DNA of 64,000 nt from Bacteroidetes bacterium CG12_big_fil_rev_8_21_14_0_65_60_17 (GTDB lineage Bacteria; Bacteroidota; Rhodothermia; Rhodothermales; UBA10348), in the NCBI GenBank assembly GCA_002787815.1, contig PCUY01000072.1:30973-94972 (forward strand). The letters are read 5' to 3'. This document shows, piece by piece, positions 1 to 64,000 of this stretch (position 1 is its first letter; each line of letters starts with the position of its first letter). A program made the position numbers and the translations under genes. The notes beneath the pieces were generated by a model. It was not told where the DNA came from, did no database searches, and worked only from the letters and a program-made list of their open reading frames with translations.

Positions 1-89
1 TGCTGGAGGGCGATTACACGCCTGGCTCGTACACCGTAAAACTGAATGGGCGTACACATACGTTCGTCGTGTCGGAGCCCCGGTCATGA
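1..89 (+). CDS. 3' end of an upstream gene (partial, product unknown)
   Basis: Frame 3 is open from the window edge (LEGDYTPGSYTVKLNGRTHTFVVSEPRS*) with GC-rich third codon positions. The TGA at 87-89 overlaps the next ATG (ATGA at 86-89), as in translationally coupled genes. Confidence 0.4.
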   Translation, partial: LEGDYTPGSYTVKLNGRTHTFVVSEPRS

Positions 90-931
90 ACCGTGCGCGC
101 AACATGTCCGTGCGACTGGCAGTTGTTTTATTGCCCACCATGCTTCTGGCCGCTGGTCTGAACCGGTCCGGTGCACCGGCTTTCTCAACAGGAGCCCCGG
201 GGGAGGGCACGTGTGCGGCGTGTCATACCGGAAATCCGGTCAATTCTCCCGACGGCTCCCTGCATCTGGTTTCCGAGTCAACCTATGCGCCGGGAGAGAC
301 GTTGGATGTGACCGTTCGTGTCGCCCATCCGGACGCAGCGCGGTTCGGTTTCCAGATCACAGCACAGGACATGTCGGGGACTCCCGTGGGAACGTTCGAC
401 GTATCGGGTCAGAACGTGCAACTGGCACTGGGCAGCCCCGATCACGTTACGCATGCCCCGGCGGCAGACAGCAACGGGGAATTCGAGTGGGTCGTACCGT
501 GGCAGGCGCCCATCGAGGGTGCTGGTGAGGTCACATTCTATGCGGCGGCCAATGCGGCCAATGCCGATTTCACGTCATCGGGCGACTTCATCTACACGAC
601 AGCGCATCCGGTCGCGCAGGGCGCTGCAACAGGGACAGACCGGGTGGAAGATGCTGTACCGGTCGGCTTCAGACCGGGGCCGGCTTATCCCAATCCCGTG
701 GTATCACATGCACGGTTGACCATTCCGATAGAGGGCCGGCCCCGCGGTTCAATCACACTCACCCTCGTCGATTTGGCTGGTCGGGTTGTGCGCACGGCAG
801 CCACGGATGACGCAAAAGGATTTGATTCCAATTTCCAGCTGCATACGGCCGGCCTTACACCCGGCATGTACTTTGCCCGGATAGGTGATGGCAGAAGCGA
901 ATACTCAATACCATTCATGGTGGCCCGATAG
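86..931 (+). CDS. secreted protein with one CxxCH haem-c motif and a T9SS-type C-terminal sorting domain
   Basis: Signal peptide (VRLAVVLLPTMLLAAG). GEGTCAACHTGNP contains CAACH. The C-terminal ~80 aa (AYPNPVVSHARLTI...LVDLAGRVV...GMYFARIGDG...FMVAR) looks like a Bacteroidota T9SS CTD. Confidence 0.75.
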   Translation: MNRARNMSVRLAVVLLPTMLLAAGLNRSGAPAFSTGAPGEGTCAACHTGNPVNSPDGSLHLVSESTYAPGETLDVTVRVAHPDAARFGFQITAQDMSGTPVGTFDVSGQNVQLALGSPDHVTHAPAADSNGEFEWVVPWQAPIEGAGEVTFYAAANAANADFTSSGDFIYTTAHPVAQGAATGTDRVEDAVPVGFRPGPAYPNPVVSHARLTIPIEGRPRGSITLTLVDLAGRVVRTAATDDAKGFDSNFQLHTAGLTPGMYFARIGDGRSEYSIPFMVAR

Positions 932-934
932 GAG

Positions 935-3805
935 TCACGGCCTGTTCTGGCTCCTTCTCAGCGAATCCTGCATGTCGTAGATCATTTTCAGGTCTTCCGG
1001 GGTCTGACGGATTGACGAGTCCCCGACGACATCGGCAATCATGTTCGTAAGCCGTGACGCCCCGTCAAAGTTGCCGGACAGCATGTAGGCCGCTCTGACC
1101 ATCTCGATAAGGCTTCCGAGACGCCGGAATTCCCTGTCTGTCATGGAGTCGGTCCGGGCCAACTGATGCATGATCAATGGCTCGGCTTTCTCGAAAATGG
1201 CATTTGCTTTTTCGTTCTCACCCAGATCACGATAAGCCTGCGCCATGAAGATGAAGGAGGTTTCATCGCCTGGAATGGTTTCGAACGGGACCTGCTCCAT
1301 GAACCAATCCAGCAGTTCCGCTCCACGCTGCTTTTCACCCATTTCGGCCAGTTGGGAGGCGGTATTGGAAAAGATGTTGCGGTAGTTGTCTACCATACGA
1401 CGGATGTTTTCGTCGAAGTACACGTCCGGATCATTCAGTCCCGTGAAGCGGAACTGTTTCAAGCGGGCATCGGTCAGTCCAGGCACGACACGTCCCATGG
1501 TTTCGTCATGCCTGATCGGTACAATGCGGTAAGCCTGACCCTCGAGCTGGAAGAAATCCTGAAGGTCGAGCTGTCCGCTGGGCGCAACGGTCACCGCGAA
1601 GTAGATGGGCCGTTTCCAGTTCTGCTGCGCATTGGTCATGATCATATTGAGAGCGACCTGATCTGCACCATAGAGCAGGTTTCTGTCCTGCGTATACGGT
1701 CTGCCCTCAAGACGCCATCGCATGGGTGACTCAAAACGGGACGTGTCTTCGAGCAGTCCGGGAATTCCGGCTTCCTCATAGGCCGTTGCCAGCGCCTCCC
1801 TGTTGACCGGGATTTCGAGTTCCCTCGGGGTCCACAAGTCGATTCGCAGGTCGTCGATAGCCTCTTCCGGGAGGGAAATGGGGAGCGGTTCCGACGTCCT
1901 GGAATACTGATTCTTCAATTGCCGGACATACCACGGCGTATTGAGCAGTGACAGATTCGCCACCCGGACATCCTGCCGTACACCTTCGACCTCCTGCATG
2001 TACCACAGAGGAAACGTGTCATTGTCACCGTTTGTGAGCAGAATGGCATTGTCATCCACACTCATCAGCATGTTGTACGCGTAATCTCCTGCGACGTACC
2101 GGCCACTCCTGTCGTGGTCGTCAAAGTTTTCCAGCATCATGAGCAAGGGTACCGCAGCGAACAGGATGGCCGAAGCTCCTACGGCAGCCGTTCTTACCCC
2201 CGGTTCGGAAAACCGGTCGGCGAGTGTATCGACCAGCATGCGGACAAGCCCTGTGGCCCCCAGTCCTATCCAGATGGAAAAGGCGAAGAAACTGGCCACG
2301 TATGAATAGTCCCGTTCCCGGGGTTGGAAGGGGGTCTGGTTCAGGTACAGGATAATCCCGATTCCCGTGACGAAGAACAATACACCCACGGCGAATGCCC
2401 TGCGCCAGTCACGCATGAAGTGAAAGGCCAGGCCGATCAACCCCAGCAGGAGGGGAAGCCCGTAGTAGGCGTTCCGACTGGCCCATTCACTTGGTGTCTG
2501 GTAAAAATAATCGGCGTCCTCCCTCTTGGAAAAACCGGTTATGGCCGGAGCATCCTGCGTGTCATTGGCGCGTCCCACGAAATTCCACAGGAAATACCGG
2601 ACATACATATGTCCGACCTGGTACTTCCAGAAAAACTCGGCATCTGACTTGTATTGGCGATACACCCGTACGTGATTCGGGTCCGGACTGTACCTGCGCG
2701 GAAAAAGGACCTCCTTGCGGGTATTGATGGTGCCCAATTGGTTGTCGTACGTATTCCCGGTCAGAATGGGCGTATTGCCATACTGTTCACGCTTGAGATA
2801 GGAGACAATGGCGCTGACGGTTTCCGGATCGTTTTCATCGATGGGTGGATCCGATGCACTGCGAATAAAAATCAGTGCATAACTGGAGTATCCTATGAGG
2901 ACCATGGTTACGCACAACATGATCAGGTTGGCTGCCTGATAGCCCCGGGCATGCGTGTACCATACCAGAAAAGCGATGGTGCCGATGAATGCCACCAACA
3001 TGAAGACAGGAGCGCCGCTCTCCCCGATGATACCAGGAAGAAGCTGCACGACACCGGGATACACCACGAGAAAGCCCGCAACGGCAACGGCACCCGTTGC
3101 CGCCAGTCCAAGGAAGCGCTGGAATGGCGTCCAATCCGGGTTTTCGAACTCGAAAAAGAATACGATCAGCGCGACAAAAAATATGGCAAGCAGATTGAGG
3201 AGATGCACACCGATTGCCAGTCCGAACAGATAGGCGATCAGAATCAGATATCTGTTTGTGGCCAGCCCGAAACGATGCTGGCCGCCAGTCAGGCGTTCCT
3301 CTTCAAGCGCTGCCTCTTCTCGCCATTTCATGACAAGCCACACGACCAGAGCCGTGAAGAGCATGGACATGGCATAGACTTCAGCCTCAACGGCGTTGAA
3401 CCAGAACGAATCCGTGACGGCGAACGTGGTGGCTCCAATCACGCCCCCTGCCAAGGCGGCAATGCGGTCCAGCGGGGACCACGTCTGCGGGGGACCTTGC
3501 CACTCGCGAACCAGACGTACAATGATGAGATGGAGAAGCACCACAGTCACGGCACTCGAAAGCACCGACACCATGTTCACGGACAGCGCAATGTAGGCCG
3601 TTGGCACGAACATGGAAAAAAGCCGGCCAACGAGCATGTAGAAGGGTGCGCCGGGAGGATGCGAGACCTGCAGCCGGTTCGCGATGGCAATGAACTCACC
3701 CGAATCCCAGAAGGAGGTGGCTGGAGCTACGGTCAGTACGTAGAGGACAAGCGCATACAGGAAGACAGCGGCTGCTGTGAGTCGGTCTGATCTGTTCCAG
3801 TCCAT
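935..3805 (-). CDS. DUF2723 / GT-C-like polytopic membrane glycosyltransferase-family protein
   Basis: I trimmed the 1009-aa ORF to the ATG at 3805 (MDWNRSDRLTAAAVFLY...). The N-terminal SFWDSGEFIAIANRLQVSHPPGAPFYMLVGRLF, the many TM helices and the soluble helical C-terminus are typical of DUF2723 proteins. Confidence 0.8.
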   Translation of the reverse strand: MDWNRSDRLTAAAVFLYALVLYVLTVAPATSFWDSGEFIAIANRLQVSHPPGAPFYMLVGRLFSMFVPTAYIALSVNMVSVLSSAVTVVLLHLIIVRLVREWQGPPQTWSPLDRIAALAGGVIGATTFAVTDSFWFNAVEAEVYAMSMLFTALVVWLVMKWREEAALEEERLTGGQHRFGLATNRYLILIAYLFGLAIGVHLLNLLAIFFVALIVFFFEFENPDWTPFQRFLGLAATGAVAVAGFLVVYPGVVQLLPGIIGESGAPVFMLVAFIGTIAFLVWYTHARGYQAANLIMLCVTMVLIGYSSYALIFIRSASDPPIDENDPETVSAIVSYLKREQYGNTPILTGNTYDNQLGTINTRKEVLFPRRYSPDPNHVRVYRQYKSDAEFFWKYQVGHMYVRYFLWNFVGRANDTQDAPAITGFSKREDADYFYQTPSEWASRNAYYGLPLLLGLIGLAFHFMRDWRRAFAVGVLFFVTGIGIILYLNQTPFQPRERDYSYVASFFAFSIWIGLGATGLVRMLVDTLADRFSEPGVRTAAVGASAILFAAVPLLMMLENFDDHDRSGRYVAGDYAYNMLMSVDDNAILLTNGDNDTFPLWYMQEVEGVRQDVRVANLSLLNTPWYVRQLKNQYSRTSEPLPISLPEEAIDDLRIDLWTPRELEIPVNREALATAYEEAGIPGLLEDTSRFESPMRWRLEGRPYTQDRNLLYGADQVALNMIMTNAQQNWKRPIYFAVTVAPSGQLDLQDFFQLEGQAYRIVPIRHDETMGRVVPGLTDARLKQFRFTGLNDPDVYFDENIRRMVDNYRNIFSNTASQLAEMGEKQRGAELLDWFMEQVPFETIPGDETSFIFMAQAYRDLGENEKANAIFEKAEPLIMHQLARTDSMTDREFRRLGSLIEMVRAAYMLSGNFDGASRLTNMIADVVGDSSIRQTPEDLKMIYDMQDSLRRSQNRP

Positions 3806-3879
3806 GCGGGCAGAAAATGCGTGGGGGTGAGGATGGTTTGGGCGACAGATCCCGTGAACGCGGCCCGGATTGTATTGAT

Positions 3880-4611
3880 TCAGGGCGGATCGCTTCCGGA
3901 GTTGTCCGTACGGCCAAGGGCCTTCCGGCCGCTGAAGCGGGAAGAGGCCAGCACCACAACGCATTCTCCTTTCAATGGTCGTGTGGTTGCGTGGGCGCTG
4001 AGCTCGGCGACGCTGCCGCGCAGGTATTCCTCGAACTTCTTGCTGATTTCCCGCGCAATGACCAGCTGACGATTGGGGCCGCAGGCGTCGCCGAGCTCTT
4101 TCAGCAGCTTGCCGATCCGGTGGGGCGATTCATAGAGCACCACCGTACAGTCCATGTCGGCAAGCTGCTGAAGCCGGGTGCGGCGGCCTTTCCTCGGCGG
4201 CAGGAAGCCCTCATACAGGAAGCGGTCGGTCGGCAGGCCACTGGCTGCAAGAGCCGTCGCAAAGGCCGCCGCACCCGGCAGCGCCTCCACGCGGAGGCCG
4301 GCCTCGACGGTGCTTCGGACGAGCAGGTATCCGGGGTCTGAGATGCCGGGCATTCCGGCGTCCGTGATCAGGGCGATTCTACGTCCATCCCGCATCTGCT
4401 CTACCAGATGGATGGCCTTCCGATGCTCGTTGTGCGCGTGAAAACTGGTTTTGGGCGTGGTGATGTCGTAGTGGGAGAGCAACACGCCGGAGGTACGTGT
4501 ATCCTCACACGCAATCAGGTCCACTTCGGCAAGTGTTCTGATGGCCCGCAGTGTGATGTCTTCAAGGTTGCCGATGGGAGTCGGCACCAGGAACAGGGAC
4601 GGTGATGGCAT
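3880..4611 (-). CDS. rsmI: 16S rRNA (cytidine1402-2'-O)-methyltransferase
   Basis: LFLVPTPIGNLEDITLRAIRTLAEVDLIACEDTR and GISDPGY motifs; the length is typical of RsmI. Confidence 0.9.
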   Translation of the reverse strand: MPSPSLFLVPTPIGNLEDITLRAIRTLAEVDLIACEDTRTSGVLLSHYDITTPKTSFHAHNEHRKAIHLVEQMRDGRRIALITDAGMPGISDPGYLLVRSTVEAGLRVEALPGAAAFATALAASGLPTDRFLYEGFLPPRKGRRTRLQQLADMDCTVVLYESPHRIGKLLKELGDACGPNRQLVIAREISKKFEEYLRGSVAELSAHATTRPLKGECVVVLASSRFSGRKALGRTDNSGSDPP

Positions 4612-4649
4612 GGGCTCAGCGGTGGTTCATGGGCTCAGCGGTGGTTCAT
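4612..4649. repeat. perfect 19-bp tandem duplication (gggctcagcggtggttcat x2) at the lptF-like/rsmI junction
   Basis: Read directly: 4612-4630 equals 4631-4649. On the minus strand each unit reads ATGAACCACCGCTGAGCCC (M-N-H-R-stop + GCCC), which is the last codons and stop of the upstream permease gene. Confidence 0.95.
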
Positions 4650-6107
4650 CGGCGTGAAAAGGGAGAGCGTGTGCCGAGCCCAGTGGCCCAGGCGGGCCCA
4701 GGGTGAAACAGCAGCCCGCAGGTCCAGCCATACGAACAGCGTCATGGCAAGTCCAAGGATGGCTGTCACGATATTGGCCAGCCACATTCCCAGCCAGGGA
4801 TCCATCAGACCGCGATCGGCAAATTTCTCACCGTTTGCGAGCGAGACCCAGTGGAACATGAAAATAGCCAGCGCTACCACGGCCGACGTGCCCAGTCCCC
4901 CACGTCGGATGGACAGCCCAAGCGGAGCACCGAGAATCATGAACAGAAAACAGGACAGAGCCATGGAGTACTTCTTGTGTATCTCGACCGTGTAGCGGTC
5001 CGCCCGTTCCGATGTGAACCGGACGGTACGGTGTCCCGAATCTATGCTGGTACGGAGCGCACGGGCGGTTTCACGGGCCGTTTCCAGCAGCAGGGCGCGG
5101 CCCGTGGAATCGGCCTCGGAAGGCTCAATCGGCGCCGGGAAAGCATTTCCGACATCCCGGCCACGCAGCAGAAGCCTACCCTGTGATGATCGCTGCCAGG
5201 CCTGGTCACTGAGTGTTCCATCTCCAAGCCTCAGGACCTGTTCAGCCAGTTCGTTCTTCTTGGCGCGTGCGGTCTGGTGGAGACTGTCGACCAGGGCAAT
5301 CATGGCCGATGACGGCATGGTCCTGTCATTCCGGTTTACCTGGTTTGGATCGGTTCGGCGAAAATCCAGATCGTCGAGCGAAATACGAAGCAGTTGTCGG
5401 TCGAACGACATACGCTCGTAGCGGTCGGGAACGGTTCCGGAACCCGGTCGCGGCCTGTGTACTTCCCCGTCGAAGAGCGTCAGCAGCAGCATGCGCCCGT
5501 TGTTCCGGGTTTGCAGTAACCCCCGCTCCGCCGTGATGTCTGTACGGAAGCGGACGCCGGAAGAGTAATCGTAGAGCGTCACGCCATACAATTCATTTGG
5601 ATTCTCTTCCGGAATATGCCGGACGAGCATGCGGTAGTTGTCAATTCCGTCGTACACGACGCCTGCCCGCAGGTCGAAGCCGGGTTTTGCTTCCCGGATG
5701 TTTTTCCAGAGCGTGAACGCCCGGAAATTGGCCTCCGGATGAATCTGCGTATTGAAAACCCACATACCACCCGAGAGCAGCATTCCCACGATCCACACCG
5801 GCCAGACGAGTTGTACGAAGCTGACGCCGGATCCCCGTATCACGGTCCAGGCCTGGGTCTCGGCAAGACGGCCAAATGCCATGAGCGTGGAAATGAGGGC
5901 AGCCATGGGTACAGCCAGTACCAGCATGTATGCCAGGTTGTACGAGATGAGTTCAAAAATCACGCGGACGGGGAGGCCCTTCCCAACGAGCTGCGGTAGG
6001 TACTTGATCAGGAACTGCATGACAAGCAGGAACAGCAGCACGAGAAGCCACGCCACGAACGGGCCCGGCAGCATGCGGAGCATCATCTTGTGAAACTGTT
6101 TCGTCAT
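4635..6107 (-). CDS. LptF/LptG-family (YjgP/YjgQ) LPS export permease
   Basis: N-terminus MTKQFHKMMLRMLPGPFVAWLLVLLFLLVMQFL, six predicted TM helices and a large periplasmic insert. Start set at the ATG at 6107 rather than the ORF-track 6140. Confidence 0.8.
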   Translation of the reverse strand: MTKQFHKMMLRMLPGPFVAWLLVLLFLLVMQFLIKYLPQLVGKGLPVRVIFELISYNLAYMLVLAVPMAALISTLMAFGRLAETQAWTVIRGSGVSFVQLVWPVWIVGMLLSGGMWVFNTQIHPEANFRAFTLWKNIREAKPGFDLRAGVVYDGIDNYRMLVRHIPEENPNELYGVTLYDYSSGVRFRTDITAERGLLQTRNNGRMLLLTLFDGEVHRPRPGSGTVPDRYERMSFDRQLLRISLDDLDFRRTDPNQVNRNDRTMPSSAMIALVDSLHQTARAKKNELAEQVLRLGDGTLSDQAWQRSSQGRLLLRGRDVGNAFPAPIEPSEADSTGRALLLETARETARALRTSIDSGHRTVRFTSERADRYTVEIHKKYSMALSCFLFMILGAPLGLSIRRGGLGTSAVVALAIFMFHWVSLANGEKFADRGLMDPWLGMWLANIVTAILGLAMTLFVWLDLRAAVSPWARLGHWARHTLSLFTPMNHR

Positions 6108-6145
6108 GTTCGCGTGGCAGCACCCGGAAACAACACCCAAGATAG

Positions 6146-6790
6146 ATGACAGTTCGCTCCTTTACGTGCAACCCTTTCCAAACCAATGGTTATCTGGTGG
6201 ATGCGGACGGGGAGGTGGTCGTGATTGACCCTTCCTGCATGACGGATGAGGAAATCAACCACGTCGTACGACTTGTTGAGATCGCCGGAGGCGCACTTAC
6301 GGCCATTCTGCTTACGCACGCCCACATCGATCACATCTTCGGAGTACAGGCGCTGGTGGACCGGTACGGTGTCGATGTACATGTCCATGGCGCGGACGAG
6401 CCGCTGCTGTCCAGAGCGGCGGAGCAGGCGGCACTTTTCGGTATGGATCTGACCGAACCCAGAGGGCCATTTACACCGCTCGTGCCCGGCGTCCCGCTCC
6501 GTGTTGGAGACCGGACGTGGGACGTGCTGCACACACCGGGGCACTCGCCGGGCTCCGTGACGTTCGTGGACCAGACGGAACGCATGGCCTTCAGCGGCGA
6601 TGTACTTTTCATGGACTCCATTGGTCGCACGGATCTTTGGCAGGGATCATTGCCCATTCTGATGGAGTCCATTTTTCAGCAGCTGGCCCCACTCGGAAGC
6701 GATATGCAGATTTTTCCAGGCCATGGAGACGTGACAACGGTGGGCCGAGAACTGGCCATGAATCCGTTCCTCACGGACTCTGCAGCCTGA
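6146..6790 (+). CDS. MBL-fold metallo-hydrolase (glyoxalase II-like)
   Basis: LLTHAHIDHIFG (HxHxDH), HTPGHSPGS and GHG motifs; 214 aa. Confidence 0.85.
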   Translation: MTVRSFTCNPFQTNGYLVDADGEVVVIDPSCMTDEEINHVVRLVEIAGGALTAILLTHAHIDHIFGVQALVDRYGVDVHVHGADEPLLSRAAEQAALFGMDLTEPRGPFTPLVPGVPLRVGDRTWDVLHTPGHSPGSVTFVDQTERMAFSGDVLFMDSIGRTDLWQGSLPILMESIFQQLAPLGSDMQIFPGHGDVTTVGRELAMNPFLTDSAA

Positions 6791-6808
6791 TTTTCCGGTG
6801 CCGGTCCA

Positions 6809-7876
6809 TCAGGAGATACCAAGGGGTGTCGTGGCCGGTTGTCTACCCTCGGCGAGTCGCATGATGGAGTGGTATACCAACTCGCCCATCGTATCGCACG
6901 CGGCAAACACATTGTTTTGATAATGGTCGGCCAGTTGCGAGCCAAGACGCGTCACGTACTCGTCAGATGAAATGATGTCTTCTCGCATGACGTCCATGAG
7001 GGCGTCGAAACGACCATGCGAAACGCGGACGCGACTGGCAATGAGGCTCCGTTCCTCTTTCTGGTACTGCAGCACGTTTGCGGGTGCCAGGGCTTTCACT
7101 GTCAGATTGACGAACGTCTCATTCTGTTGAAAGAACTGGGGCAGATAGACTTCCTTGCGCCAGTGATGACTCTGCTGGTCAAAATCTATCGGGTGTATGC
7201 GGAAGTGCCACTTCTTGAAGTCACGTGTGAGCTCGACGACGAAATTTCCCGCGTGCATGTCTCCCAGCAGCGAGACGAAGCATCGCTCGTTGAACTTCAC
7301 GAACTCCTTCGCCAGACGAACCGTGTCAAAGTCTGAAATCCGGATATTCTCCCTCAGAAACGCATCGGCAGGTATACCGATGATGTGCTCCTCGATGATG
7401 GTCTTTCCGTGGATGAAATAGTTCAGCCTGTTGGGAGAGAGGATATGCTCGAGTTCCAGTCCGTAAATCCTGTTCGAATCGATCCTTTTTACATAGAAAT
7501 AGTCAAAGTTTTCGTTGATACTGTTTACGACCCTGACGCGAAAGGGCAGCGTATTTCCGTGGTTGCACAGATCCACGCGGTCAATGAACAGGTGTTCAAC
7601 GATGGAGATATCACCATCGGCCTTCAGGATGGCATAGGCCTCGAGAAGAGCGGCATGGATTTCCCGCCGTTCGCCGTCACTGAAAAATACTGTGGACCAG
7701 AGCGTGTCCTGCCCCTCTTCATCATAGACGGCAACGGCACTCGTATATCGCTGCAGGTCCTCGTATCGAATGCTGTTCGGCCAGATGCGACCGTAGCGCG
7801 AAAGGTAGGACCGGAGAAAATCCGATACCGGATAGGACGTTTTCTTTTTGGATATGAGGTGGGCCATGGGCTTCAC
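6809..7876 (-). CDS. conserved hypothetical protein with a protein-kinase-like catalytic signature
   Basis: LLGDMHAGNFVV (D-x4-N catalytic-loop-like) is followed 25 residues later by IDFD (Mg-binding-like), with an upstream FYVKRI lysine. GTG start at 7876 or ATG at 7867. The gene looks locally more AT-rich than its neighbours. Confidence 0.55.
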   Translation of the reverse strand: MKPMAHLISKKKTSYPVSDFLRSYLSRYGRIWPNSIRYEDLQRYTSAVAVYDEEGQDTLWSTVFFSDGERREIHAALLEAYAILKADGDISIVEHLFIDRVDLCNHGNTLPFRVRVVNSINENFDYFYVKRIDSNRIYGLELEHILSPNRLNYFIHGKTIIEEHIIGIPADAFLRENIRISDFDTVRLAKEFVKFNERCFVSLLGDMHAGNFVVELTRDFKKWHFRIHPIDFDQQSHHWRKEVYLPQFFQQNETFVNLTVKALAPANVLQYQKEERSLIASRVRVSHGRFDALMDVMREDIISSDEYVTRLGSQLADHYQNNVFAACDTMGELVYHSIMRLAEGRQPATTPLGIS

Positions 7877-7900
7877 AGTGGCCGGGCCGTGCAGGACGCG

Positions 7901-9040
7901 TCAGACAACCGCCTGTTCCAGAATTCGTTCGTAGTAGGCCTCGTAGCGGGGGATGATTCGTGAGAGATCGAATTCGTCGACGGCCCGCTTGCGTGCGGCA
8001 GCAGACATGGAGGCCTGCAACTCGGGATTGTCCAACAGCTGCATGGCACATGCGGCGTAGGCATCGATATCGCCAAGTGGTCTCAGAAAGCCTGTTTCGC
8101 CCTCAACGACAAGCTCCGGCAAGCCACCGATATTGGATGCTATGACAGGGACGCCGCAGGACATGGCTTCAAGCGCAGCAAGCCCGAACGTTTCCGAGCC
8201 CGACGGAATGAGGAAAATATCCGTAATGGCCAGGATTTCCTCTACCGGTTCCTGTTTCCCGAGAAATCGGATATCGTCCACTACACCGAGTTCGCGGGCC
8301 TTGTGTTCGGCTGCAGCCCTGTCAGGGCCATCGCCAACGAGAAGCAGCTTCGTCGCGTATCCGGCCGCCCGGACACGGTGGAAAATTTCGACGACTTCCG
8401 TTGCGCGCTTGACAGGTCTGAAGTTGGACACGTGAGCGAGGAGTTTCTCTCCGTTCGGACAGAGGGCCTGCTTGAAATGGTCTTTCTCCAGGGGGCGGAA
8501 TCGGGTGGTGTCGATGAAGTTGGGAATGACCTCGATGTCGGCCGTGATTTCGCAGCACGTGCAGGTCTCCTTTTTGAGGTATTCGGATACCGCCGTGACA
8601 CCGTCCGATTGGTTGATGGAGTAGTTCACAACAGGCGCAAAGGACGGATCCTGACCGATAAGCGTGATGTCGGTGCCGTGCAGGGTGGTTACAATCGGCA
8701 CGTGATGTCCGGAAACAGCCAGTATCTGTCGCGCCAACACGGCGCTCGTTGCATGGGGAATGGCATAGTGCATATGCAGGAGGTCCAGCTCCTCATGCCG
8801 TGCCACATCTACGAGCTTGGAAGTGAGATTGAGTGTGTAGGGAGGATATTCAAAGAGTGGGTACGCATTTACATTCACTTCGTGAAAAGTGATGTTGTCC
8901 TGTATGTGCCCCAGACGAAAGGGCAGCGAGTATGCGATGAAATGGATGTCATGCCCGCGGACAGCCAGGGCTTTTCCCAGTTCCGTGGCTACGACGCCAC
9001 TTCCGCCATAGACCGGATAACACGTAATGCCGATTTTCAT
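7901..9040 (-). CDS. bshA: N-acetyl-alpha-D-glucosaminyl L-malate synthase (bacillithiol biosynthesis GT4 glycosyltransferase)
   Basis: MKIGITCYPVYGGSGVVATELGKALAVRGHDIHFI... and the C-terminal GT4 motif (PSGSETFGLAALEAMSCGVPVIAS). Start trimmed to the ATG at 9040. Confidence 0.8.
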   Translation of the reverse strand: MKIGITCYPVYGGSGVVATELGKALAVRGHDIHFIAYSLPFRLGHIQDNITFHEVNVNAYPLFEYPPYTLNLTSKLVDVARHEELDLLHMHYAIPHATSAVLARQILAVSGHHVPIVTTLHGTDITLIGQDPSFAPVVNYSINQSDGVTAVSEYLKKETCTCCEITADIEVIPNFIDTTRFRPLEKDHFKQALCPNGEKLLAHVSNFRPVKRATEVVEIFHRVRAAGYATKLLLVGDGPDRAAAEHKARELGVVDDIRFLGKQEPVEEILAITDIFLIPSGSETFGLAALEAMSCGVPVIASNIGGLPELVVEGETGFLRPLGDIDAYAACAMQLLDNPELQASMSAAARKRAVDEFDLSRIIPRYEAYYERILEQAVV

Positions 9041-9153
9041 GATAGCGCCCGAGCGCACGCGGCGCCCCGAGTGAAGTAATCAAAAAGCGAAGGACTCAAA
9101 ACCAGAGGGACAAACTCGCGTACCACGGTCATGTTGCACACCCACACAAGCCC

Positions 9154-9771
9154 ATGACATACCAACGCTTTTTCCTTCCCCTTTTTCTCACGGCCACACT
9201 TGCCATGCTTCCCGCAGGTGCCCATGCCCAACTCGGCGTGGCCGCCGGCCTTAATTTTGCATCAATAGACGATATCGACGTATCGGGCGGTCGCGGCAAT
9301 TTCGACAGCGCAACGGGCTACCATGTCGGTGCCTTTTACGATCTGGGATTGGGACCTGCCGCGTTGCGGCTTGGTCTCTTCTACAGGGACATGGGCGATG
9401 TAGACGTATCGCTCGCCGGCATCCGGGAGTCGTTCGATGTGACCCTGATTGACATTCCGTTTGACCTCCGGTTTGATGTCATGGCCACACCCGTTGTCCG
9501 TCCCTATATCCTGGTTGGGCCCGTGTTCTCGTTTGCCTCGAGTGACAACGATGACTTCGACAGTGCACTGAAGGATGTCCAGGTGGCTGGCAATGTCGGC
9601 GTCGGTCTATCCATAAACGCAGGTGTCGCACACCTATTCCCGGAAATCCGTTACAGCGTCGGGCTGTCGCGATTCATGGATGACGATGCTACAGTGCGTG
9701 GTGTCCGGTTCTCGGCCGACGACACGCAAAGACAGAACAGCGTGATGCTGCGTCTCGGTCTGCGTTTCTGA
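9154..9771 (+). CDS. small outer-membrane beta-barrel protein
   Basis: Signal peptide ending AGAHAQ, an alternating hydrophobic pattern, and a C-terminal aromatic terminus (LRLGLRF). Confidence 0.7.
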   Translation: MTYQRFFLPLFLTATLAMLPAGAHAQLGVAAGLNFASIDDIDVSGGRGNFDSATGYHVGAFYDLGLGPAALRLGLFYRDMGDVDVSLAGIRESFDVTLIDIPFDLRFDVMATPVVRPYILVGPVFSFASSDNDDFDSALKDVQVAGNVGVGLSINAGVAHLFPEIRYSVGLSRFMDDDATVRGVRFSADDTQRQNSVMLRLGLRF

Positions 9772-9789
9772 CGCGTTACAGACTTTCCG

Positions 9790-10476
9790 TCACGACACGC
9801 CTTCAAAGAAACGGAACCTGCGGTCATCGACGCGGATGGTCTCAACTTCAGGCTCGACGGGGTCACGGCCCGCGGCCCATTCCGGCACCGCGGCGTTGGT
9901 CATGGACCGCTCGCTGTAGAAATGGCGAGTCCGGGGTGAGAAGGGTCGGTGCCGAGAATCGGCATGGCGCACCATGTGGGCAATGTACAGTGCTGTATTC
10001 CATCCCGGTACACGATGCGCCGGTGTGAGACTCATGTAGTGCTCCCGTTTTGGCGATGTGGGGCTGAAAGCGCTGAACTGGAAAGGATCGAGCACGACGC
10101 TCTGATACGAGCGTTTGCCGCGGTATCCGGTTTCCACCCGATTCCTGATGACCCATGCTACGAGCGCCTGTTCTTCCGGGCGCTTGGTTTCCGAGTATAT
10201 GGCTCGTGCCAGCCAGAGTGTCTCGGAGTCGATATCTTCCGTGCGGAAGGTTTTGCGGTGTCGGGGATCCAACAGCGCCTCCTCCCACGGCTTCAGAGGA
10301 CTGGCTGCCCGGGAGTCCAGCAACAGGTGGGCCAGTTCCGGATTCAATGCGTACGACGTGGAGGAACGCAGATCGTGCTGATACACCATGAAACCTGTGA
10401 GACCCAGGATCAGGCACACCGATCCGAAAAGTCGCATTTTCATAGGTTTATCCAGATGATTACTGTAGTTGTACAT
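9790..10476 (-). CDS. SleB-family cell-wall hydrolase (Hydrolase_2-like)
   Basis: LWLARAIYSETKRPEEQALVAWVIRNRVETGYRGKRSYQSVVLDPFQFSAF matches the SleB/CwlJ-type catalytic domain. N-terminal signal/anchor (MKMRLFGSVCLILGLTGFMVY). Alternative starts at 10443 and 10437. Confidence 0.8.
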   Translation of the reverse strand: MYNYSNHLDKPMKMRLFGSVCLILGLTGFMVYQHDLRSSTSYALNPELAHLLLDSRAASPLKPWEEALLDPRHRKTFRTEDIDSETLWLARAIYSETKRPEEQALVAWVIRNRVETGYRGKRSYQSVVLDPFQFSAFSPTSPKREHYMSLTPAHRVPGWNTALYIAHMVRHADSRHRPFSPRTRHFYSERSMTNAAVPEWAAGRDPVEPEVETIRVDDRRFRFFEGVS

Positions 10477-10513
10477 TGGCCGCTCACTACGGCACGGTGA
10501 TAGTCCGGTTTCA

Positions 10514-10540
10514 TTATCGGTGGCTTTGCAAGAAACTGTA
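10514..10540 (-). promoter_or_regulatory. sigma-28 (FliA/SigD)-type promoter candidate upstream of the SleB-like hydrolase
   Basis: The minus strand reads TACAGTTT-N11-ACCGATAA against the consensus TAAAGTTT-N11-GCCGATAA (14/16, exact spacing). It ends 38 bp upstream of the ATG at 10476. Confidence 0.45.
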
Positions 10541-10684
10541 ACTATTGGGTTTACAGCTTTAAATTACGTATTCATGCCACCTTCAATACGCGTTCATCCG
10601 CAGTTCACTGCTCCTCAGTGGGGCCTTCACTGTACCTTGGCACCTGCTTGATATACACGTTCTCCACCGCTCACACCTACCCGA

Positions 10685-11824
10685 ATGAACATCCTGGTAG
10701 ATGACGCCATCCCTGCTGCCGCTCGCTGTTTCAGTCCATTCGGGCACGTGCGAAGCGTGCCGGGGCACCTGATTGGCCGTACTGAGGCAGCGTGGGCCGA
10801 TGCCCTTGTTGTACGCTCGGTGACACGCATTGACCGTCACCTGCTCGAGGATACCGACGTAATGTTCGTGGGGAGTGCGACGGCAGGCGTGGACCATGTG
10901 GATCAGGACTGGCTTCGCCAAGCCGGTATCTCGTTTGCGGCAGCCTCCGGTGCGAATGCGGCGGCCGTGTGCGACTACGTCCTCGCAGCCCTCGGTGTCG
11001 CCGTGGAACGGGGTGTTACCGGGAACTGGCCGGACACAGCGGTGGGAATTATCGGATACGGGAACGTGGGCTCAAAGCTCGCGCGGCGTCTGGAACAACT
11101 GGGTTGTCACGTACTGGTGAACGACCCGCCAAGAGCAGCGCGCGGTACGATGGACAGGGCATCTACGCCACTTTCCGATCTGCTCGGCCGGGCACAGGTA
11201 CTCTCGTTGCACACACCCTTGGTGGGCAGGGGCACGTGGTCCACGACAGGTCTCATTGATGCAAGACGACTGGCTGACCTCCCGGCACGAGCCGTGCTCA
11301 TCCAGACTTCACGGGGCGGGATACTTGACGACCAGGCGGCGGCACGTCTAAGAAGGCAGGGTGACCTGTCCTTCATGGCCATGGATGTCTGGGAGCACGA
11401 ACCCGTTCCCGACGTGGTCGTGATGGATAGCGCGGACCTGGTGACACCGCATATTGCCGGATACACGGCCAGTGCGAAGCGGCAGAGTGTGACAGCGATA
11501 GTAAAGGCGCTCGAAGTGTTTCTGGGACGTTCGCCGGGAGAATGGGACTCGCCACCTGAAAAGGTAAGCGTACTGCCCTCGCCACCACCCTGGCCGGGAC
11601 CGGGCCCGGCCTTTTCCTGGCTGACGCAACAGCTCTATGATATCCGGGAAGATGACAGATGGATGCGTCGTGCGATGACCGCCACGGATTCTGCTGCCGG
11701 GAAAGGGGACGTTTTCCATGGGCTGCGCAAGCGCTATGGCACGCGTCCGGGCTTTGACGCATACCGCCTGGAGACAAGCGATGCCCGTTGGAGGGCCCTC
11801 TTTGATGCGATTACACGCCCGTAA
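10685..11824 (+). CDS. pdxB: 4-phosphoerythronate dehydrogenase
   Basis: MNILVDDAIP... N-terminus, a D-2-hydroxyacid dehydrogenase NAD fold (GIIGYGNVGSKLARRL), and the PdxB-specific C-terminal extension. Confidence 0.8.
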   Translation: MNILVDDAIPAAARCFSPFGHVRSVPGHLIGRTEAAWADALVVRSVTRIDRHLLEDTDVMFVGSATAGVDHVDQDWLRQAGISFAAASGANAAAVCDYVLAALGVAVERGVTGNWPDTAVGIIGYGNVGSKLARRLEQLGCHVLVNDPPRAARGTMDRASTPLSDLLGRAQVLSLHTPLVGRGTWSTTGLIDARRLADLPARAVLIQTSRGGILDDQAAARLRRQGDLSFMAMDVWEHEPVPDVVVMDSADLVTPHIAGYTASAKRQSVTAIVKALEVFLGRSPGEWDSPPEKVSVLPSPPPWPGPGPAFSWLTQQLYDIREDDRWMRRAMTATDSAAGKGDVFHGLRKRYGTRPGFDAYRLETSDARWRALFDAITRP

Positions 11825-12725
11825 AGCCGAATGATCGCAGATGTCCCTCGTTGTTGCGCCAGTCACTGCGTACTTTCACGAAGAGGCGCAGGAACACGCC
11901 TCGTCCGAGGAACGCCTCGATATCCGTTCGGGCCTGCATCCCTATTTTTTTCAGGGCTTCCCCTTTTTTGCCGATCAGGATGCCTTTCTGTGAGTCACGC
12001 TCCACAATGATTTCCGCATCGATCAGATCCTTCTCGTCTTCGCGCTCTTCCCAAGCCACGATATCGACCTGGGTGGAGTAGGGTACCTCCTTGCGGTAGT
12101 TCATGAAAATCTTTTCCCGGATGATTTCCGATATGAAAAACCGCTCCGGTTGTTCGCTGATCTGATCCTTGGGATAGAACGGCGGACCCTGTGGCAGCAA
12201 CGTCTGTATTTCCTTCAGAACGCGATCCACGTTGAATCCTTTCAGGGCCGAAACAGGAATCACCGCATGGAAGGGATGTGCTTCGCTGTAGGCCGCCGCA
12301 AGTGGAAGTACTTCCTCCTGACTCATCTTGTCTATTTTGTTGAGGATCAGGATGGAGGGTGTCTCACCGGCGTATTTGAGCGTAACGTCATCGACGTCAC
12401 TGTACGTCGCATCTACCATGAAGACCATGATATCCGCGTCGGAGACGGACACCTTGACATCCGCCATCATGGCCTCCTGCATGCGGTATGCCGGCTTGAT
12501 GATTCCGGGCGTGTCGAGCAGGATGATCTGGTAATCGTCGCCCGAGAGAATACCGAGCACGCGCTGGCGTGTGGTCTGCGGTTTGCGCGTCACAATGGAG
12601 AGTTTCTGCTCCATGAGGGTATTGAGAAGGGTGCTCTTGCCCACGTTCGGGCGGCCAATGATGGCAACATATCCCGATCGGTGGGCGACGCTGGGTTCGA
12701 TACCGGTGTCTGGGGTGGTTTTCAT
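11811..12725 (-). CDS. era: GTPase Era
   Basis: GRPNVGKSTLLN, DTPG and NKID G-motifs plus a C-terminal KH domain. Confidence 0.95.
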   Translation of the reverse strand: MKTTPDTGIEPSVAHRSGYVAIIGRPNVGKSTLLNTLMEQKLSIVTRKPQTTRQRVLGILSGDDYQIILLDTPGIIKPAYRMQEAMMADVKVSVSDADIMVFMVDATYSDVDDVTLKYAGETPSILILNKIDKMSQEEVLPLAAAYSEAHPFHAVIPVSALKGFNVDRVLKEIQTLLPQGPPFYPKDQISEQPERFFISEIIREKIFMNYRKEVPYSTQVDIVAWEEREDEKDLIDAEIIVERDSQKGILIGKKGEALKKIGMQARTDIEAFLGRGVFLRLFVKVRSDWRNNEGHLRSFGFTGV

Positions 12726-13453
12726 TCGCGGATGGGTTGAACGAGGCGGCGCATGTCGGCAACGGCTGCGCGCAGTCCGGTGAACAGGGACCGGGCAATG
12801 ACAGCAAACCCGATGGACACCTCGGAAACATGGGGTACGTGCTCCCGGAAAAGTGGGTAGTTATCGTAGTCGAGGCCGTGGCCTGCGTGAACGACGAGTC
12901 CCTCCGCGCGGGCAATGCTCGCTGCCTCTGCCAGCCGCTTGAGCTGGGCATGCATGGCATCAGGGGTACGTGCATTGGCGAATTCTCCGGTGTGGAGTTC
13001 TACGGCGTCGGCGCCGACGCGACGGGCCGCGACGATCTGCTCGGGATTGGGATCCATGAAAATGGCCACCTGCGATATATCCGCGGCGTGCAATCGATCC
13101 ACGGCGCGCCGCGTGTCATCTTCCTGCGAGAGCACGTTCAGGCCACATTCCGTTGTTATTTCCTCGCGACGCTCGGGGACCAGTGTGGCCAGGTGTGGTT
13201 GAATCCGCTCGCAGATGGAGATGATTCCGGGAGCCATGCTGAGTTCGAAGTCGAGCTTGCCCTGGACACCTTGCTTCAGTTGTTCCACGTCACGGTCGGT
13301 GATATGGCGGCGATCTTCACGAAGGTGGAATACGATGCCATCGGCTCCTGCCAATTCGCATTCCCGTGCGGCCAGGGTCGGATCCGGATGCGCTCCCTGT
13401 CTGGCGTTGCGCAATGTGGCCACATGGTCTATGTTGATGAGTAGTCGGGTCAT
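12722..13453 (-). CDS. pdxJ: pyridoxine 5'-phosphate synthase
   Basis: LLINIDHVATLRNARQGAHPDP and HLREDRRHI motifs; its stop overlaps the era start by 4 bp. Confidence 0.95.
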   Translation of the reverse strand: MTRLLINIDHVATLRNARQGAHPDPTLAARECELAGADGIVFHLREDRRHITDRDVEQLKQGVQGKLDFELSMAPGIISICERIQPHLATLVPERREEITTECGLNVLSQEDDTRRAVDRLHAADISQVAIFMDPNPEQIVAARRVGADAVELHTGEFANARTPDAMHAQLKRLAEAASIARAEGLVVHAGHGLDYDNYPLFREHVPHVSEVSIGFAVIARSLFTGLRAAVADMRRLVQPIRE

Positions 13454-13650
13454 TGAAAAAATCAGAGCAACTGCAGCCCACTTTATGAGTCATGCTCGAA
13501 CCACCACCAACCGGGAATGTTTTGCGTGGCGTGTCGGCGAGCTTCTGGTTCCGCTGCGTTGCTTTTCGCAATGCATGCCCGTATTTTCATCCCGATATGC
13601 CATGAGGCATGTTATTCCATACTCCACCGATTTACTGAAACCCTACACTT

Positions 13651-14112
13651 ATGGCCTCCAGTAGCCAAGGAATTCAGACGGCCCTGCAGGCCGTTCTCGC
13701 CATTGTCATCGTTGTGCTGGCCTACATCCTCTACCAGTCCATCACGGAGCCGTATGCCAGGGTGGAACGCCAGAAAGAATTGACAGAGCTGACGCGCGAA
13801 CGCATGCGGGATGTCCGTTCAGCACTTGTGACCTATGAACGCAGGAATGATCGCTTCCTCTCGACACTCGACTCTCTGTTGATGTGGGTCAAACAGGACT
13901 CGTTCATGATCGCGAAGGCCGACAGTATTTTTGGCTCGGATCTGGACGTGGATTCACTGATCTACTCGCCCCGTACCGGAAAAAAGTTCGAATATGTACT
14001 GAACGACACGTCACGAGTGTCGACATATCTCCTGAAAGATCCGGACTCGATCGACTCCATAGGTACGATGATGGGCGACGTCACGTTGCTCAATGCGGCC
14101 AGCTGGGAGTAA
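13651..14112 (+). CDS. hypothetical single-pass membrane protein (pilin-like topology)
   Basis: N-terminal TM helix (ALQAVLAIVIVVLAYILYQSI) followed by a soluble domain. No recognisable catalytic motif. Confidence 0.55.
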   Translation: MASSSQGIQTALQAVLAIVIVVLAYILYQSITEPYARVERQKELTELTRERMRDVRSALVTYERRNDRFLSTLDSLLMWVKQDSFMIAKADSIFGSDLDVDSLIYSPRTGKKFEYVLNDTSRVSTYLLKDPDSIDSIGTMMGDVTLLNAASWE

Positions 14113-15016
14113 GCGATTGAGTCACGACGCCCGCTCACGAGTAGGTATTTCCTTTTCCCGTGGTGTCATGCGCTACGTGGAGGTGGACCGGCGGGAATCT
14201 GGATGGGGGCTGGTGCGGCTCGGCAGTTGTGATTTCGAGTTCAACGCCGAGCGTGAACTCTTCGGTGATGTAATGTCGCGGAAGTTGGATGTCATGCGAA
14301 GTGCTGTATCGGATGTGTTTGCGTCCACGTTCACCGGTGTGGTTCGGTGTGTCGTGCCGGCCGCCAGCACGACTGCTTTCCGGACCGCCGTCGAAGAAAC
14401 CGATTCCAGGGATCAGCGGGAGTCCATGTTGGCTTTCGAAGCGTCTGTGCTCACCGCGGGCAAAACGGGGGGAGATCTCTATCCCACGGAGGGGACGCCG
14501 CAGGAGCCGGGAGCCCCTGTTCCCGTTCACGTCTATCATGTGGATGAAGAGACGACGACGCGCGTCCGCCATGTTTGCAGCGTTTTTGACGACACACCGA
14601 TAGAACCGGTACCGTCGGCCACGGCGGTATATCATGGCGTCTGGCCCCTGATCGCGTCGTCGGCCCCATCCTGCGTGCTGCTTCTCGGAGCTTACGACCA
14701 ATACACGGAATACCAGGTCATTCTGGATGGTACGCGGCGTGCCGATACGGTCGTCGATGCGGGAGAGGAGGCTGACCGGATATATTTCAGTCTCGATGCG
14801 GTCCGTCGGTTGGGGATTGATGTAAACCGGGTGGACAACGTGCTCCTCCATGGCGACCGGGTAGACGGCAGCCTGATTGCGGCGCTGCATGAGGTGTGGA
14901 CAGGGCGTGTAGAGCTGGCCAATCCGGGACCGGTCGTACAGTTGGAGGAGGGGCGCCTCGAAGCGGATTTCGGATTTGAAGCGTTTCTTGCCACAGTGGG
15001 AGCGGCGATTTATTAG
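14093..15016 (+). CDS. hypothetical protein
   Basis: Long ORF with coding-like composition that overlaps the upstream gene. The start is uncertain (ATG 14093, TTG 14117 or ATG 14168). The N-terminus VGISFSRGVMRYVEVD weakly recalls PilM/actin-like ATPase N-termini. Confidence 0.5.
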   Translation: MRPAGSKRLSHDARSRVGISFSRGVMRYVEVDRRESGWGLVRLGSCDFEFNAERELFGDVMSRKLDVMRSAVSDVFASTFTGVVRCVVPAASTTAFRTAVEETDSRDQRESMLAFEASVLTAGKTGGDLYPTEGTPQEPGAPVPVHVYHVDEETTTRVRHVCSVFDDTPIEPVPSATAVYHGVWPLIASSAPSCVLLLGAYDQYTEYQVILDGTRRADTVVDAGEEADRIYFSLDAVRRLGIDVNRVDNVLLHGDRVDGSLIAALHEVWTGRVELANPGPVVQLEEGRLEADFGFEAFLATVGAAIY

Positions 15017-15039
15017 GGGTTACATGTTTTCAGGGATAC

Positions 15040-15585
15040 ATGCGCATAATTGCGGGAACGTACCGGAGGCGGACCATCAAAGCACCCGATGGCCATACAA
15101 CACGGCCTACAACAGATCGGGCACGGGAATCGATGTTCAACCTCATATTCAGCCGGTTGGATCTGGACGGTGTCCGCGTGCTTGATCTGTTTTGCGGGTC
15201 GGGATCGTTGGGTCTGGAAGCGCTGAGTCGAGGGGCCGGAGCGGTTCATTTTGTGGACCTTGAACCACGGGTAATAGCCGTTGCGGAAGAAAACGCAGCC
15301 ACACTCGATGATGACCTTCCGTGTTCGTTCGAGCTCGGGGAGGCGTTTGACGTTCTTCGTCGGACGGCCCCTGCCACGTATGATCTTGTTCTTGCGGATC
15401 CTCCGTATGACATGCCGGATGTTTCCCGGCTGCCAGCTGCCGTGAAGCACGTCCTGGGACCGGGAGGCCTGTTTGTACTGGAGCATGATCGGCATCTGGA
15501 CGTGGCCGACCATCCGGACTGTGAGACTTCACGGACGTATGGCCGGACCAATGTGTCGGTTTTCATGTATGGAGACGAATCATGA
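15040..15585 (+). CDS. rsmD: 16S rRNA (guanine966-N2)-methyltransferase
   Basis: MRIIAGTYRRRTIKAP...TRPTTDRARESMFNLI, the SAM motif LDLFCGSGSLGLEA, and DPPY. Confidence 0.9.
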   Translation: MRIIAGTYRRRTIKAPDGHTTRPTTDRARESMFNLIFSRLDLDGVRVLDLFCGSGSLGLEALSRGAGAVHFVDLEPRVIAVAEENAATLDDDLPCSFELGEAFDVLRRTAPATYDLVLADPPYDMPDVSRLPAAVKHVLGPGGLFVLEHDRHLDVADHPDCETSRTYGRTNVSVFMYGDES

Positions 15586-16076
15586 GCGTACGATTGGCAT
15601 TGTATCCGGGGTCGTTCGATCCCTTCACACTTGGACATCTCGACATCGTCGAGCGGGCGAGTCGCGTGTTTGACCGCGTGGAAGTGACCGTTGCTGAGAA
15701 CACGAGCAAAAAAACGCTACTGTCCCTTGAGGATCGACGGCGTCTCGTAACGGAGTCCACGTCGCATCTGGACAACGTTGATGTCCGCAGTTTTACGGGG
15801 CTGCTGGCCGAGTACGCCGTCAGTCGGGGCGCATGTGCCCTGGTCAGGGGGTTGCGGCAGGTATCCGATTTTGAATATGAGTTCAGGATGGCCTTTGCGA
15901 ATCGCCGTCTGGCCCCGGACATCGAGACAGTGTTTCTCATGACGAGCGAACAGTATGCGCTCGTGTCCTCATCCATTGTCCGCGAAATCCACCACTGGGG
16001 TGGCGATATTTCCAGTTTCGTTCCACCGCCCGTTCTGGGTGCCCTTTGCGGCACCCCGGGATCAGATCCGATATGA
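15582..16076 (+). CDS. coaD: pantetheine-phosphate adenylyltransferase
   Basis: YPGSFDPFTLGHLDIVERA (T/HxGH) and the ISSSIVRE-like SSSIVREI motif. Confidence 0.95.
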   Translation: MSVRLALYPGSFDPFTLGHLDIVERASRVFDRVEVTVAENTSKKTLLSLEDRRRLVTESTSHLDNVDVRSFTGLLAEYAVSRGACALVRGLRQVSDFEYEFRMAFANRRLAPDIETVFLMTSEQYALVSSSIVREIHHWGGDISSFVPPPVLGALCGTPGSDPI

Positions 16077-17290
16077 TGCTCACCGTGACAGAATCATTCA
16101 ACCCCCGACTGGAGGCCATGCAGCCGTCCGCAACACTGGCCATGACGGCACGGGCTGCAGCCCGTCGTCGAGCCGGGCATCCGGTGATTGGTCTGAGTGC
16201 GGGAGAGCCGGACTTCGACACGCCGGCGCCCGTCGTGGAGGCCGCCATCGCGGCCATCAGGGAGGGCTTCACGCACTACACGGACAACAAGGGTATGCCC
16301 GAGTTGAGGGAGGCCATTGCACGGAAGCTGCGCGAGGACAACGGCTTGTCGTATGATCCGGAACAGGTCATCTGTTCCAACGGGGCGAAGCAGTCGGTGA
16401 TGCAGGCGATAGCCGTACTCTGTCGCCCAGGCGACGAGGTCATTATTCCTGCCCCCTATTGGGTATCCTATCCTGAAATGGTCAGATTTTCGGGTGGTAA
16501 CCCGGTTGTTGTCACCACCGACGTCGCTTCGGAATGGAAAATGTCTCCTTCGCAACTGGAGTCTGCCATTACGGAGAATACGCGCATTGTCATCCTGTGC
16601 TCTCCCAGCAACCCGACCGGGAGCGTGTACTCGCGCAGTGAACTGGCGGCGCTGGTGGACGTGTTGGATCGTCACAGGCACGTTTATGTTATATCCGATG
16701 AAATCTACGAGCACCTGGTATACGGTGTGGATCACGTGTCCATGGCATCATGGGCATCGGTCCACGACCGGACTATTACGGTGAACGGATTTTCCAAGGC
16801 GTGGGCCATGACCGGTTGGCGCCTGGGATACATGGCGGCGCGACCGGATATCGTCAAGGCGGCCGCCAAGCTCCAGGGTCAATACACATCAGGTCCGAGC
16901 TCCATCTCCCAGCGTGCCGGCATTGCGGCTCTGACGATGGGACAGGGACCCGTGGAAGAGATGGTATCAGCGTTTCGGCACCGACGCGACACGACGCTGG
17001 CCGGTCTGACAGCCATTCCTGATCTTGTCTGTCCGGAGCCACAGGGAGCATTCTATCTGTTCCCCGACGTGGGAGCCTACCTGGGAGCCCGGCAGCCTGA
17101 CGGGACGGTGGTCGATTCCACGGAAACGCTCTGCTTCTATCTGCTGGAGGAACACAATGTAGCACTTGTACCGGGATCCGCTTTCGGGGGGCACCGCGGT
17201 ATTCGTCTGTCGTATGCAGCCTCCCTGGGGGACCTGGAAGAGGCGGTAACGCGCATTGTTCGGGCGTTTGACGCATTGGAACGCAGCTGA
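16073..17290 (+). CDS. class I/II PLP-dependent aminotransferase (aspartate aminotransferase-like)
   Basis: SPSNPTGSVY and the PLP-lysine motif NGFSKAWAMTGWRLGY. Start set at the ATG at 16073, overlapping the coaD stop. Confidence 0.88.
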   Translation: MMLTVTESFNPRLEAMQPSATLAMTARAAARRRAGHPVIGLSAGEPDFDTPAPVVEAAIAAIREGFTHYTDNKGMPELREAIARKLREDNGLSYDPEQVICSNGAKQSVMQAIAVLCRPGDEVIIPAPYWVSYPEMVRFSGGNPVVVTTDVASEWKMSPSQLESAITENTRIVILCSPSNPTGSVYSRSELAALVDVLDRHRHVYVISDEIYEHLVYGVDHVSMASWASVHDRTITVNGFSKAWAMTGWRLGYMAARPDIVKAAAKLQGQYTSGPSSISQRAGIAALTMGQGPVEEMVSAFRHRRDTTLAGLTAIPDLVCPEPQGAFYLFPDVGAYLGARQPDGTVVDSTETLCFYLLEEHNVALVPGSAFGGHRGIRLSYAASLGDLEEAVTRIVRAFDALERS

Positions 17291-18486
17291 TGCCACAACA
17301 CAGAGACCGGTATCTGCTGCACCTGATCCTGTTCGTACTGACACTCGGGTCGACCGTCCTGGCGGGAGCCACGCTGGCCGGGCGGGATATTGTCTACGGC
17401 GAAGCGGCGCCTCTTTTCCACATGTTGGGAATGCGTATAACGTGGCCTTGGCTACAGGATGGCCTGCTCTACGGGGGTTCGTTGCTGCTTTTTCTGACCG
17501 TACATGAATTCGGGCACTACCTCGCTGCGAGGTACCACCATGTTCGCACGAGCTTGCCGTATTACATCCCGTTTCCGTTCAACGGAATTGGAACATTCGG
17601 TGCTGTCATCCGGATTCGGCAACCGATTCCGGACATGCGGAAGCTGTTCGATATCGGGGCAGCCGGCCCCCTGGCCGGGTTTGCGGTAGCCCTCGGCGTA
17701 CTGATTTTCGCCGTGGCGACACTCCCGGGACCCGACTATATGATGGGTATGCCGGGACATGAGGCCCTCAAACAATACATTTCGCGGTACGGGGCCTTTC
17801 CATCGGCCGCTCCCGACGTGGCCAACGTACTGGGTGCCACTCCCGAAGGAGAGGGATTCACCCTTGTCGTCGGCATGACACCGCTCTACTGGCTCATTAC
17901 GTCATTTGCAGAGCACACACCGCCCATGTGGGAAATGTATCATTATCCGGTGCTGTTCGCCGGTTGGCTCGGGCTCTTTTTCACTGCGCTCAACCTTCTT
18001 CCGGTGGGACAACTGGATGGTGGTCACATTCTCTATGCCCTGGTGGGACCCAGATGGCATGGCCGCCTGGCCCGCGGGTTCGTGTTGTTCCTTCTCGTTT
18101 CGGGAGGGCTCGGTTTCGTAGCGGAAGCTTCCACGTCGGCGCATGCGTGGCTTCCCTGGCTTCCGGGAGCACCGTGGGTGCTGCTGGCCATCATGATGTA
18201 TCTGTTTCTGCAGCGCATTTTCCGGAACGAGTCGGACCTGATTGCACCCATGCTGCTTGCGATGACGCTCATTATTGCCCTCCTGTCACGGATCCCGTTT
18301 GCGGTCTCGACGTTCGGATACACCGGTTGGCTCATCTGGTGTCTGCTGATCGTGGTTTTCATCAAGGTGGATCATCCGCCCGTGCTATACATGCAACCGT
18401 TGTCACCCGCCCGCCGGTGGATGGCATACGCCGGCATGATCATATTCGTGCTCTGCTTCAGCATCCGACCCCTGTATGTACTCTGA
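17290..18486 (+). CDS. site-2 protease family (peptidase M50) membrane metalloprotease
   Basis: HEFGHYLAAR (HExxH), NLLPVGQLDGGHIL, and multiple TM helices. Confidence 0.85.
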   Translation: MPQHRDRYLLHLILFVLTLGSTVLAGATLAGRDIVYGEAAPLFHMLGMRITWPWLQDGLLYGGSLLLFLTVHEFGHYLAARYHHVRTSLPYYIPFPFNGIGTFGAVIRIRQPIPDMRKLFDIGAAGPLAGFAVALGVLIFAVATLPGPDYMMGMPGHEALKQYISRYGAFPSAAPDVANVLGATPEGEGFTLVVGMTPLYWLITSFAEHTPPMWEMYHYPVLFAGWLGLFFTALNLLPVGQLDGGHILYALVGPRWHGRLARGFVLFLLVSGGLGFVAEASTSAHAWLPWLPGAPWVLLAIMMYLFLQRIFRNESDLIAPMLLAMTLIIALLSRIPFAVSTFGYTGWLIWCLLIVVFIKVDHPPVLYMQPLSPARRWMAYAGMIIFVLCFSIRPLYVL

Positions 18487-19270
18487 AAGAATGTGTTTTG
18501 CCCTGCTCGCTGGTGCGTTTTTGATGGCGGGTTGTGACAGCGCACCAGGAACGGAAGACGTTTTCCAGCAGCCTCCGGTCGTCGGGGGACTGGTGGTTAC
18601 GCCCGATATCGTGGCAGCGACGCCGGGAGCCGAGACCCAGGTCGAAATCCTGGTCTCCTTTACGGCTACCGATGCCAACGACGATCTGGATCAGGTTTTC
18701 GTGACCGTCCAGGCAAGTGCGTCGGGAGGGGCACCACTCGGACAGGAAATCCTGCCGGCCACGCGCGGACGGCAGGAGGCCCGCGTACTTGTGACGTTGC
18801 CCGCGGGTACGGCCGGATCCTTTCCGGTCGTGGTGACGGCGTCGGACGCGCGAGGCTCGGTGGGCAACAAGCTGGTTGGCCGGTTGGATGTCACGGGCTC
18901 AAGTGCGCCTCCGGAAATTGTCGACATCGATATGCCGGACACGGCGCAGCGGCCGACCGCGGGGCAACCGCCCGTCACCATACCCATCGTTGCCACCGTG
19001 ACCGATCCGGACGGGCGTGCCAACATTGCTCGGGTGGAGGTGGTTGTCAATGGTAGCGTCACACTGCTGCTTTGTGATGACGGGGACAGGGGTACGTGCA
19101 ACGCCGGTTTTGGCTCAAGCGGCGATGAGACGGCAGGAGACGGCCGGTATACGCTGACGATCGCACTTGCCGCTGAAAATGCCGCTGGACCGAACAGCTT
19201 TACGTTCAAGGCAGTCGACCGGACAGGTCTCGAAAGTGCGCCCGTCACCCGAATCCTGGAGGTCCAGTGA
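18476..19270 (+). CDS. lipoprotein with two Ig-like repeat domains
   Basis: Lipobox LMAGCDS. Two internally similar beta-rich repeats (TATDANDDLDQVFVTV / TVTDPDGRANIARVEVVV). Confidence 0.65.
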   Translation: MYSERMCFALLAGAFLMAGCDSAPGTEDVFQQPPVVGGLVVTPDIVAATPGAETQVEILVSFTATDANDDLDQVFVTVQASASGGAPLGQEILPATRGRQEARVLVTLPAGTAGSFPVVVTASDARGSVGNKLVGRLDVTGSSAPPEIVDIDMPDTAQRPTAGQPPVTIPIVATVTDPDGRANIARVEVVVNGSVTLLLCDDGDRGTCNAGFGSSGDETAGDGRYTLTIALAAENAAGPNSFTFKAVDRTGLESAPVTRILEVQ

Positions 19271-20859
19271 TGTCACAAAACCGTGCGTTCCCGCCTCCTG
19301 TAAAGCGATCCGTATGGACGTGGCATCGCCTGACAGGTATCCTGACACTCGTTATCGCGCTGTCTGGCGATGCCATGGCGCAGGCAGTTGACCTGCCGGT
19401 CAGCGAGTTTGGCGTACTGAACAACAGCGTTGCCAATCTTCACGTACGGGGTGACTCGGTCTGGATAGGCCCCTTCCTGAACCTGACCGTCGATGACGGT
19501 GCGACATTTCATCGTGCAGATAGCGACTCCCTGTTCGGAACCATAAATCGCCTGTTCTCCATTGATGTCGAAAACGACGTGGTGGCAGCGGGTATTGGAC
19601 GTGCCGACAACAGCAACGGCGATGGCGTCCAGACGGCAGCCGGATTTTTGATCAGTGAGGATGGTGGCAACACCTTCCGGTTTCGATTCCCTCAGCTTGA
19701 CAATCCCGACGACACCACCATCGTGTTCGGAATCAATACGTTACCGGCTCTTCCCATCATTGCCCCGCAACAGAGTCCACCGTTCGACATCGATGTGGAT
19801 CTGGCGTCGGGCTCCCTGTGGGTTGCAGGGTGGGCCAGTGGCATCCGTCGTTCGGACGACCTGGGTCGCTCGTGGTCGCGGGTGGTTCTGCCTCCGGACG
19901 ACCTCGATTTCGTCTCACCAGATTCAATACATCAATTCACGGTGGAACCCCAACTTGCCGGATCGGGCTCGCTGAACCACATGGGTTTTTCTGTCCTGGT
20001 AGATGCGACGGGGACTGTCTGGGCCGGTACCGCAGGCGGTCTGAACCGCTCCACTGACGGCGGGCATTCCTGGCAGCGCTTCAAAACGGATGGTACCACC
20101 TCGTCACTGACCGGCAACTGGGTTATTTCCATTGAGGAGCAGCCGACCGGCAGCGGCCCGGTTGTGTGGGCGGCCACGTGGAATACAGGCGATGTGGGTG
20201 GCGGAATCAACGGCCAGTTCGGTGTGACCTATACCGCCGATGGGGGTGCAACCTTCAATCAGTCACTGCATGGAGAGCGCATCTTTGACTTCGCGTTCGC
20301 AGGGGACCGGGTGTACGCCGCCGGTGACAATGGTCTGTTCATCAGCGAAGACCAGGGAAGGACGTGGTTCACCATATCGGACTTCCGCGACAAAAGCGAT
20401 CCGTCCCGTCTGGTCCGGCCCGGTTCAAGTGTGTTCTCGGTGGATGTGACACGAAGTGGATCGCTCTGGGTGGGCACGTCGGATGGACTCCTGGTCTCCC
20501 GGGACGGTGGCCTCAGCTGGACCATTTTCCGGACCGATGTACCTGTCAATCCGGACGTGCCGTCGGGCCGTGTCCCCGATGTCGATACGTTTGCCTATCC
20601 CAACCCGTTCTCACCCAGTTCGGATGTATTCATCCGGGTCAAATTCGAGTCGGACCGGGATGGACAGGCCGATCTGCGTGTGTTCGATTATGCCATGAAT
20701 GCAGTCAGAACCGTTTCCGCTCCCATCGTTGCGGGTACGAGTGAGTTGCTGTGGGATGGGCAGGATGACCGAGGTACCCGCGTAGCGAACGGCGTCTATT
20801 TCTATGAAGTCGAAACCGGGAATGACCGGTTCCGAGGCAAGATCCTGGTGATTGAATGA
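19267..20859 (+). CDS. BNR/Asp-box repeat (Ycf48/sialidase-like beta-propeller) protein with FlgD-Ig/T9SS-like C-terminal domain
   Basis: Six Asp-boxes (SEDGGNTF, SDDLGRSWS, STDGGHSWQ, TADGGATF, SEDQGRTWF, SRDGGLSWT). C-terminus FAYPNPFSP...LRVFDYAMNAVRT...LLWDGQDDRGTRVANGVYFYEV. Confidence 0.75.
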   Translation: MMSQNRAFPPPVKRSVWTWHRLTGILTLVIALSGDAMAQAVDLPVSEFGVLNNSVANLHVRGDSVWIGPFLNLTVDDGATFHRADSDSLFGTINRLFSIDVENDVVAAGIGRADNSNGDGVQTAAGFLISEDGGNTFRFRFPQLDNPDDTTIVFGINTLPALPIIAPQQSPPFDIDVDLASGSLWVAGWASGIRRSDDLGRSWSRVVLPPDDLDFVSPDSIHQFTVEPQLAGSGSLNHMGFSVLVDATGTVWAGTAGGLNRSTDGGHSWQRFKTDGTTSSLTGNWVISIEEQPTGSGPVVWAATWNTGDVGGGINGQFGVTYTADGGATFNQSLHGERIFDFAFAGDRVYAAGDNGLFISEDQGRTWFTISDFRDKSDPSRLVRPGSSVFSVDVTRSGSLWVGTSDGLLVSRDGGLSWTIFRTDVPVNPDVPSGRVPDVDTFAYPNPFSPSSDVFIRVKFESDRDGQADLRVFDYAMNAVRTVSAPIVAGTSELLWDGQDDRGTRVANGVYFYEVETGNDRFRGKILVIE

Positions 20860-21884
20860 GGCGATTGTTTACATGGCTGTTTCTCGCTGGAGCACTGGTG
20901 TTGGCTCCCGTCTCCGTTGTCTCGGCGCAGAACGCCGGCGCGTTCACGCGAATAGGGTTCGGGGCGCGTGGTATTGCCCTGGGTAACGCCATCGCCGGAG
21001 ACGTGTCCGGTATGGCGTCTCCGTGGTACAATCCAGCCCACGCGCCCCGAACCTCTTCCCAGCACCTTGCGGCCACCGCCGGACTGTTGTCCTTCGATCG
21101 ATCGGTGCAGTACCTGCAGCTTGGTGCGCCGCTGCAGGGACGTGCCGGTTTTGCCGCCGGACTCATCCATGCGTCGGTAACGGATATTGACGGACGTGAC
21201 AACAGTGGATTCCATACGGGAAACCTCAGCGTGGACGAATATGCCGGATTTCTGGCATTCGGCTTGAATTTCAGTGAGCGCCTGGCCGGCGGATTGTCGT
21301 TCCAGTTCTTCCGAAGCGACCTGTTTGAGGGATTATCGGCCGCCCGATCTGTGGGTATTGATGTTGGCTTCAGTTATCGCCTGCGTGAGCACTGGGGATT
21401 GGGCCTCGTGATCGATGACCTGTTGGCAAGGTATACATGGGACTCCTCGTCCATTTCTTCAAGTGGACGCAGTGTGACCGATAATTTCCCGAGACGGATC
21501 AGGGGAGGGGTAACACATACCCGCATGGACGGTAGATTGCATCTCCTGGCCGAAATTGAATCGAGGACGACCAACGTGGATGTGCGGGTTCGCGAGACGC
21601 GTCTGTTTGGCGGCTCGGTGGTGCAGACCGAGCGCAATGACGATATCACACTCCAGGAGTGGCGCGTGCGTTACGGGGCGGAATATGCGCTGGCGCCAGG
21701 TTTCACGCTTCGGACGGGGCTCGAACAGTTGGGTGAGGATGCTTTTGACTCTGTTCGTCCATCACTCGGTTTCCGGGCCGTTATACCTGTGGGTGAACTG
21801 AATCTTCGGGCCGAGTACGTGTTTGCCTGGGAAGCCCAGGCCGGTGGTCGACTCAACCTGTTCACCGTGGTGCTGGACCTGTGA
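20856..21884 (+). CDS. PorV/PorQ-like outer-membrane beta-barrel protein (paralog 1)
   Basis: Signal peptide ending VSAQ. The N-terminal motif AGAFTRIGFGARGIALGNAIAGDVSGMASPWYNPA resembles PorV/PorQ family N-termini. Barrel-like alternation throughout. Confidence 0.6.
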   Translation: MRRLFTWLFLAGALVLAPVSVVSAQNAGAFTRIGFGARGIALGNAIAGDVSGMASPWYNPAHAPRTSSQHLAATAGLLSFDRSVQYLQLGAPLQGRAGFAAGLIHASVTDIDGRDNSGFHTGNLSVDEYAGFLAFGLNFSERLAGGLSFQFFRSDLFEGLSAARSVGIDVGFSYRLREHWGLGLVIDDLLARYTWDSSSISSSGRSVTDNFPRRIRGGVTHTRMDGRLHLLAEIESRTTNVDVRVRETRLFGGSVVQTERNDDITLQEWRVRYGAEYALAPGFTLRTGLEQLGEDAFDSVRPSLGFRAVIPVGELNLRAEYVFAWEAQAGGRLNLFTVVLDL

Positions 21885-22807
21885 GTCTCCTCAGGATGCT
21901 CTTCATTGTCGTGCTGGGAGCGGCAAGCGTCACATCGCTGCGCGCGCAGGAGTCTGGTCTTGCCTTCCTCGCTGTTGGACTGGATGCCGAATCGCTTGCC
22001 CTGGGCAACCAGGCCGTGGCAACGACCTCCGGTGCGCTGGCCAATTTCTGGAATCCAGCCGGACTTTCGGGCTTCGAAGGAGCGCAGGTCGCTGCATCGC
22101 ACCATATCTGGATCTCCGACGTGCGAACCTATGGAGCCCTCGCGGCGACGCGCCTGGGGCCACGCTGGGGAGGCGGGGCCTTTCTGTCAACGACCCGGTT
22201 CGGAATTGACGACAATTCGTTGCCCGGGAGTGTCAAGCCTGCAGAGGAAGAAGCCGAGTTTTTTGCCATTGGAGCCGCTGTCGGCAGGCACGTTGGCCGT
22301 CATCTGCGTGTTGGGGTCGGCCTCAAGGTCCTTTCCGAACAGCTCGCATCCAGCAGGGCATTCGGATATGCATTTGATGGTGGCGTACAGGCTTCATTTC
22401 TGGACAATGACATCCGTGCAGGGGCCGCACTGGCGAATGTGGGTGAGATGGGAACGTTGAATGTGGAACCGACCAAATTACCGCGTGTGATGCGCGTGGG
22501 GGTATCGGTCTCACCATTCCGGGTAGTGAATGCCTTCGATTCCTCGCTGCTGCTGGATACGGATTTGCATGCCGAGGTCTCGCACAACACGGCCCAGGAC
22601 AGGACACAGGTGCATCTGGGTGTGTCCGGCGTTGTGCTGGAGACGGTCATTGTGCGTACCGGATACCTGTCCAATGACGACCTTCGAAACTGGTCGTTTG
22701 GCGCCGGCATCCAGGCCGCAGGACTGGTGTTCGACTATGCGCTGTTGCCTTTCGAGGAGGGATTCGGGGGAGCAGCCCACATCCTGACCGGGACCTATTC
22801 GTTCTGA
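21881..22807 (+). CDS. PorV/PorQ-like outer-membrane beta-barrel protein (paralog 2)
   Basis: Signal peptide ending LRAQ. LAFLAVGLDAESLALGNQAVATTSGALANFWNPAGL and the C-terminal aromatic TGTYSF. GTG start at 21881 or ATG at 21896. Confidence 0.65.
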   Translation: MSLLRMLFIVVLGAASVTSLRAQESGLAFLAVGLDAESLALGNQAVATTSGALANFWNPAGLSGFEGAQVAASHHIWISDVRTYGALAATRLGPRWGGGAFLSTTRFGIDDNSLPGSVKPAEEEAEFFAIGAAVGRHVGRHLRVGVGLKVLSEQLASSRAFGYAFDGGVQASFLDNDIRAGAALANVGEMGTLNVEPTKLPRVMRVGVSVSPFRVVNAFDSSLLLDTDLHAEVSHNTAQDRTQVHLGVSGVVLETVIVRTGYLSNDDLRNWSFGAGIQAAGLVFDYALLPFEEGFGGAAHILTGTYSF

Positions 22808-22826
22808 GTCCGCAGCCGGCCGCAGG

Positions 22827-23618
22827 TCAAAGGGTGGAAAACGCCTGGCGGAGAGCATCCCATCCCCAGCCGCTCGTTCCGCCAGCACGAATACGTAGAG
22901 TAGCCCAGAAATCCAGGATCAGCATCTGTGTAGCATGGATGGGAACGGCAATCCAGAACGAACGGGTACGCCATACAAGTGCGCCCAGGGCAATGCCACC
23001 CACTACAGAGAGTAATGCCTCCGGCAGGGGCTTGTTCATGTGCAGAATGGCGAATGGCATGGCCTGCACGAAGATGGCATATACTCCGAAGGTGCGTCTG
23101 GTGCCGAAGAGCACAAAACCACGCCACAGGTACTCCCAGCCAACCCAGTAGAAGAGGAAGAGGCCTTCGTAGATCAAAAACCAGCGCCAATTGTGCGCGG
23201 CCGGAGCGTAATGGGGGTAATGCGCCTGGAAGTCACTGCCGGCGGAGAGAATCCATGTGCCTGCGATGACTACAGGGATGTAGACAGCGGTTATTTTCAG
23301 CGCGAGACGGATGTCACCCAGACCGAGTCCCATGTCCTGGACCGACTGCCCGAACACGAACCTCAGCAGCGCGACCGGAAGCAGGAAACCGAGTACTCCC
23401 TGCATGCCGAACCACCACCCCCACGACCACAGGCCCGGATTGCCGATACCGAGTGCGGGGGCAATCTCCATCCTGAACAGCCGGCGATCGCCAAACTGCA
23501 TCTGCAGGATGACGACGAGTGCCGCGACAATCAGTACGGTCACGGTCTGCACGTCAAGCCGTTTTACGACCCGCTGCAGTGTACGCCATTCAGCCGACCA
23601 TGACCCGGTGCCCGGCAC
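22827..23618 (-). CDS. CPBP-family intramembrane glutamic endopeptidase (CAAX protease-like)
   Basis: GWEYLWRGFVLFG (EExxxR-like) and MPFAILHMNKP (FxxxH) motifs; polytopic. GTG start. Confidence 0.78.
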   Translation of the reverse strand: MPGTGSWSAEWRTLQRVVKRLDVQTVTVLIVAALVVILQMQFGDRRLFRMEIAPALGIGNPGLWSWGWWFGMQGVLGFLLPVALLRFVFGQSVQDMGLGLGDIRLALKITAVYIPVVIAGTWILSAGSDFQAHYPHYAPAAHNWRWFLIYEGLFLFYWVGWEYLWRGFVLFGTRRTFGVYAIFVQAMPFAILHMNKPLPEALLSVVGGIALGALVWRTRSFWIAVPIHATQMLILDFWATLRIRAGGTSGWGWDALRQAFSTL

Positions 23619-23620
23619 GG

Positions 23621-24592
23621 CTACAGGTGGCGTTCAGCGTGATAGGACGAGCGGACGAGTGGACCACTTTCCACATGCTCAATGCCCTTGGACTCTCCAA
23701 CCTGCTTGAACCATTTGAATTTCTCCGGGTCGACGAATTCCACTACCGGGAGATGCATGCGCGTGGGCTGCAGATACTGGCCGATGGTCATTACGTCGAC
23801 GCCCGCACTGACAAAGTCGTCCATCAGGGCGAGGACCTCATCGTCCTGTTCACCGAGTCCAACCATGATACCACTTTTTGTGCGCAGTCCCTGGTCTTTC
23901 GAGCGCCGGAGAACTTCCAGGGAGCGCTCATAGATGGCCTGGGGACGGACCTTTCTGTAGAGACTGGGAACGGTTTCCACGTTGTGGTTCAGGATCTCCG
24001 GACGGACATCGAGAACAATCTGAAGGGCATCCCAGAGTCCCCTGAAGTCAGGAATCAGGACTTCGACCGTCACTCCCGGGATCTCCTCCCGGAGTTTTTC
24101 AATCGTGGCTGCAAAAATGGGGGCACCACCGTCTTTTCGTTCATCACGGTTGACCGATGTGATGACAGCGTGCTTCACGCCCATCAATTTGGCAGCGTGC
24201 GCCACACGGTTGGGTTCGTCCCAGTCCAGTCCCTCGTCGGGACGCCCTGTCATGACGGCACAGAACCCACAGCTGCGTGTGCAGACATTCCCGAGAATCA
24301 TGAACGTAGCTGTGCCCGCAGTCCAGCATTCACCCATGTTCGGGCATCGGGCACTCTGGCAGACGGTATGGAGGTCATTGGATTCGATGATCTCCACCAG
24401 GTTCTTGTACGTTTCACCGTATGGAAGCTTCACCCGCAACCAGTCGGGTCGTTTTCCCCGTTCACTGACCGTATGGGGTGTATCGAGCACAGGGAGCTCC
24501 ATCATTCCCGGATCTCCATCTCCGGAGGGCGCTGTACCCAACTGGATTTCTCCTGGACGGAAGGTGGAGCGTTGTTTTTTGCTGTCTGACAT
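23621..24592 (-). CDS. lipA: lipoyl synthase
   Basis: [13 protein letters not shown] and [10 protein letters not shown] cluster motifs. I trimmed the 385-aa ORF to the ATG at 24592 ([10 protein letters not shown]...), giving 323 aa. Confidence 0.93.
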
Positions 24593-24746
24593 GTAGGATC
24601 TGGTCCGTTGCGGCGCCTGTGTTGCACCATTCTCTTTCCGCGTCGCCGAGGAAACCGGTCGCATTGGGTTAAGATCCCCCGAAGCGCTTCCACTGGCAAT
24701 GAAGTTTCGGTTTGCGGTGTCTATCTTGCTTGGCGAAAGGACAGGT

Positions 24747-26174
24747 ATGACAGACCAGGACCAAACAGGAACGTACATGGATTCAGGACAGAAGAGACGG
24801 ATCGCTCCCGATCAGGTAGAGCAGATTTTCATGGAGCACACGAATGCGCGGGGCATGATGCCGATGGTGCTTGGAATGTCCGGATCGGGCGGTGTTCAAC
24901 TACACGATGAACTGCAGAACCGGTCCTATCTGGATTTTTTCGGATTCTATGCGTCGAATGCGATAGGAATGAATCACCCGAAGATGAAATCGGATGATGA
25001 CTTCCGGGAGAGGCTCATGGAAGCCGCCTTGAACAAGGTGACCAACTCGGATATCCGCACTACCCATATGGCGCGGTTCCTGGATACGTTCGGTCGCGTC
25101 GCCAAACCGGACTACCTGCCGCATGCTTTTTTTGTGTCCGGTGGTGCTCTTGCCGTTGAAAATGCGCTCAAGGCGGCTTTTGACTGGAAAGTGCGCAAGA
25201 ATTTCCAGAAAGGGTACAGGCGCGAGGTCGGCCACAAGGTGCTGCATTTTGATCAAGCATTCCATGGGCGAACCGGTTATACGCTCTCGCTGACCAACAC
25301 GGCGGATCCCCGGAAAACCATGTACTTTCCCAAGTTCGACTGGCCGCGGATTACGAATCCGAAAATGATTTTCCCGCTCGAGAAGCATCTTGATGCCGTA
25401 CGGGCACACGAGGAACTGGCGCTCAAGCAGGCCAAGCACTATTTTCGTACGTACACGGACGATATCGCCTGTATCATTGTTGAGCCCATCCAGGGAGAGG
25501 GTGGGGACAATCACTTCCGGCGGGAATTCCTGCAGGCTCTCAAGGATCTGGCATTGGAGAACGATGCATTGCTCATATTCGACGAGGTGCAAACAGGTGT
25601 GGGTGCGACGGGCGCCTTCTGGGCGCATCAGGCGATCGGAGTAGAACCGGATATTATTTCATTCGGTAAAAAAACACAGGTCTGTGGTATTATTGCGGGT
25701 CGGCGTTTGCACGAAGTGGACGATCATGTCTTTGAAATGGGCAGCCGGATCAACTCCACGTGGGGGGGCAACCTGGTCGACATGGTGCGTTTCGATCGGA
25801 TACTTGAGATCATCGAAGAAGACAACCTGATTGAGAATGCGTGCACTGTTGGAAAGCACCTGCAGTCCCGACTTCACGAAATGGAAGAGCACATGCCGGT
25901 GGTGAGCAATGTTCGTGGTCGGGGCCTGTTCTGCGCCATTGATGTACCGACAGGTGAGTTCAGGGATCGCGTCCTGGATGCGTGTTATGAGGAGGGTGTC
26001 GTCATTCTGGGATGTGGGGATCGTTCCATTCGCTTCCGAAGCCCACTTTCCATTACGTCAGAGGAGATTGACCAGGGAATTGAGGTGCTGAAACATGCCC
26101 TGTCGAAGGTCGCTTCAGAGTATCGTCCTCATCGGCAGAATGAAGACCTGAGGGATGCGTTGACCGACGGATAG
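24747..26174 (+). CDS. lat: L-lysine 6-transaminase (class III aminotransferase)
   Basis: [34 protein letters not shown] and FGKKTQVCG (PLP lysine) resemble L-lysine-epsilon aminotransferase. Start at ATG 24747 (MTDQDQ). Confidence 0.75.
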
Positions 26175-26205
26175 TGTGGAGAGTCCGTCTTCCCGGTCGG
26201 CCCGG

Positions 26206-26976
26206 TTATTCCACGGATATCTTCGGGCGGGACATTTTTTCTATGTCGGCGGGGGTGATTCCCGTGTTGATTTCAAATGATTCCAGTGAAACCGTCTGGG
26301 ATCCTGCATCCCCGGCATCGCCCTCCTGTTTGAACGACACGACAAGGCCGTTACCGACGTCCCGGAAGTCGCTGCTGTACATTGTGATGGCACCCATGGG
26401 CGTCGTGGCTTCCTGTCCTACCTGGTAGAGCGTTTCCACATCATAAAGTACGGTCGTTTCCTGTCCCGCCATGTTGATCTTCACCTCGTAGGCGCGGCTG
26501 CCATCCGGAAGATCCCTGATACCCGCCAGTGACAACAGCGAGTCAGGCATATCGATGTAGGCGAGCTCCGGCTTGGCAGTAAACTGGTTTCTGATACCAT
26601 CACGGGCAGCGGCGGGCATATCATTGATGTCCTGCTGTCCCTGGGCGCTTTTGACCCATCCACCATCCGGGGTGACATAGACCTCCTGCCGAACTGCCTC
26701 GGCCGGGATGCCCTCGGGACCGTCCACCAGGTTGACCAGGCCGTAGATATGGCCCGAGGTTGTACTGTGCGACTCCAATGAAATGCTGATCTCGCCCATG
26801 GCCATCGCAATCCCGATGTTGGCCTTCATGTGCATGTCCTGGACGGCCTCCCATGCCTCCTGTCCGCCGGTCGCTTCAAGGTTGGCTTCAATAATGGAGC
26901 GCGGAGACGTCAGCTCCTGGGCGAGCGCGGGAAACGCGAGGATGAACAAGAACGGTATGAGAATAATTCGACGCAT
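26206..26976 (-). CDS. secreted hypothetical protein (LolA-like/lipoprotein-sorting-fold candidate)
   Basis: Clear signal peptide (MRRIILIPFLFILAFPALAQ) and beta-rich composition. No diagnostic motif. Confidence 0.55.
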   Translation of the reverse strand: MRRIILIPFLFILAFPALAQELTSPRSIIEANLEATGGQEAWEAVQDMHMKANIGIAMAMGEISISLESHSTTSGHIYGLVNLVDGPEGIPAEAVRQEVYVTPDGGWVKSAQGQQDINDMPAAARDGIRNQFTAKPELAYIDMPDSLLSLAGIRDLPDGSRAYEVKINMAGQETTVLYDVETLYQVGQEATTPMGAITMYSSDFRDVGNGLVVSFKQEGDAGDAGSQTVSLESFEINTGITPADIEKMSRPKISVE

Positions 26977-27036
26977 GAGTCTGACGTTGTTTTTTTGGTG
27001 TTGAGCGCTGGTCTACGGGAAAGCAGGGGGAATGTT

Positions 27037-29589
27037 TTACGAAACGGTCCCGGCGTCCGGCGACTCCGTTTCTTCGACTACGATCCGGGTCACATCGGCA
27101 ATGGAGTCTCCGTCCCGCATTTTGATGATGCGCACACCCTGTGTATTGCGGCCGAGCCTGGAAATGGTCGAAATCTCCATACGGATCATGATTCCGTTGA
27201 CTGTCGATATCATGAGATGCTCGTCCTCCTGTACTCCCTTCAGGGAGACCAAGGGTCCCGTCTTGGGTGTCGTTTTCATGGTCAGAATGCCTTTGCCTCC
27301 ACGGGTCTGCACCCGGTATTCGTCCAAGGCGGAACGCTTGCCGTAACCATGGGCACTCACGGTCAGGATGTCGCGCGAATCGTCATGGATCACAACCATG
27401 CCGACTACGCGCTCGTTCTTTCCGAGCGCGATGCCGCGGACACCCCTCGTATTCCGGCCCATCGGACGGGCATCCGATTCATCAAAACGGATGGATTTCC
27501 CGCCTGAAGAGGCGAGTACGACATGGGCGTCACCGTTCGTCAGTCCTGCGTCGAATAACTCATCGTCTTCATCGATGGCTATGGCAATGATGCCGTTCGC
27601 ACGTGGACGGGAGAATGACTCGAGGCGCGTTTTCTTGACCTGCCCACGCAGTGTTGACATGACGACATAATGACTCTTCAGGTACTCTTCGTCTCGGAAG
27701 TCGTCCTTGGCGACAGGCAACACAGCCCGTATGCGGTCGTCCGGTCCGATTTGAATGACATTTCGGATGGAGCGTCCCTTGCTGGTCCGGCTTCCTTCCG
27801 GAATCTCGAAAATACGTAGCCAGAAGCACTGTCCCTGGTCCGTGAAAAAGAGCAGATAGTCGTGATTATTGCCTACAAACAGATGTTCAACAAAATCCTC
27901 ATCCCGCATGGCGCTGCCACGCCGGCCGACGCCACCACGTCCCTGCGCTTCATATTCTGACGAGGCCGTCCGCTTGATAAGTCCCTGGTGGGAGATGGAG
28001 ACAATCATCTGATCGTCCTCGATCAGATCCTCGATGAAGATGTCTCCGCCGCCCACATAGTCTATTTCCGTTCGGCGATCGTCCGCGTACTTCTCCTTCA
28101 TTTCGAGGAGTTCCGTCCGGATAATGGACATCTGAAGCTCCCGGCTTCCAAGGATTTCACGGAGCCGGTCAATCTCGGCCATGACGGCCTTGTACTCCTC
28201 CTCGATTTTTTGACGCTCCAGTCCGGTCAGCCGGTTGAGTCGCAGCTCCAGGATGGCCTTGGCCTGTATCTCGGTCAGTGAAAAGTTTGGCGATCCGTCG
28301 GTTGGGAGGCCAAGCCGTTGGAGTTGCCCGGCGGTCAGTTTTGCCGGGTATGTGCCGGCCATGAGGTTGAGCTTCGCCGCCTCCGTGTCGTCGGAGTGAC
28401 GAATGATCGTAATGACCGTATCGAGATGATCGAGCGCAATCGTCAAACCCTCAAGGATGTGGGCCCGATCCTCGGCCTTGCGCAGATCGTATCGCGTACG
28501 CCGGACGACCACCTCGTGGCGGTGGTCGACATAGTGCCCAATCATCTGTTTCAGGTTCAGCGTCTCTGGCCGCCCTTTGACAAGGGCAACCATATTCATG
28601 CCGAACGTGGTCTGGAGGGGAGTGTATTTGAACAGCTGATTCTGGACGACCATGGGTACGGCGTCCTTGCGCAGTTCAATCACAATGCGCATGCCATCAC
28701 GGTCACTCTCGTCCCGAAGGTCCGATATACCGTCGATTTTCTTGTCCCGGGCGAGAAGGGCTATTTTCTCTATCAGCGTCGCCTTGTTGACCTGGTAGGG
28801 TATTTCCGTGGCAATGAGAGCGAGTTTTCCCGGGCGGACCTCTTCCTCGTGAAATTTGGCCCGCATGATGACCCGTCCGCGACCGGTGTGATAGGCCTGG
28901 CGTACTTCCGTGTGGCCATAGATGGTACCACCTGTCGGGAAATCAGGAGCCGGCATGATTTCCACGAGCTCGTCGATCGTGATATCCCGGTTGTCGACAT
29001 ACGCCACCGTGGCATCGATGGCTTCCGCCAGGTTGTGAGGCGGGATCTTCGTGGCCATACCGACGGCGATCCCGTCGGTGCCATTGATGAGCAGATTCGG
29101 TACGGCGGCCGGCAGCACCTGCGGCTCCTCGAGCGATCCATCAAAGTTCTCCTGGAAGTCCACCGTCTCCTTTCCAAGGTCACGGAGCAGTTCCTCGGAC
29201 AGCTTCTGCATACGGGCTTCCGTATACCGCATGGCCGCCGCTGAATCTCCGTCCACAGAGCCGAAGTTTCCCTGCCCGTCCACGAGTGGATACCGCATGG
29301 AAAATTCCTGGGCCATGCGAACCATGGTATCGTATACCGCGGAGTCACCATGTGGATGGTACTTACCCAACACCTCACCCACGATACGTGCGCTCTTCTT
29401 GTAGGCCGAGCCCGACCCGATTCCAAGCTCGTTCATGCCGAAGAGTACCCGCCGGTGCACAGGTTTCAGGCCATCCCGTACGTCGGGCAGCGCCCGACTC
29501 ACAATGACAGACATCGAATAGTCGATGTAGGAGGACTTCATTTCGTCCTCTATATTGATCGGGAGAATGCGTGGGAGGTCTTGTTCCAT
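27037..29589 (-). CDS. gyrA: DNA gyrase subunit A
   Basis: [28 protein letters not shown], the active-site [10 protein letters not shown], and C-terminal beta-pinwheel repeats; 850 aa. Confidence 0.97.
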
Positions 29590-29747
29590 GATGCTTGGTT
29601 GCGGGAAAATCAGTGGGTGAGGGGCGCAAAAACCCTATCTTCCGAAGATACGAAAAACACGTGCCCGATTCAACAGTGTCGTGCACATAAATGAGTCTGT
29701 AACACGTTGTTGTACAACATATTGCAAGTGGACACCCAACCCCAGGC

Positions 29748-30647
29748 ATGTTTCCTCTCCGGCCCGTTTTACCTGACCATTTCCTGATCCTTGTCAGCGT
29801 CCTCTTCCCGCTCGTGTTCGGGGCATGCCGTCCGGCTCCGGACATCGACCTGCAGGGTCACCGTGGCGCTCGAGGCCTGCTGCCCGAAAACACTGTGGAC
29901 GGCTTCCTGCACGCACTCGATCTCGGGGTGCGCACGCTTGAGATGGACGTGGTGATTTCGGGAGATGCGCAGGTGGTCGTGTCGCACGACCCGATAATGT
30001 CCCCGGTCATCTGCTCGCATCCCGATGGGCGGCCTATAACGGCGGCCGATACCGTCTGGATTTACCGGCTCGACTACCGGGAGGTCGCGTCGTACGATTG
30101 TGGTGGACGTGGCCATCCGGATTTCCCGGACCAACAGCCTCGAAAACTGCACAAGCCTCTTCTGAGTGAGGTCCTCAGGGAGGCGGAGGCGCATGCCCGC
30201 CGAAGCGGACGGGAGCTACCGAGGTACAATGTGGAAACAAAATCCAGGCCTGGAGGAGACCGTCTGGCGCATCCCCCGCCCGATGAGTTTTCTGCGCTCG
30301 TAGTGCGCGCACTGAGAGAGGCTGGTGTGGAAGAGAGGGCCACCATTCAATCGTTCGATCCGAGGACGCTCAATGCTGCGCATGCCCTGGACTGGCAGGG
30401 CGAAACGGCGCTCCTCGTCGCGCGCGATGAGCCCCGGTTCGAAGTGATCGTTGACAATATGGGGTTTACTCCGGACATCCTGAGCCCACACCACGAAATG
30501 GTCACTGAACGGTTTCTGACCCGTGCCCGTGAAGCAGGCATGAAAACGATTCCATGGACGGTCAATGATGTCGCGGAAATGCAACGACTTCTGTCTCTTG
30601 GCGTCGATGGCATCATCACGGATTACCCGAACAGATTTCCGCACTGA
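29748..30647 (+). CDS. glycerophosphodiester phosphodiesterase (lipoprotein)
   Basis: Lipobox LVFGAC, GHRGARGLLPENT (HR motif), and the C-terminal GVDGIITDYP. Confidence 0.85.
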   Translation: MFPLRPVLPDHFLILVSVLFPLVFGACRPAPDIDLQGHRGARGLLPENTVDGFLHALDLGVRTLEMDVVISGDAQVVVSHDPIMSPVICSHPDGRPITAADTVWIYRLDYREVASYDCGGRGHPDFPDQQPRKLHKPLLSEVLREAEAHARRSGRELPRYNVETKSRPGGDRLAHPPPDEFSALVVRALREAGVEERATIQSFDPRTLNAAHALDWQGETALLVARDEPRFEVIVDNMGFTPDILSPHHEMVTERFLTRAREAGMKTIPWTVNDVAEMQRLLSLGVDGIITDYPNRFPH

Positions 30648-30677
30648 TCATGGTCGGTCGCGGTACGTGCGTCCCAC

Positions 30678-32930
30678 ATGGTCCCCATCGTACACTCACA
30701 TTGGGCCGCGATCGTCGTCGTGCTGGCGACGCTCGTCCCTGGCCCCCCCGACGCATCCATAAGTGGTTTTGTCCGTGACGCGGAATCGGGCGAGACGCTG
30801 CTGTTGGCCAATGTATTCCTGCCTGGACTGAGCATGGGGACGGCCACCAATACGCGTGGGTTCTATACACTCACGGGGCTGCCGCCGGGGCGGCATGAAG
30901 TGCGCGTATCGTATCTGGGTTTTCAGACCCGGCGCCTGGAGGTGGAACTGCAGTCGGGGGAGTCGCTACGGCTCGACGTGGAACTGATGCCCGATGGCGT
31001 CATGGCGGCGGAGGTAGTCGTGGAGGCGGCGAGGGAAAGTGAACAGGAGGAGCGCCGGCTTGGAAGCACCCGCATGAATACGGCCATGATCAGGCAACTT
31101 CCCACTATCCTGGAAGCCGATGTATTCCGCTCGCTGCAACTGCTGCCGGGGGTGAAGGCGGCGAGCGACTACTCGAGTGGGCTCTATGTGCGTGGCGGTT
31201 CGCCCGATCAGACGCTTATTCTGCTCGATCGTACTACGGTATACAACCCTACCCATTTCTTCGGCTTCTTCTCGACGTTCAATCCCGATGCAATCAAGGA
31301 CGTTCGGCTCTACAAGGGAGCCTATCCGGCGCGCTTCGGTGGGCGGATCGGGTCGGTTGTAGACATCTACAACAAGGACGGGGATCGCAACCGGACGCAT
31401 GGCATGGCCACGCTCGGGCTGCTGGCCTCCCGTGCCATGATTGAAGGCCCACACGGACGGGGATCATGGATGGTAGCCGTGCGCCGTTCGACGCTTGAAC
31501 CGCTTCTGGCCGCCGCACGCCGCGGTGATGTGGATGGCATTCCGGACCGTTTCTATTTTGTGGATGCGAACGGAAAGCTGAATGTGGACGTGGGGTCGAA
31601 TGATTTTCTGTCCGTCTCTTTCTACGCTGGACAGGATGTGCTTCGGCTTCCCATTTCAACCGACTTCGATGTTCGGCTCCGGTATGGAAACAGAACGGTC
31701 AGCATGAGTTGGGCTCACGTGTTCTCGGAACGACTGTTCGGAGATGCGACGGCTACCGCATCTTCCTATTTCTCGGTGCCGGAATTCCTTGCGGCCGATA
31801 CGTTTTCAGAGCGGGACAACCAGGTCCGCGACTATTCCCTTCGGTATGACCTCCAATACGTCGTATCGTCGCGGCGCGAAATCGACGCGGGCGTCTGGGC
31901 CGGCCGGTTCTCCTTCCGACTGGCCGATACGTTCGACAACCGCCGTGTATTGACGCTGTCGGAAAATTCGACCTACGGATCGGCCTACGTGGAGGAGCGC
32001 CGCAGCCTGGGACTTTTCTGGACACTCACGACGGGACTTCACGGGAGCTGGTTTGGACGCGGGGATTACGTGCGCCTTGAACCGCGGCTGTCTCTGGAGC
32101 GGCAGGTTGCACCGGATCTGTTCGCACAGGTCGGGGCCGGGCGGTACCACCAGTTTCTGACCCTCGTTACGAATGAAGCCTTCAGTGGACTGGACGTCTG
32201 GCTCACATCCTCCAGTGGTGTGCCGCCGGCCTGGGGGGACCAGGTCGTTGCCGGCATCAAATGGACGCCGCCGTCCGCATATCGGCTGGAGGCGGAGGTA
32301 TACTACCGCTCGATGGAAGATCTTTTTCAGCTCGACCCCTTCCTGCCGGACGTAGCCGGTCTCGAGTATTCCGAGTTCTTTCATTTCGGGGATGGATACG
32401 CCTTGGGCAGCGAGTATATGCTTCAGAAAGAGCGGGGTCGGCTGACCGGCTTCGGGTCATACACGTTCGGGGTTACCCGGAGGCGCTTCGAGAACCTGAA
32501 CGGCAACCGGTTCTTCCCGCCGAAATATGACAGGACGCACGACGTGAACGTGACCGCCATGTATGACATAACGCGGTCATGGCGCCTGACGTCGGTCTTT
32601 GCATGGGCTACGGGTCAGGCCTATACCGAGCCCGCGTCCCGCTGGCAGCTGTCGAATTCCCCGCTTGCGAGCGAAGGCCTGGATGTACTGGAGAGCCCGT
32701 TCAACGCAGCGCGCCTGCCTGCCTATCATCGACTTGACGTGGGGGCCACGAGGCGCGGCCACATGGCCGGCGCCGCATTTGAATTGCAGGTCCAGCTTAT
32801 CAACGTGTATGGTCGCCGCAACATCTGGTTTTATTCGTTCGACTTCGAGGATGATGGCAATGTAGACCGGTCTATCGTGCCGCAGATTCCGATACCGGTC
32901 CCCAATATTTCATTCACCATGCGCTTTTGA
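30678..32930 (+). CDS. TonB-dependent receptor with N-terminal carboxypeptidase-regulatory-like domain
   Basis: ISGFVRDAESGETLLLANVFL...TNTRGFYTLTGLPPGRHEVRVSYLGFQ (CarbopepD_reg-like), a plug domain, a long barrel, and the terminal F (SFTMRF). Confidence 0.85.
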   Translation: MVPIVHSHWAAIVVVLATLVPGPPDASISGFVRDAESGETLLLANVFLPGLSMGTATNTRGFYTLTGLPPGRHEVRVSYLGFQTRRLEVELQSGESLRLDVELMPDGVMAAEVVVEAARESEQEERRLGSTRMNTAMIRQLPTILEADVFRSLQLLPGVKAASDYSSGLYVRGGSPDQTLILLDRTTVYNPTHFFGFFSTFNPDAIKDVRLYKGAYPARFGGRIGSVVDIYNKDGDRNRTHGMATLGLLASRAMIEGPHGRGSWMVAVRRSTLEPLLAAARRGDVDGIPDRFYFVDANGKLNVDVGSNDFLSVSFYAGQDVLRLPISTDFDVRLRYGNRTVSMSWAHVFSERLFGDATATASSYFSVPEFLAADTFSERDNQVRDYSLRYDLQYVVSSRREIDAGVWAGRFSFRLADTFDNRRVLTLSENSTYGSAYVEERRSLGLFWTLTTGLHGSWFGRGDYVRLEPRLSLERQVAPDLFAQVGAGRYHQFLTLVTNEAFSGLDVWLTSSSGVPPAWGDQVVAGIKWTPPSAYRLEAEVYYRSMEDLFQLDPFLPDVAGLEYSEFFHFGDGYALGSEYMLQKERGRLTGFGSYTFGVTRRRFENLNGNRFFPPKYDRTHDVNVTAMYDITRSWRLTSVFAWATGQAYTEPASRWQLSNSPLASEGLDVLESPFNAARLPAYHRLDVGATRRGHMAGAAFELQVQLINVYGRRNIWFYSFDFEDDGNVDRSIVPQIPIPVPNISFTMRF

Positions 32931-32932
32931 CG

Positions 32933-33964
32933 ATGCTTCAGCAATGGTTCATTACATGCTGCCGCCTTCCGGTGCTTTCCCTCTGTGGCATGCTGGCCGC
33001 GTCCGTATTACTTGTGGGCTGCGATACCACCACGGAAAGCATCCATGACGCGGAAATCGTCGTGGAGTCGTGGCTCATAGCCAATGAGCCCCTACCGGAA
33101 GTGTATCTGACCGAAAGCGTACCGGTCAATGAGGCGCTCCCGGGCGGTGGGCCGGACGTATCGGGAGCCGATGTGCGGGTCGTTCGCGTGTCGGAAGGGG
33201 GTACTTCCGGTGATGCGACGGGCGGTGATATTCTGGTATACGAACCGGTGCCGGGGCGCGCCGGGGCCTACAGAGCGCTTACGCACCACACGGTTCAACC
33301 CGGCGCCACCTACCGTCTCGACGTGGATGTCCCCGGGCGGGCGCCTGTCTCGGCGGAGACGACCGTTCCGGGTGACTATGATCTGCTCGAGGCCGGGCCT
33401 CTTGACCTTGTCTACCGGGCTGAAGAACAGGTCACTTTCCGCGTTACGGAGAGCTTCGTGCCCGGCCGGAGGGCGGTCTATGTGTTCTCCATCGAAGGCC
33501 TGGATCCACGGCCATCGAATCTGACACCGCTTTACCTGGACTTGATTTACGACCTGGATGAAGGAGACCAGTTCCGGGACGAGGACCTTGACGTCTCAGA
33601 ATTGGATGAGGTGCGCATCAACAGTTCACCGCCCATCAACGAGGGTAGTTATGAGCGCCTCCCGGACGGTACGCTGCAGGTCGACCTTCCGTGGTTCGCC
33701 GTGGCTTTCTACGGGCCGACACGCATTCGCATGTCGGCCCTTGACGACAACGTATTCGATTTCATCCGGTTCAGGGATGCCCAGGCCGGTGGAACAACAC
33801 TGTCACCAGGGGAAATACCGAACGTGAAAAACCACGTTGTAAACGGGAGGGGACTCTTTGGCAGCATGACCCGGGTGGAGGTCGTCGTGAATATCAGGCG
33901 GGTCCCCAGCCTCGGCCAATCCACGAGCAGATCGCTTCCAACTCGGACTGATCCGTACCGTTGA
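32933..33964 (+). CDS. DUF4249-like lipoprotein partner of the TonB-dependent receptor
   Basis: Lipobox LLVGCDT. Its position immediately after and overlapping the receptor gene is typical of DUF4249. ATG at 32933 (the ORF-track start at 32927 is TTG). Confidence 0.6.
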   Translation: MLQQWFITCCRLPVLSLCGMLAASVLLVGCDTTTESIHDAEIVVESWLIANEPLPEVYLTESVPVNEALPGGGPDVSGADVRVVRVSEGGTSGDATGGDILVYEPVPGRAGAYRALTHHTVQPGATYRLDVDVPGRAPVSAETTVPGDYDLLEAGPLDLVYRAEEQVTFRVTESFVPGRRAVYVFSIEGLDPRPSNLTPLYLDLIYDLDEGDQFRDEDLDVSELDEVRINSSPPINEGSYERLPDGTLQVDLPWFAVAFYGPTRIRMSALDDNVFDFIRFRDAQAGGTTLSPGEIPNVKNHVVNGRGLFGSMTRVEVVVNIRRVPSLGQSTSRSLPTRTDPYR

Positions 33965-34394
33965 ATGCTGCCGGTCTGTCCGAGTCGACGTCCAGGACAG
34001 CCACGAGTTTGCCATTCCGGTTCATGACGGGAACCACGATTTCCGACATGGTGGTTGCAGAACAGGCGATATGCCCCGGAAACGAATTCACGTCATCGAG
34101 CCTCATGGTTTCTTTCTGCCGGGCAGCCGTGCCACAGACACCGCGACCAATCGCGATGTCAATGCACCCGTGTCCACCCTGGTACGGTCCTACCTGGAGG
34201 CGCTTGCTGTCCATGACCCGGTAGAACCCCGTCCAGTGGAAGTCGTCGAATGCCGCGTGAAGTTCACATGCTACCGTCGCCATGACAGCAATCCAGTCCG
34301 TATCGGGCTGGAGAAGTGCGTCGAGGCGCTGGCGCACGGTTCTGTACGATGACTTGCGGTTGGCCATGGTCAGGGTCCGGGATTCATGCGGCAT
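33894..34394 (-). CDS. GAF-domain protein (free methionine-(R)-sulfoxide reductase-like)
   Basis: WTGFYRV...LQVGPYQGGHGCIDIAIGRGVCGTAA and SEIVVPV...VLDVDS resemble the YebR/MsrC family. Confidence 0.78.
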   Translation of the reverse strand: MPHESRTLTMANRKSSYRTVRQRLDALLQPDTDWIAVMATVACELHAAFDDFHWTGFYRVMDSKRLQVGPYQGGHGCIDIAIGRGVCGTAARQKETMRLDDVNSFPGHIACSATTMSEIVVPVMNRNGKLVAVLDVDSDRPAAFNGTDQSELEAICSWIGRGWGPA

Positions 34395-34493
34395 CTACCC
34401 GCGACGACACAGGCTTGATCCCGCGCAAATTTTCAAATTGATCTCGTACTCTTCCTGTGTACAGAACGTTACGCTTTCAATCGTTTCACACTC

Positions 34494-34835
34494 ATGCAGT
34501 CCATTCTTGTCTCAGCGCCCGACACTGTCCGGGACATCCGCCAGGTTCTTGAAAAAAGGTTTCCGTCGACCATTTTTGCCGTGCGTCTCGAGGATCCGGC
34601 ATGGGATTCCGGTGAGCTGCGCGGCGTCGATGTCGTATGGTCGACGGGGCCCAGTCGCGAAGAGGTGGAGGACGTACTCGATACATTCCAGGGTGTACGC
34701 TGGGATCCCCGCTCGGGCGCACTGGACAGCCGCTCACATTTCATGGTGGCTGCAGATGGCGAGCTCGTTGAAGTGTACTACAACATTGATTACATATTCT
34801 GCAACGGCCCCTCCACGTCTGTCATGGAGATCTGA
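34494..34835 (+). CDS. hypothetical small acidic protein
   Basis: This 113-aa ORF has more protein-like composition than the overlapping 211-aa ORF. No family recognised. Its 3' end overlaps the convergent S8 peptidase gene by 46 bp. Confidence 0.4.
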   Translation: MQSILVSAPDTVRDIRQVLEKRFPSTIFAVRLEDPAWDSGELRGVDVVWSTGPSREEVEDVLDTFQGVRWDPRSGALDSRSHFMVAADGELVEVYYNIDYIFCNGPSTSVMEI

Positions 34836-36301
34836 TACTGTTGCAGGGCCGCTCCACTGTTCAGGAGGGGTCCAATCTCATGAGCTGCCGGAATATCGGT
34901 CGCCGTGTCCCGGATGAGGGCCCACAGGTCCCGGGTCGTGAGCGACGGATTGAGCGCACGCAACAGTCCCAATAGTCCACTCACGGCTGGCGTAGCCATG
35001 GATGTACCACTCATGGAGACGTAGCCGCCACCCGTTCGCACAGACAGGATATTCGAGCCGGGTGCAGCAATACGGCGCTCGAGAGTCCTTGTAGTGTTGG
35101 AAAAGGAAGCCCGGTCCAGGTTTCGGTCCACGGCGCCAACGACAATCACGCCATCTACGTTGGCCGGGAATTGCCGGTCGGCATCTGTGCCGTTATTACC
35201 CGCGGACACGACGACGGGGATATCCCGTGAGAGAGCAAATGCAATGGCATCGCGGATGACCTTGGGTGTCGGACCTCCCGTGTCCGCACCCAGACTCATG
35301 GAAATCACATCGACGTTGTCTGTCGTAGCATCGACAATGGCCTGGGCAATGCCTTCAAGCGTGCCGGTCCCATTGGCAGACAGTGCCTGGTAGGCGGCAA
35401 TTCGAATGAATGCTCCTTCCCAGTTCATCGAGGCGACGCCGAGCCGGTTGTTTGTAACTGCCGCGGCTGTTCCAGCCACGTGCGTACCATGGCCATTGGA
35501 ATCGATCCGAATGCTACCGTGAGTCACCACGTCCGCCAGATCTTCGTGCGTTGCATCGACGCCCGTATCCAGAATGGCCACCGTCGCCGGCCGCACCGGC
35601 TGAAGTGACTGAAGCAGAGCGTGGACGCTGTGGGCACCGGTTGCCTCCAGTTCCCATTGGGAGGGGGCGAGCGGATCATTTTCCAACAACCGGGTCTCAA
35701 GCACGGACATGTCCGCAGGAGATCCCGTGGCCTGGTCAATGAACTGCAGGCGAAGGTTGGGTTCGAGGTGATCCACGTTTTCGGTATCGAGCCGCAATTC
35801 GCTTACGGCGGAGGACATGTCAGCGGGCGATCCATGCAGCAGGTATACCTGTGCAAGATCCGGTTGGTCTTCCCGCGACAGTGTCGGGAATGCACGTTCA
35901 TGGGACAGGTCGAATGCCACAAGAACAGGCTCGATTTCACTGATGTCGTCATCCGGTCCGAGTTCGACGAGCCATGTCACATGGTCTGACGTGGAAAGCC
36001 AAGCTCTTCCGAGACCCATGAGGACAGCTACCGTAAGCAGGACCGTCCCCATGGCCAGCCAGGGACGCGCCTTGGACGATTGCCGGAGCCGGTGGAATCG
36101 ACCGGCCAGTACAAGGCTACCGACGCCCAGCCCGGTGGCGGCGCTTGTCAGATAAGTGGAAAGTGACGACGCACCGATGGCACCCCACAGGAGGGCAGCA
36201 CCTACGCCAGCAAGGCCCGCGAGGCTGAACAGGGCGGCGCGCCGGGTGGTCCCCGCACCAAGAGCGAGGAGCAGGAAGGATGCAACAAGCAGCAGGATCA
36301 T
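34790..36301 (-). CDS. membrane-anchored S8 (subtilisin-family) serine peptidase
   Basis: Catalytic D/H/S motifs VAILDTGVD, HGTHVAGTAA and SGTSMATPAVSG. About four N-terminal TM helices precede a propeptide-like segment. Confidence 0.85.
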   Translation of the reverse strand: MILLLVASFLLLALGAGTTRRAALFSLAGLAGVGAALLWGAIGASSLSTYLTSAATGLGVGSLVLAGRFHRLRQSSKARPWLAMGTVLLTVAVLMGLGRAWLSTSDHVTWLVELGPDDDISEIEPVLVAFDLSHERAFPTLSREDQPDLAQVYLLHGSPADMSSAVSELRLDTENVDHLEPNLRLQFIDQATGSPADMSVLETRLLENDPLAPSQWELEATGAHSVHALLQSLQPVRPATVAILDTGVDATHEDLADVVTHGSIRIDSNGHGTHVAGTAAAVTNNRLGVASMNWEGAFIRIAAYQALSANGTGTLEGIAQAIVDATTDNVDVISMSLGADTGGPTPKVIRDAIAFALSRDIPVVVSAGNNGTDADRQFPANVDGVIVVGAVDRNLDRASFSNTTRTLERRIAAPGSNILSVRTGGGYVSMSGTSMATPAVSGLLGLLRALNPSLTTRDLWALIRDTATDIPAAHEIGPLLNSGAALQQYQISMTDVEGPLQNM

Positions 36302-36525
36302 GATGCACGAACGGGTTCAATGGACAGGACGTGGACATATATGCCCCACATGGCTGTACCGAGGACGTGGGCAGGTTCAATGGTGGCGAGCACCGGCATA
36401 CCGTCCTTTTTCATGCTGTCAGGGAGACCGTCGAGCAGGACGTACCGGTTACCCTGAGCATCCGTAAGACCCCAGAACCCACCCTCCAGGTCCTGGTAGG
36501 AAAGAGTGCCCTCCAGTTTTTTCAT
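36298..36525 (-). CDS. small hypothetical protein translationally coupled to the S8 peptidase
   Basis: 75 aa (MKKLEGTLSYQDLEGGFWGLTDAQGNRYVLL...). Its stop overlaps the peptidase ATG by 4 bp. Beta-rich, no signal peptide. Confidence 0.55.
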   Translation of the reverse strand: MKKLEGTLSYQDLEGGFWGLTDAQGNRYVLLDGLPDSMKKDGMPVLATIEPAHVLGTAMWGIYVHVLSIEPVRAS

Positions 36526-36626
36526 CTGCGATTCCTGTCGATGTCAGATAACGTACCTTGATCGTCGCTACGGGAGGAGGCGCTGGTGGTTTCAGGCCAC
36601 GCCACAATGGAGGCACTGCTTCAGAA

Positions 36627-38528
36627 ATGAGTCGCATCTCAGATACACATATCGAAGAAGTCCGGACACTCACGGACATTGTTGACGTGGTGTCGGACTA
36701 TGTTCGACTCAAAAAAAGGGGCAACAATTTCATCGGGCTCTGTCCGTTCCATTCAGAGAAGACGCCATCCTTCAATGTGAACCCGGGAATGGGCATATTC
36801 AAATGTTTTGGATGTGGGGAGGGGGGCGATGTGTTCCATTTCCTGGAGCGGGTGGAGGGGCTGTCGTTTCCGGAGACGGTCCGTCTCCTGGCGGAGCAGG
36901 TTGGAGTTCAGTTGCCGGAAGAGGACGGTCTGGACGAAGATACGTCGGAACGTGAAGCGGGATACCATGCGCTCCGGTTCGCTGCCCGTTTTTATCACGA
37001 CAACCTGACGAAGAGCGACGACGGCAGCGTTGCCCGTGCGTACCTGAAAGAGCGCGGGTTCGATGCGCAGTCCATCAGGAAATTCGGGGTCGGTTATGCT
37101 CCGGATTCATGGGATGCGCTTCTCCGGGCGGCAGAGACGAAGAACATCGGACCCGACATACTGGCGTATGCGGGCCTGGTGGTTCCACGCAAGGAGCGGA
37201 ATGGATGGTACGACCGGTACAGGCACCGTCTCATGTTTCCCATTTTTTCGCACGTTGGAAAGGTGCTCGGATTCGGAGGCCGCATTCTTCGGGATGAGGA
37301 CACCCCGAAGTACATCAATTCGCCGGAGACTAAAATCTACTCCAAGAGCAGGGTGCTCTATGGACTCTACCACGGCAAAAACGCCATGCGCCATCGAGAA
37401 GAGGCGGTTCTGGTGGAAGGGTATACGGACGTCGTATCTCTCTATCAGGCAGGCGTCCAGCATGTGGTGGCATCCAGCGGTACGGCCTTGACCGGAGAAC
37501 AGGTGGCCCTTCTTGGCCGGTACGTCAAAACGGTTGTATTGCTCTACGATGCTGACGCAGCTGGAGACCGGGCCGCTCTTCGCGCCATTGACCTCATTCT
37601 TGCGGCCGGACTTGTTCCATACGCCGTTCAGCTACCCGACGGAGAAGACCCGGATTCGTTCGTGCGCTCCAGGGGAGGACCGGCATTCGATGCGTACCTG
37701 AGGGATCACCGACAGGATTTCGTTGCGTTCATGCTGGCCGAGGCCGGAAAGTCCGGCAAAATGGATACACCGGAAGGGCGGGCGGCGATACAGAGGGCCG
37801 TTCTCGAGACGCTGGCGAAAATCAACGATCCGCTCGTGCGGGAGTCCTACCTCCGAGTTGCGGCCGGGCGGATGGGATTGCCGGACATGCAGTTGAGGCC
37901 ACTGCTCGAGGGTATCATGAAAAAACGCAGGTCGAAAGATGCACACCCAGCTTCACCCGCGCGGAAGTCGACGGTCGAAACCCCGCAAAACGCCGGCACA
38001 GTAGCTCCGGACGAGGAGGCCCTTCCCGCCGTAGACCCTGCACCACCGGAAAAATTCCTCCACTTCCTGATGCTCGACGGGGGACTGCCCATCATCGAAT
38101 ACGTGATGGGGCATCTGGCGGTTGACGAATTCACGTCCGGACCCAGCCGGGAGCTTGCCGGAGAACTGGTCCGTCAATATGTGTCCGGCGCGTTTGACCG
38201 GGAACGCATTCTGGGCGGAGCGGCAGGCGAGGGGGTGCGCCGCTTGGCTGCGGAGGTCCTGACACATCTGTCCGAACCCAGCATGAACTGGGAGCGTAGG
38301 CAGGGCATCAGCGTCCCGAAGTTGTCAGATGGCCCATTGGAGGCGGCGGGCTCGGCTATGGTACTGTTGCGATTGAAGCATGTAAACCGGAAACTCGATC
38401 GCCTTCAGAAAGAACTGTACCGGGCCCAGCAGACGGGTGCAGAAATGAGTCATCTCCTGAAAGAACAGGCCGAACTCCTGGCCTGGCGCCGTGCCATTGA
38501 AAACCGGGAATTCCTGAGTACAACCTGA
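36627..38528 (+). CDS. dnaG: DNA primase
   Basis: Zinc ribbon CPFHSEKTPSFNVNPGMGIFKCFGCGEGG and TOPRIM VLVEGYTDV...LLYDADAAG. Start at ATG 36627 (MSRISDTHIEEV). Confidence 0.92.
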   Translation: MSRISDTHIEEVRTLTDIVDVVSDYVRLKKRGNNFIGLCPFHSEKTPSFNVNPGMGIFKCFGCGEGGDVFHFLERVEGLSFPETVRLLAEQVGVQLPEEDGLDEDTSEREAGYHALRFAARFYHDNLTKSDDGSVARAYLKERGFDAQSIRKFGVGYAPDSWDALLRAAETKNIGPDILAYAGLVVPRKERNGWYDRYRHRLMFPIFSHVGKVLGFGGRILRDEDTPKYINSPETKIYSKSRVLYGLYHGKNAMRHREEAVLVEGYTDVVSLYQAGVQHVVASSGTALTGEQVALLGRYVKTVVLLYDADAAGDRAALRAIDLILAAGLVPYAVQLPDGEDPDSFVRSRGGPAFDAYLRDHRQDFVAFMLAEAGKSGKMDTPEGRAAIQRAVLETLAKINDPLVRESYLRVAAGRMGLPDMQLRPLLEGIMKKRRSKDAHPASPARKSTVETPQNAGTVAPDEEALPAVDPAPPEKFLHFLMLDGGLPIIEYVMGHLAVDEFTSGPSRELAGELVRQYVSGAFDRERILGGAAGEGVRRLAAEVLTHLSEPSMNWERRQGISVPKLSDGPLEAAGSAMVLLRLKHVNRKLDRLQKELYRAQQTGAEMSHLLKEQAELLAWRRAIENREFLSTT

Positions 38529-40702
38529 TGCCCACCAACAAGAAGAAGGACTATTCACTCAAAGATGTCGTACCCTGCGCCACGCGGCCACGCCCCGTGC
38601 CACAGCGGGTGTCAGCCAGTGATCACCGGCTGTATCTGAACCGGGAAATGAGCTGGGTGGATTTCAACTGGCGCGTATTGCATCAGGCCCGTGATGCGCG
38701 AGTGCCCGTATTGGAGCGCGCACGATACCTGTCCATCACGGCATCGAACCTGGACGAGTTTTTCCGCAAACGTATTGGTGGGCTGAAGCGTCAGGCGGCC
38801 GCAGGCGTGCAGCGGTTGTCGCCGGACGGGCGCACGCCGGAAGAACAACTCCGTATTGCGCGCGAGGCGGTCTCGGTCATGTCCGACATGTTGTGCGCGA
38901 CTTGGGAACAGGAAGTCAAGCCAGCGCTGCGTGCGGCCAACGTGTGCGTTCGCGCCTACAAAGAGCTGGACGCCGAGCAGCAGAAGGAGGCCGATACGTG
39001 GTTCGAGGAGCACATATTTCCGGTTTTGACGCCACTGGCGGTGGACCCCGGGCACCCCTTTCCGTTCATCTCGAATTTGAGCCTGTCTCTGGCTGTCGTG
39101 CTGCGGCATCCGGGGCGGTCGACCGAGCACTTCGCACGTCTCAAGGTGCCATCCACGCGGGGCCGTTTCCTTCCGCTCTCGGACAGCATTTCCTTCCTGC
39201 CCGTGGAAGATCTGATTCGGCACAACATCGGCTCCCTGTTCCGCGGGATGGAGGTCGCGGGGACGTACGCATTCAGGATTACGCGCAACGCTGACATAGA
39301 ACGAGAAGAAGAAGAAGCGGACGATCTGATATCCATGATCTCGGATGAGCTGCGCGAGCGGCGATTCGCTCCGATTGTACGTCTTGAGGTCGAAAAGTCC
39401 ATGCCGGCAGACGTCTGCGATCTTCTCATGCGGGAACTCGGCCTGCATGCCGAGGACCTCTACCGCGTCGATGGTACGCTCGATCTGACGGGCACGTCCT
39501 ATCTGGCCAACCTGAACCGGCCCGGCCATCAATCTGATGCCTGGAGTCCCATCACCCCGGCACGACTGTTGCACGAAGGTGAGACCGGAGACAGGCTGAA
39601 TATGTTTGAAATCATCAAGAGGGGAGACCTGTTGGTACATCACCCCTATGAGTCGTTCTCGGCCAGTGTGCTGCGATTCCTGGAGGAATCGGCGGACGAT
39701 CCTGACGTGGTGGCTATCAAGCAGACGCTCTATCGCACGTCCGATGAGTCACCAATTGTGAAAGCCCTCGTCCGAGCAGCCGACAAAGGCAAGCAGGTGG
39801 CCGTGCTGATAGAGGTCAAGGCCCGGTTCGATGAGAAGAACAACATTGAATGGGGACAGAAACTGGAGCAGGCCGGTGTGCACGTCACGTACGGGCTTGT
39901 CGGACTCAAAACCCATTCCAAGACGACACTCGTCGTGCGTGAAGAACCGCATGGCCTGCAGACGTATTGCCACATTGGAACAGGCAACTATAATCCCACG
40001 ACGGCACGTCTTTACACGGACTGCGGCCTGTTCACCAGTGCCCGTGACATCGGAACCGATGTGATAAACCTGTTCCACTACCTGACGGGGTATGCTCCGC
40101 AGCAGCGTTACAAACGTCTCGTTGTGGCGCCGCGTGACATGCGGGACACGTTCGTTCGTCTTATCCGGGAAGAGGTGCGTCTCCAGAAAGAGCACGGCAA
40201 CGGCCGTATCGTGGCCAAAATGAACGCGCTCGACGACCTGGATATCATCCAGGAACTCTACAAGGCGAGTTCCGCCGGTGTTCAGATAGACCTGGTTGTG
40301 CGGGGGCATTGTCGGTTGCGACCGGGACTGAAACGCTACTCGGAAAATATCCGCGTCATCAGCATTCTGGGACGCTTCCTGGAGCACAGCCGTATTTACT
40401 CGTTTCACAACAACGGGAAGCCACGCGTCTTCATCGGAAGTGCAGACTGGCAACGTCGGAACCTGGAGGATCGGGTTGAAGTCGTATTGGAAATCGACGT
40501 ACCGGCTATTCGTTCGAGGCTTCTCAGGACACTGGAGTTCGCGCTGCAGGACGCTGCGTCGGCGTGGGAGTTGCAACCGGATGGGCGGTACCTGTTGCGT
40601 GTTCCCGAGGACGAAAACGCGCCCATTTACGGGCTCCAGCAACGGCTCATGGACAGGGCGCAGAAGCGGTTGCAGGAAGCCGATGCCCCTTGGGATGTGT
40701 GA
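38528..40702 (+). CDS. ppk1: polyphosphate kinase 1
   Basis: YLNREMSWVDFNWRVL N-terminus, four-domain length (724 aa), and PLD-like C-terminal halves (GLKTHSKTTLVVR, RFLEHSRIYSF). Its ATG overlaps the dnaG stop. Confidence 0.95.
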   Translation: MPTNKKKDYSLKDVVPCATRPRPVPQRVSASDHRLYLNREMSWVDFNWRVLHQARDARVPVLERARYLSITASNLDEFFRKRIGGLKRQAAAGVQRLSPDGRTPEEQLRIAREAVSVMSDMLCATWEQEVKPALRAANVCVRAYKELDAEQQKEADTWFEEHIFPVLTPLAVDPGHPFPFISNLSLSLAVVLRHPGRSTEHFARLKVPSTRGRFLPLSDSISFLPVEDLIRHNIGSLFRGMEVAGTYAFRITRNADIEREEEEADDLISMISDELRERRFAPIVRLEVEKSMPADVCDLLMRELGLHAEDLYRVDGTLDLTGTSYLANLNRPGHQSDAWSPITPARLLHEGETGDRLNMFEIIKRGDLLVHHPYESFSASVLRFLEESADDPDVVAIKQTLYRTSDESPIVKALVRAADKGKQVAVLIEVKARFDEKNNIEWGQKLEQAGVHVTYGLVGLKTHSKTTLVVREEPHGLQTYCHIGTGNYNPTTARLYTDCGLFTSARDIGTDVINLFHYLTGYAPQQRYKRLVVAPRDMRDTFVRLIREEVRLQKEHGNGRIVAKMNALDDLDIIQELYKASSAGVQIDLVVRGHCRLRPGLKRYSENIRVISILGRFLEHSRIYSFHNNGKPRVFIGSADWQRRNLEDRVEVVLEIDVPAIRSRLLRTLEFALQDAASAWELQPDGRYLLRVPEDENAPIYGLQQRLMDRAQKRLQEADAPWDV

Positions 40703-40734
40703 TTGCAATTACATCAGGCCCTGGTCTCGGTGTG

Positions 40735-41187
40735 TCAGAAAAGACGTTTCATCCGCTCGTCAGCGGGCCGGTCCGGCGGTGTGCGCCGTATCCACCATGA
40801 ATCCGCGCTTGTGTCCTGGCTTCTGTCGAGGGGATCACGATCCAACAGGCGGACGACGACCCCGATCGGGGTGACGAGGACGAAAAAGACCGCCAGCAGG
40901 ATGACGCGCGTCATGATGTAGCCCAGGACAAGCGCGATGGCCATCCAGATCCGGTGAATGGGGCGCACGAAAGCGGCGCGGACCCGTGACAGGCCCCAGA
41001 GAATGCCACATGAAACGGCGGGTATCCAGGGGACGGGCGAAAGCCAGGAACGGGTTGCCCAAGTCCACCACACGGATACGAGAAGGCCGATGGCCAGGAA
41101 GACGGACATTGTGGCGCGGACTGCCCGATCTGACACGTCGACGTGCCGGATTTCTTCGAATATCTCGTGTACAGCTCGCAGCGCCAT
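40735..41187 (-). CDS. SxtJ-family-like small membrane protein
   Basis: IHRIWMAIALVLGYIMTRVILLAVFFVLVTPIGVVVRLLDRDPLDR resembles the conserved core of SxtJ-type membrane proteins. The start is uncertain. Confidence 0.5.
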   Translation of the reverse strand: MALRAVHEIFEEIRHVDVSDRAVRATMSVFLAIGLLVSVWWTWATRSWLSPVPWIPAVSCGILWGLSRVRAAFVRPIHRIWMAIALVLGYIMTRVILLAVFFVLVTPIGVVVRLLDRDPLDRSQDTSADSWWIRRTPPDRPADERMKRLF

Positions 41188-41259
41188 GATTACGGCCGGT
41201 ATATTCGTACTTGCGCGCGCCCCAATGGCACGCAGCAGAATGTACGGTGCAGATCACTG

Positions 41260-41757
41260 ATGGGCTGTATGGATCGTCTTGAATCAATGCTCACGCAGAT
41301 TGTATACGACACGCCTCCGCGTGTACATGCGGTGCTGGAAAAGCCTGCACCGGGCGTTCATGTGCTGGTAGACGAGGCTCTCATGCGGCCGGGTACGGGC
41401 TTCGACGGAAATCACGATCGGGTATCGTGGTGGAAGGGGAGGCCTGTGGAGGGGCGCGAAGTGACGGCCATGGCGTCAGAGGTACTGGATGTGCTGAATT
41501 CGCGCGCGGTCATACCTGGAGACAACCTGATCACCCGGGGCCTGGATCTGCGCGCGCTCCAGGACGGGGATCGGATCCGGGCCGGTGAGGTGGTGCTGGA
41601 GCGAACGGCTTCCATCCATAAGCCCTGCGCACTGTTTGCGGCACGAATATCAGAGGAGGCCCGGCGGGCCGTACTTGCAACCCAAACACGCGGTGCCCTT
41701 TTCGTTGTCCGTGAGGGCGGATTTGTGCGCACCGGAGATCCCATTACGCGCCTATGA
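41260..41757 (+). CDS. MOSC-domain protein
   Basis: GDNLITRGLDLRALQDGDRIRAGEVVLERTASIHKPCALF (MOSC beta-barrel with conserved Cys). Start candidates are 41260, 41269 and 41287. Confidence 0.68.
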   Translation: MGCMDRLESMLTQIVYDTPPRVHAVLEKPAPGVHVLVDEALMRPGTGFDGNHDRVSWWKGRPVEGREVTAMASEVLDVLNSRAVIPGDNLITRGLDLRALQDGDRIRAGEVVLERTASIHKPCALFAARISEEARRAVLATQTRGALFVVREGGFVRTGDPITRL

Positions 41758-42197
41758 AAAGGTCTTTCTGGATTTTCCTCCTGGTATTGTCCGCTGGATG
41801 CGCACCAAAGACATCTCCCGAATCGGGAGCGGACCTGTATGCGGCATACTGCTCCAGCTGCCACCAGCCGGATGGTAAGGGCATCCGCAATGCCTTTCCG
41901 CCCCTGACGGAGAGTGTATGGGTCCAGGGGGATGAAGGCCGTCTGATCCGGCTTGTGCTCCGTGGAATGCAGGGGCCCATCGTGGTTCAGGGCGAGCCCT
42001 ACAACAACGTGATGACCCCACACCGCTTCCTGTCGGATGAGCAGGTGGCCGCCGTACTCACACTCGTGCGCTCATCTTTCGGGAACGAGGCTCCACCCGT
42101 CGAGGCGGAAACCGTGGCGCGAGTCCGAAAGGCAACACCCGAGAGGGGCCTGTGGCAGGCTTCTGAACTGGAGGGCATGCTGGGAGTGCCCAAGTAA
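41754..42197 (+). CDS. c-type monohaem cytochrome (lipoprotein)
   Basis: Lipobox LSAGCAP, CSSCH haem site, and a distal Met region (NNVMTPH). Its ATG overlaps the MOSC stop (ATGA). Confidence 0.8.
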   Translation: MKRSFWIFLLVLSAGCAPKTSPESGADLYAAYCSSCHQPDGKGIRNAFPPLTESVWVQGDEGRLIRLVLRGMQGPIVVQGEPYNNVMTPHRFLSDEQVAAVLTLVRSSFGNEAPPVEAETVARVRKATPERGLWQASELEGMLGVPK

Positions 42198-42203
42198 GGC
42201 GTT

Positions 42204-43607
42204 TCAGCCAGCTCCCGGGATGCCGGGTTCGGTCATGTGTCTCACGTTGAGCACTTCGTCGAGCTTTTTCCCGTCCATGAGACCAAGCTCGAGGACCACA
42301 TCACGAACCGATTTGCGTTCAGCTGCACTTTTTTTTGCCACCTTCGATGCCTGGTCATACCCTATTTCACGGTTAAGGGCCGTTGCAATGGATGGGTTGA
42401 GCTCGAGGAGCTCACGGCATCGTTCCCGGTCGGCTTCAATACCGTCGAGGCACTTTTCCCGGAAAGCATGCAGGGTCCCGGAAAGGATGGAAATGCTTTC
42501 GAGCATGGCATGCGCCATGACGGGCATCATGACGTTCAATTCGAAATTTCCATGCTGATTGCCGATCGTGATGGATACGTGGTTTCCCATTACGCGGGCA
42601 CAGACCATCATCATGGCCTCACTTTGTACCGGATTGACTTTACCAGGCATGATGGAGGACCCCGGTTGAATGGCCGGGAGCCGGATTTCGGCCAGGCCTG
42701 AGGTCGGTCCTGACGAAAGGTGCCTGATGTCGTTGGCAATTTTCATCAGGGACGTGGCCAGCGTGTTGAGTACGCCGGAAGCATGGACATAGGCGTCCTT
42801 TGCGGCCTGGGCCTCAAAATGGTTGTCGGCTTCCCGGAAGGGATGTTCGGTCATCTGCGCAATATGACCAATGGCAGATGCGGCAAAACCCGGCGGGCAA
42901 TTGATTCCTGTTCCCGTAGCAGTTCCGCCGAGGGCCAACTCGGAGAGGTCATCGACGGCGCTTTCAAGTCGTTGGACCGCTTTTTCAAGTTGGGCCGCCC
43001 AACCGGAAAATTCCTGGCCAAGCCGCACGGGCGTAGCGTCCATGAGGTGGGTTCGTCCCGATTTCAGGACATCGTCAAAGTCGCGGGCCTTGCTGTGCAG
43101 CGAGGTGATGAACTCCTTCAGCGCCGGAATCAACTCACGCGTGATACCCAATGTGGCAGCAACGTGCATGGCCGTGGGGATGACATCGTTCGACGATTGG
43201 GACATGTTGACATCATCGTTCGGGTGCACCAGCTTGCTGCCCCGTTCCCCACCGAGAGCGACCGTCGCCAGATTGGCAATGACCTCGTTGGCATTCATGT
43301 TGGTCGATGTGCCGGATCCGGTCTGAAAAATGTCCAGCACGAACTCGGCGTCCCAGGAGCCGCTCCGGACGTTTTCAGCAGCATCCACAATGGCATCCCG
43401 GCTTGACTCGGGCAAGAGCCCCAATTCGTGATTGGCCCGGGCGGCCGATGCCTTGATAATGGCAAGGGCCTCGATGAATCGACGGGGAAAACGAATGCCC
43501 GAGATGGGGAAATTGTCCAATGCACGCTGCGTCTGCGCAGCGTACCAGGCATTTTCGGGGACGTGAACGTCTCCGAGCGAATCCTTTTCAATACGAAAGT
43601 TACTCAT
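42204..43607 (-). CDS. fumC: class II fumarate hydratase
   Basis: MSNFRIEKDSLGDVHVPENAWYAAQTQRAL N-terminus and the GSSIMPGKVNP signature. I trimmed the 577-aa ORF to the ATG at 43607 (467 aa). Confidence 0.95.
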   Translation of the reverse strand: MSNFRIEKDSLGDVHVPENAWYAAQTQRALDNFPISGIRFPRRFIEALAIIKASAARANHELGLLPESSRDAIVDAAENVRSGSWDAEFVLDIFQTGSGTSTNMNANEVIANLATVALGGERGSKLVHPNDDVNMSQSSNDVIPTAMHVAATLGITRELIPALKEFITSLHSKARDFDDVLKSGRTHLMDATPVRLGQEFSGWAAQLEKAVQRLESAVDDLSELALGGTATGTGINCPPGFAASAIGHIAQMTEHPFREADNHFEAQAAKDAYVHASGVLNTLATSLMKIANDIRHLSSGPTSGLAEIRLPAIQPGSSIMPGKVNPVQSEAMMMVCARVMGNHVSITIGNQHGNFELNVMMPVMAHAMLESISILSGTLHAFREKCLDGIEADRERCRELLELNPSIATALNREIGYDQASKVAKKSAAERKSVRDVVLELGLMDGKKLDEVLNVRHMTEPGIPGAG

Positions 43608-43695
43608 GGCGGCAGGTATCAGGATGTGTGTATCAAATGTACACGTATTGCGGACATCTGCGTGTTGATCTTTTCTGAAGATTGTACCTTCCGGG

Positions 43696-44553
43696 ATGCA
43701 GCTGATTGAGACCAGACCGTCCATGTTCGACCACGTCCGATCGTGGAAACGGTCCGGATTCCGGGTAGCCCTCGTACCCACCATGGGGGCGCTGCACGAT
43801 GGGCATTTGGCACTTGTTTCGAGGGCGTCCGACGAAGCCGATGTGGTGGTAGTCTCCATCTTCGTCAATCCCACACAGTTCGGCCCCGGGGAAGACTTCG
43901 ATGCATATCCCCGGGACGTATCGGCAGACGTGGACACCCTCAGGAGGCAAGGCCTGGCCTCCCACGTGTTCGCGCCAGCACCGGGGGAGATCTATCCGGT
44001 GTGGCCGAACAGAACCTGGGTGGAAGTGAAAGGGATGGATACGACGCTCTGCGGTGCGACACGGGAGGGTCATTTCAGGGGTGTTGTCACCGTTGTTTCA
44101 CGGCTTTTTGCCGTGGTACAGCCGGATGTAGCTGTCTTCGGCATGAAAGATGCCCAACAGTTCTTTATTCTCAACAGACTCTGTGAGGACATGGGATTCG
44201 CTACGCGAATGGTGGGCGTTGAGACGGTCCGTGAAGCCGATGGGTTGGCCATGTCGTCGAGAAACCGGTACCTGTCCGATGAGGACCGCCGACGCGCACC
44301 GTGTCTTTATGCGGCGGTCCGGAAGGCGAGGAGTCTCATTCTGGAAGGCGAGCGTAACGTGCGGGTCATTGAAACGGCCATGCGCGAAGAACTGGCTGGT
44401 ACGGACGTGGACTATGCCAGTATAGTAGATACAGCCCTGTTGCGACCCGTGGACACGTTGAGGCCGGGAATGGAGATTCTGGCTGCTGTCGCCGTTTATT
44501 TTGATCGCGCCCGCCTCATTGATAACACTGTCGTGACGGTGCCGGTCCCGTGA
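43696..44553 (+). CDS. panC: pantoate--beta-alanine ligase
   Basis: [15 protein letters not shown] and [13 protein letters not shown] motifs. Confidence 0.93.
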
Positions 44554-44605
44554 AACCTTCACAGCTCAATGCGATTGGAGCACGAGCAATCACACCTTGC
44601 CGCTC

Positions 44606-44998
44606 ATGCAGCTGACCATGTTTCGTGCAAAACTCCACCGCGTCCGCGTGACGCAGGCAGAGTTGTACTATGAAGGTTCGATCACCATCGACGAAGAACT
44701 GCTCTCGGCAGCGGGGATTCTTGCGTACGAAAAGGTCCAGGTAGTCAATGTAAACAACGGGGCCCGGTTTGAAACCTACACCATTCCGGCCGAAGCTGGT
44801 ACGCGAACCATCTGCCTCAATGGACCAGCGGCCAGGCATGCCGCCGTCGGTGACGAGGTTATTGTCATAGCCTATGCGCGTATGACCCTGGAGGAGGCGA
44901 GGTCCCATGCAGCACGCGTGGTCTTTGTGGATGAGAAAAATGATCCAAGGGAAATCAGGGATCTTCGTGTGGACAGCCCGGAATACGCGCCGGTCTGA
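44606..44998 (+). CDS. panD: aspartate 1-decarboxylase
   Basis: [29 protein letters not shown], including the Gly-Ser self-processing site. ATG at 44606. Confidence 0.93.
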
Positions 44999-45003
44999 AG
45001 GCT

Positions 45004-45978
45004 CTAACTCCCGGCGTCCTGCGAACGGGAGGAATAGGCGTTGATGATGTCCTTCACCAGGCGGTGTCGCACAACGTCTGACTGGTCGAAGTAAACAAAA
45101 TCGATGCCCTGGATTTTCCCCAGGATTTCTTCTGCCTGTACCAGGCCGGACATCTCTTTTGGCGGCAGGTCGGTCTGTGTCACATCGCCCGTCACAATGG
45201 ACCGACTGTTCGCTCCCAGTCGCGTAAGAAACATCTTCATCTGGGAAGTAGTCGCGTTCTGCGCTTCGTCCAGGATCACGAAGGCCGAGTTCAGTGTCCG
45301 GCCACGCATGTACGCCAGAGGCACGATCTCCACGGTATTCTGCTCCATGAACCCATTGAGTTTGTCCCGCGGAAGCATGTCTTCAAGCGCGTCGTAAAGG
45401 GGACGCAGGTACGGATCCACCTTGTCGCGCAGGTCCCCCGGAAGGAATCCAAGGCGTTCGCCTGCCTCGACCGCCGGTCGGCAAAGGACAATTCTCTTGA
45501 CCTGGCGCGACTTGAGTGCAGCCACGGCAAGTGCTACGGCCGTATAGGTTTTTCCCGTACCTGCCGGACCTATGGCGAATACGATATCGTTTTGACGGGC
45601 GGCATCCACAAGCCTGATTTGATTTGCCGTCTTGGCTTTGACGCTGCCGCCTGATGGCGTGAACAGAATGGTATGTGTCGCGGCGCTCGCCTCGGTGGAC
45701 TGGTGCGGGGTGCCGGATCCGTTCTGGAAAAGTGCGAGTACGGTGTCGACATCCCTCTCCGTCAGATTTCCATTCCTGTTGAGGAGAATGATCAGCTCAT
45801 CGAGAATTCGCTCTATCCGTGATATGGCTCTGTCCTGGCCACGGAGAATGACCTCATTTCCCCGTGCCGTAATTTGTGTCTCTGGAAATGCGGCCTCGAT
45901 ACGCCTCAGGTAAATATCATTGAAGCCGAAAAGAAGAAGCGGTTCGGCTTTGTCTATGTGGATGCGTTTATCGGCCAA
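45004..45978 (-). CDS. phoH: PhoH-family ATPase
   Basis: Walker A GPAGTGKTYTAVA and Walker B FVILDEAQN. The ORF-track start at 45978 is TTG. Confidence 0.9.
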   Translation of the reverse strand: MADKRIHIDKAEPLLLFGFNDIYLRRIEAAFPETQITARGNEVILRGQDRAISRIERILDELIILLNRNGNLTERDVDTVLALFQNGSGTPHQSTEASAATHTILFTPSGGSVKAKTANQIRLVDAARQNDIVFAIGPAGTGKTYTAVALAVAALKSRQVKRIVLCRPAVEAGERLGFLPGDLRDKVDPYLRPLYDALEDMLPRDKLNGFMEQNTVEIVPLAYMRGRTLNSAFVILDEAQNATTSQMKMFLTRLGANSRSIVTGDVTQTDLPPKEMSGLVQAEEILGKIQGIDFVYFDQSDVVRHRLVKDIINAYSSRSQDAGS

Positions 45979-46025
45979 ATGGAGGTATCATGGTTGATCA
46001 GGTGAAAAAACGAAGGGAGTACAGT

Positions 46026-46856
46026 ATGACAAGCACCCTGGTGGTGGAATTTACGAAAATGAGCGGCGCCGGAAATGACTTCATTGTTATTGATAACCGG
46101 TTCTATCATTTCAGTGATGACGAGTTGGCTCGTATCGCGAAAAAGTGGTGTCCACGCAGGACGGCTGTGGGTGCAGACGGCCTGTTGGCGTTGAGCCCGT
46201 CGCAGAAGGCGGATTTCCGCATGCTGTACTTCAATGCGGATGGGTCGAGGGGCAGCATGTGTGGCAATGGCGCCCGTTGTCTCGTGCTGTTCGCGACACT
46301 GGCCGGAATATCTCCTGCCGTCCTGGTTTTCGAAAGTGATGCCGGCATGTATGAGGCCCGTGTGACGGGTCATACGACCGTGCGCCTCAGCGTTCCTGCG
46401 CCCCGGGAATTCCACGAAGACATACCCGTCCCGCAGTCGTCCGGATATTCCAACGGGACGCGTATCTGGACCGGAACGGAGCACCTCGTTGTGTTCGTTC
46501 CCTCTGTTGAGGGTGTTGATATTGAGCGTTCCGGACCCATCATGCGTCACGCTCCTGTACTCGGTGAAGCCGGGGCCAATGTAGACTTTGTTGAAGTACT
46601 CGGGGACGACGCGCTTCGGGTACGGACCTGGGAAAAAGGGGTGGAGGCGGAGACGTTGGCGTGCGGAACAGGTGCTCTTGCTTCGGCACTCGTTGCAGCG
46701 CAGGCGGCACGTGTGTCCGGATCGCCCATTGCGGTACACATGCCCGGCGGAACACTCCAGGTTCACCTCGAAGGCAGTCTGATGCATCCGGAATACATTG
46801 CACTTGAAGGTGAAGCCCGCGTCGTATACCGCGGGACACTTGATCTCGTACTGTAG
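46026..46856 (+). CDS. dapF: diaminopimelate epimerase
   Basis: FTKMSGAGNDFIVIDNR and the catalytic Cys motifs SMCGNGARC and ACGTGA. Start at ATG 46026 (45990 is also possible). Confidence 0.9.
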   Translation: MTSTLVVEFTKMSGAGNDFIVIDNRFYHFSDDELARIAKKWCPRRTAVGADGLLALSPSQKADFRMLYFNADGSRGSMCGNGARCLVLFATLAGISPAVLVFESDAGMYEARVTGHTTVRLSVPAPREFHEDIPVPQSSGYSNGTRIWTGTEHLVVFVPSVEGVDIERSGPIMRHAPVLGEAGANVDFVEVLGDDALRVRTWEKGVEAETLACGTGALASALVAAQAARVSGSPIAVHMPGGTLQVHLEGSLMHPEYIALEGEARVVYRGTLDLVL

Positions 46857-46875
46857 GGCCTGCCCCGGAAACAGC

Positions 46876-48963
46876 CTATTGCAGGAACAGCCGGCGGTTG
46901 TCGTCGATGTCGGCCGATTCCCGCAGTGTGGCAACCCACTGCTGCCGGACCTGATTGCGTCGCTGAGCAATAAGGCGCTCCCTCATGTTCTCGATTTCGG
47001 CGGGCGTGAGTGGCGTCGGTTCATTTACGGCTGTGACACGGATTACGTAGGCCGCCGCTTCACCACTCAGCACCTTGCTGACCTCGCCCTCGGCCAGGCC
47101 AATGGCCGTGCCCACGAATTTCGGGTCCCGGCCAAGCCCTGGAATGACCATGTTCGAAAACCCAATTCCTTCTGCCGTGCGCATGGGCGAATTCACAGCG
47201 TTGCCCAGTTCGTCAAAACCATGAGCGTCCAGTGCTTCACGAAGGCGCGCAACCTGGATCTCCGCTTTGAGCTTGTTCCTGAGTCGTGGCTCGAGTTGAC
47301 TTTTGACGTCCTCGAAGTCCCGGTAACCTTCCGGGGTGACATCGTTGAGCCTGGCCACGACGAACTCATTGTTGAGTTCAATTACGTCAGATAAATCGCC
47401 CGGCTTGCCGGATTCAAGAAAAAGCTGCAGGGAACGGCTGTTCCCAAGTCCTGGGATGAATTGCTGTCCTTCCTCCACGCTGACCGTCTGGATGGCGAGG
47501 CCTCTACGCTCCGCCTCTTCTTCGAAACTGCCCTCCTCCGCTGAGAAGAACTGCAGATCGTCCAACTCTGTCTGTGCTGCATTCAATGTGGCGGCACTTG
47601 CCCTGAGACCGAGGGCAAAATCGGCAATCCTGGCTTCCAGTTCTGCCCGATCAGTGACTTCAATCAGGTGGTATCCGAATTGTGTTTCCACGGGACCGAC
47701 AAGACGCCCGACCGGTGCATTGAAGGCAGCCTCTTCAAACTCGGCCACCATGCGTCCTGGGCCAAACCATCCCAGGTCACCGCCACGGCTTGCCGTACCA
47801 TCGTCCCCGAATTCGCGCGCCAGATCTTCAAAACGCTCGCCGCCAACAATGCGCCGACGCACATCGTTGGCCTCCCGCAGCGCTTCGGCACGAGCCTTGG
47901 TGTCGTCCTCGGGCGCACGAAACAGGATGTGTCGTGCCTTGACCGCAGGCTCTTCCGGTTTGCGGACGTCAATTACCTTGATGAGATGAACTTCATCTCC
48001 TGCGATGACGGGACCGACAACGGTGCCGGGTTCCGGGTTCTCGAACACGACGGAAGAAATACTTTCGTCGAGCTCATCCGGGCGGAAGTATGCGCTGGAC
48101 CAAGGCCTCTCGGAGCCGTTTCTCACCAGGAAAAGTGAATCGTTTTCCGTTTCGACAAAAGTGTCGCGCAGTAACTCTACGTCACGGAAAACGGCAGCGG
48201 TATCGGCTGCTGTAGGCGATTTGGACCGGGAGACGTACGAGAACGTATACGACTTTTTGCGCGCAAATTCTTCCTTGTTCTGATTATAGAAGTTCCTCAG
48301 ATCCCGGTCGGAGTAGGAGATGGAGTCGTCGGGCAACGCTGCAAAGCGCAGTGCCACGAATTCAGCGTTGACCGTGAGATTCTGCCGGCGATGTTCTTCC
48401 ATGACATCGGCATCGGATATGCGGACGGTGGCGCCCACCAGATTGTCGAGCTTTTCTCGGCGGCGCTCCTGACGCAGGTAGTTTTCGATGTTGATCCAGT
48501 CCTGTACGGCTTCAGGATTGTCGATGAAGTTCTGCAACAGTGAGCGGTCCACGCCGTCGTTGCCATCGGAAAAGTAGGCTTTGATGATGGGGTGGGGGTC
48601 GGCTCCCTGGACCATATCCACCAACTCTTGGTCCGATACCGCAATGCCGAGGCGGTCCATTTCCTGTTCACGCAGCCGCGACTCGACCAGCTGATTGAAT
48701 ACCCGCTCACGCGTCTGGTCAAGCATCTGTGGCGGCATGCTCTCACCAGCTTGGTTCGAATAGCTCTGCACCTGTGCGTTGACGGCATTATTGAATTCTT
48801 CGACAGAGATGACGTCACCGTTCACGCTGCCAATATTATTGCCAACGTTTCCTACGGCATCGAGACCACCGGAATCCTGGAGGACCCAGATGACACCAAA
48901 GGCAAAAACAAGTATCCAGAGAATGACACCGGTGTTGTCCCGGAGACGGTTCATTACACCCAT
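46876..48963 (-). CDS. PpiD/SurA-like membrane-anchored parvulin peptidyl-prolyl isomerase
   Basis: N-terminal anchor MGVMNRLRDNTGVILWILVFAFGVIWVL and a parvulin core (VKARHILF...GGDLGWFGPGRMVAEFEEAAF). Trimmed to the ATG at 48963. Confidence 0.8.
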   Translation of the reverse strand: MGVMNRLRDNTGVILWILVFAFGVIWVLQDSGGLDAVGNVGNNIGSVNGDVISVEEFNNAVNAQVQSYSNQAGESMPPQMLDQTRERVFNQLVESRLREQEMDRLGIAVSDQELVDMVQGADPHPIIKAYFSDGNDGVDRSLLQNFIDNPEAVQDWINIENYLRQERRREKLDNLVGATVRISDADVMEEHRRQNLTVNAEFVALRFAALPDDSISYSDRDLRNFYNQNKEEFARKKSYTFSYVSRSKSPTAADTAAVFRDVELLRDTFVETENDSLFLVRNGSERPWSSAYFRPDELDESISSVVFENPEPGTVVGPVIAGDEVHLIKVIDVRKPEEPAVKARHILFRAPEDDTKARAEALREANDVRRRIVGGERFEDLAREFGDDGTASRGGDLGWFGPGRMVAEFEEAAFNAPVGRLVGPVETQFGYHLIEVTDRAELEARIADFALGLRASAATLNAAQTELDDLQFFSAEEGSFEEEAERRGLAIQTVSVEEGQQFIPGLGNSRSLQLFLESGKPGDLSDVIELNNEFVVARLNDVTPEGYRDFEDVKSQLEPRLRNKLKAEIQVARLREALDAHGFDELGNAVNSPMRTAEGIGFSNMVIPGLGRDPKFVGTAIGLAEGEVSKVLSGEAAAYVIRVTAVNEPTPLTPAEIENMRERLIAQRRNQVRQQWVATLRESADIDDNRRLFLQ

Positions 48964-49092
48964 GGAATAGAACGGCTGCTGTCGAATTGGAAATAGGCGG
49001 CCGCGCACGGGAGTGCGCTGACCGGTGCGAAGCTGACTAATATACAGCCTTTTTCCGTGAATGTTCAGTACATCCGTACTGAAAAAAAGGTG

Positions 49093-49854
49093 TCAAGCGG
49101 CTCGGTTCGACATGACCGACAACTGGTAGCGGAGCGTTTTGAGAACCTTTGCGAGAATCTGGCTGATTCTGGCCTCTGTCCGGTCCATGAGTTCGGCTAT
49201 TTCCCGAAGAGTCAGATTTTCGAAGTAGTAGAGAGCGAGTATGGTTTGCTCGCGGTCCGGGAGTTCGTTGATCAGCGTTTGGATGTATGCTTTCAGGCTC
49301 TCCCGGTCAATGGCCTCGAAGGCAAGCAGCGTGTCATTGTTCGGTATCGACTCGATCATGGTGTGATCGTCTTCCCCGTTCACCGGAGAATGCAGTGACA
49401 GGGAAAAGCGGCACTGTGCATCTTTGAGCAGTGTGTGGTAGTCGTAGAGTGACATGTCCAGGTACTCGGCCACGGCCTGGTCAGTGGGCTCTTCCCCAAG
49501 TTCCTGACGCAGCGTGTCCATGGCCTGGTGCGCCTCGGCAAGCAGGCGGCGGCGCTCCCGGGGGAGGGCATCGATGGAACGCAGGTAGTCCACCAGGGCA
49601 CCACGGATCCGGCCGTAGGCATAGGATACGAAGGGCGTACCCCGATCAGGATCGAATCCTTCAAGCGCCTGCAGCAGGCCAAGCTGACCCACGCTTTCCA
49701 GATCTTCACGCGATGCCAACGGGTGATCCGGAATGTTCAGTCGCCCAACAATGGAGCGGATGAGGGGGACAGCGGCCGTGACAACGGCTGTACGGTTCAC
49801 ATCGGAAGGGTTCGCTGCGAACGCGACGGCTACGGTTTGAAGATCCTGCGACAT
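49093..49854 (-). CDS. fliA: FliA/WhiG (sigma-28)-family RNA polymerase sigma factor
   Basis: Region 2 (REDLESVGQLGLLQALEGFDPDRGTPFVSYAYGRIRGALVDYLRSIDALPRERRR), region 3, and the region 4 HTH (LTLREIAELMDRTEARISQILAKVL); 253 aa. Confidence 0.78.
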   Translation of the reverse strand: MSQDLQTVAVAFAANPSDVNRTAVVTAAVPLIRSIVGRLNIPDHPLASREDLESVGQLGLLQALEGFDPDRGTPFVSYAYGRIRGALVDYLRSIDALPRERRRLLAEAHQAMDTLRQELGEEPTDQAVAEYLDMSLYDYHTLLKDAQCRFSLSLHSPVNGEDDHTMIESIPNNDTLLAFEAIDRESLKAYIQTLINELPDREQTILALYYFENLTLREIAELMDRTEARISQILAKVLKTLRYQLSVMSNRAA

Positions 49855-49880
49855 GGCGAAAAGGGGTTGAGGGGTTGGTG

Positions 49881-50165
49881 TCAGGCCGCTTTCTGGGCAT
49901 CCGGAATCCGGACGTCCCCACGCGAGTCAGCTTCCACATACGGGGCATCCTCGGTCATGCGGGCAGATGGTTCCATGTCATCCATGAGGCGATGAACGGC
50001 AAAATCACCGAGTAACAGCATGGCCCAGGTGGTACATCCGGCAGAACCGGCCCACAGGAGGGAGGGTGCCAGTCCGGAACCAGCCTGCAACAGGTTGGTG
50101 GCGGTCAGTGCGGCGACCAGCAAGCTGAACTGTATGATGAGGCTTCGCATGGGATATGGAATCAT
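49881..50165 (-). CDS. small two-TM membrane protein with acidic tail (function unknown)
   Basis: I shortened the ORF-track ORF (to 50237) because a sigma-54 promoter lies inside its 5' end. In-frame ATGs lie at 50165 and 50150. The gene ends 26 bp upstream of the sigma factor gene. Confidence 0.5.
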   Translation of the reverse strand: MIPYPMRSLIIQFSLLVAALTATNLLQAGSGLAPSLLWAGSAGCTTWAMLLLGDFAVHRLMDDMEPSARMTEDAPYVEADSRGDVRIPDAQKAA

Positions 50166-50182
50166 GGTTCGACTCCATGTCA

Positions 50183-50198
50183 TGCAAAGCGTGTGCCA
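50183..50198 (-). promoter_or_regulatory. sigma-54 (-24/-12) promoter
   Basis: The minus strand reads TGGCAC-ACGCT-TTGCA, matching every specified base of the TGGCAC-N5-TTGCW consensus with exact spacing. It points at the small membrane protein and fliA-type genes. Confidence 0.7.
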
Positions 50199-50309
50199 GC
50201 GGTCAACACCCGTGCGCCCTGCAACGCTGAAAACCACCTCTTAGAGGCCTTAAGGGCATAAAAGACCCCTGTATTCCTGTAGTGAGTGGCAGGTCAGTCC
50301 ACGCGGGAA

Positions 50310-50360
50310 CGGAAAAATATTCCGTGATCCGGGCTTGTGTCGAGCGGAAGATATTTCCGC
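50310..50360. promoter_or_regulatory. two dyad-symmetric candidate enhancer (UAS) sites for the sigma-54 activator
   Basis: cGGAAaaataTTCCg (50310-50324) and gCGGAAgatatTTCCGc (50344-50360). Both are 5-N5-5 dyads with centres 35 bp apart, about 120 and 155 bp upstream of the -24 element. Confidence 0.5.
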
Positions 50361-50370
50361 AGGCCACCGG

Positions 50371-51771
50371 TCACGTCAGATACCCTTCCTCGCGATATTT
50401 CTTCAGTTTGTTGCGAATGGTACGGGCACTGATACCCAGTTTGTCGGCTGCCTTCTGCTGATTGTTTCCACTTTCCTCGAGTGCCTCGAGAATCATGTGT
50501 CGCTCCATGTCCTCGATGGTATCATGATGGGAGGCGCCGTCCGACTGGCCAGACCGGGACGACCCGGCGTCGGAGAAGAAACTGTCGTACACGTCCGGGA
50601 CGTCGACGAGGGGACGGTCGGCCGAGAGGAGCACACCCCGCTGGATCATGTTTTCCAGTTCCCGCACATTCCCGGGCCAATCCTGCTCCAGCAGACGCTG
50701 CATCAGGGCATCTGAAATGTCTTTTGACGGCAGTCCGTAGAGACGGCAGTATTTCTGTGCGAAATGCCGTGTCAGAAGCGGCACGTCATCCATCCGCTCT
50801 GAAAGTGGGGGAACGGTAAGTGGAAAAACAGCCAAGCGGTGATACAGGTCTTCGCGGAACAACCCCTCAGCAATGGTCTGCGAGAGGTTGCGGTTGCTCG
50901 TTGCAACCACGCGGACATCCACCTTTTTTACTTCCGCTGAACCGATTTTCTGGACCTCCTGCTCCTGGAGCACCCGCAGCAACTTTGCCTGGATGGGAAG
51001 ATCGATCTCGGTGATTTCGTCGAGCAGCAGCGTCCCTCCGTCGGCGCGTTCAAATGCACCCGTCATGTCTTCCACGGCGCCGGTGAAGGCACCCTTGCGG
51101 TGGCCGAACAAGTGGCTTTCCACCAGATCGCGGGGGAGGTTCGCACAGTTCAGCGCCAGATATGGCCCGCTCGCACGATCACTCTCATTGTGTATCAGCC
51201 GGGCGAGAATCTCTTTACCGGTTCCGCTTGCCCCCTGGATGAACACGGGAGCGCGGTTTCTGGCTACACGCGGCAGCATGTCTTTCAACCTGCGAATGGG
51301 CCCGGACTGGCCCACGTACATGTCATCCACCGAACCCTGTGCCGCACTGCCCGGGCCGCGTTGTGTGCGGCTCTTTCCTGCAGCAGCGGTTTCTTCCGGA
51401 AGTGGCGTGTCGAGGGATTTCTGGACGCGCTCCACCAGTTCGGCGGCGGTAAATGGTTTCGGGATATAGTCAATGGCGCCATGCTGCATCATCCGTACGG
51501 CGTGCTGTACGTTGGCGTGTGCCGTGACCATGATCACGCGTGTCGTCGGGTAATGCTCACGGATGTGACTGAGCAATGAAAACCCGTCCATGTCGGGCAT
51601 CATGAAGTCGGTGACGACAATGTCAAACGACTCTCCAGCCAGGATATCGATGGCCTGGACAGCGCTGGAAGAGCATGTCACGTCAAAGCCGTGACGGGAG
51701 AACAGGCGCTCGAACAGGTTGTGGAGTAGATGTTCGTCATCGACGAACAGGAGCCGGGGGGTGTGTGACAT
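50371..51771 (-). CDS. sigma-54-dependent response regulator (NtrC/FleR-type enhancer-binding protein)
   Basis: REC domain (LLFVDDE...VVTDFMMPDMDG), an AAA+ domain with Walker A GASGTGKE and the GAFTGA loop, and a C-terminal Fis-type HTH (QQKAADKLGISARTIRNKLKK). Confidence 0.92.
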   Translation of the reverse strand: MSHTPRLLFVDDEHLLHNLFERLFSRHGFDVTCSSSAVQAIDILAGESFDIVVTDFMMPDMDGFSLLSHIREHYPTTRVIMVTAHANVQHAVRMMQHGAIDYIPKPFTAAELVERVQKSLDTPLPEETAAAGKSRTQRGPGSAAQGSVDDMYVGQSGPIRRLKDMLPRVARNRAPVFIQGASGTGKEILARLIHNESDRASGPYLALNCANLPRDLVESHLFGHRKGAFTGAVEDMTGAFERADGGTLLLDEITEIDLPIQAKLLRVLQEQEVQKIGSAEVKKVDVRVVATSNRNLSQTIAEGLFREDLYHRLAVFPLTVPPLSERMDDVPLLTRHFAQKYCRLYGLPSKDISDALMQRLLEQDWPGNVRELENMIQRGVLLSADRPLVDVPDVYDSFFSDAGSSRSGQSDGASHHDTIEDMERHMILEALEESGNNQQKAADKLGISARTIRNKLKKYREEGYLT

Positions 51772-51851
51772 GGAGGGAATATTGCGTCATCGATACGCAA
51801 ATATACCTCAAATTCCCAGCAAGTTTCAGATTCTCCCGCGTTGGGAAGTTG

Positions 51852-52592
51852 TCAGTCTGTCGGCGGCAGGGTAAGCACGAAGACCGTTCCGTTTTCGGGA
51901 GAACTCCCCTCAAGGACGAGCGTGCCTTTGTGCAAACGGGCAATCTGCTCGGCAAGTGGCAAACCCACACCCAGATTCCAGGCCTTCGTCGTGTGGAATG
52001 GCTGAAAGATGAGGTCCGGTGAGGTTTTGTGGCTGAGCGTACCCTCGTTGTGCACCTGTATGTGAATGGGGGGATTCGCGCCTGGTGCCGGGTTTCCCCG
52101 CGACAGGGTTATGGTTACGGGTGTTTTCTCGTGGTGTGTGGCCTCCAACGCATTCGTCACAAGGGCCATGACCGCCTGGCGCAGGGCTTTCGGGTCCGCC
52201 ATGACCCGCTGTCCCACGGGCAGGTTCATGTCAAAGCGTACGCGACGGGCATCCGTATCCGGAAGAATGCGTTCCAGGTGACGAACAACGTCGGTCAGCA
52301 CGACCGATCGCAGAACGACGTTGGGGTTCGCATGGTACAGGTCCAGGTCCTCCAACACGGATTCAATACGCCGGACACTCTCCAGGATCCTGATGCCGGA
52401 CTCCCTGTCCTCGGTTTTCGAAAGCGACGTCATGAGAAGCTCCGTATAGCCTTCTATACCACTCACAAGACTGCCTATCCGGTGGCGGAGTACCTGGGCA
52501 AACTCCCTGAATGGGGCCTCCTGTGCGGGTTGTTCGGCACCGCGCCTGACGGCCGGCCTGTTCCGGGCTATATTTCTGGATGTTTTTGACAT
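51852..52592 (-). CDS. soluble histidine kinase lacking any sensor or TM domain
   Basis: H-box FAQVLRHRIGSLVSGIEGYTELL, N-box LVTNALEA, and G/F boxes (HNEG, FQPFHTTK, GVGLPLA). Only 246 aa, so HisKA + HATPase alone. Confidence 0.8.
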   Translation of the reverse strand: MSKTSRNIARNRPAVRRGAEQPAQEAPFREFAQVLRHRIGSLVSGIEGYTELLMTSLSKTEDRESGIRILESVRRIESVLEDLDLYHANPNVVLRSVVLTDVVRHLERILPDTDARRVRFDMNLPVGQRVMADPKALRQAVMALVTNALEATHHEKTPVTITLSRGNPAPGANPPIHIQVHNEGTLSHKTSPDLIFQPFHTTKAWNLGVGLPLAEQIARLHKGTLVLEGSSPENGTVFVLTLPPTD

Positions 52593-52618
52593 GGAGGCTG
52601 TTGGCAGTGTTGTTGGTC

Positions 52619-53491
52619 TTACGACACCCGCTGTGTTGTAATGGAATCAAAGGAAGGAAGTGGGGCATGCAGCAGTTCGGCAGCAACGGTATCGACCGTC
52701 CGCATGAGTTCATCGCCGAGCAGAGGTCGCGCCGCTTCTGCAGACTCCATGTCCCTGGACCCGGAAGTTGTCGCCGCATAACCTGCTTCGATTACCAGAT
52801 TGGATGCGACGCTCACGAGCAGCTGCAGGAAAGGGGTAATGGTTGACGGATGGGCGACAGGATGCCCGCCAAGCGACATCACGTCGACGACGTAAGAAGG
52901 AAGGGCGAAGCGCAATCCTGCAAATGCACCGGTTTCGGAAGCATCGAACCCGAACAGAAGTTGTTGCGGGGTTCTCCAGTCGTGCGAATCGAAGAGAATG
53001 GTCTGAGGGGAAGAATCGGCCATAGCCGCGAACTGCGATGGGAAGGACTGGGCCAGCACAAGTGTTCCATAGTGGAAGAGCAGCCCTGCACTGAACGCTG
53101 TACCGGGCGGCGAGTCGGCTGCGTCCGGCCAGGTGCCTTTCGCCAATCGATGCGCAACGCGGGCGGTAGCATAGGCTTCGTTCCTGATGGCGTGAACCAC
53201 CTCCGCCTCTCTGACATGTGTCCGCGTGGACACGATCATGCGTGCCACACTCGCGGGCTCAAGGACTTCGATGGCCTGCGTAAGGCTGCCCACTGTGTTT
53301 CGTAGTCCGTAGTAGGAATTGTTGGCCCGCTTGAGCAGACCTGCCGCCGTAAAAAGATCGCGGGAAACAACCCCTGCCAGGGCACCGGCCCGGAGGGGAA
53401 GCCCGGTCTCGATCATATTCCTTACGCGCTCGGCAACAGACTCGACAGGTGGTCGCAGCAGGGTGAGGCCGGTAAAAAGTGTAGGTTCCAT
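52619..53491 (-). CDS. HDOD-domain protein
   Basis: AAGLLKRANNSYYGLRNTVGSLTQAIEVLEPASVARMIV and downstream HD-related helices resemble HDOD signalling modules. Confidence 0.7.
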   Translation of the reverse strand: MEPTLFTGLTLLRPPVESVAERVRNMIETGLPLRAGALAGVVSRDLFTAAGLLKRANNSYYGLRNTVGSLTQAIEVLEPASVARMIVSTRTHVREAEVVHAIRNEAYATARVAHRLAKGTWPDAADSPPGTAFSAGLLFHYGTLVLAQSFPSQFAAMADSSPQTILFDSHDWRTPQQLLFGFDASETGAFAGLRFALPSYVVDVMSLGGHPVAHPSTITPFLQLLVSVASNLVIEAGYAATTSGSRDMESAEAARPLLGDELMRTVDTVAAELLHAPLPSFDSITTQRVS

Positions 53492-53502
53492 GGTAGCGGA
53501 CC

Positions 53503-54345
53503 TCAGGCAGCAAGTCTGAGGGCGCCACTGCCTGACAGTCGGCGGGCCTCATCAATGCGTCCCTGTTTGATGTTCAGTGCCACAAGACGTCGACGCAGAA
53601 GCTGGCTCTCGGATCGAGTTTCGTAGAATGCCGTGTAGAGCGTGAGTGCTTCTTCCTGCCACCCCTGTTGGGCAATGGCCTGAATGACCTTGTCGGCCTC
53701 GGTCTCTTCAAGGTTCCGGATCATGATAGATGCGACGGCCGTGGCATCGCCCGGGTTATTGCGGTACAGGGCAAGCCTGAAACAATCCTCGCGCAGGGGA
53801 GCAGGCATGGTCTCAATCCCCTCCGGGTATGCACTTTCAAGGTGATCAGCTACATCATCCCATTTTCCGAGTTGCCAGGACCAGGCGGCCAGAAGCGTGT
53901 GCGTCTCGGTCGTTGAGAGCACGGTATCCCAGGTTGTCTTCGTGTCGCCGACGGCCAGGTTGGACATGTGCAGATAGGCCGCCAGATAGTCTTTGCGACC
54001 GGCAAGCACATTGACCTGGATCATGTGCGATGCCAACTGGTTCGGGAACAGGTCCAATGAACGGCCTGCCATGCGACGGGCAGGTTCCGTAGCGCCCAGT
54101 CGTCTCTGGGCTTCGGCCAGTGCCATTTCCATGGCGGCCCGTTCCTCCGGGTGGAATATCCGGGGCTGATCCATGGCTTGGCGCGCCTCGGCCGAGGCGG
54201 CCTCCCAGTTGCCATTTCGCATATGGTTCCAGATGGGAACGAGCGACGAGTAGGGGAGGTCGTCGCAGTCGAACGAGAGTTCGGGTACGCGGTAGCCGCT
54301 CAGAAAAGATTCTTCGCGGGGCTGGAGTGTGAGTTTGCGCATCAT
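53503..54345 (-). CDS. helical-repeat (TPR-like) hypothetical protein, first gene of the regulatory operon
   Basis: Repeated helical hairpins (GNWEAASAEARQAM, GKWDDVADHLESAY, GWQEEALTLYTAFYE, QGRIDEARRL). I trimmed the start to the ATG at 54345 because a terminator and a sigma-54 promoter occupy the ORF-track 5' extension. Confidence 0.5.
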   Translation of the reverse strand: MMRKLTLQPREESFLSGYRVPELSFDCDDLPYSSLVPIWNHMRNGNWEAASAEARQAMDQPRIFHPEERAAMEMALAEAQRRLGATEPARRMAGRSLDLFPNQLASHMIQVNVLAGRKDYLAAYLHMSNLAVGDTKTTWDTVLSTTETHTLLAAWSWQLGKWDDVADHLESAYPEGIETMPAPLREDCFRLALYRNNPGDATAVASIMIRNLEETEADKVIQAIAQQGWQEEALTLYTAFYETRSESQLLRRRLVALNIKQGRIDEARRLSGSGALRLAA

Positions 54346-54403
54346 GACGGTTCGGAATTTTGTGCTGTCCGGGTGTCCCGGTGTTCTTGTCTTCCCGTCG
54401 ATA

Positions 54404-54419
54404 TGCAAAGGGCCTGCCA
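54404..54419 (-). promoter_or_regulatory. sigma-54 (-24/-12) promoter upstream of the regulatory operon
   Basis: The minus strand reads TGGCAG-GCCCT-TTGCA (one mismatch to TGGCAC-N5-TTGCA, exact spacing), 59 bp upstream of the proposed ATG at 54345. Confidence 0.6.
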
Positions 54420-54539
54420 ACGATGAAATACGCTCTGGCGTCCCGAAAACCGTATGACGAATCGTGAACAGGCGGTAATCCTTTCCTGAAGGAGCGCAAA
54501 TATTTCCCATGTCGCGTTGCGAACAGCCCTGTTACAGAG

Positions 54540-54570
54540 AAGGCCCGGAGCGCATTGCGCTCCGGGCCTT
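54540..54570 (-). terminator. GC-rich stem-loop terminator downstream of rplU-rpmA
   Basis: AAGGCCCGGAGCGC-att-GCGCTCCGGGCCTT forms a perfect 14-bp stem with a 3-nt loop, about 80 nt after the rpmA stop. The minus-strand trailer is UCUCUGU, which is only weakly U-rich. Confidence 0.6.
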
Positions 54571-54648
54571 CCAAGATGCTGTCCACACAGGTGGTATGGT
54601 GCGTCCCGTTACGTGCTCGTTATATGTAACAGCTCATTGCCGCTCGGG

Positions 54649-54903
54649 CTACTCGCTGTCCACGTGGACGAATTTCCGGTTGCCCTGTCCACGGGAGAAT
54701 CGAACTTTGCCGGTTTGCGTCGCGAAGAGCGTGTCATCACCGCCACGACCGACATTGCTGCCCGGATGAAATTTCGTGCCGCGTTGACGTACAATGATGG
54801 CGCCTGCCTGTACGAACTCGCCTCCGTAGGCCTTGATACCAAGCATCTGGGGGTTCGAATCCCGACCGTTCTTGGTCGACCCCATTCCTTTCTTATGTGC
54901 CAT
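54649..54903 (-). CDS. rpmA: 50S ribosomal protein L27
   Basis: [31 protein letters not shown]...[13 protein letters not shown]. Confidence 0.97.
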
Positions 54904-54932
54904 TGCTGAGCTCCTCTGGGATTAGGTTCGGA

Positions 54933-55247
54933 TCAACCGGCGTTGAGCGCGGTCACCTTGATCTGTGTGTACGGCTGCCGGTGGCCCCGTTTGACCTTGT
55001 ACCGCTTACGGCGCTTCTTCTTGAACACAAGCACCTTGTCCGCCTTTACGTGGTCAAGCACCGTGGCATTGACCGAGGCTCCTTCGACCGTCGGTGTACC
55101 CACCGATACGTTCTCACCATCGGCGACCAGCAACACCTTGTCAAACGACAATGTGGACGAGGTTTCGGCCGACTGGCGGGGAATGTACAGTGTGTCATCC
55201 TGGGACACTTTGTACTGCTTACCGGCGATTTCTACGATCGCGTACAT
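54933..55247 (-). CDS. rplU: 50S ribosomal protein L21
   Basis: MYAIVEIAGKQYKV...KKRRKRYKVKRGHRQPYT. Confidence 0.97.
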   Translation of the reverse strand: MYAIVEIAGKQYKVSQDDTLYIPRQSAETSSTLSFDKVLLVADGENVSVGTPTVEGASVNATVLDHVKADKVLVFKKKRRKRYKVKRGHRQPYTQIKVTALNAG

Positions 55248-55345
55248 ATCTTGCCTCTGCTTTGGGCGGCGGGTTGGTTACCGTCGCGAGAGTGTATACG
55301 AAAACATTCAGTCAATCAATATACGGCGCACGCACGAGCCGTTCA

Positions 55346-56014
55346 ATGCGTATGGATATGGAAGAATTGAGAATTCAGGGGACAGATCACGTGCTGCGCC
55401 CCGGAAAACTCGTGTGCGTGGGGCGCAATTACCTGGCCCATGCGCGTGAAATGAAGAGCGATGCCCCGACCGAACCCATGCTCTTCCTGAAACCGGCGAG
55501 CAGTCTGACGGGTTTCGGCGGTCAGATTCTGCTGCCGCCGCAATCGGATGACGTGCATCATGAAGTTGAACTGGTTGTCGTCGTTGGACGCCGGTTGTGC
55601 CGGGCAACACCGGACGAAGCGATCGATGCGGTTGCGGGGCTTGCTGTGGGACTCGACCTTACGGCACGTGATATTCAACAGAGGGCCAAGGAGCGGGGGC
55701 ATCCATGGAGTGTATCGAAAGGCTTCGACACGTTTGCTCCCCTGGGGACCGTTGTGGAAGCCGATCCGGAGCAGCCCCGTCGCATCTCCCTGAAAGTCAA
55801 TGGTACCATAAGACAGAAGGCTTCCACAGCAGACATGCTTTTCCCGGTTGCTGACCTCCTGGTGTATGCGTCCGGCATTTTTACGCTCCATCCCGGGGAT
55901 CTGCTTTTCACGGGGACACCCGAGGGGGTGGGACCGGTGCGCGAAGGCGATCTGCTCGAGGCGGAGATCGAGGGACTTCCGATTCTTGAGATCAGTGCCG
56001 ACCGTAGGCGCTGA
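55346..56014 (+). CDS. fumarylacetoacetate hydrolase (FAH)-family protein
   Basis: GKLVCVGRNYLAHAREM, HHEVELVVVVG, and the C-terminal GDLLFTGTPEGVGPV. I trimmed the 306-aa ORF to the ATG at 55346, because its 5' part runs antisense through rplU. Confidence 0.85.
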   Translation: MRMDMEELRIQGTDHVLRPGKLVCVGRNYLAHAREMKSDAPTEPMLFLKPASSLTGFGGQILLPPQSDDVHHEVELVVVVGRRLCRATPDEAIDAVAGLAVGLDLTARDIQQRAKERGHPWSVSKGFDTFAPLGTVVEADPEQPRRISLKVNGTIRQKASTADMLFPVADLLVYASGIFTLHPGDLLFTGTPEGVGPVREGDLLEAEIEGLPILEISADRRR

Positions 56015-57224
56015 GGTAAGCGGTCACGAATCCGGAGGCTGTCTGTCGCGGGCGAATGAGTTCTACCGTTCCGTCGCCGTGAATCCAGACCTCGGCCGGC
56101 AGCGGACGCATGTTGTAGGTGGACGAGAGAGACATGCCGTACGCTCCGGTGTCAAGTATGGCCACGATGTCACCTTCAGAGAGCTTCGGTATGTCCCTGT
56201 CCCGGGCAAAGAAGTCAGCCGATTCGCAGATATTACCGACTACATCATACGTTTCGGGGGGGGCGTCCGGGCGCGACAGATTGCAGATCGTGTGCCAGGC
56301 GTTGTAGAGTGCCGGACGGAGGAGGTGGCCCATCCCAGTGTCCAGGCCGGCGAACGTGCGCTTTCCGGTGGACTTGATGGTATTTACGCGGCTGAGCAGG
56401 ACGCCCGACTCGGCCGTGAAGTAGCGACCCGGTTCAAACCTGATTTCCAGATCCGCAGACGGGTGGGAGTCCACGAACTGTCTGATCGAGGCAACAATGG
56501 TGGATTCAAACGTCTCAAGATCGAGTGGTGCTTCGTCATCCCGGTACGGTACGCCAAGGCCGCCTCCGACGTTGACAAAGCGCAGGTCCGGGAGTGTCCG
56601 GGCGGTTTCCAGTATGACGGTCGCGGCATCCCACAGGACGTCCGTACGCAGTATGCCGCTGCCAATGTGCTGGTGGAGACCAATGATCCGAAGGTCATGC
56701 GCGGCTGCAATTTCCCGCACGCGGTCCATCTGTTCAATCGGGATACCGAATTTGCTCTTGTCACCGCCCGTCACCACATGTGCGTGGTGACCTGCTCCGA
56801 TCTGCGGGTTGATACGAATGCAGACATCACTTCCGTTGTACATCTGACCGAGCCGCTCAAGCCTCGATAATTCGCCGATATTCATGGCGACGCCAGCCTT
56901 CACCGCATGATGCATTTCCTCATCGGTCATATTGTTGGCCGAATAGAGGATATTTGCCGGGTCAAAGCCAAGACGCAGACAGAGGTCAAGTTCTCCCGGC
57001 GAAACGGCGTCAATTCCCAGCCCGGCACTGCGCATGACATTGAGCAGCGGCGGACAGTGATTGGCCTTCATGGCATAGAGAAGGCGTGCAGGGATACCCG
57101 TCAGGCAGCGGGCCAGATCGTCAATGCGCGTCTTTACGGTTGTTTCGTCATAGACAAAGACGGGTGTGCCGTGCTCGGCGGCAATCTGTTTCAGCAGATC
57201 GGGATGGAATGGTCGGGTGGACAT
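55992..57224 (-). CDS. lysA: diaminopimelate decarboxylase
   Basis: Fold-III PLP decarboxylase motifs YAMKAN, HQHIGSG, GGGLGVPY, EPGRYF and CESAD; 410 aa. Confidence 0.88.
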   Translation of the reverse strand: MSTRPFHPDLLKQIAAEHGTPVFVYDETTVKTRIDDLARCLTGIPARLLYAMKANHCPPLLNVMRSAGLGIDAVSPGELDLCLRLGFDPANILYSANNMTDEEMHHAVKAGVAMNIGELSRLERLGQMYNGSDVCIRINPQIGAGHHAHVVTGGDKSKFGIPIEQMDRVREIAAAHDLRIIGLHQHIGSGILRTDVLWDAATVILETARTLPDLRFVNVGGGLGVPYRDDEAPLDLETFESTIVASIRQFVDSHPSADLEIRFEPGRYFTAESGVLLSRVNTIKSTGKRTFAGLDTGMGHLLRPALYNAWHTICNLSRPDAPPETYDVVGNICESADFFARDRDIPKLSEGDIVAILDTGAYGMSLSSTYNMRPLPAEVWIHGDGTVELIRPRQTASGFVTAYLSAYGRH

Positions 57225-57976
57225 CAGAGTAGCAGTTCGGCAACAATGAAATCAGCGATCAGGATGTTCACACAACTCACAACGACGGCCTGCGTCGTTG
57301 CGTTGCCGACGCCCTGGGCGCCTCCATGCGTATTGAATCCTTTCCAACAGGCAATGGACGTGATGATATATCCGAACGCAATGGACTTGGTCATGCCGTA
57401 AACGGCATCGAAGGGCGCAAAGTACGTGCGGGCACCGCGCACGAACGCATCCATCGAAAGAAATCCCATGTACTCACCGGCGAAGCCGCCGGCCGTGACC
57501 GCAACGAGAGCGGAGGCAACATACATGGCCGGGAACATGAGAAGGCCCGCCAGAACGCGTGGCAGGACGAGGTGACTGACGCTGTTGAGCCCCATGGCTT
57601 CGAGCGCATCGATCTGTTCCGAAACCTTCATGGTACCGATTTCAGCAGCGACGCTGGCTCCTACACGCGAGGCCATGACCAAGCCAGGGACGAGAGCGCA
57701 GAGCTCCAGCATGAGTGTCGGGACGACGATGGCCCCGATGGCATCTTCCGTAAGAACGGTGTTCTGGAGTTGGTAGGCCGTCTGGAGCGTTGTTACGATA
57801 CCGGCAAATGCACTGGCAAGCATGACCACGGGAAGGGCGTTGAAGCCCAGCCGCACGGCCTGGTGGAAGACCTCCCGGCGCAGGTGTACGGCCGAGCGCG
57901 CCGAGGACACGGCTTTGCCCATGAACAGCACGTAGTTGCCAAGGGACGACACAAGACTGGTAACGGGCGTCATCAT
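57224..57976 (-). CDS. mlaE: MlaE-family ABC transporter permease (no adjacent ATPase or MCE partner)
   Basis: RLGFNALPVVMLASAFAGIVTTLQ, EIGTMKVSEQIDALEAMG and the GGAQGVGNATTQAVV core motifs of MlaE/Ttg2B permeases. Confidence 0.85.
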   Translation of the reverse strand: MMTPVTSLVSSLGNYVLFMGKAVSSARSAVHLRREVFHQAVRLGFNALPVVMLASAFAGIVTTLQTAYQLQNTVLTEDAIGAIVVPTLMLELCALVPGLVMASRVGASVAAEIGTMKVSEQIDALEAMGLNSVSHLVLPRVLAGLLMFPAMYVASALVAVTAGGFAGEYMGFLSMDAFVRGARTYFAPFDAVYGMTKSIAFGYIITSIACWKGFNTHGGAQGVGNATTQAVVVSCVNILIADFIVAELLL

Positions 57977-57977
57977 G

Positions 57978-60641
57978 TCATGAATCGGAAATTGCGCTGG
58001 ATGTTCGGGCGGCAGGGTTGGTCAACGCCGTGTCTCTTTTGCGGGCTTCGCGCAATGTGCGCCATATGTTGCCGATGCCGTCGGGTTGGACGCCTTGTTG
58101 TCTGTTTGCGCTTCCAATACGGAAGGCAAGCATCCACTGGTTCATGAGCGTGAGCCACGCCCTGATAAGGGACGTATCCGGATCGTATATGTGTGTCGCT
58201 TCGGAAGATACGCCGTTGAGCTCCAGGATTTTGAAACCGTCTCCATGGACGAGACGGCCCGGGTCGGGCACCCGGACGTCGTATCGACCGAAGAAGAAAC
58301 CGTCTGTCTGACGGGAAATCCGGTCAATCGTTTCCGAGAGGGCAGGACTCATGTGTAGGCTTCCATCCAGGAAAAGGGCGCCACGGCAGTGCGTGCCCAC
58401 CTCGGCAAGGGGAATCCGCGTACCCTCCTCGAAAACATGGCCGAGATCGGAGGAGAATCGCTTCATGAAGAGGGGTGCCATGCTGACGGCGCGGTCATCA
58501 TCCAGAATGAGCCGCTCAAGGGTCCGGCGTCCATCGGCGCGTAGCCAGACGGGACGTTTTTCCGTCACTGAAAAAATCCATCCCACTGACTGCCCGGGTT
58601 CGCGAATGTAGAATATGCCGAGTTCCAGGCCATCTACGAATTCCTGGGCAATGATGTCGCCATTGTTGTGGGAGAAATAGTGCTCAATGTCTGCCCGGGA
58701 CCGCGCAATCCAGACGCCCTGCCCGCGTTCACCCACATCAGGTTTGAGAACAATCGGATACGACAATCCGTGCTGCTCCATGAAGGCGAGCACCCGTTCG
58801 GTCCGGTTGCCGGCGGTTGAAGGGATGAGGCGCCATGTGGCGACGTGGTCTTCGCTGTGGCTGAGAAGGCCGAGGATGTCCTGCTTGCGCTCACCCAGGA
58901 AGCCGCCGGTAAACATACCGGGGTTGGCGGCAGTGAACAGGGTCAGGGAGCGGTGCCGGATGGCCAGGATGAGTATCCACACGGCGATTGGGGCATAGAA
59001 GATATATGCCGGCCAGAATTCCCACCGGGATATACGGTGCCACCGGGAGAGGAGTCGGCGCCGTCCGTTGTGCGTCGTGAGTGGGATTCCCACGTGGATG
59101 CTCACGTACAGGACGGCCACCAGAATGACAAGGATCCAAAGGGCGTAAGCCTCATATGCGGCATAGAAATCGAAAATACCCATGCCGGCCCACGCCGAGA
59201 GTCCCGTAATGAGCGGCGTCCAGACAACGGCGGCTGCCAGGAAGTATCCCAGGAATACCCAGAATGGTGTCCGTAGCAATCCTGCGGCGACGTAGGTGGG
59301 GAGACGGGTTCCGGGCACAAACCGACTGGCCAGGATGACGTGCGGACCCTTCTCGCAGAACCAGCTGGCACCGCGCTCGAGCTGGGACTCCTTGAGCATC
59401 CAGGAAAACGGTGGGATGGTGAGCAGGCGTCGTCCCAGCAGCCGCCCCGCGGCGTACAGACCAACATCCCCGATCACAATGCCGAGGAAGGCAGCCAACA
59501 GGGCAATTTCAATGGATATCGTGCCGCGTGCGGCGAGCAGGCCGGCTCCAATGGCGGAAAGATCCTCGCTGATGAACGAGACGAATATGATCAGGACAAC
59601 CAGGACGAAGAGGCCGAATCCGGATGAAGGGGGTACGTTTGCGGCATCGAACGGGAGCCTGGAAGCGCGTACACGGTTCTCTTCGGCTGTGGCGCGGGTC
59701 GGCGCCTCCCGGCGCTCGACCCGCGCCACAAATTCTCCGATATACCGGGCCGTCATTTCGGCTTCCTGGAAGGGCAGGCCGTGTCCGTGTGCCTCGAGCC
59801 CGACCAGCTCGCTCTGCGGTACGAGGCGGTGGTGTTCGAGTGCCGCCTCGAATGGCACGAGTGGGTCGTCTTTTCCATGTATGATCTGCATCGGGCCATC
59901 CCAGCAAGAGAGATGGTCACGCAGCGGGCGCTGGTCCGTATCGTAGAAATTCCGAGCGTAGGACATACCCAGGATGGCATCGTCAAACCACCCAAAATGT
60001 GGCACCAGCTCAGACACGGTCCAGATGGCGGCAAGCTGCAATGCATGAACTGCCCGATTCAGGTGGTACTCGCCCATGAGTTCCAGCTCCTGAACGCCAA
60101 TGGACGAGAGCAGCTGAAGCGAGGCCATTCGGCGGGGCGCAGCGTGGGCTGCTTCAATGGCGACACCTCCGCCCATGCTGTATCCGACAAGATGCGAGCG
60201 TGCAATGCCAAGCGAGTCCTGCAGTGCCAACAGGTATTTCGCGTGTGCGGCAATGGAGTAGTCTTTGATGTGCCGCGTCGACCCACCGAAACCCGGTAAA
60301 TCGGGGGTGATAACGCGGAAACGTCCCCCGTCGGAGAGTTCCTTGTGCAGCGCCCGCAGGGAACGGGATGCAACCGGACTGCCGTGCAATACGATGATCA
60401 CGGGGAGCGCCGTCGGAACGGCAGCAGGGGTGGAGACCGGCTGTGAGTCCAGGAACGCCATGCGTACGGGCGTGGCACCGGGTTCGAGTGCCACCATGCG
60501 AACGCGTTGATCGTCGAGTGGTCCCGGTTCGTCCTGCATCCACCGGGTCAGGTGTGATGCCGCAAGCAGCACCAGCCAAACCAGAAGAATTTGTCCCACG
60601 AGCCGCCGCAGGCGGCTCGTGGATGCCTCCTTTTGCGTCAA
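57978..60641 (-). CDS. 887-aa fusion: alpha/beta hydrolase + DedA/VTT membrane domain + extra TM hairpin + ATP-grasp carboxylate-amine ligase-like domain
   Basis: aa ~78-305 form an alpha/beta hydrolase (HGSPV, nucleophile elbow GYSMGGG, HGKDDPLV, HGHGLPFQ). aa ~340-490 are DedA-like (FISEDLSAIGAGLLAARG, ASRFVPGTRLPTYVAAG). aa ~595-845 are ATP-grasp-like (YPIVLKPDVGERGQGVWI, IIAQEFVDGLELGIFY, FKILELNGVSSEATHIYD). Confidence 0.75.
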   Translation of the reverse strand: MTQKEASTSRLRRLVGQILLVWLVLLAASHLTRWMQDEPGPLDDQRVRMVALEPGATPVRMAFLDSQPVSTPAAVPTALPVIIVLHGSPVASRSLRALHKELSDGGRFRVITPDLPGFGGSTRHIKDYSIAAHAKYLLALQDSLGIARSHLVGYSMGGGVAIEAAHAAPRRMASLQLLSSIGVQELELMGEYHLNRAVHALQLAAIWTVSELVPHFGWFDDAILGMSYARNFYDTDQRPLRDHLSCWDGPMQIIHGKDDPLVPFEAALEHHRLVPQSELVGLEAHGHGLPFQEAEMTARYIGEFVARVERREAPTRATAEENRVRASRLPFDAANVPPSSGFGLFVLVVLIIFVSFISEDLSAIGAGLLAARGTISIEIALLAAFLGIVIGDVGLYAAGRLLGRRLLTIPPFSWMLKESQLERGASWFCEKGPHVILASRFVPGTRLPTYVAAGLLRTPFWVFLGYFLAAAVVWTPLITGLSAWAGMGIFDFYAAYEAYALWILVILVAVLYVSIHVGIPLTTHNGRRRLLSRWHRISRWEFWPAYIFYAPIAVWILILAIRHRSLTLFTAANPGMFTGGFLGERKQDILGLLSHSEDHVATWRLIPSTAGNRTERVLAFMEQHGLSYPIVLKPDVGERGQGVWIARSRADIEHYFSHNNGDIIAQEFVDGLELGIFYIREPGQSVGWIFSVTEKRPVWLRADGRRTLERLILDDDRAVSMAPLFMKRFSSDLGHVFEEGTRIPLAEVGTHCRGALFLDGSLHMSPALSETIDRISRQTDGFFFGRYDVRVPDPGRLVHGDGFKILELNGVSSEATHIYDPDTSLIRAWLTLMNQWMLAFRIGSANRQQGVQPDGIGNIWRTLREARKRDTALTNPAARTSSAISDS

Positions 60642-60643
60642 AA

Positions 60644-61177
60644 TCAGGTCCTACTGCCTGTAACAAGAGAAGCGCGATGTTGGAGCGTCGACGGGGCGAC
60701 GCCGAAATCCGGAGTCGGCTCCACCCCCTGGATGCGAAGAATGATCGCGATCAGGGCGTAATGGTGTATGGTATGGGCCTGCAAATACTGAAGCTCCCTC
60801 AATATGGTGGAGTTGGAAAGGGGTGAGGAGCTGTCCGGAGCGTGGGAAGCAGCCATTTTTATTTCAAGTGCTGCGTCGGAGGAGTCGATTGCATTCAGAT
60901 CGTCAATGAGGTTTCCCATCACATCAATGGCAAAACTGCGACTGGACGATATCCTGTCGTCCCGTTTCCGGGCATCGTAGTCAACTCGTCCGGAGGCAAG
61001 CCCGTCGAGGAACAGTTGATAGTGTTCCACAATGTGGCGCATATGCTCACCCACACCGGACGGGAAAAGTGCAGCTCGGGTCGCTGTGTATTGCTCATCG
61101 GTGAGTGAGGCAAGAAGGTCCATGCCTTGCCTGATATGCACCTGGTTCAGGGCTACAAGGTTGTCTGTGCGCTTCAT
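60644..61177 (-). CDS. DinB-family (four-helix-bundle, metal-binding) protein
   Basis: His-rich helices (GEHMRHIVEHYQLF; YLQAHTIHHYALI) are typical of the DinB/YfiT-like superfamily. Confidence 0.65.
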   Translation of the reverse strand: MKRTDNLVALNQVHIRQGMDLLASLTDEQYTATRAALFPSGVGEHMRHIVEHYQLFLDGLASGRVDYDARKRDDRISSSRSFAIDVMGNLIDDLNAIDSSDAALEIKMAASHAPDSSSPLSNSTILRELQYLQAHTIHHYALIAIILRIQGVEPTPDFGVAPSTLQHRASLVTGSRT

Positions 61178-61944
61178 CTGGCTGTCGTTGTGGGTGACTG
61201 CAAATATAGGTTTTCTACGGAATGGAAAGCGGCCTTGGACAATGTCTTACGGTCCGCGGGCTCAATGGGTGCGTGTCCGTACTGGATACGTGCATTGAAT
61301 CGCGGAAACGTTAGCAGGCGCCACAAATGGTCTGCAAACGTCATGTCTCCCCACCAGCACAGATCCGTCCTGGCATCGCCGCCTGGCAGATCATAGGATA
61401 TGGCTGCCGTGTGGACAGGCAGTCCGACTTCGGCAGGAACGGACATGAGCGATGCCTTGAAGGGGAGTATACCGGCCCCGGAAGATGACGTGCCCTCAGG
61501 AAAAAAAACGATACCGTCGCCTTCTGCAAGCACGTCGCGCATGTCGGCCGCTACCCGAGGTATGTCGCGGCTGCGTGATCGGTCAATGAAAATGGTGCCA
61601 AACGTTCTTGCCAGCCATCCGATGCCTGGCCACGCGGCCAGGTCGGCACGCGAGACGAGCCGCGCTTTTGTGGTGGCGATGACCACGAGGATATCAAGGT
61701 AGCCTTGGTGGTTGGCCACAAGACAGAAAGGCGGCTCGGGCGGGACACCCCTCACGTCCAGACGGCACCCCATGATACGGAGAAGGCCATCGGCCCACCG
61801 TGTTGTGATGGCATGCCGCCATGAGACACGGCCATGAACGCTTCTGTTCCGATACAGGCCGACAGCCCACCAGGTGAACGTCAGGAGGAGGGTATGAAGG
61901 ACGATGGCCACGAGCCGTCCGCCGGCTCGCACACGCTTGATCAT
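61174..61944 (-). CDS. PlsC/OlsA-type lysophospholipid (O-)acyltransferase
   Basis: HX4D motif NHQGYLD, FFPEGTSS, and an N-terminal membrane anchor. 4-bp overlaps with both neighbours. Confidence 0.8.
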   Translation of the reverse strand: MIKRVRAGGRLVAIVLHTLLLTFTWWAVGLYRNRSVHGRVSWRHAITTRWADGLLRIMGCRLDVRGVPPEPPFCLVANHQGYLDILVVIATTKARLVSRADLAAWPGIGWLARTFGTIFIDRSRSRDIPRVAADMRDVLAEGDGIVFFPEGTSSSGAGILPFKASLMSVPAEVGLPVHTAAISYDLPGGDARTDLCWWGDMTFADHLWRLLTFPRFNARIQYGHAPIEPADRKTLSKAAFHSVENLYLQSPTTTAR

Positions 61945-62741
61945 GAAAGGGTATAGAACGCCAGATCGGACTCCTGCAGGTTCTTCACGTCGAAGAGTGC
62001 AAGGAAGTCTATTGTCTTGAATTCCCGGTCCATGGCTGGAGGACCACAGATTCGGGCTCCAAAACTAAGGTACGCACGCATGAGGCGCGGCGGTCGAACG
62101 GGTTCGATTGTGGATCCCGCCGGAATTTCATCGCAACAGGCATGATCCGGTTGCGGAAAGATGTGCACATCCGGATGCATGTGTCCATGCTGCACCAGGT
62201 ATGCATACACGGCACGTCCCTCGAGTGGGTCCTGGCTGGTCAGGGAGCAACAACCGAACAGGAAGCGTGTACCCGTCGCCTGCAGGTAGTATCCGATACC
62301 TTTCCAGAGCAGGTAGAGGACTTTCAGGCTTCGATGCTCCCGCAATATGCACGCTCGGCCTGTTTCCACACTCCGGTCAAGAATGGAACTTGGCACGCTC
62401 GAAAAATCGAACTCGTTCCGGGAGTACCAGCCTTGGCCCGCGCGCGCCATGGAGGCGGTTTGCATCCTGTACGTACCGACGATCCGTCCCGATGGAACGT
62501 GCCGTACGAACAGATGATGAAACACATCATCGTAGCGGTCGCTGTCACGACCTGTGTCGTGCGATGCGTCCAGCCCTTCATTCAACTCCAGGTTGAATAC
62601 ATTGTAGCGCAGTTCCTGGACGGCATGCAACTCGGCCTGTGTATGAACCCAGCTCAACTCATATGCCCCGTTGACAAATGTCCGGTCCGGGGGACGCACC
62701 GCACCACTCGGGCGATTGGATATGTCAGGCTGTGCGCTCAT
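61941..62741 (-). CDS. OlsB/GlsB-type GNAT N-acyltransferase (N-acyl amino acid / aminolipid synthase)
   Basis: ELHAVQELRYNVFNLELNEG...DRYDDVFHHLFVRH...IVGTYRMQ...YSRNEFDF...ETGRACILREHRS resembles the hemolysin-like OlsB family (Acetyltransf_5-type). Confidence 0.78.
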   Translation of the reverse strand: MSAQPDISNRPSGAVRPPDRTFVNGAYELSWVHTQAELHAVQELRYNVFNLELNEGLDASHDTGRDSDRYDDVFHHLFVRHVPSGRIVGTYRMQTASMARAGQGWYSRNEFDFSSVPSSILDRSVETGRACILREHRSLKVLYLLWKGIGYYLQATGTRFLFGCCSLTSQDPLEGRAVYAYLVQHGHMHPDVHIFPQPDHACCDEIPAGSTIEPVRPPRLMRAYLSFGARICGPPAMDREFKTIDFLALFDVKNLQESDLAFYTLS

Positions 62742-62804
62742 GGCGGGATTTTACGTATACTACGATCGCTTTGTTGTCCTCAGAATAACCATTACGTAAA
62801 GATC

Positions 62805-63170
62805 ATGTCGGACGTCACACTTTTCACATGGGACAGTATGCCCAAGGAAGAACTGTCACCTCAGATTTCGCGCCGCCTCGTGAGCGGCGAGCGTGTGATG
62901 TTGGCGCACGTCTACCTCAAAAAAGGAAGCATTGTACCGCGTCACCAACACGACAACGAACAGATCACGTACATCCTTGAAGGGTCACTCCGCTTTTTCA
63001 TTGGCGAGAACGGTGAAAAGGTGGTCGATGTCCATGCCGGCCAGGTTCTCCACATTCCATCCAATGTCTGGCACAAGGCAGAGGCGCTCGAAGATACCCT
63101 TGACGTGGACGTATTCAGTCCGCCGCGGCAGGACTGGCTGGATGGTTCGGATGCCTATCTTCGGGGCTGA
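62805..63170 (+). CDS. cupin-domain protein
   Basis: The 121-aa C-terminal part of a 342-aa ORF. It starts at ATG 62805 (MSDVTLFTWDS...) and has cupin motifs (PRHQHDNEQITYILEG...HIPSNVWH). The upstream part of that ORF runs antisense to the olsB-like gene. Confidence 0.8.
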   Translation: MSDVTLFTWDSMPKEELSPQISRRLVSGERVMLAHVYLKKGSIVPRHQHDNEQITYILEGSLRFFIGENGEKVVDVHAGQVLHIPSNVWHKAEALEDTLDVDVFSPPRQDWLDGSDAYLRG

Positions 63171-63808
63171 CCAGCAGTTGACAGGGAACGGAGGTACTTC
63201 TTGAAACCGGGTTTGTTGTAATTGGCCATGCCGGAGTGGACCGTACCGAGCGTGCCATCCGATCCAATGACATAGGTTGTGGGAAGTACGCGACTTGTGT
63301 ACGGCTCCGGAAGCGGGCCGGCGAGCCGATATACGGGAAGCGTGAACCCTTTCTGCTCCATGTAGAGCTTCGCCTCCTGCGCCGTATCGTCGGTGGAGAT
63401 CATTACAAAGATGATATCCTCATCCTGCACGTCCTGGTAAAGCGCCTCGATATAGGGCATTTCTGCGAGGCACGGAGGGCACCAAGTCGCCCATATGTTC
63501 ATGAAAATGGGTTTTCCCTTGAACCGGGAAAGCGACACGGGTTGGCCGTCCAGCGTCACGAGGTCGACGTCGAAGTTTGCCGGCACCCGTTTTTCTTCGG
63601 CCCAGTTCACGTCTGCCTGGAAGAGCCCCGTCGCCAGGACCGCCTGCTGCAACCATCCCTGTGCCGTTGTGCCTGTATCGGAAAAACGGAAGAAGGCGAA
63701 TATGCCGACGATGGCGACCGCCTCCGCCAGGAGGCGCAGTCGGGAACGGCGCTTCGGCTGTGTATTCCGGTTGTGTGTTTCTGTTGGGGTCTCGTGGTTG
63801 TGCATCAC
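63155..63808 (-). CDS. TlpA-family thiol:disulfide oxidoreductase (membrane-anchored thioredoxin fold)
   Basis: TM anchor followed by FMNIWATWCPPCLAEMPY (CxxC). Confidence 0.85.
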   Translation of the reverse strand: MMHNHETPTETHNRNTQPKRRSRLRLLAEAVAIVGIFAFFRFSDTGTTAQGWLQQAVLATGLFQADVNWAEEKRVPANFDVDLVTLDGQPVSLSRFKGKPIFMNIWATWCPPCLAEMPYIEALYQDVQDEDIIFVMISTDDTAQEAKLYMEQKGFTLPVYRLAGPLPEPYTSRVLPTTYVIGSDGTLGTVHSGMANYNKPGFKKYLRSLSTAGQPRR

Positions 63809-63868
63809 TTTCCTGGGGAGCGTGTCTGCTTGGACTGTGAGAATGACATCGTGTTACGCACTTCTGTT

Positions 63869-64000
63869 CTATATGTCGAATGTCATTCCTTCGCGTGCTG
63901 CGGAGCATGCAGTAGTCGGCATGAGAGTGGAAGAGGCCTTGTGGCACAGCCTGTCAATATCGGCGTCACTTCGGCTGTAGTCGTGATGGAACAGGATCAA
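63869..64000 (-). CDS. possible 3' end of a gene extending beyond the window (product unknown)
   Basis: The minus-strand frame is open from the window edge (LILFHHDYSRSDADIDRLCHKASS...FDI*) with a high-GC3 first part and a TAG stop at 63869-63871. There is no other support. Confidence 0.25.
   Translation of the reverse strand: MILFHHDYSRSDADIDRLCHKASSTLMPTTACSAAREGMTFDI

Follow-up and report, generated by a model that had tools for sequence, protein, structure and literature searches.

A widespread membrane protein that joins an alpha/beta-hydrolase, a DedA/VTT core and an ATP-grasp ligase fold, and its possible role in extending aminolipid head groups

The 64,000-nucleotide stretch of DNA analysed here (the window) encodes a three-domain inner-membrane protein of 887 aa (57978..60641, minus strand, TTG start, stop codon included), in which an alpha/beta-hydrolase, a DedA/VTT core and an ATP-grasp ligase domain follow one another in a single chain. 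This architecture was proposed in a first-pass annotation and is confirmed: the three domain assignments and their order hold in Pfam matches, a 64-sequence family alignment, a PDB profile search and Foldseek comparisons, the catalytic and functional residues are intact, and the motifs quoted at the time are all present, with key residues that are invariant in the alignment. Coordinates of the residues named below were checked by residue-to-coordinate mapping. A ligase, a DedA core and a hydrolase encoded beside aminolipid-synthesis genes make this protein a good candidate for a head-group-extending enzyme. We assign a probability of about one in two to the reading that it belongs to an aminolipid (ornithine-lipid-type) pathway, in which the ligase would extend the head group, the DedA core would flip the product and the hydrolase would trim it. 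If this is true, an orphan head-group-extending step would gain a candidate gene family. No characterised family member was found, and none of the hosts has a known lipid product.

Of 8,000 scored candidates, 1,931 are homologues at E<=1e-5. Family members have at least 588 confirmed matches in species genomes, and they form 1,647 clusters at 50% identity (E<=1e-30) that are spread over many phyla. When the best 150 cluster representatives are assigned to classes by length, 75 are full-length, 54 combine DedA with ATP-grasp, and the 21 with fewer than 460 aa make up a stand-alone ATP-grasp class that may include fragments. The same parts occur as separate adjacent genes in Salinivibrio, Vibrio aquimaris and Paracoccus denitrificans PD1222, and Komagataeibacter plasmids carry distant homologues (30% identity) in a different gene context. 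Because the family is large, spans many phyla and arranges its modules in several ways, the original description of the protein as unusual is wrong; the fused chain is just one of these arrangements. The separate-gene versions in Proteobacteria would suit an assembly or annotation artefact, with a frameshift or misassembly merging three genes into a chimeric ORF, but this vanishingly improbable reading is refuted by a 100% identical protein on an 83-kb JGI contig, by two independent MAGs that have 79% identical full-length orthologues in identical synteny, and by three-domain ORFs of the same type at 45 of 59 loci that span many phyla. Hundreds of independent assemblies from many phyla share the architecture, which answers the concern raised in the first-pass annotation that the ORF might be an assembly chimera.

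Hydropathy and positive-inside analysis place an N-terminal transmembrane helix (TM0) at residues 14–32 (60546..60602, minus strand), which ends in a conserved S-H-x-x-R. The N-tail is net positive, which suggests that it is cytoplasmic, and TM0 would then take the hydrolase across the membrane. Hydrolase-less homologues keep TM0 or have a Sec signal peptide or lipobox in its stead. The alpha/beta-hydrolase domain follows at residues ~46–310 (59712..60506, minus strand) and is matched by Pfam models Abhydrolase_1 (PF00561, residues 80–180, 82.7 bits) and Abhydrolase_6 (PF12697, residues 82–295, 58.6 bits). It has the G-x-S-x-G nucleophile elbow, the H-G oxyanion motif (H86-G87) and a Ser-Asp-His triad of nucleophile S155 (60177-60179), acid D259 (59865-59867) and base H287 (59781-59783), all on the minus strand and, like the oxyanion motif, invariant in 64 sequences. 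Since the triad is invariant, the domain is probably catalytic. In the PDB, it is related to generic esterases and C-C hydrolases, and trimming or remodelling of a lipid is a guess at its reaction.

The DedA/VTT core occupies residues 339–522 (59076..59627, minus strand), with a Pfam VTT_dom match (PF09335) at residues 368–481 that reaches 53.4 bits (cutoff 33.9). A first re-entrant hairpin carries E359 and D360 (both invariant in 64 sequences), a positively charged cytoplasmic loop spans residues 396–438, and a second re-entrant hairpin with the likewise invariant R440 and R446 is followed by two more transmembrane helices. Alignment with E. coli YqjA equates D360, R440 and R446 with D51, R130 and R136, which are essential in YqjA; YqjA E39 has no aligned partner in the core, and the invariant E359 neighbours D360. 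The above-cutoff VTT_dom match, the two re-entrant hairpins, the hairpin acid D360 and the two arginines six residues apart are shared with UptA, YqjA/YghB, PetA (PE) and TMEM41B/VMP1. In contrast to YqjA, with its first-hairpin form E...P.PGD, the motif here is S-E-D-L..IG.G, and unlike in these transporters a 300-aa hydrolase is inserted ahead of the core and an ATP-grasp domain comes after it; a published survey of DedA subfamilies contains fusions to rhodanese, PAP2 and pyridine-nucleotide oxidoreductase domains only. The best named matches of the core are UptA, a UndP transporter, and E. coli DedA, both below NCBIfam cutoffs, and the scores on the UptA equivalog models (44.1 bits on NF052604 versus 250; 30 bits on NF052605 versus 300) place the protein outside that equivalog. 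The two-arginine hairpin resembles the UndP-flippase (COG0586-like) type, and the survey ties the two arginines to UndP flipping; a phosphate-bearing lipid would be equally compatible with it.

Residues 523–580 (58902..59075, minus strand) comprise an Arg-rich cytoplasmic linker, a hydrophobic ‘RWEFWP...P...R’ helix and an FTAANPG segment, with W540, E541, W543, P551, R564, P574 and G580 invariant. The segment RWEFWPAYIFYAPIAVWILILAIRHRS had been read as an extra transmembrane hairpin; instead, it is a single hydrophobic helix (residues 545–562) with positive charge on both flanks, so that an anchor in the cytoplasmic leaflet is likelier than a hairpin, and the helix probably dips into the membrane as a monotopic element without crossing it. 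The ‘RWEFWP’ element always accompanies this ATP-grasp domain, and stand-alone homologues start with only a positive stretch and then this helix. For the chain as a whole, sequence arguments lead us to infer an order of cytoplasmic N-terminus, TM0, hydrolase in the periplasm, DedA core running from outside (N-end) to inside (C-end), positive linker, monotopic helix and cytoplasmic ATP-grasp domain. Positive-inside counts support a periplasmic hydrolase and a cytoplasmic ligase, as do the Sec signal peptides and lipoboxes that stand in for TM0 in hydrolase-less homologues and the alignment with YqjA. In that alignment, the SCAM-mapped periplasmic positions A20, S52, V59 and V180 of YqjA fall on N335, L361, L368 and F490, whereas cytoplasmic V99 and L117 align with T408 and W427. 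The first-pass annotation had given no placement of the domains relative to the membrane.

The C-terminal domain (residues 581–850; 58092..58901, minus strand) has an ATP-grasp ligase fold with intact residues. A family profile searched against the PDB matches cyanophycin synthetase 2 (7ta5, E 8.6e-9; profile positions 93–282 on 7ta5 residues 229–435), as well as CphA1, RimK, GshAB and Ddl. An AF2 model of residues 530–887 (pLDDT 86.3) matches 3ln6, 7ta5 and 7wae in Foldseek at E 3e-10 to 2e-9 with probability 1.00, along with Ddl entries at E up to 1e-6, among 388 PDB matches at E<=1e-3; the GshAB ATP-grasp domain is the top fold match. Assignment to a non-ligase fold would have counted against the initial proposal, and both profile and fold give ATP-grasp. 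In Pfam, the RimK ATP-grasp model covers only 57 residues (614–670) at 21.4 bits, just over the cutoff of 21, and a precomputed ATP-grasp match is present in only about 14 of 120 listed homologues. The ATP-binding lysine K633 (VLKPD; 58743-58745) and the Mg-binding E807-x-N809 (58215-58223), both on the minus strand, are invariant in 64 sequences, as are Q666, R786, D788 and R639-G640; K633, R639-G640 and E807-x-N809 align with the same motifs in 7ta5. The domain thus shares its fold, ATP-binding lysine, Gly-rich loop and E-x-N Mg site with the cyanophycin synthetase G-domain (7ta5, 7wac, 7lg5), RimK (8fxh), GshAB (3ln6) and Ddl, although identity is only ~15–18%, and it differs from them in being membrane-bound with a unique, probably membrane-dipping, N-terminal ‘RWEFWP’ helix. 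The CphA G-domain, RimK, GshB/GshAB and Ddl activate a substrate carboxylate, which is mostly that of a peptide C-terminus, and join an amino acid to it. By analogy, carboxylate activation followed by amine addition is the expected chemistry, and ligation is predicted. The protein is not a cyanophycin synthetase (CphA1/CphA2): only the ATP-grasp part aligns, the remainder is hydrolase and DedA, and the Mur-ligase-like M domain of CphA1 is absent.

In the window, the fusion is the fourth of six genes (olsB, olsA, dinB, fusion, mlaE, lysA) that overlap or lie 1–2 bp apart. The run opens with an OlsB-like amino acid N-acyltransferase (266 aa; 61941..62741, minus strand; Pfam Acetyltransf_5), which scores ~113 bits on the NCBIfam OlsB models against cutoffs of 320–350 and has no match to the NCBIfam GlsB model. 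It is followed by an OlsA-like lyso-aminolipid O-acyltransferase (256 aa; 61174..61944, minus strand; Pfam Acyltransferase), which overlaps either neighbouring gene by 4 bp and scores 139 bits (cutoff 300) and 114 bits, likewise below cutoff, on the NCBIfam OlsA models; neither neighbour reaches the ornithine-specific equivalog scores. A DinB-like protein (177 aa; 60644..61177, minus strand; Pfam DinB, DinB_2) lies directly upstream of the fusion across a 2-bp gap; its invariant residues are H45, R47, H48, Y67, R70, R72, H135, H138 and H139, and a PDB search returned only 3dka, weakly. An MlaE-like lipid ABC permease (57224..57976, minus strand; Pfam MlaE, 213 bits) begins 1 bp downstream and adjoins the fusion only in Rhodothermia-type loci (L001, L005, L006, L026, L039 and L057).

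Synteny was counted over 59 loci for which the sequence extends at least 6.5 kb upstream. In 47 of these, an aminolipid synthase is encoded nearby, either OlsB (alone or with OlsA) or an OlsF-type enzyme, so that physical linkage to such a cluster is found both in the window and in most loci. OlsB is present in 39 loci and weaker OlsB-like matches in 8 more, among which are OlsF-type synthases (two that were checked score 395–423 bits on the NCBIfam OlsF model); OlsA is present in 31. In cultured Vibrio aquimaris, dedA, ATP-grasp, dinB, nrde, doxX and olsF form one run on one strand. Recurrence beside two synthase types, OlsB (with or without OlsA) or OlsF, and in Vibrio supports the suggested link to the OlsB/OlsA product. 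No aminolipid synthase occurs within ~9 kb in 12 of the 59 loci (about 20%), nor in the 8–9 kb flanks of the Salinivibrio, Paracoccus and Azospirillum loci. The most constant partner gene is the DinB-like one (45/59), and others encode TANGO2/NRDE-like proteins (27/59), DoxX (19) and a Ferric_reduct+Rieske protein (12). The mechanism proposed below gives no role to the tightly linked DinB-like and TANGO2-like genes.

In the aminolipid reading, OlsB and OlsA would make an N-(acyloxyacyl) amino acid lipid in the cytoplasmic leaflet with its alpha-carboxylate free. The ATP-grasp domain, held at this leaflet by the hydrophobic helix, would phosphorylate the head-group carboxylate and ligate an amine or amino acid to give a dipeptide-type or amidated aminolipid, which the DedA core would shift to the outer leaflet. 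There, the periplasmic hydrolase could trim or remodel the product: it might take the added group off again for homeostasis, or it might remove or transfer an ester-linked acyl chain. Two orphan activities are reactions that would be expected of an aminolipid-linked ATP-grasp ligase. In Gluconobacter cerinus, cerilipin is formed by ATP-dependent transfer of taurine to the carboxyl of (hydroxylated) ornithine lipid by a gene reported as unknown (PMC12971839), and conversion of glycine lipid to Ser-Gly lipid (flavolipin/lipid 654) involves a serine-ligating gene reported as unidentified (PMC12746155). Komagataeibacter, which has the distant plasmid homologues, is a genus of Acetobacteraceae. As a point of difference from these orphan systems, the window N-acyltransferase matches OlsB models rather than GlsB.

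The earlier comparison with MprF is reasonable as functional logic only, because no MprF/LPG-synthase model in Pfam or NCBIfam matches the protein. In MprF, a cytoplasmic aminoacyl-phosphatidylglycerol synthase is fused to a flippase that translocates the modified lipid, and an AcvB/PA0919-type hydrolase accompanies it on the outer side; here, all three functions would reside in one chain. In MprF operons, the partner is an aminoacyl-PG hydrolase of the periplasm, so the placement of the hydrolase in the periplasm strengthens the analogy. Unlike MprF, which uses aminoacyl-tRNA and phosphatidylglycerol, the protein would draw its energy from ATP via an acyl-phosphate, its presumed substrate is an aminolipid, and its flippase would be of DedA type. 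OlsI (Sinac_1601), described as an alpha/beta-hydrolase-fold O-acyltransferase that acts on lyso-ornithine lipid in the OlsH/OlsI pathway (PMC12493201), is a precedent for a hydrolase fold that serves as an acyltransferase. Five loci have OlsB and a hydrolase-bearing fusion without OlsA, whereas 26 have OlsA together with the hydrolase domain. In addition, the hydrolase is probably periplasmic, and acyl-ACP and acyl-CoA are absent from the periplasm.

Other readings concern what the ligase joins and what the DedA core moves. ATP-grasp chemistry permits the lipid to be either substrate, so the polarity could be reversed, with a small acid (Asp, Glu or another) being activated and the lipid delta- or epsilon-amino group of ornithine or lysine acting as nucleophile to give an N-delta-acylated or aminoacylated head group. 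The OlsB rather than GlsB match of the neighbouring N-acyltransferase suggests a lipid that probably has a side-chain amine, and synteny supports this polarity and the main model equally; yet in the related CphA G-domain, RimK, GshAB and Ddl the activated carboxylate is that of the larger or first substrate, to which a free amino acid is joined, and the only known ATP-dependent modification of ornithine lipid is at the carboxyl (PMC12971839), so we regard reversal as unlikely. It is also unlikely that the substrate is not an aminolipid at all but an undecaprenyl-phosphate (UndP)-linked or peptidoglycan precursor or a phospholipid head group, with the Ols neighbourhood reflecting shared regulation of envelope remodelling. 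UptA and E. coli DedA as best named matches, the arginine pair that YqjA requires and that the survey ties to UndP flipping, and the loci and proteobacterial flanks that lack a synthase would fit such a substrate. Against this, 47 of 59 loci have a synthase of one of two non-orthologous aminolipid systems (OlsB/A or OlsF) next to the module, often in translational coupling; this synteny pattern extends from Vibrio to Acidobacteriota, and peptidoglycan and polyprenyl genes are not recurrent in unbiased clustering of neighbouring ORFs.

A single chain in which a ligase inside, a transporter in the membrane and a hydrolase outside would follow the path of a lipid could, together with the invariant triad, also describe a lipid-carrier export cycle, in which an N-acyl amino acid lipid is a reusable carrier that the ligase loads with a cargo amine in the cytoplasm, DedA flips and the hydrolase unloads outside. 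This reasoning is purely architectural and we find it very improbable: roughly one locus in four and one cluster representative in two lack the hydrolase, which implies that release of a cargo is not obligatory, and clustering of neighbouring ORFs yields no recurrent cargo-biosynthesis genes. A thiol or redox pathway, in which a thiol peptide, small or bound to a lipid, is the substrate of an ATP-grasp domain that works as glutathione synthetase does, would account for the DinB-like, DoxX, Rieske/ferric-reductase and TANGO2-like genes as handling a sulfur- or redox-active head group or repairing oxidised lipid. The frequencies of the first three among the loci and the top fold match to GshAB agree with it, as does a redoxin-type gene upstream in the Rhodothermia-type locus L001, at the position of which the window has an unannotated 217-aa ORF (63155-63808). 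The DinB-like protein, which we take to have a thiol-transferase fold, nevertheless matches no characterised thiol transferase significantly, and neither gamma-glutamyl-cysteine ligase nor another thiol-biosynthesis gene recurs among the clustered neighbouring ORFs; as a replacement for the aminolipid reading, this pathway is improbable. It may rather complement that reading, because the ligated amine could hold sulfur, as the taurine of cerilipin does.

The fusion protein is encoded by an ORF of 887 codons on the reverse strand of the window (57978..60641, -), with a TTG start and the stop codon within these coordinates; the mapping of residues to coordinates was checked. Pfam assigns residues 80-295 to Abhydrolase_1 and Abhydrolase_6 and residues 368-481 to VTT_dom (53.4 bits, cutoff 33.9), and its RimK ATP-grasp model matches residues 614-670 marginally (21.4 bits, cutoff 21). 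The NCBIfam matches are sub-threshold throughout and comprise many alpha/beta hydrolases, UptA, DedA, and an archaeal Ddl-like ATP-grasp. The fusion belongs to the ATP-grasp, DedA/VTT, and alpha/beta-hydrolase superfamilies and falls in no characterised equivalog. In an alignment of 64 full-length homologues, the invariant residues are the oxyanion pair H86-G87, nucleophile S155, acid D259, and base H287 in the hydrolase domain, E359, D360, R440, and R446 in the DedA core, and K633, R639-G640, Q666, R786, D788, E807, and N809 in the ATP-grasp domain. This invariance indicates that the motifs quoted in the first-pass annotation are real and functionally intact. An assembly chimera is ruled out by a 100% identical protein on an 83-kb JGI contig, found in a whole-protein search, and by the same hydrolase-fused architecture in 45 of 59 related loci; the fusion is, as first read, a genuine single ORF. 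Its full-length AF2 model is confident (pLDDT 89.2, pTM 0.65).

Profile and fold comparisons agree with the earlier assignment of the C-terminal domain to the ATP-grasp ligases. A profile built from 22 C-terminal segments (alignment A2) and run against PDB sequences matched cyanophycin synthetase 2 (7ta5, E 8.6e-9) in an alignment that runs from the VLKPD lysine through to the E-x-N motif, with further matches to CphA1 (E 3e-6), a RimK-domain protein, GshAB, and Ddl. Foldseek matched an AlphaFold2 model of residues 530-887 (pLDDT 86.3) to PDB entries for GshAB (3ln6, 3.3e-10), CphA2, CphA1, and dozens of Ddl structures. These ATP-grasp ligase matches rule out a non-ligase fold. The CphA G-domain, RimK, GshB, and Ddl activate a substrate carboxylate, mostly a peptide C-terminus, and then add an amino acid; because these are the nearest relatives, the fusion would be expected to activate a lipid carboxylate and add an amine. 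A precomputed ATP-grasp Pfam match is present in only ~14 of the best 120 among 1,931 homologues. Standard Pfam screens mostly miss this domain, which would explain why genome mining has been blind to the family.

The fusion was described as unusual on first reading; it is not rare. The whole-protein search yielded those 1,931 proteins at E<=1e-5 among 8,000 candidates scored, and nearly all of the best 120 are 780-910 aa long and share its domain order. When a single genome for each species was scanned, at least 588 matches were confirmed; groups among the matches listed include Bacteroidota/Rhodothermia, Acidobacteriota, Gemmatimonadota, Verrucomicrobiota, Desulfobacterales, Calditrichota, KSB1, Lentisphaerae, and Kiritimatiellia. 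At E<=1e-30, 1,647 clusters came out of an exhaustive HMM search that covered 1.84 billion cluster representatives. Databases name the homologues ‘alpha/beta fold hydrolase’, ‘VTT domain protein’, ‘DedA/pimeloyl-ACP esterase’, ‘D-alanine--D-alanine ligase’, or ‘hypothetical’. By length, the best 150 of the 1,647 representatives divide into 75 three-domain proteins, 54 proteins with DedA and ATP-grasp only, and 21 of less than 460 aa, a stand-alone class that may include fragments; the shorter arrangements were also confirmed by direct reading of example sequences. A second homologue search with a stand-alone ATP-grasp query returned only metagenomic entries called ‘hypothetical’ or ‘RimK-like’. 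Cultured hosts were identified by tblastn against PLSDB, and in cultured Proteobacteria (Salinivibrio, Vibrio, and Paracoccus) the modules are separate adjacent genes. Salinivibrio kushneri has adjacent genes for a VTT protein, a ‘D-alanine--D-alanine ligase’, a DinB family protein, and an NRDE family protein; Vibrio aquimaris carries DedA, ATP-grasp, DinB, NRDE, DoxX, and OlsF genes on a single strand; and Paracoccus denitrificans PD1222 has adjacent ATP-grasp (PDEN_RS24485), alpha/beta hydrolase, and VTT genes, with its hydrolase 26% identical to the window hydrolase domain over 232 aa (E 9e-11). Azospirillum has a DedA-ATP-grasp fusion; in A. lipoferum the ATP-grasp gene is AZOLI_RS25065. 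Fusion in some lineages and adjacency in others suggest that the hydrolase, DedA, and ATP-grasp modules work together.

A cytoplasmic hydrolase would follow if the DedA core had a cytoplasmic N-terminus, and three lines of evidence argue against it. In E. coli YqjA, where SCAM data define the topology of individual positions, A20 is periplasmic (bioRxiv 10.1101/2021.10.18.464800). Alignment with YqjA equates D51, R130, and R136 with fusion D360, R440, and R446; periplasmic A20, S52, V59, and V180 with N335, L361, L368, and F490; and cytoplasmic V99 and L117 with T408 and W427. Positive-inside counts across the family assign the N-terminal tail (+2.1), the 396-438 loop (+5.0), and the 520-542 linker (+5.5) to the cytoplasm, and regions ~358-374 and 479-500 to the periplasm. 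Among hydrolase-less homologues, some retain the N-terminal helix and a short loop after it, others have a Sec signal peptide or lipobox in its place, and others start directly at the first DedA helix without positive charges. The SCAM mapping, the signal peptides and lipoboxes, and the charge counts together put the N-terminal end of the DedA core outside, so the hydrolase inserted there is predicted to be periplasmic as well. The ATP-grasp domain would be cytoplasmic because it needs ATP. An extra ‘TM hairpin’ had been proposed ahead of this domain, and it gives way to a single conserved helix (residues 545-562, motif RWEFWP...P...R). This helix is most plausibly anchored in the cytoplasmic leaflet as a monotopic element, since it has positive charge on either side and is the sole hydrophobic element before the cytoplasmic domain in some stand-alone homologues.

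Lipoprotein-type signals take the place of the N-terminal helix in hydrolase-less DedA-ATP-grasp proteins of Verrucomicrobiota and other groups, at the homologue loci L014 (2178-4049; lipobox ‘LIGC’) and L072 (8284-10071) and in the homologues P0135 (‘LVSC’), P0183, and P0254; LVGC is also among the lipoboxes. Polytopic DedA proteins starting with a lipidated cysteine, as these homologues would be, are rare.

In the window, the fusion gene is fourth in a run of reverse-strand genes that begins with olsB-like (61941-62741, -), olsA-like (61174-61944, -), and DinB-like (60644-61177, -; a four-helix protein) genes. A gene for an mlaE-like lipid ABC permease (57224-57976, -) starts 1 bp past the fusion gene and overlaps a lysA-like decarboxylase gene (55992-57224, -) by 1 bp; the other junctions of the run are 4-bp overlaps or gaps of 1-2 bp. 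A promoter and terminator scan of this operon found no more sites than in shuffled sequence. Partners were counted in 59 related loci with at least 6.5 kb of upstream sequence. An OlsB at 40% identity or more is present in 39 and a weaker OlsB-like match in 8 further loci; OlsA occurs in 31, TANGO2/NRDE-like genes in 27, DoxX-like genes in 19, and DinB-like genes in 45, in 42 of them together with an OlsB-type gene. When all neighbouring ORFs were clustered without bias, the same partner families emerged, as did a distinct ~620-aa family. This family occurs in nine loci (Desulfobacterales, Verrucomicrobiota, Lentisphaerae, and others), for the most part those with weak OlsB matches. Two members that were checked are OlsF-type bifunctional aminolipid synthases, with full-length alignment to the NCBIfam OlsF model at 395-423 bits. 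With both OlsB(/OlsA) and OlsF-type loci found, two different aminolipid synthase systems adjoin the module, from Vibrio to Acidobacteriota. About a fifth of the 59 loci lack an adjacent aminolipid synthase. This synteny favours the link to an OlsB/OlsA-type product suggested earlier. The window N-acyltransferase scores ~113 bits on OlsB models, below the equivalog cutoff, and does not match the GlsB model; the amino acid of the window lipid is probably of the ornithine or lysine type.

Some features of the neighbourhood are lineage-specific. The mlaE-like and lysA-like arrangement is kept only in close Rhodothermia/Bacteroidota loci (L001, L005, L006, L026, L039, and L057), and no MlaF or MlaD gene was seen directly beside the window mlaE-like gene. 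Upstream of OlsB, 8-15 loci (L002:3373-5722; also L009, L027, L048, L069, L070, L081, L084, and others) carry a three-gene set that encodes a ~170-aa membrane protein, a ~350-aa fusion of Ferric_reduct (MsrQ-like) and Rieske domains, and a Cys-rich protein of ~260 aa that matches no family; the three genes may serve in oxidative tailoring of the same lipid. Mobile or foreign insertions within the conserved cluster are a transposase-like 468-aa ORF that separates OlsB from the rest (L048:5386-6792, -) and a DNA methyltransferase (N6_N4_Mtase) with a 298-aa ORF between the DinB-like and fusion genes (L004:5811-8000, +).

Of all partners of the ATP-grasp module, the DinB-like gene is the most constant, occurring in Vibrio and Salinivibrio as well as in the 45 loci. 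Its product has invariant H45, R47, and H48, then H135, H138, and H139 followed by FGVAPST. It has no sequence match in the PDB, one weak profile match there (3dka) that offers no functional clue, and no informative NCBIfam match. The TANGO2/NRDE gene lies between the DinB-like and ATP-grasp genes, in Vibrionaceae as in the 27 loci (for example, L002:7216-8004, L048:8099-8839, L089:9644-10426, and L090:9623-10276, the last in V. aquimaris); it is missing from the window and its Rhodothermia-type cluster. These clusters provide a bacterial context for the family of human TANGO2. Together with DoxX and the Rieske/ferric-reductase proteins, the DinB-like and TANGO2/NRDE-like partners may point to redox or sulfur chemistry.

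Ornithine, lysine, glycine, and Ser-Gly lipids are aminolipids, which are major phosphorus-free membrane lipids and immune-active molecules. Sequence comparison demonstrates a ligase, a transporter core, and a hydrolase whose key residues are intact and which are genetically coupled to each other and to aminolipid synthases; the fusion is rated as a putative lipid head-group modifier coupled to a flippase. The ligase would activate the free alpha-carboxylate of an N-acyl amino acid lipid in the inner leaflet and add an amine or amino acid, DedA would move the product outward, and the periplasmic hydrolase would trim or remodel it. Suitable chemistry is documented: taurine is transferred to the ornithine-lipid carboxyl in an ATP-dependent reaction with no gene assigned, Ser-Gly and Orn-Ser-Gly head groups exist (PMC12971839), and the gene that ligates serine to glycine lipid ‘remains to be identified’ even after a Pfam screen in which two ATP-grasp models were used (PMC12746155). 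Members of the family appear to be ATP-grasp ligases anchored in the membrane, and in many phyla their genes are physically linked to aminolipid synthase genes, so the family is a candidate for head-group ligation that can be put to the test. The fusion would work by a logic similar to that of MprF and its periplasmic hydrolase, a head-group modifier joined to a flippase, and has no homologous part in common with them in Pfam or NCBIfam; the analogy drawn earlier, which already allowed for unrelated parts, stands as a functional resemblance only.

Other readings concern the role of the hydrolase and the cargo of the DedA core. OlsI, which has an alpha/beta-hydrolase fold, is an acyltransferase in ornithine-lipid synthesis (PMC12493201), so a transacylase role for the hydrolase domain is possible. 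Replacement of OlsA by the hydrolase in an OlsI-like manner is unsupported as a rule: both occur in 26 loci, and the hydrolase without OlsA in 5. The DedA core arginines resemble the hairpin arginines of UndP transporters, a likeness that would fit a phosphate-bearing lipid equally well. We consider it a long shot that the fusion works on its own as a ‘load inside, flip, unload outside’ machine, in which the N-acyl amino acid lipid made by OlsB is a membrane carrier used again and again. Cytoplasmic ATP-grasp would then ligate a cargo amine or amino acid onto the carrier carboxylate, the DedA core would flip the conjugate, and the periplasmic serine hydrolase would free the cargo or pass it to an envelope acceptor. 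If true, this would be a previously unknown lipid-carrier cycle on aminolipids, not polyprenyl phosphates, and would give bacterial DedA, DinB-like, and TANGO2/NRDE-like proteins a concrete biochemical role.

The substrates of DedA proteins are still debated, and the fusion points to a concrete lipid substrate class for one DedA branch. It also makes a long-standing orphan ligation activity testable and connects TANGO2/NRDE and DinB-like proteins of bacteria with the chemistry of lipid head groups. The hypothesis can be tested directly because split-gene versions exist in cultured, genetically tractable hosts (Paracoccus denitrificans PD1222, Vibrio, Salinivibrio, and Azospirillum). A literature search found no paper that describes the hydrolase-DedA-ATP-grasp fusion, its gene cluster, or a characterised member, and a published survey of DedA domain fusions does not list it.

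Three further loci recall parts of the cluster. The second V. cholerae ornithine-lipid synthase, OlsF2 (VCA0646), closes a putative, uncharacterised operon of four genes, VCA0649-VCA0646 (PMC12186959); by analogy with V. aquimaris, the genes upstream of VCA0646 may be DoxX, NRDE, and DinB, with ATP-grasp and DedA beyond. In E. coli K-12 (L085:12774-15955), ~2 kb separates yqjA, a DedA gene, from the DoxX gene yqjF and from yqjG (glutathionyl-hydroquinone reductase); this may echo the DedA-DoxX co-occurrence of the clusters or be a coincidence. Acetobacteraceae plasmids carry a distant stand-alone ATP-grasp homologue (30% identity; Komagataeibacter medellinensis pGXY010, L087:6079-9011), of interest because the cerilipin producer Gluconobacter cerinus presumably also belongs to this family. 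It adjoins a class I SAM methyltransferase and an ‘iron-containing redox enzyme family protein’, not ols genes, and may have a paralogous function.
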